A stretch of DNA of 13,467 nucleotides from an uncultured archaeon (GTDB lineage: Archaea > Asgardarchaeota > Lokiarchaeia > Sigyniarchaeales > SOKP01), in assembly GCA_964493715.1 (NCBI GenBank), contig CAZBPC010000072.1:1-13467 (forward strand), written 5' to 3'. A program made the translations under genes and the position numbers. Position 1 is the stretch's first letter, and each line of letters opens with the position of its first letter. A model generated the notes under the pieces. The model made no database searches. It was given only the letters and a program-made list of their open reading frames with translations, and was not told the origin of the DNA. Shown here piece after piece: positions 1-13,467 of the stretch.

Positions 1-444
1 ATGTAATCACGAACAATTTGATGTTAAAAAATGGCGCTATCCGTTCAAAAAATGCAACTGTTGATTCATAGTGATGGCGATAAGTAATTATGACCACAAA
101 CGTTTTGTTTCCAAAACCTTCCCAAGTTAAGGCTTCCATTCTATCGATATCGTTTTTAATTGAGCAGTCATGTATCCCCAATACATGGGAGTGGCAAAAA
201 CTATTGTGTCTGCCTTCCTATATGCAGAATAAATAGCTTCCATGTCATCTTTTATAGCACAATCATAATTTACTGAGGTTGCGCAGGTTAGGCATCCTTG
301 ACAGGGTGTAATATTCAATTCGTTGGTGTAGAAATGTTTTACTTCCTTCTCTCCATTAGTATTCAAGCCTCTTAGGAAATAATCGACTAATGTGTCTGAG
401 TTTTGATTTTTTCTAGGGCTACCATGCAATACTATAGTTTTCAT
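1..444 (-). pseudogene. Iron-sulfur flavoprotein / NADPH-dependent FMN reductase (flavodoxin-like) family, frameshifted near 149-150; 3' end runs off the window
   Basis: The N-terminus MKTIVLHGSPRKNQNS (FMN-binding loop), CQGCLTCATSVNYDC (Isf-type CX2CX2CX7C) and ADTIVFATPMYWGYMTAQLK are family motifs. The ORF stops early at 127, but the -1 frame continues IDRMEALTWEGFGNKTFVVIITYRHH... with no stop to base 1, restoring the family LKxxIDR motif. Start is ATG 444 or 450. Could be a sequencing error rather than a true pseudogene. Confidence 0.8.
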
Positions 445-618
445 AACCATAACCTTTCGCTCAAAAATACGTATATTATATCAAATAAAAATTATAAGAA
501 GTGGGCATTTGTGATCATGTTTGGAATAATTCTAATTGTTTCAGCTAGCCTTGCAATATTGGTTTTAATCTCACATTCTTAATTTATAAAACTTGAAGTT
601 TAGTCCGAAATCTGAATC

Positions 619-633
619 TTTTAAATTATATAA
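619..633 (+). promoter_or_regulatory. Candidate archaeal TATA box for the PHP hydrolase gene
   Basis: TTTTAAATTATATAA lies about 18-32 nt upstream of ATG 651. There is no SD site, consistent with a leaderless transcript. The AT-rich background lowers specificity. Confidence 0.35.
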
Positions 634-650
634 AGTTCAAGTACATATTG

Positions 651-2828
651 ATGTTTGAAGATAGAAAATTTCGTCATAAAAAATCTCCAAAGAAAATTCT
701 AACATATTTTATTCTGTTATTGTTTTTTATTATTGGAGCTTACACTACAACGACATATTTCTTTAATTTTATTGGTCTCATTATTGGTCTCGTTTATTTC
801 ATAATCATTCCTAACAAACAAGTGAAGAGATTGGGTATCTTATTATCTTGGACTGCTGGAATAACTACTATTATAATAATGAACATAGCTTTATCAAATG
901 CTTCTGGAGCTCCCGCTTTATCAACTGTGTATTTCGCACTTATTATTGGCCCCTCTTTTATAGCAGCATACCCAATTGGTGTCATAATTTGGAAAAAAAT
1001 AACTAAGCATAGAAATATATCTCATCATTTTTCTTTAAAGCTTCAGGAATTTAATAGAAGATTATCCAAAAATACAAAAGAAGCTCTCACGATTCTGATC
1101 GTAATCTTACCTTGCGTTTTTTGGTGGAGTGTAAATATAGATCTTAATGTCATGTTTGATAATGAAACTCGCCTTCTTTGGGTTCATGCACCTTCTACTG
1201 CTCAAATTGATTCAGACTTCATTGTAACTGTAGAAGCGTGGGACGCCTATGAGCGCTTAAGCGCAACCTATAGGGGAACGGTTGAGTTTTCAATAACATC
1301 TTATAATTTAACAGGCTATTCCTTGCTAGTAAATGTTAATGCAACACTTCCTGATAACTATACCTTTACAGGGCAAATTTTTGGTTCAGATATAGCGTAT
1401 GAAATACGCGATGGCAAGGATAATGGTTTACATGTTTTTAACGTAAGAATAAATACAATAGGGCTCCATTATCTTTTAGTCTCCGATTCTTTTACCAATA
1501 ACACGTACTGGAGCAATCCTGTAATTGTGAATAATTATACCAGTTATGACGAAAGAATATATTGGGGCGATATTCATGGCCATTCTGAAGTGTCTGACGG
1601 TTCTGGAACGCCAGAGCATCATTTTTACTATGCAAGGAACGTCGCTTGTTTAGACTTTAATGCTTTAACAGACCATGGAGAATTGGTCGGACTTCATGTT
1701 GGAGGATTAGATCATTTAGAAAAAGCAGCAAATGACGCGTATGAACCCGGCGCTTTTGTAACCTTCCCCGGAATCGAATGGACAAACACGCAAACTGGCC
1801 ACTACACTTGCATTTTTTCGGGTGATAAATTAATCAAGGAGCCCTTATTATCGTACATGGTTGTTCCAACAATTCAACAATTATGGGGCGCGTTGGATGC
1901 ATTTACAGCTTCTACTGGCTGCAAAGCTTTAGCATTACCTCATCATACCACCAAGGAGGAATATCCTCAAGACTGGACTTTAATTCATCCTAAATACGTT
2001 AAAATAGCGGAAGTAGTTTCTACTCATGGTGAGTGCTTGTTTGAACAACGAGACCCTTATAATTATATGGGTTGCGGAGATCCTCCTCCAGAATTCACTT
2101 ATGGAACTGCCATTATGGATGCTTTTAAAATGGGATATAAAATGACGTTATATGCCTCGAGTGACGAGCATGATGGTCATCCAGGTCATTCCTTAAGTCA
2201 TACTAATGCTTACATAGGACATCAAGATCCATGGACGATCTGGCCCAATAGAGTTGACTTACCTTATCCAGGAGGAATAACTGCGGTATTTGCATCAAAT
2301 CTCACAAGAGAATCAGTGTTCTCGGGTTTAGAAAATCAGCGAATTTATGCAACTTCTGATTATGGTCGTCCCTTCCTCTCTTTTACAATTAATGGTACTC
2401 GCGTCGGGGATGGTTCAGAGCTCCACGTATCGAATCCTACCGTTCATCGAGAATTAAACATTCTTTTTGTTCAAGATGGAGCGCCTGCGGCTAATAAGCG
2501 CCCCCAGGCTGCAAGCATTAGTCCTAGTTGGCAACCAAACTGGAATGCCAGAGTGGAAATTTTTAAAAATGGGGAATTGTTTTATACCCAAACTATTAGC
2601 ACTCCGATTGCAAATCTCACTTTTTTAGATACGGAATTAATTACAGGCACTTCCTTCACAAATAATTGTATCCAAAAAGCTGATGGAAAATATTACATTA
2701 ATGAATACAGCGACAATCCAATAAATCCAGATCTTTTAAACACGGGTGGAGCTGATTTTTATGTAATCCGAATCGTAGGAGATAATGGCAGATGCTGCTA
2801 TGCGGGACCAATATGGGTGGAATACTAA
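651..2828 (+). CDS. Membrane-anchored PHP-superfamily metallohydrolase (DUF3604 / CehA-McbA-like)
   Basis: About 5 N-terminal hydrophobic segments, then an Ig-like beta-rich region, then PHP motifs in order: YWGDIHGHSEVSDG, DFNALTDH, GIEWT, GH, PHH, SSDEH, GGITAV, RIYATS and C-terminal AGPIWV. Start is ATG 651 or TTG 648. Confidence 0.85.
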   Translation: MFEDRKFRHKKSPKKILTYFILLLFFIIGAYTTTTYFFNFIGLIIGLVYFIIIPNKQVKRLGILLSWTAGITTIIIMNIALSNASGAPALSTVYFALIIGPSFIAAYPIGVIIWKKITKHRNISHHFSLKLQEFNRRLSKNTKEALTILIVILPCVFWWSVNIDLNVMFDNETRLLWVHAPSTAQIDSDFIVTVEAWDAYERLSATYRGTVEFSITSYNLTGYSLLVNVNATLPDNYTFTGQIFGSDIAYEIRDGKDNGLHVFNVRINTIGLHYLLVSDSFTNNTYWSNPVIVNNYTSYDERIYWGDIHGHSEVSDGSGTPEHHFYYARNVACLDFNALTDHGELVGLHVGGLDHLEKAANDAYEPGAFVTFPGIEWTNTQTGHYTCIFSGDKLIKEPLLSYMVVPTIQQLWGALDAFTASTGCKALALPHHTTKEEYPQDWTLIHPKYVKIAEVVSTHGECLFEQRDPYNYMGCGDPPPEFTYGTAIMDAFKMGYKMTLYASSDEHDGHPGHSLSHTNAYIGHQDPWTIWPNRVDLPYPGGITAVFASNLTRESVFSGLENQRIYATSDYGRPFLSFTINGTRVGDGSELHVSNPTVHRELNILFVQDGAPAANKRPQAASISPSWQPNWNARVEIFKNGELFYTQTISTPIANLTFLDTELITGTSFTNNCIQKADGKYYINEYSDNPINPDLLNTGGADFYVIRIVGDNGRCCYAGPIWVEY

Positions 2829-2937
2829 TTGCTAAAAAATTAAATTTAATAAATCGATGAATCTTTACATGATCCATCGAGAGAGTCAACTTGATTATTA
2901 TTAAATATAAGTGTAAAGAGGATACAAAGGACATAAC

Positions 2938-3312
2938 TCATTTATGTACCTTTTTTTGCGTGAATAAAGTGCAAAGTATATCAATAACAATTCCGAAAAG
3001 AATCCCAGCGATAAAGCTTAACAGATCAAGTAAATTTGTTGATAAATAGAACTGCAGAGATATAATTAAACCTAAGAGAGCCCCTCTCAGTGTACTATTT
3101 ACCCATTTGGAACGAATGCCTTTTTTAATTAATAGTAAATCTCCAGCAAAGCCAATTACTAAACCCATAATTACTCGATTATACCATAATCCGATTAAAA
3201 TAACTTCGTTTCCTGACCATCCACCAATTCTTTCACTTGCACCTAAAATGCAGAAGATGCCTAATATTGCCCCAATAAATGTTGCAAATCCGATTCTTTT
3301 TAAGTTTATCAT
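2938..3312 (-). CDS. Hypothetical small integral membrane protein (about 4 TM helices)
   Basis: Four hydrophobic helices with GxxxG motifs (GAILG, GLVIG, GALLG, GILFG). ATG 3312 is preferred over TTG 3336 or ATG 3324 because a TTTAAAT TATA-like box lies about 25-30 nt upstream. Confidence 0.75.
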   Translation of the reverse strand: MINLKRIGFATFIGAILGIFCILGASERIGGWSGNEVILIGLWYNRVIMGLVIGFAGDLLLIKKGIRSKWVNSTLRGALLGLIISLQFYLSTNLLDLLSFIAGILFGIVIDILCTLFTQKKVHK

Positions 3313-3498
3313 TAAGATATGCATCCCAGCGAACAATTTAAATTCTCTGTTTATGAAATAGTGATTATTTAATAATAAAAAAGATGGAGGTAATTACCAA
3401 AGGATTTCGCTTTTGTTTCAATCTAAATCCATCTCTGTAGTAAACCATGTTCAAAATCAATTACTTTATCTCATGATGTTGTTTCATAAAACAGAATT

Positions 3499-4125
3499 TC
3501 AATTTTCCGTTGATTTTTCATCCAATATTTCATTGATAACGTTTTTAAAAACCTTATAAGGTTGAGCTCCAACAATCAGCCTGTCTTCAATAAGAAAAGT
3601 AGGAACCCCATTTATTCCGTATTTTCTTAATTCTTTTAAAGATTTTTGTAATTCTTTGAAAGGTTCGTCTGTATCCAAGAAGTTATCTATCTCACTCTTG
3701 TTTAATCCGACTGATTCAGCAAGATCGAATAAAAGATTTTTATCTCCAATATCCTTTCCTTCCAACCAATACGCATCTAGCACTAATTTGTGGAATTCTT
3801 CAAATTTTCCCTTTTTCCGAGCAAATTCAGAAATATAGAGAGCCATTCGGGAATTAGGCAATTTTTCTGCAAACTTAAGTGTTAAACCATCCTCATCCGC
3901 GAGACGCTTGACATTGGCAAATGCCATCTCTAAATATCCCTTAGGGAAAGGTAAATCTTCGGTTAATGCTCCTTCCCTTGGTGTTTCGGGATGAATCTCA
4001 AACGGCTTCCATTCAACAGCAAGATCGTACTCTTTTTTAAGTTGTTCTATTCGATGATATCCGATATAGCAGAATGGACAAATATAATCCGAATACGCGA
4101 TAACTTTTAACTTTATGTGATTCAT
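3499..4125 (-). CDS. DsbA-family (FrnE-like) thiol-disulfide oxidoreductase
   Basis: SDYICPFCYIG (CxxC), WKPFEIHP, PNS..A and GINGVPTF..GAQP (cis-Pro loop). No signal peptide, so probably cytoplasmic. Confidence 0.93.
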   Translation of the reverse strand: MNHIKLKVIAYSDYICPFCYIGYHRIEQLKKEYDLAVEWKPFEIHPETPREGALTEDLPFPKGYLEMAFANVKRLADEDGLTLKFAEKLPNSRMALYISEFARKKGKFEEFHKLVLDAYWLEGKDIGDKNLLFDLAESVGLNKSEIDNFLDTDEPFKELQKSLKELRKYGINGVPTFLIEDRLIVGAQPYKVFKNVINEILDEKSTEN

Positions 4126-4151
4126 TTGTAGGTTTAAGAAGAACGAACAAT

Positions 4152-4166
4152 CTATATACTTTTTTC
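4152..4166 (-). promoter_or_regulatory. BRE + TATA-like promoter of the DsbA-family gene
   Basis: The minus strand reads GAAAAAAG-TATATAG, with the TATA element 27-33 nt upstream of ATG 4125. This is typical archaeal leaderless or short-leader geometry. Confidence 0.5.
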
Positions 4167-4214
4167 AATTAAAAAATAAGAAAATTAGAAGTTTTAGTAT
4201 TAAACCAATTAATA

Positions 4215-4487
4215 TCAGTCAATTTTTTCTAAATTCCTATATTTTAATGATTTTGGGATTTTCCGGAATTCTTTCTGCAGAGATTTCTGTATATCTTCAA
4301 CTGAATGACCCTCTAAACAACAATAATATTCAAATGATAAATCCTCACTTTCAATATAATACCTACAATCAGAAGACACGTTTAAATTAAACCTAAATGT
4401 ATCTGCGTGATTCTTAAAACACACCCACTTATTGCAAACTATGCATTTTCCAACTTCTAACCCCGAATTACATATGTGACATCGCAT
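4215..4487 (-). CDS. Small Cys/His-rich putative zinc-finger protein
   Basis: C3-x2-C6-x8-C15-x2-C18-x4-C23-x3-H27, plus C41, C56, C57 and H61. A strong SD (GAGGTGA) lies 7 nt upstream of the ATG. Confidence 0.75.
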   Translation of the reverse strand: MRCHICNSGLEVGKCIVCNKWVCFKNHADTFRFNLNVSSDCRYYIESEDLSFEYYCCLEGHSVEDIQKSLQKEFRKIPKSLKYRNLEKID

Positions 4488-4494
4488 TTCATCA

Positions 4495-4501
4495 TCACCT
4501 C
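4495..4501 (-). promoter_or_regulatory. Shine-Dalgarno site for the zinc-finger ORF
   Basis: The minus strand reads aGAGGTGAtgatgaaATG, matching the archaeal-type GGAGGTGA consensus. Confidence 0.7.
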
Positions 4502-4632
4502 TTACTAAGCAAATATTTGGTAGATATTTGTTAGATCCTTATCTCAATACAATAATCTTATATTATGCATTTTAATATTAAAAATTTTTGAGTTAGATAA
4601 CCTTCTAAATGATGCAGGATATCTGCTTTTTT

Positions 4633-4668
4633 AATGATACCGAATATCATTCCTTTCGATACGAAAGG
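4633..4668. repeat. Two abutting 7-bp inverted repeats
   Basis: AATGATA-ccgaa-TATCATT (4633-4651) is directly followed by CCTTTCG-ata-CGAAAGG (4652-4668). Confidence 0.6.
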
Positions 4669-4725
4669 GTATTAAATTTATTTTTAAAAAATTAAAATTA
4701 ATTAAAATTAAAATTGATATGGTTT

Positions 4726-4741
4726 TTATAACTAGTTATAA
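4726..4741. promoter_or_regulatory. Perfect 16-bp palindrome, candidate operator at the start of the SIS-PfkB operon
   Basis: TTATAACTAGTTATAA is self-complementary and its last base is the A of ATG 4741. The operator role is inferred. Confidence 0.45.
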
Positions 4742-5988
4742 TGATGGATCAAAAAGATAAAATACTTAAATATGAGCAGAGGAAAAAGTTTGATTTTTTA
4801 GAAAATGACCCAATTGGTCGTATTGAAGCTACTACAGAATATCCTATCATGTATCATGCTTTAGGATCCAACCCACGCACGGAACATCCTTTTAACGTGT
4901 ATGATGATATTAAATCTGAACCTACTGCTATTGAGAAAACGCTTGAAATTGTATTGGATTCAATAAACCACGTTGTAGAGGAATTTTTAAGAAGAGAGAT
5001 CACGCACATCGTTGGAATAGGAATGGGTACTAGTCAATTCATAATGCAGGCTTCTGGACCTGCTTTTTGGGAGTGGGCTCACGTTACTTCGGAAGATAAG
5101 GATTCAGTAGAATGCCTTACTATTGATAAACCTTATGATTTTAAACACACTGCATTATTCGCATATAGCGGAAGTGGTAGTACAATTGATACAATATCGG
5201 CAACTAAAAAGTTAAAGGAAAAAGGGGTTTATTGTGTCGCGGTAACTTCAGTTGCTGGAAGCCCACTCACTAAAGAATGTGATGATGTAATAGTCTGTGC
5301 AGGAGGATTCGATACGGGAGGGTCGGATACTTTTCATTATGCAACAAGATTAGCGGCAAGTCTATTATTAGCTTTAGTACTTGGGGAGAAAAAAGGAATT
5401 AAAGACATAAACTTTCAAGATTTAAGAAATAAGTTGCATGAAATACCAAAATTGATGGTTGAAAGATGGGAATACAACGAACAGAGATGCAAGAGTGTTG
5501 CTACTAATGTTGATGATGTTCGAAGTGTAATCATTGTTGGAGCAGGCCCAAATTTTGGTACTGCAGAAGAAATGGAGTTGAAATTTGAAGAGATGGCACA
5601 TGTACCGGCTAAATCGATGGTTCCAACTCGTCATTTACATGGAGCACTAGGTTTAACCAATGAAAAAATCCTAACCATTTTGCTTTATCCCAAAAATAAT
5701 TCTGAGAAGTGGTTTACCCAAATTGCAAAATTTACACAGTTAGTTAAAAGTCCTTGTATCGCTATTTTACCAGATTCCGAAGAAAACATTGCTTCTTTAA
5801 TGGATTGGGTATGGCGTGTACCAATAGAAAATGAACACCTGTTTGGTTTGTATGTAGTACCTATTATTCAATTGTTACCCTATTTTTTTGCGCTTAAGCA
5901 AGGAACCATAAATCCAGATTGCCAAAAATCAAACATCCCGAAATATGCGAGGGCTTGGACGATGGTTTTAAAACCAGGAGGACATTAA
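4741..5988 (+). CDS. Double-SIS-domain sugar-phosphate isomerase/deaminase/deglycase (GlmS C-terminal / FrlB / AgaS-like)
   Basis: DIKSEP, GIGMGTS, YSGSGSTIDT, GSPL, VGAGPN..TAEEMELKFEEM, HLHGA and IQLL..A..G.NPD. There is no glutaminase domain. Confidence 0.88.
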   Translation: MMDQKDKILKYEQRKKFDFLENDPIGRIEATTEYPIMYHALGSNPRTEHPFNVYDDIKSEPTAIEKTLEIVLDSINHVVEEFLRREITHIVGIGMGTSQFIMQASGPAFWEWAHVTSEDKDSVECLTIDKPYDFKHTALFAYSGSGSTIDTISATKKLKEKGVYCVAVTSVAGSPLTKECDDVIVCAGGFDTGGSDTFHYATRLAASLLLALVLGEKKGIKDINFQDLRNKLHEIPKLMVERWEYNEQRCKSVATNVDDVRSVIIVGAGPNFGTAEEMELKFEEMAHVPAKSMVPTRHLHGALGLTNEKILTILLYPKNNSEKWFTQIAKFTQLVKSPCIAILPDSEENIASLMDWVWRVPIENEHLFGLYVVPIIQLLPYFFALKQGTINPDCQKSNIPKYARAWTMVLKPGGH

Positions 5989-6930
5989 ATGGGATTTAAG
6001 ATTGGAGTAGTAGGACCATTAAATATCGATATCATAATAAAGGGAAAAGCGCCTAGTAATTTACAAGAATTGAATGCCTGGTCTGGACCATCAGACATAC
6101 ATGTATTAGCTGCTGGAGCAGCGGGTTATATATCACAAAATTTTCAACAATTGGGTAATGAAGTTCACATTGTCTCTTCTATTGGAGATGATTCTTTCGG
6201 TAAACTGATTTTAGATATTTTAAAGAATTCAGGAATTAATACAAAATACATCTTGGTCGAACAAGGTAAGGAATGTGCTTTAGCTATCTTCATTTTACTC
6301 TTCGGCAGTGATAAACGACCTCTAACATTTCGATTACCAACTCACAGTGGATGGCCCCAAAAATTTGGAAAAAAAGTCGAAAAGTTCTTATTGAATACCG
6401 ATCTTCTGCATTCTGCAGGATATTTTCACTTCCCAAACCTGTGGAATGAAAACTTTACCGCATTACTTAAAAAAGCAAAATCTCAAGGTTTGAAGATATC
6501 AATGGACCCTCAGTTTCCATTATCAATGCTAGAACCTCCTTGGATTAACATTTTAAAACCATTAATCCCCTATATTGATATACTTTTGGTGGATCAATAT
6601 GAAGCCCTGAACATCACAGCTGAAGATTCAATTGAAAAAGCTGCTAAAACACTCTCAGAAGAGGGTTTTAACATAATCGCTATTAAATTAGGTGATAAAG
6701 GAGTACTCGTGAAAAATGCATCTATCATGAAGTACGTTCCTGCTACACAGCCTAAAAGATTTGTAGACACTATTGGAGCTGGAGATGCGTTTGATGCTGG
6801 TTTTTTACACGCGTTGTTAGAGGGAAGAGATTTAGTAAAGTCTGCCGAAATTGGTATATCAACTGCAACTAATAGCATTCAAAATGTGGGGGGCATAATT
6901 AATTTTTCTACAGTAGAGAAATTTATCTAA
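5989..6930 (+). CDS. PfkB/ribokinase-family carbohydrate kinase
   Basis: VVGPLNID, SIGDDSFG, KLGDKG and the signature VDTIGAGDAFDAGF. The start abuts the upstream stop (TAA-ATG), suggesting translational coupling. Confidence 0.93.
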   Translation: MGFKIGVVGPLNIDIIIKGKAPSNLQELNAWSGPSDIHVLAAGAAGYISQNFQQLGNEVHIVSSIGDDSFGKLILDILKNSGINTKYILVEQGKECALAIFILLFGSDKRPLTFRLPTHSGWPQKFGKKVEKFLLNTDLLHSAGYFHFPNLWNENFTALLKKAKSQGLKISMDPQFPLSMLEPPWINILKPLIPYIDILLVDQYEALNITAEDSIEKAAKTLSEEGFNIIAIKLGDKGVLVKNASIMKYVPATQPKRFVDTIGAGDAFDAGFLHALLEGRDLVKSAEIGISTATNSIQNVGGIINFSTVEKFI

Positions 6931-7307
6931 CTTACTGCTTTCGTAATTTAATTAAAATTCCTATGAAATAGTTTTATGAGGTTCTATTTTTCTATTCGAT
7001 TTTTGCATGGAATAAAGTCTTATAATATTATAAAGGCAAAATATAGAAATTTTTACAGTTAATATTACTAAAAGCAAGGTTTTAAAATAGTCATAACTGC
7101 TGGCGAAAGGATCAACTATTTGCAGATAGAGGGTATATAAACAAATCAGTAAATAGATGAATTGCGCCAGAGAAATCCAAAAAACGATGATTACTTAGCT
7201 CTTTATTTTGACTTTATAACGCTAATCGTAAATTGGGTATCTTTCCTGAAAACTTGAGGGTTTTATAATCCAAATATAATAAAAAGTTAATTAAGATTAA
7301 AAGGAAG

Positions 7308-8435
7308 TTATCTATCTCTATGTCGTAAGGTACTAGGAATACTTTTATCAGCCTGAGTAGTACTTTCTGGCGAATCAGATGATGAGCTTAAAGGGCGATA
7401 TTTTAATCTTCCAGGCTTCTTCCTGATAACGTGAGTAGTGGAAATTACTGTTAATATTGTAATTGAACCGATTGTTATATAGGTCCAAGGAAGATCAAGT
7501 AAATTAAACAGATTGTTATGAGGTAAAAACCAAAGCAACTTTGTATCATAAGTACCATTGGATACTTGCCCTAAATTAATGTATATCACTCCATTATTTG
7601 AAGGGATTGAAGAAGAAGGCAATGTCACATTTACTGTAGTCATTGTACCATCTGTTATCGCAAAATCATTCCATTCGTATTGTACCTCATATAAACCCGT
7701 TGATGCCCTCAATGGTATTCCAGAGGGTGAGAAGATCAGATTAGCACTCGAATTAAATGATAATTTTAGAGTTAAAGATGATGGTACGTAGTTAACGAAA
7801 GTCAAACGTGATTTTAGCTCATTTGGTGCTAATAATCCAACTTGACGCCCAAGTAACACGTGTTCGCTAGAGATATAAAATTCTGCATTGAATACCCCAT
7901 CACTAGATGAATATCCAGAATAGTAAGCAGGTTGTCCATCAATCCCATAACCGATATTCTCAAGCGTCAGGTTTGTTAATGCCGTTTCTCCGATAATTAC
8001 ATCTACTACTGGGTCAAAATATCCGTTACTATCGACATCTAAGAAGTCAATTAGCGACTTGTATTGCATTTTAAAATCTAATATCGGTATTCCTGTTGAG
8101 ACATCATCATACAAGTTCGATTGAATCGCTAAATGAGAACTAAATCCATGGGAAAGTCCTAAATTATGACCTAATTCATGACCGGTGGTTGTTGGAATAG
8201 TTCCAGTATCATAGGAACTGAAAGTGAGTAGTTCATCAGTTACTTCGAGGAACAACGGGGTTCTTAACCTGTCTTCTTCATTATCTGGAACAGAGTCACC
8301 ATCATTATCTAAGATCTTTGTAATATCGTTATATATAACCATTCCAAGAGAAAAGCCAGAAATCATGCTGAAAATTAATAACAATACGCCTATATTGACG
8401 TGAGGCTTATCTCTCTTAAAATTTTCTTTAGACAT
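7308..8435 (-). CDS. Hypothetical surface protein with N- and C-terminal TM helices, Ca-binding-type Asp motifs and an HExxHxxGxxH motif
   Basis: 375 aa from ATG 8435 (the ORF track starts at upstream TTG 8477). It has a basic N-terminus plus hydrophobic helix, DNDGDSVPDNEE, HELGHNLGLSH, DVDSNGYFD, a beta-rich body with 4 sequons (NLT, NSS, NVT, NGT), a C-terminal TM followed by RKKPGR, and a Ser-rich tail. Confidence 0.8.
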   Translation of the reverse strand: MSKENFKRDKPHVNIGVLLLIFSMISGFSLGMVIYNDITKILDNDGDSVPDNEEDRLRTPLFLEVTDELLTFSSYDTGTIPTTTGHELGHNLGLSHGFSSHLAIQSNLYDDVSTGIPILDFKMQYKSLIDFLDVDSNGYFDPVVDVIIGETALTNLTLENIGYGIDGQPAYYSGYSSSDGVFNAEFYISSEHVLLGRQVGLLAPNELKSRLTFVNYVPSSLTLKLSFNSSANLIFSPSGIPLRASTGLYEVQYEWNDFAITDGTMTTVNVTLPSSSIPSNNGVIYINLGQVSNGTYDTKLLWFLPHNNLFNLLDLPWTYITIGSITILTVISTTHVIRKKPGRLKYRPLSSSSDSPESTTQADKSIPSTLRHRDR

Positions 8436-8749
8436 TATAATTTCTCTACTTTTTAATTTCAGTTTTAGTACACTCAATTCTAGAATAAAATAGAAAAATC
8501 TGTCGATTATTTTATATTCACGAGGATTCCAAACGCCTTATAGATAAGTTGGCTTTATTAAATTAACTTTTTAATTTATAATTTTGAATTTAATCGGTTT
8601 ACTAAAATAACAGATTATGGTTAAAACTTTAAAGAAAACCAATATGAATTTCTGAAAAAATTCTTTAGACAAATCCTAAGCCATAAATACAAAAGATTAA
8701 ATCAATCCTTTTATTATTATATCATAGGTTAACTTGATTTAAATGAATT

Positions 8750-8765
8750 AAAAAAGATTATATAA
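8750..8765 (+). promoter_or_regulatory. Candidate BRE + TATA for the regulator gene
   Basis: AAAAAAGA-TTATATAA lies about 65 nt upstream of the CDS, in an AT-rich context. Confidence 0.3.
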
Positions 8766-8828
8766 TTCAAATTAACATTAATACTCAAATCAGTAATATA
8801 AGATTGTTTGATCTAATAATTATAGGCA

Positions 8829-9623
8829 TTGGGAAGCATATTGATAATTAATCAAATATTATTTGAACTATCCAACGAGGAGCGATTACGAGTATTCAAA
8901 GCATTATTCAATGAAAAGAAGAAACATAGTGATCTTGAACAGGAACTTAGTTTACCAGGATCTGAAATTTCTCGTCATCTTAAACGGTTAAATGAAAGCC
9001 ATCTTATTCGTAAATCTCTCAATCATCAATATTCAATAACAAATTTAGGTAAAATATTTTACCAATTATTAGATATTTTTGAGGTGTCAATAAAATTAAG
9101 AGAATTTTTCAATACCCATTCAATAACTATGATTCCCTTAGATCTCATATTGCAATTAGGAAGCATAAAAACGATCGAACTTGGCACTAATACGATCCAA
9201 AACCTTGAATTATATAGTGATATGATAAAAAATGCTGAGAGTGTCATTTACATCACCATGCATCAAGTTCAGAATTCAATAATCCCAATATTCGAAAAAA
9301 AGATTCAAAATAAATCAATGGATATTCGAGTTTTAGTTGATAAAACCGTATTAATTTCTAGTCAAAATTCGGGGTTAGAAACTTTAAATCGTCAGGATCC
9401 TGAGGATTTTTTCAAGAAAGTAGATCTATTAAAGCCTGTGAAAATTTATGATAATACACTTGATTTTTCACTGTTAATCACTGATAAAGGAGCAATGCTA
9501 TTCTTAGATAAAGATGGGGAAATTGATTATAATCAATGCTTATTGGATAATAACAAATCCTTTATAGAATGGACAACTGAATTATTTGAATATTCTTGGG
9601 AAAAGGGAAGTAATTTGCAATAA
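8829..9623 (+). CDS. Archaeal winged-HTH (ArsR-like) transcriptional regulator with a DUF1724/FilR1-like C-terminal domain
   Basis: The HTH-wing reads LFELSNEERLRVF...LSLPGSEISRHLKRL...LI.K....YSITNLGK. It is followed by FFNTHSITMIP, and the C-terminus FSLLITDK.AMLFL..DG.ID...FIEWTTELFEYSW is typical of this archaeal family. Start is TTG 8829 or 8841. Confidence 0.85.
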   Translation: MGSILIINQILFELSNEERLRVFKALFNEKKKHSDLEQELSLPGSEISRHLKRLNESHLIRKSLNHQYSITNLGKIFYQLLDIFEVSIKLREFFNTHSITMIPLDLILQLGSIKTIELGTNTIQNLELYSDMIKNAESVIYITMHQVQNSIIPIFEKKIQNKSMDIRVLVDKTVLISSQNSGLETLNRQDPEDFFKKVDLLKPVKIYDNTLDFSLLITDKGAMLFLDKDGEIDYNQCLLDNNKSFIEWTTELFEYSWEKGSNLQ

Positions 9624-9666
9624 ATCCTATTGCGAAATATAATTATTTATACAAACTCGTGTCTCT

Positions 9667-10779
9667 TTAAAGCCCATTAGTGATTTTTGAGGAATAATTG
9701 AATACTCCCGGAGAGATTCCTCTTTTTAAAGCTGTTTTATAACACATTAATTGTAGGATTATAATTTCCATAATGGGAGCTAAAATAGGATTTTCGATGT
9801 TGTGTCGAAAAACGATTAGTTTAGGATTGTTTAAGAGCAATTTATCCTCTGAACTCATTTCTTGGTTGGTTACATATAATAACGTTCCAAAAGCCCATTT
9901 TGAAATGAGATTTTCAATGAATCGAATGTTTAGTTCATTTTCGATGGGATTAGAAGTTATGAGTATTATTCGAGTACGTTCATTAAGAGATTCAATTCCA
10001 CCATGCCTAAAAGTTGACACCGTCGTTGCTTCTGATTTAATCTTAACAATTTCTTTAAAGTTTAAGGCTCCTTGGGACGCAGTTGACATGGAAGTTCCCC
10101 TGGCGAGTATCTGAATAAATTGATATCCATTTCCAAATTCTTTATCGATTGTATCAAATATACCACCAAGATTTTCATTATCACTAAGAAAGTTCTTTAT
10201 ATTTGTAATTAGAGATTTTATTATTTCAATTTCAGTCACAGAATCAAAAAAATGGATAATTAATGAACGAGCAAGCACATATAATACTAATAAAGAACAG
10301 GTGTAAGATTTGGAGGTCACGGATTCCTCAATTCCCACGTTTAAAAATAATTGGGCATCTGTATGGGTAGCCAAAAAACTGCTTGAATCATTCGTGATAC
10401 TTATTGTGTAGGGTTTTAGTTTTGATGATTGGATTGATTTAATTAATTCGACTATTTCTCCAGACTCACCTGATTGGGAAACTAAAACAATGGCACTATC
10501 ATCAGAAATTTCTTTATTACTTTGAGGGAACCCATAAAGGAGAAATTCGCCAGCTTCTATACGCTCGACATCAAAACCAGCTTGCCTTAGCATGTAAAAT
10601 GGAATGTAAGTGCAAAAGAAACTTGATCCCATACCCGTAAAAATAAATTTCGTAATATGGTGAAGCTCTATATAATTTCTGATATTATCTAATGATGTTT
10701 TCTGGTTTTTAATAAGAAAGTTAAAACAAGCGTCTATCATTTTTCCTTGAGATAAAATTTCATCTAATAAATGCGTCAT
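9667..10779 (-). CDS. Double-SIS-domain protein, GlmS-isomerase / glucosamine-6-phosphate deaminase (GlmD)-like
   Basis: EILSQG, FTGMGSS, VSQSGESGE, ITND.SS.LA, EESVTSKSYT, LARG...ALNFKE, FRHGG and C-terminal PGVFNYSSKIT. It lies 14 bp downstream of the GH38 gene. Confidence 0.88.
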   Translation of the reverse strand: MTHLLDEILSQGKMIDACFNFLIKNQKTSLDNIRNYIELHHITKFIFTGMGSSFFCTYIPFYMLRQAGFDVERIEAGEFLLYGFPQSNKEISDDSAIVLVSQSGESGEIVELIKSIQSSKLKPYTISITNDSSSFLATHTDAQLFLNVGIEESVTSKSYTCSLLVLYVLARSLIIHFFDSVTEIEIIKSLITNIKNFLSDNENLGGIFDTIDKEFGNGYQFIQILARGTSMSTASQGALNFKEIVKIKSEATTVSTFRHGGIESLNERTRIILITSNPIENELNIRFIENLISKWAFGTLLYVTNQEMSSEDKLLLNNPKLIVFRHNIENPILAPIMEIIILQLMCYKTALKRGISPGVFNYSSKITNGL

Positions 10780-10793
10780 AATTACTCAATGGG

Positions 10794-13467
10794 TTAGGAT
10801 ATTGTATTTTTTTCAAAGTTACACTTGAAATTTACTTTTACAGTAGCTATAACATGTGGATCAAGTGAGAGATCGATATTATTCTTTTCAATTAGTTTAA
10901 CATTCGCTTTTATCTTATTAATTGGATTTTCTTCCAATAAGTTAACGATTTTAGCTGACATGATCTGTAAATCATCCCAAAATGATAATTTACCTATTTG
11001 AGGTTGTGCTGAAAGATTATAAAGGCGTATAATCATATCATCTCCTTCCTCTGCTTTTTTTAGGATACTTAAGGCAATCGATTTATTATCGATAGAAAGG
11101 AATGAAAATTGAGCTGGTAGAAACGATTTCCTCTCAACATGCTTTTTAAGACGATAGGGATATAAAATGCCAAGTGGTGCCAATATTATTCTATCATTAG
11201 CCCCCATATTGGTGTTTATCATCGCAGGACAGAATGCCATCAAGGGATTGCTAAATTCTTGACCATAACGATGTAAATTTTCTAACCCATGGTTATTATT
11301 TTCAATGATTAAGGAAAGTTCAAAAAGATGAGAGCCTATACATTGTGCCTCTGGTGTATTTAAATCAGGTCCCGCATTAATATCTCGCGAATTTAAATCA
11401 AACCGGGATAACCATTCGACACAACGCAATAATGTTATTCCTAATGTAACCTTCCCGTTATCATTTTTAGTTGCGTCATATTCTGGGAGACCTTTATTTA
11501 AAATTGCATGGGTTCTATTATTATCGCTAACTGCAACAAATTGTTCATTATAATTAGTAGTTGTTGGTTTCTGGTTCCAATCACTTCCCTCTGGAATGTC
11601 AACAGGACGGGAAATAACATGAAAATGGCCATCACTTTTAATTTCCTCAGTTTTAATTGATGTGGGAAATTTAATGCGAAGTTTATGATCTCTGCTTTTA
11701 TTCTCCACATTTATGTCAATGTCTACTCTTCTAATGGATTCATATACTGTGAGAGTAATTGAAATTGGATTAGAAACCAAAATTTCTTCTCTTTTTTTAC
11801 GGTCACTACTTAATGATATAGGTAATTTAAAATCATATTCTATTAACAAGGATTTGCTTATTGAACCATATATTTGCGTTGACACATTTAAAGGAAGATT
11901 ATTTTTTGTGGAAAATACTGTATCACTTTGTCCTTTTCTTGGACCTGAGAAGTCATAAAGATCACCCCAGTCCCCAATATCATCGACTTGGTATATATTT
12001 TTATACCATACCTGGCTTTCCTTATCAAATAGTGTTACTTCTCCGTTATCTGCAGCGGTAATTTTATAATATTGATTTTCAATCATATTATTAGTTGAGA
12101 TTATATTGGTGTGTTGTTGATCCTGTAAGGAACTCGTATTATTAGGCTTTAAGTAATAAATACTAAATCCACAAGCTGGAATTTCCCCGATAAATTCACA
12201 TTTATAACTTTTTGAATTAACATGTCGAAACCTTGGGACTTCATTGACTTCTTTGATTTGATATTCAATTTCCTTATCATTGTAATCGCATAAATTGAAG
12301 TTTTTCGCTGCTTTAATCCCCACTCTCTTCATATCAGTGAGGATATTAAACTGAACAACATCTCTTCTTTTCCAAGGTAACGGATTATAAACGACCAAAT
12401 GGATGCGATCCACGGCATCTTCTTGAATGTGTATTACCTCATCCAATGTTAAAAGTGAATTCTTTAATACTTCTAAGCCCATTTGTTCTGCCCAAAGGTA
12501 TCGAATTTTCATTTCTTCATATACTTGGTCTATAGAACATCCACATATAGAATCATGCGGGTGGTTCTTTAACAACCATTTATACCCATTTAGAATGAAT
12601 TCAGAAGGATATTTGAGGTTTCGATGGTTATTAACCACCCATGTGATTGTAGATAAAGGTTCTATGTATTTCTCATAAAGATGTTCGATTCGAGAATTGA
12701 GTTGTTTGACCCACATTCTGGTAGACAAAACTCCGGAAAGAAGATGAATGTATTTACTTCCTCTTAATTCTCCCTCATAACTTTGTAGGTTTGGTTTACT
12801 GGCCATAACTTTATTAACATATTCCTCGAAATTCCCCAATTCCATGCATTTTTCAGGATTTAACTCATTCCATTGGTCTACAATTTCTGGTAGCACTGGA
12901 TTAGCAAAAGAATGATCCGTACCACTATTTAATAGTATTACTGGTGTAGCGGTAAAATTTTCTAGTTTTGATATTGCCCAATTTAACTTTTGAAGCGCTT
13001 TTTTATAAACGCCATTTTTTTTCTTAGTACTTAAATTGGCAACTGAGCCATAACTTAATTTCATGACGCTTGCTAAAACTGAAGCTGCATTTCCAGGAGA
13101 TTTCCAAAAAAACTCAATATTTAGACCTTTTTTTGAGAACTGATTGCCAAGACCTCTCCAAAACAAGACTGCGGGAATTTCGAATCCTTGTAAAATTTGA
13201 GGGAGTTGAGCGATATGGCCGAATGGATCGGGGGTATATCCTACTTTCATTACACTACCGAATCGCCTCGCAATTTTATGTCCTATCATTAAGTTTCGAA
13301 TTAAAGATTCTCCACTAACTAAGAATTCATCAGGCATTACGTACATTGGTCCAACTAATAACCTTCTTTCTTGAATAAGGTTTTTAAGTTTAAACTCCTC
13401 ATCTGGTTTGATTTCCAGATAATCTTCAATTAAAATAGTCTGACCATCTAATGTGAAGCTTTTATAT
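10794..13467 (-). CDS. GH38 alpha-mannosidase (MngB/SpGH38-like subgroup), 5'-partial
   Basis: The frame is open from the window edge: YKSFTLDGQTILIEDYLEIKP...LLVGPMYVMPDEFLVSGESLIRNL. It also has GYTPDPFGH (nucleophile Asp at 13227-13229), NSGTDH, GELR, SGVLSTR, NHPHDSICGCSID, YNPLPW.R, N.GLPEY, TLLR and K.AE..D..IIRLYN. ATG 13346 in the ORF track is an internal Met. Confidence 0.95.
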   Translation of the reverse strand, partial: YKSFTLDGQTILIEDYLEIKPDEEFKLKNLIQERRLLVGPMYVMPDEFLVSGESLIRNLMIGHKIARRFGSVMKVGYTPDPFGHIAQLPQILQGFEIPAVLFWRGLGNQFSKKGLNIEFFWKSPGNAASVLASVMKLSYGSVANLSTKKKNGVYKKALQKLNWAISKLENFTATPVILLNSGTDHSFANPVLPEIVDQWNELNPEKCMELGNFEEYVNKVMASKPNLQSYEGELRGSKYIHLLSGVLSTRMWVKQLNSRIEHLYEKYIEPLSTITWVVNNHRNLKYPSEFILNGYKWLLKNHPHDSICGCSIDQVYEEMKIRYLWAEQMGLEVLKNSLLTLDEVIHIQEDAVDRIHLVVYNPLPWKRRDVVQFNILTDMKRVGIKAAKNFNLCDYNDKEIEYQIKEVNEVPRFRHVNSKSYKCEFIGEIPACGFSIYYLKPNNTSSLQDQQHTNIISTNNMIENQYYKITAADNGEVTLFDKESQVWYKNIYQVDDIGDWGDLYDFSGPRKGQSDTVFSTKNNLPLNVSTQIYGSISKSLLIEYDFKLPISLSSDRKKREEILVSNPISITLTVYESIRRVDIDINVENKSRDHKLRIKFPTSIKTEEIKSDGHFHVISRPVDIPEGSDWNQKPTTTNYNEQFVAVSDNNRTHAILNKGLPEYDATKNDNGKVTLGITLLRCVEWLSRFDLNSRDINAGPDLNTPEAQCIGSHLFELSLIIENNNHGLENLHRYGQEFSNPLMAFCPAMINTNMGANDRIILAPLGILYPYRLKKHVERKSFLPAQFSFLSIDNKSIALSILKKAEEGDDMIIRLYNLSAQPQIGKLSFWDDLQIMSAKIVNLLEENPINKIKANVKLIEKNNIDLSLDPHVIATVKVNFKCNFEKNTIS

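Follow-up and report, generated by a model that had tools for sequence, protein, structure and literature searches.

Residues 1–18 of the bacterial elongation factor EF-Tu (tuf; TIGR00485, PF00009) form its N-terminal arm and strand beta-1, a stretch which is followed by the P-loop, the G domain and domains 2 and 3, and which, as presented in the available excerpts of the plant literature, is sensed by plants as the elf18 pattern. To our knowledge, there is no agreed partner for the EF-Tu N-terminal arm even though EF-Tu has been intensively studied. EF-Tu starts grafted on unrelated small proteins are found in phages, in Haemophilus phage Aaphi23 ORF27 and Vibrio phage henriette VPDG_00052, soluble products in which the copy continues through the P-loop for 26–30 residues and whose phage hosts have EF-Tu. 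Here, the EF-Tu arm is found, letter for letter, in archaea without EF-Tu, on a protein which is not part of translation and in which it is the most conserved part. The analysed window is a stretch of 13,467 nucleotides from an uncultured Asgard archaeon, and the gene occupies positions 7308..8435 of its minus strand, an open reading frame translated into 375 aa plus the stop. The start codon is the ATG at 8435; an in-frame TTG at 8477 was rejected as the start, as relatives carry stop codons immediately 5' of the M-S-K-E start. Codons 1–16 (8388..8435, minus strand) encode MSKENFKRDKPHVNIG, the copy of the EF-Tu N-terminal arm and the beginning of strand beta-1, which leads directly into a hydrophobic helix. 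The 375-aa product matched zero Pfam families at E≤0.01. Named members among its 85 homologues are all Asgard MAGs with the exception of one labelled Bathyarchaeota and, as judged from these sequences, the gene family is restricted to Asgard archaea, this one member aside.

Recomputation against E. coli EF-Tu gave 12/16 identical residues for MSKENFKRDKPHVNIG, in register from Met1, the value claimed in an earlier note on this DNA, and 14/16 are identical to the EF-Tu start MAKENFKRDKPHVNVG (L193, metagenomic). Many family members begin MSKEKFVRDKPHVNIGTI, which is identical at 18/18 positions to the starts of 11 bacterial EF-Tu genes. A comparison of the 24-aa N-terminus of a family member against the PDB (E≤10) matched 56 distinct sequences, 53 of them bacterial or mitochondrial EF-Tu and the other three each with E≥0.49; full-length native EF-Tu chains align in register, query 1–21 on chain 1–21, and the alignment is offset in tagged, fused and mitochondrial chains. 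The same 24 aa matched four EF-Tu models alone among 18,950 NCBIfam models (positions 1–21, E=2.2e-5), and the window's own 24 aa matched them at profile positions 1–18 with E=0.0017. The window protein scores 10.7–12.9 bits against the EF-Tu models, for which the cut-offs are 449–522, over positions 1–18 only. The bacterial-type arm K-E-x-F-x-R-x-K-P-H is present in register from Met1, and the earlier assignment to the bacterial/organellar rather than the archaeal type was borne out by the EF-Tu models being the only ones to match and by the aEF1A of the same genome, which begins MSSKVKPHLNLVIIGHIDHGKST and is without the four-residue F-x-R segment. A bacterial-type EF-Tu with the K-E-x-F-x-R-x-K-P-H motif was found in none of 398 Asgard genomes. 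The last similar residue is G16 in the window protein and I18 in relatives, right before the P-loop as had been observed previously, the window protein running on as VLLLIFSMISGF with the P-loop G-H-V-D-H-G-K-T absent and PF00009 unmatched at E≤0.01. Thus, where EF-Tu proceeds into its P-loop and three domains, the Asgard protein instead continues into a membrane helix, and in contrast to the phage copies it ends ahead of the P-loop and is membrane-bound.

The peptide is conserved by selection on the protein, stricter than on any other part. The full peptide stands at the start of 74/85 homologues and a different start at none, the remaining members either starting inside the peptide (three, attributable to start calling) or being fragments which start downstream (eight); the homologue check set out in the earlier note therefore returned a shared EF-Tu-like N-terminus and no variable basic starts. 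Mean pairwise identity over residues 1–16 is 0.913 in 59 aligned members, compared with 0.51 in helix 1, 0.575 in the outside domain, 0.505 in helix 2 and 0.475 in the tail, and 8 of the 15 invariant columns in this alignment fall within residues 1–12. K3, E4, F6, R8, K10, P11 and H12 are unchanged in 78/78 N-termini, and P0091 and P0092, only 24–28% identical overall, still begin M[AS]KEKFVRDKPH. Positions fixed here are largely those fixed in EF-Tu, which aligns in the same register with F6, R8, K10, P11 and H12 likewise invariant or nearly so (111, 116, 117, 108 and 117, respectively, in a sample of 117). Across the 398 Asgard genomes, K-E-x-F-x-R-x-K-P-H occurs 20 times, in 19 genomes, a control pattern occurring three times; 18 of the 20 occurrences are membrane-protein starts and none is EF-Tu. 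Chance, as well as the assembly or editing artefact which the earlier note had also considered, is thus refuted: EF-Tu is the sole match among the NCBIfam models and accounts for 53 of the 56 PDB sequences, many members agree with genuine EF-Tu starts at 18/18 positions, the motif far exceeds its control, and the peptide is carried by many independent assemblies, with contigs from two other metagenome runs bridging 8329–8900 with 0 differences.

Codon usage within the peptide bears on the nature of this constraint. Over codons 2–16, 45 pairs contain 272 synonymous and 60 non-synonymous codon differences, and synonymous variants are present at 14 of the 15 codons in 10 distinct loci, codon 4 (GAA) alone being invariant. 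The earlier suggestion that the peptide is a translation-enhancing leader is not supported by these counts or by the bacterial copy described below, which lies ~26 residues inside the frame after a signal peptide. A plain N-region, a positive segment orienting the signal anchor or simply a good translation start whose constancy reflects recent origin or a DNA/RNA constraint, is very unlikely. While it could accommodate the four K/R ahead of the first helix, which satisfy the positive-inside rule, and the constant codon 4 in the 10 loci, synonymous variation at 14/15 codons, a peptide unchanged as the rest of the protein falls to 24–28% identity, paralogues with ordinary N-regions that show no such conservation, and the position of the bacterial copy away from the reading-frame start all argue against it. 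Of the N-region use previously proposed, the location of the peptide ahead of a membrane helix is supported. That the archaeon itself captured a tuf 5' end, as proposed in the same note, is not evident from the DNA: the nucleotide identity of the 48 bases to tuf genes, with a maximum of 39/48 and a median of 33/48, is approximately the level dictated by the common amino acids.

Charge counts and paralogues place both ends of the Asgard protein, by inference, in the cytoplasm with a beta-sandwich outside. K/R exceed D/E by 4 to 2 at the N-end and 10 to 4 in tail 336–375, compared with 3 to 7 after helix 1, and distant paralogues begin with ordinary, signal-peptide-like sequences and carry a single C-terminal helix. 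Membrane helix 1, a signal-anchor of approximately residues 17–37 (8325..8387, minus strand), coincides with a hydropathy peak, the Kyte-Doolittle 19-residue windows which exceed 1.6 having their first residue at 12–18, and with an AF2 helix at 15–41; S29-L-G31, conserved within it, might mark a site of cleavage or equally serve in helix packing. Helix 2 is modelled by AF2 at residues 317–335 (7431..7487, minus strand) and is followed by RKKPGRLKY, residues 338–346 (7398..7424, minus strand), immediately inside the membrane as predicted. The basic C-terminal tail DKSIPSTLRHRDR (7311..7349, minus strand), a conserved family motif of consensus EKRIPSxLRHRDR, is predicted to be cytoplasmic and disordered, and pLDDT is <50 over residues 335–365. 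At the other end, pLDDT averages 49 over residues 1–10; the AF2 model leaves the N-end and the tail without structure, and contact between the two is not readable from its output.

The outside domain is modelled as a beta-supersandwich (7488..8324, minus strand; AF2 strands 62–303, pLDDT mostly 80–95). It contains a D-x-D-x-D-G acidic motif (8274–8315, minus strand) and conserved N-x-S/T sequons at N269 (57/59) and N293 (55/59), and residues D43, D45, D47, D51 and E54 are invariant in the family alignment. The best Foldseek matches are the luminal domain of the eukaryotic lysosomal protein GLMP, 6nyq_C (E=1.8e-9, TM-scores of 0.49 and 0.57) and 8r8q_B, at ~10% sequence identity; many supersandwich enzymes match as well, the fold being common to many glycoside hydrolase and lyase domains. 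The modelled order of beta-supersandwich, membrane helix and short, basic tail would resemble that of GLMP (glycosylated lysosomal membrane protein, partner of the MFSD1 transporter), but GLMP has a single helix and lacks the EF-Tu-like start whereas the Asgard protein has two helices and the EF-Tu-like start. The outside domain also contains the string HELGHNLGLSH (H-E-x-x-H-x-x-G-x-x-H; 8148–8180, minus strand), in which H86, E87, G89 and H90 are ≥90% conserved. Zincins carry H-E-x-x-H within an alpha-helix of a protease fold; here AF2 places residues 89–95 in a beta-strand of the sandwich and family matches are all sub-threshold (E 0.016–0.37), and a zincin protease site was rejected.

The same start is present on two further types of protein. 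Two-helix miniproteins of ~90 aa labelled Thorarchaeota begin with the peptide; these and P0091 end in KGKKILQN and are without the RK.PGR motif, indicating that the two pieces need not act together. PF06841 (Phage_T4_gp19) tail-tube-like proteins of bacteria (P0106–P0117, e.g. a Deltaproteobacteria MAG, L162 6915–7403) likewise carry the peptide, as AKE.F.R.KPH.N[VI], straight after a predicted signal peptide cleavage site ~26 residues into the reading frame, A-x-A directly preceding AKE.F.R.KPH in 12/15 family members. They also carry a conserved hairpin, RK.PGR..Y[SA].ITLKRGY, the start of which corresponds to RKKPGRLKY of the window protein. This second common motif, RK.PGR..Y([SG]DITLK[KR]GY), lies in the same order relative to the peptide in both families; P0071, P0077, P0078 and P0079 extend RK.PGR..Y with [SG]DITLKKG and the window protein has the first half. 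Alignment of the Asgard with the bacterial family by hhalign gave 17 columns at a probability of 94.8% (E=5.4e-8) for the N-terminus and 17 columns at 92.9% (E=3.6e-7) for the C-tail. A weak match of 22 residues links P0078 residues 335–356 with PF06841 positions 39–60 (12.3 bits, E=0.15); the whole PF06841 tube domain, with a cut-off of 28.2 bits, is not matched by the window protein at E≤0.01. The bacterial proteins are ~165 aa, with a soluble tube fold, a cleavable-looking signal peptide and ~30 residues between the motifs, whereas the Asgard protein has ~320 residues between them, comprising helix, outside domain and helix, and lacks the remainder of the tube fold. Combined, these results make us highly confident that the Asgard gene encodes a two-pass membrane protein whose EF-Tu-copy start is fixed in the family and under protein selection, and that this start is also found on miniproteins and on bacterial tube-like proteins which share RK.PGR..Y in the same order.

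Two collinear segments common to the Asgard and PF06841 proteins suggest that the peptide may have come through, or together with, the bacterial PF06841 family. The Asgard protein would then be a chimera in which a helix/outside-domain/helix unit was placed between two short pieces which co-occur in tube-like proteins, the first of these pieces ultimately deriving from a bacterial tuf gene. We consider the odds of such an origin to be about even. A bacterial-to-archaeal chimera would link the Asgard families to tail-tube proteins. Two undescribed Asgard membrane protein families are defined here, one with an outside domain resembling that of GLMP. No published description of an Asgard family with an EF-Tu-like start was found in the excerpts available, and literature containing the peptide strings was, in the excerpts of the matches listed, confined to the E. 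coli-type string and to plant immunity, mostly elf18/EFR.

In 12/12 tube-like starts, F6, R8, K10, P11 and H12 likewise show little or no variation, and positions 7, 9 and 13 vary alike in EF-Tu, the Asgard family and the tube-like proteins. E4 is invariant in both non-EF-Tu families only, being E in 52/117 EF-Tu sequences, and N14 is conversely fixed in EF-Tu but not in the Asgard family. Per-position entropies of the two non-EF-Tu families are correlated (Spearman 0.87), a comparison which is not a strict test as the sequences are interrelated. The constancy of E4, F6, R8, K10 and H12 points to an extended strand which would dock at the cytoplasmic face, these residues forming one invariant side and positions 5, 7 and 9 being free to vary. 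The peptide would be held at the inner membrane face beside helix 1, would probably act with RKKPGR.KY after helix 2, and would bind either a partner in the cytoplasm or an adjacent copy, coupling the outside domain to the cell interior. This mechanism is proposed tentatively, at somewhat less than even odds. For the whole reading, the protein and its relatives as described together with the chimeric origin and the docking strand, we estimate an overall probability of approximately 0.5.

A model of the bacterial protein allows the two motifs to be placed relative to each other. The tube-like model has pLDDT <50 at residues 15–35, with VNVGV forming a strand at 39–43; like the low N-end pLDDT of the Asgard model, this would fit a flexible arm. 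A four-copy ring model of P0106 residues 27–162 scored 0.80 and the best of three controls 0.00, above a mark which is reached by 20/30 proteins solved as same-chain pairs and 1/23 solved as single chains; runs agreed in at least 84% of contacts with a partner pLDDT of at least 81. Structures of tail tubes have been solved before, and the model may owe this pass to memory of them. In the modelled ring, residues 35–38 and 40 (KPHV.V) and 71–76, 78–79 and 81 (PRKIPG, TT, S) are on the same interface side. The peptide is predicted to be outside the cytoplasm in the bacterial family and inside it in the Asgard family, which makes a single common protein partner unlikely.

The same observations bear on a different reading of the cytoplasmic peptide, that it mimics EF-Tu, the membrane-bound copy docking in trans on the cell's own aEF1A or on another arm-reading factor and thereby tethering or titrating it. 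The peptide is the EF-Tu arm with EF-Tu's own conserved positions coinciding, it is predicted to face the cytoplasm, the aEF1A of the genome is without the four-residue F-x-R segment, and Aaphi23 ORF27 and henriette VPDG_00052, which copy the first 26–30 residues, show that copying of the EF-Tu start is a recurring strategy. However, an identical invariant face is found in a signal-peptide-bearing bacterial family predicted to be exported, where no elongation factor is expected, and E4, fixed outside EF-Tu only, points to a constraint of those families' own. Mimicry is consequently regarded as unlikely.

Cleavage would provide another role for a short fixed start, as a leader or sorting tag of 16 residues which is recognised, cut after G16 or otherwise read, and whose EF-Tu likeness is only history. 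G16 is kept in 71/78 starts with the hydrophobic helix directly after it, the tag is present on two very different Asgard architectures, and the bacterial copy lies exactly at the predicted processing site A-x-A/AKE in 12 members, so that a defined free N-end seems important. Archaeal class III (type IV pilin-like) leaders are short and basic, end in [KR]-[GA] and are cut before a hydrophobic helix; here the position before G16 is I in 72/78 starts and never K/R. No dedicated peptidase gene is nearby at any locus, and a tag which is removed is not expected to retain the same one-face pattern as EF-Tu. A processed leader is thus also improbable, to a degree similar to mimicry, and the docking strand remains the preferred reading.

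Occurrence of the arm on Asgard, unrelated bacterial and phage proteins argues that it has a transplantable function of its own. In a broader and rather doubtful extension, EF-Tu residues 1–12/16 would be a portable recognition tag across domains of life, one extended strand with the face E/x-F-R-K-H, whose widely distributed reader might be a protein or else a ligand bearing phosphate (RNA, nucleotide or lipid head group). Asgard archaea, themselves without EF-Tu, would retain it at the inner end of a receptor-like surface protein and of a 90-aa membrane miniprotein; in bacteria it would be carried by exported tube-like proteins and in phages by small early proteins. If so, the EF-Tu arm would owe its strict conservation to the reader as well as to EF-Tu folding. 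A handle on arm function is provided by a peptide of 15 residues in which five invariant side chains share one face. A motif search of the viral collection returned 17 stretches, all 17 being true tuf genes or fragments, with no viral tube protein carrying the peptide, and a search of the ESM Atlas with residues 1–24 of P0055 (EF-Tu families excluded) and with miniprotein P0123 gave no usable match.

A partner was sought in the gene neighbourhood and among resident tube proteins. Pfam annotation of the ORFs beside 11 related loci revealed neighbours which differ at every locus and no conserved partner; an amidohydrolase, an F420 dehydrogenase subunit, Tpt1, a response regulator, a methyltransferase, JAB and GNAT were among those seen. 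PF06841 proteins are present in 9/398 Asgard genomes, with none in the 19 genomes which carry the motif or in the genome that the window comes from (marker-based completeness 100%), so that a resident tube protein is not the partner.

Contigs from two RNA-library runs cover parts of 7202–8267 and zero such contigs cover 8268–8435; as these contigs can hold DNA, transcription and its 5' end are not shown thereby. Upstream of the gene, comparison by eye with the upstream stretches of L009–L013 and L015 revealed an A+T-rich element ~54–86 bases 5' of the ATG (8489..8521, minus strand), which has similar counterparts in several relatives and resembles a promoter box of archaea.

The membrane-protein gene lies at 7308-8435 on the minus strand, with its ATG at 8435 and a 375-residue product by ORF translation, in which no Pfam match is found at E<=0.01. 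Codons 1-16 (8388-8435, minus strand) are translated as MSKENFKRDKPHVNIG, followed directly by VLLLIFSMISGFSLGMVIY. An earlier note had claimed that 12 of these 16 residues are identical, in register, to the start of E. coli EF-Tu and that the archaeal factor lacks the F-x-R segment; the count holds against E. coli EF-Tu as in its PDB entry, and the host's own aEF1A begins MSSKVKPHLNLVIIGHIDHGKST, without F-x-R. Short-peptide searches of the kind proposed in that note point the same way. In the PDB, the 24-residue N-terminus of P0055, a member of the window protein's family, matches 56 distinct sequences at E<=10, 53 of which are EF-Tu (best E=1e-5), the other three having E>=0.49. Query residues 1-21 align with residues 1-21 of full-length native EF-Tu chains, tagged, fused and mitochondrial chains being offset. 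Four EF-Tu models are the sole NCBIfam matches of the same 24 residues (profile positions 1-21, E=2.2e-5), and the window's own 24 residues match EF-Tu profile positions 1-18 (E=0.0017). Scanning one genome per prokaryotic species for K-E-K-F-V-R-D-K-P-H gives at least 120 stretches; among the 120 matches listed, 102 continue into the P-loop, 14 end at the stretch edge, being EF-Tu up to there, and 4 are not EF-Tu. At least 11 EF-Tu genes begin MSKEKFVRDKPHVNIGTI, a string identical to residues 1-18 in many members of the large family, the Asgard homologues of the window protein. Among 117 EF-Tu starts sampled without bias from metagenomes, with the P-loop as anchor, is MAKENFKRDKPHVNVG, in which 14 of 16 residues are identical to the window peptide. 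The EF-Tu peptide observation is confirmed and chance resemblance is excluded.

A chimeric assembly or an edited sequence, the other possibility raised previously, is not borne out, since the N-terminus is shared by homologues and the junction is bridged in other runs. The full peptide is present in 74 of 85 database homologues (41-100% identity); 3 begin inside it, 8 are fragments beginning further downstream, and a different N-terminal start occurs in none of the 85. Where named, these homologues belong to Promethearchaeota/Lokiarchaeota, Thor-, Heimdall-, Hod- and Odinarchaeota MAGs and one Bathyarchaeota MAG, which places the host among the Asgard archaea. The stretch is present in 22 runs labelled salt marsh metagenome, which date from one year and maybe one campaign, and one of which may be the assembly source; contigs of two of the other runs in this set span 8329-8900 with 0 differences, joining upstream spacer, peptide codons and helix codons. 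An assembly artefact is excluded.

Conservation is concentrated in the peptide. Of the 15 columns that are invariant among 59 aligned members, 8 fall in the peptide (M1, K3, E4, F6, R8, K10, P11 and H12), and mean pairwise identity is 0.913 for residues 1-16, 0.72 for residues 336-346, 0.575 for the outside domain, 0.51 for helix 1, 0.505 for helix 2 and 0.475 for the tail. Members at 24-28% overall identity, found by profile-free search alone, still begin M[AS]KEKFVRDKPH; relatives more distant still have ordinary signal-peptide-like starts. At 14 of codons 2-16, at least 2 synonymous codons are in use among the 10 distinct loci compared, and the 45 pairs of these loci differ by 272 synonymous versus 60 non-synonymous codon changes, indicating therefore that the constraint is on the protein and not on DNA or RNA. 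The EF-Tu start is genuinely captured and is held by strong selection.

The peptide is also found on other proteins. Among 398 Asgard genomes, 19 contain the motif K-E-x-F-x-R-x-K-P-H, with 20 hits in all (control pattern, 3 hits), comprising 11 large-family members, 7 two-helix proteins of 85-97 residues and 2 chance-looking matches; none of the 20 is EF-Tu. The two-helix proteins begin with the peptide (M at the first position in 5 of 7) and mostly end in KGKKILQN. They represent an undescribed family of ∼90-residue miniproteins, with 39 database clusters labelled Thorarchaeota, the full motif in 35 of them, and loci including L039 (478-753, minus strand), L043 and L179-L185 (proteins P0123-P0161). 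Both ends are near-invariant (MSKEKFVR.KPH.NIG and KGKKILQN), YPD..LPG and SSLRD motifs are present in the loop, and P0091 (337 aa), which shares the miniprotein C-terminus, forms a bridge to the large family. In bacteria, a 162-residue protein of a Deltaproteobacteria MAG is PF06841 tail-tube-like (E=2.3e-16), the match starting at model position 10. In 12 of 15 members of this tube-like family, the 162-residue protein among them, AKE.F.R.KPH comes immediately after a signal peptide that ends in A-x-A; the three most distant members have an ordinary tube start in its place. The MAG's own tuf and the peptide-coding stretch of its tube-like gene are identical at 40 of 45 bases. A tblastn search with EF-Tu residues 1-30 detected small phage ORFs that begin as the EF-Tu N-terminus, through the P-loop, with examples in two cultured phages: Aaphi23 ORF27 in the nin region (59 aa; NC_004827.1 15126-15305, locus L323 2501-2680) and Vibrio phage henriette VPDG_00052 (59 aa; NC_021073.1 40045-40224, locus L324 1489-1668). 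In both, the first 26-30 residues are a copy of the EF-Tu start with its P-loop, and an unrelated basic tail follows; Erwinia jumbo phages gave weaker matches. Nothing in the portions of papers returned by a literature search describes these families or the presence of an EF-Tu start on any other protein, and, among the matches listed, excerpts with the peptide string carry the E. coli-type string only, on the topic of plant immunity, mostly elf18/EFR.

A second piece is shared between the Asgard and tube-like families. RKKPGR[VL]KY follows just after helix 2 in the large family, extending into [SG]DITLKKG(Y) in P0071, P0077, P0078 and P0079, and its bacterial counterpart is RK.PGRTTYS.ITLKRGY. 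Profile-profile comparison of the two families aligns 17 columns at the N-terminus (probability 94.8%, E=5.4e-8) and 17 in the C-tail (92.9%, E=3.6e-7). The order of the pieces is identical, with a spacing of ∼30 residues in the bacterial and ∼320 in the Asgard proteins. The Asgard protein may be a chimera in which two pieces of a tube-like protein flank a helix/outside-domain/helix unit, and the capture route probably involves the bacterial tail-tube-like family. A tuf gene was also observed on a 194-kb viral contig (locus L311, IMGVR_UViG_3300023235_001889, 192855-194073; positions 695-1219). A group I intron (Rfam RF00028 at 738-958, 99.2 bits, E=3.4e-26) interrupts this gene directly behind G-T-I-G and one codon ahead of the P-loop, and the frame resumes with HVDHGKTTL. 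This site is within 1-3 codons of the end of EF-Tu likeness in the Asgard and tube-like families, and, speculatively, a homing site at this position could explain the shared breakpoint. The ORF upstream in L311 appears homing endonuclease-like by eye only.

The AF2 model of the window protein (mean pLDDT 77) comprises a helix (15-41), a confident beta-sandwich (62-303), a second helix (317-335) and a disordered tail. The N-end has 4 K/R and 2 D/E, the stretch following helix 1 has 3 and 7, and the tail has 10 and 4; conserved sequons occur at N269 (57/59) and N293 (55/59). From this charge distribution and these sequons we infer that both ends are cytoplasmic and the sandwich is outside. The best Foldseek matches of the outside domain (7488-8324, minus strand) are to the luminal domain of the eukaryotic lysosomal protein GLMP, alone and in its MFSD1 transporter complex (6nyq_C, E=1.8e-9, and 8r8q_B), followed by supersandwich domains of GH38 enzymes and polysaccharide lyases. 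In the wider Asgard paralogue family the architecture is that of GLMP (signal peptide, sandwich, one helix), and members often occur in tandem pairs; a literature search found no paper connecting GLMP with Asgard. A conserved H-E-x-x-H-x-x-G-x-x-H string (also H-E-x-G-H-x-x-x-x-S-H; 8148-8180, minus strand) was rejected as a protease site because the model places it on a beta-strand, and it may instead be a metal site. An invariant D-x-D-G-D-x-x-x-D-x-x-E motif of calcium-binding type is present at 8274-8315 (minus strand), and P0079 has a weak Excalibur match (E=0.096).

Positions 6, 8, 10, 11 and 12 of the arm are invariant or nearly so across 117 EF-Tu, 78 Asgard and 12 tube-like starts, and positions 7, 9 and 13 are variable in each group; E4 is fixed in the Asgard and tube-like families only, whereas N14 is fixed in EF-Tu only. 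Alternating conservation is the pattern of an extended strand bound on one face. The arm is unstructured in both the Asgard and tube-like AF2 models, VNVGV being the first strand in the latter. Folded as four copies, the tube-like protein (P0106 residues 27-162) scored 0.80 (best of 3 controls, 0.00). Of proteins solved as one-chain pairs, 20 of 30 reach the mark, as does 1 of 23 solved as single chains; the pass may reflect memorisation by the predictor, as tail-tube rings are already solved. The runs share at least 84% of contacts with partner pLDDT at least 81, and KPHV.V and PRKIPG.TT.S lie on one side of the modelled subunit interface. Our best guess at the function of the Asgard arm is a docking strand, which would act on the membrane inner face, probably together with the RKKPGR.KY piece, a joint action limited by the miniproteins, which retain the arm without that piece. 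This reading is further limited by gene neighbours that differ from locus to locus and by the distribution of PF06841 proteins, which 9 of 398 Asgard genomes encode but none of the 19 motif carriers. One protein partner common to the Asgard and bacterial families is unlikely because the bacterial proteins are predicted to be exported.

The window spans bases 1-13,467 of a contig of 17,068 bases, from a 3.68 Mb assembly (160 contigs, 31% G+C). A FilR1/ArsR-type regulator at 8829-9623 is divergent from the membrane-protein gene, a pairing not kept in relatives; gene neighbours are unlike one another in every locus compared, with no recurrent partner gene. Pfam neighbours in the window also include a DsbA-like protein, and sugar-handling genes are abundant at 648-2828, 4741-6930 and 9667-13466: two SIS-domain proteins, a PfkB kinase, a GH38 alpha-mannosidase, whose gene extends past the window end, and a membrane-anchored DUF3604 protein. 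These surroundings agree with a glycan-related role of the outside domain only loosely, because relatives lack this gene neighbourhood. An A+T-rich box at 8489-8521 precedes the ATG by about 54-86 bases; it is seen again in at least 6 related loci and looks like a shared promoter element.
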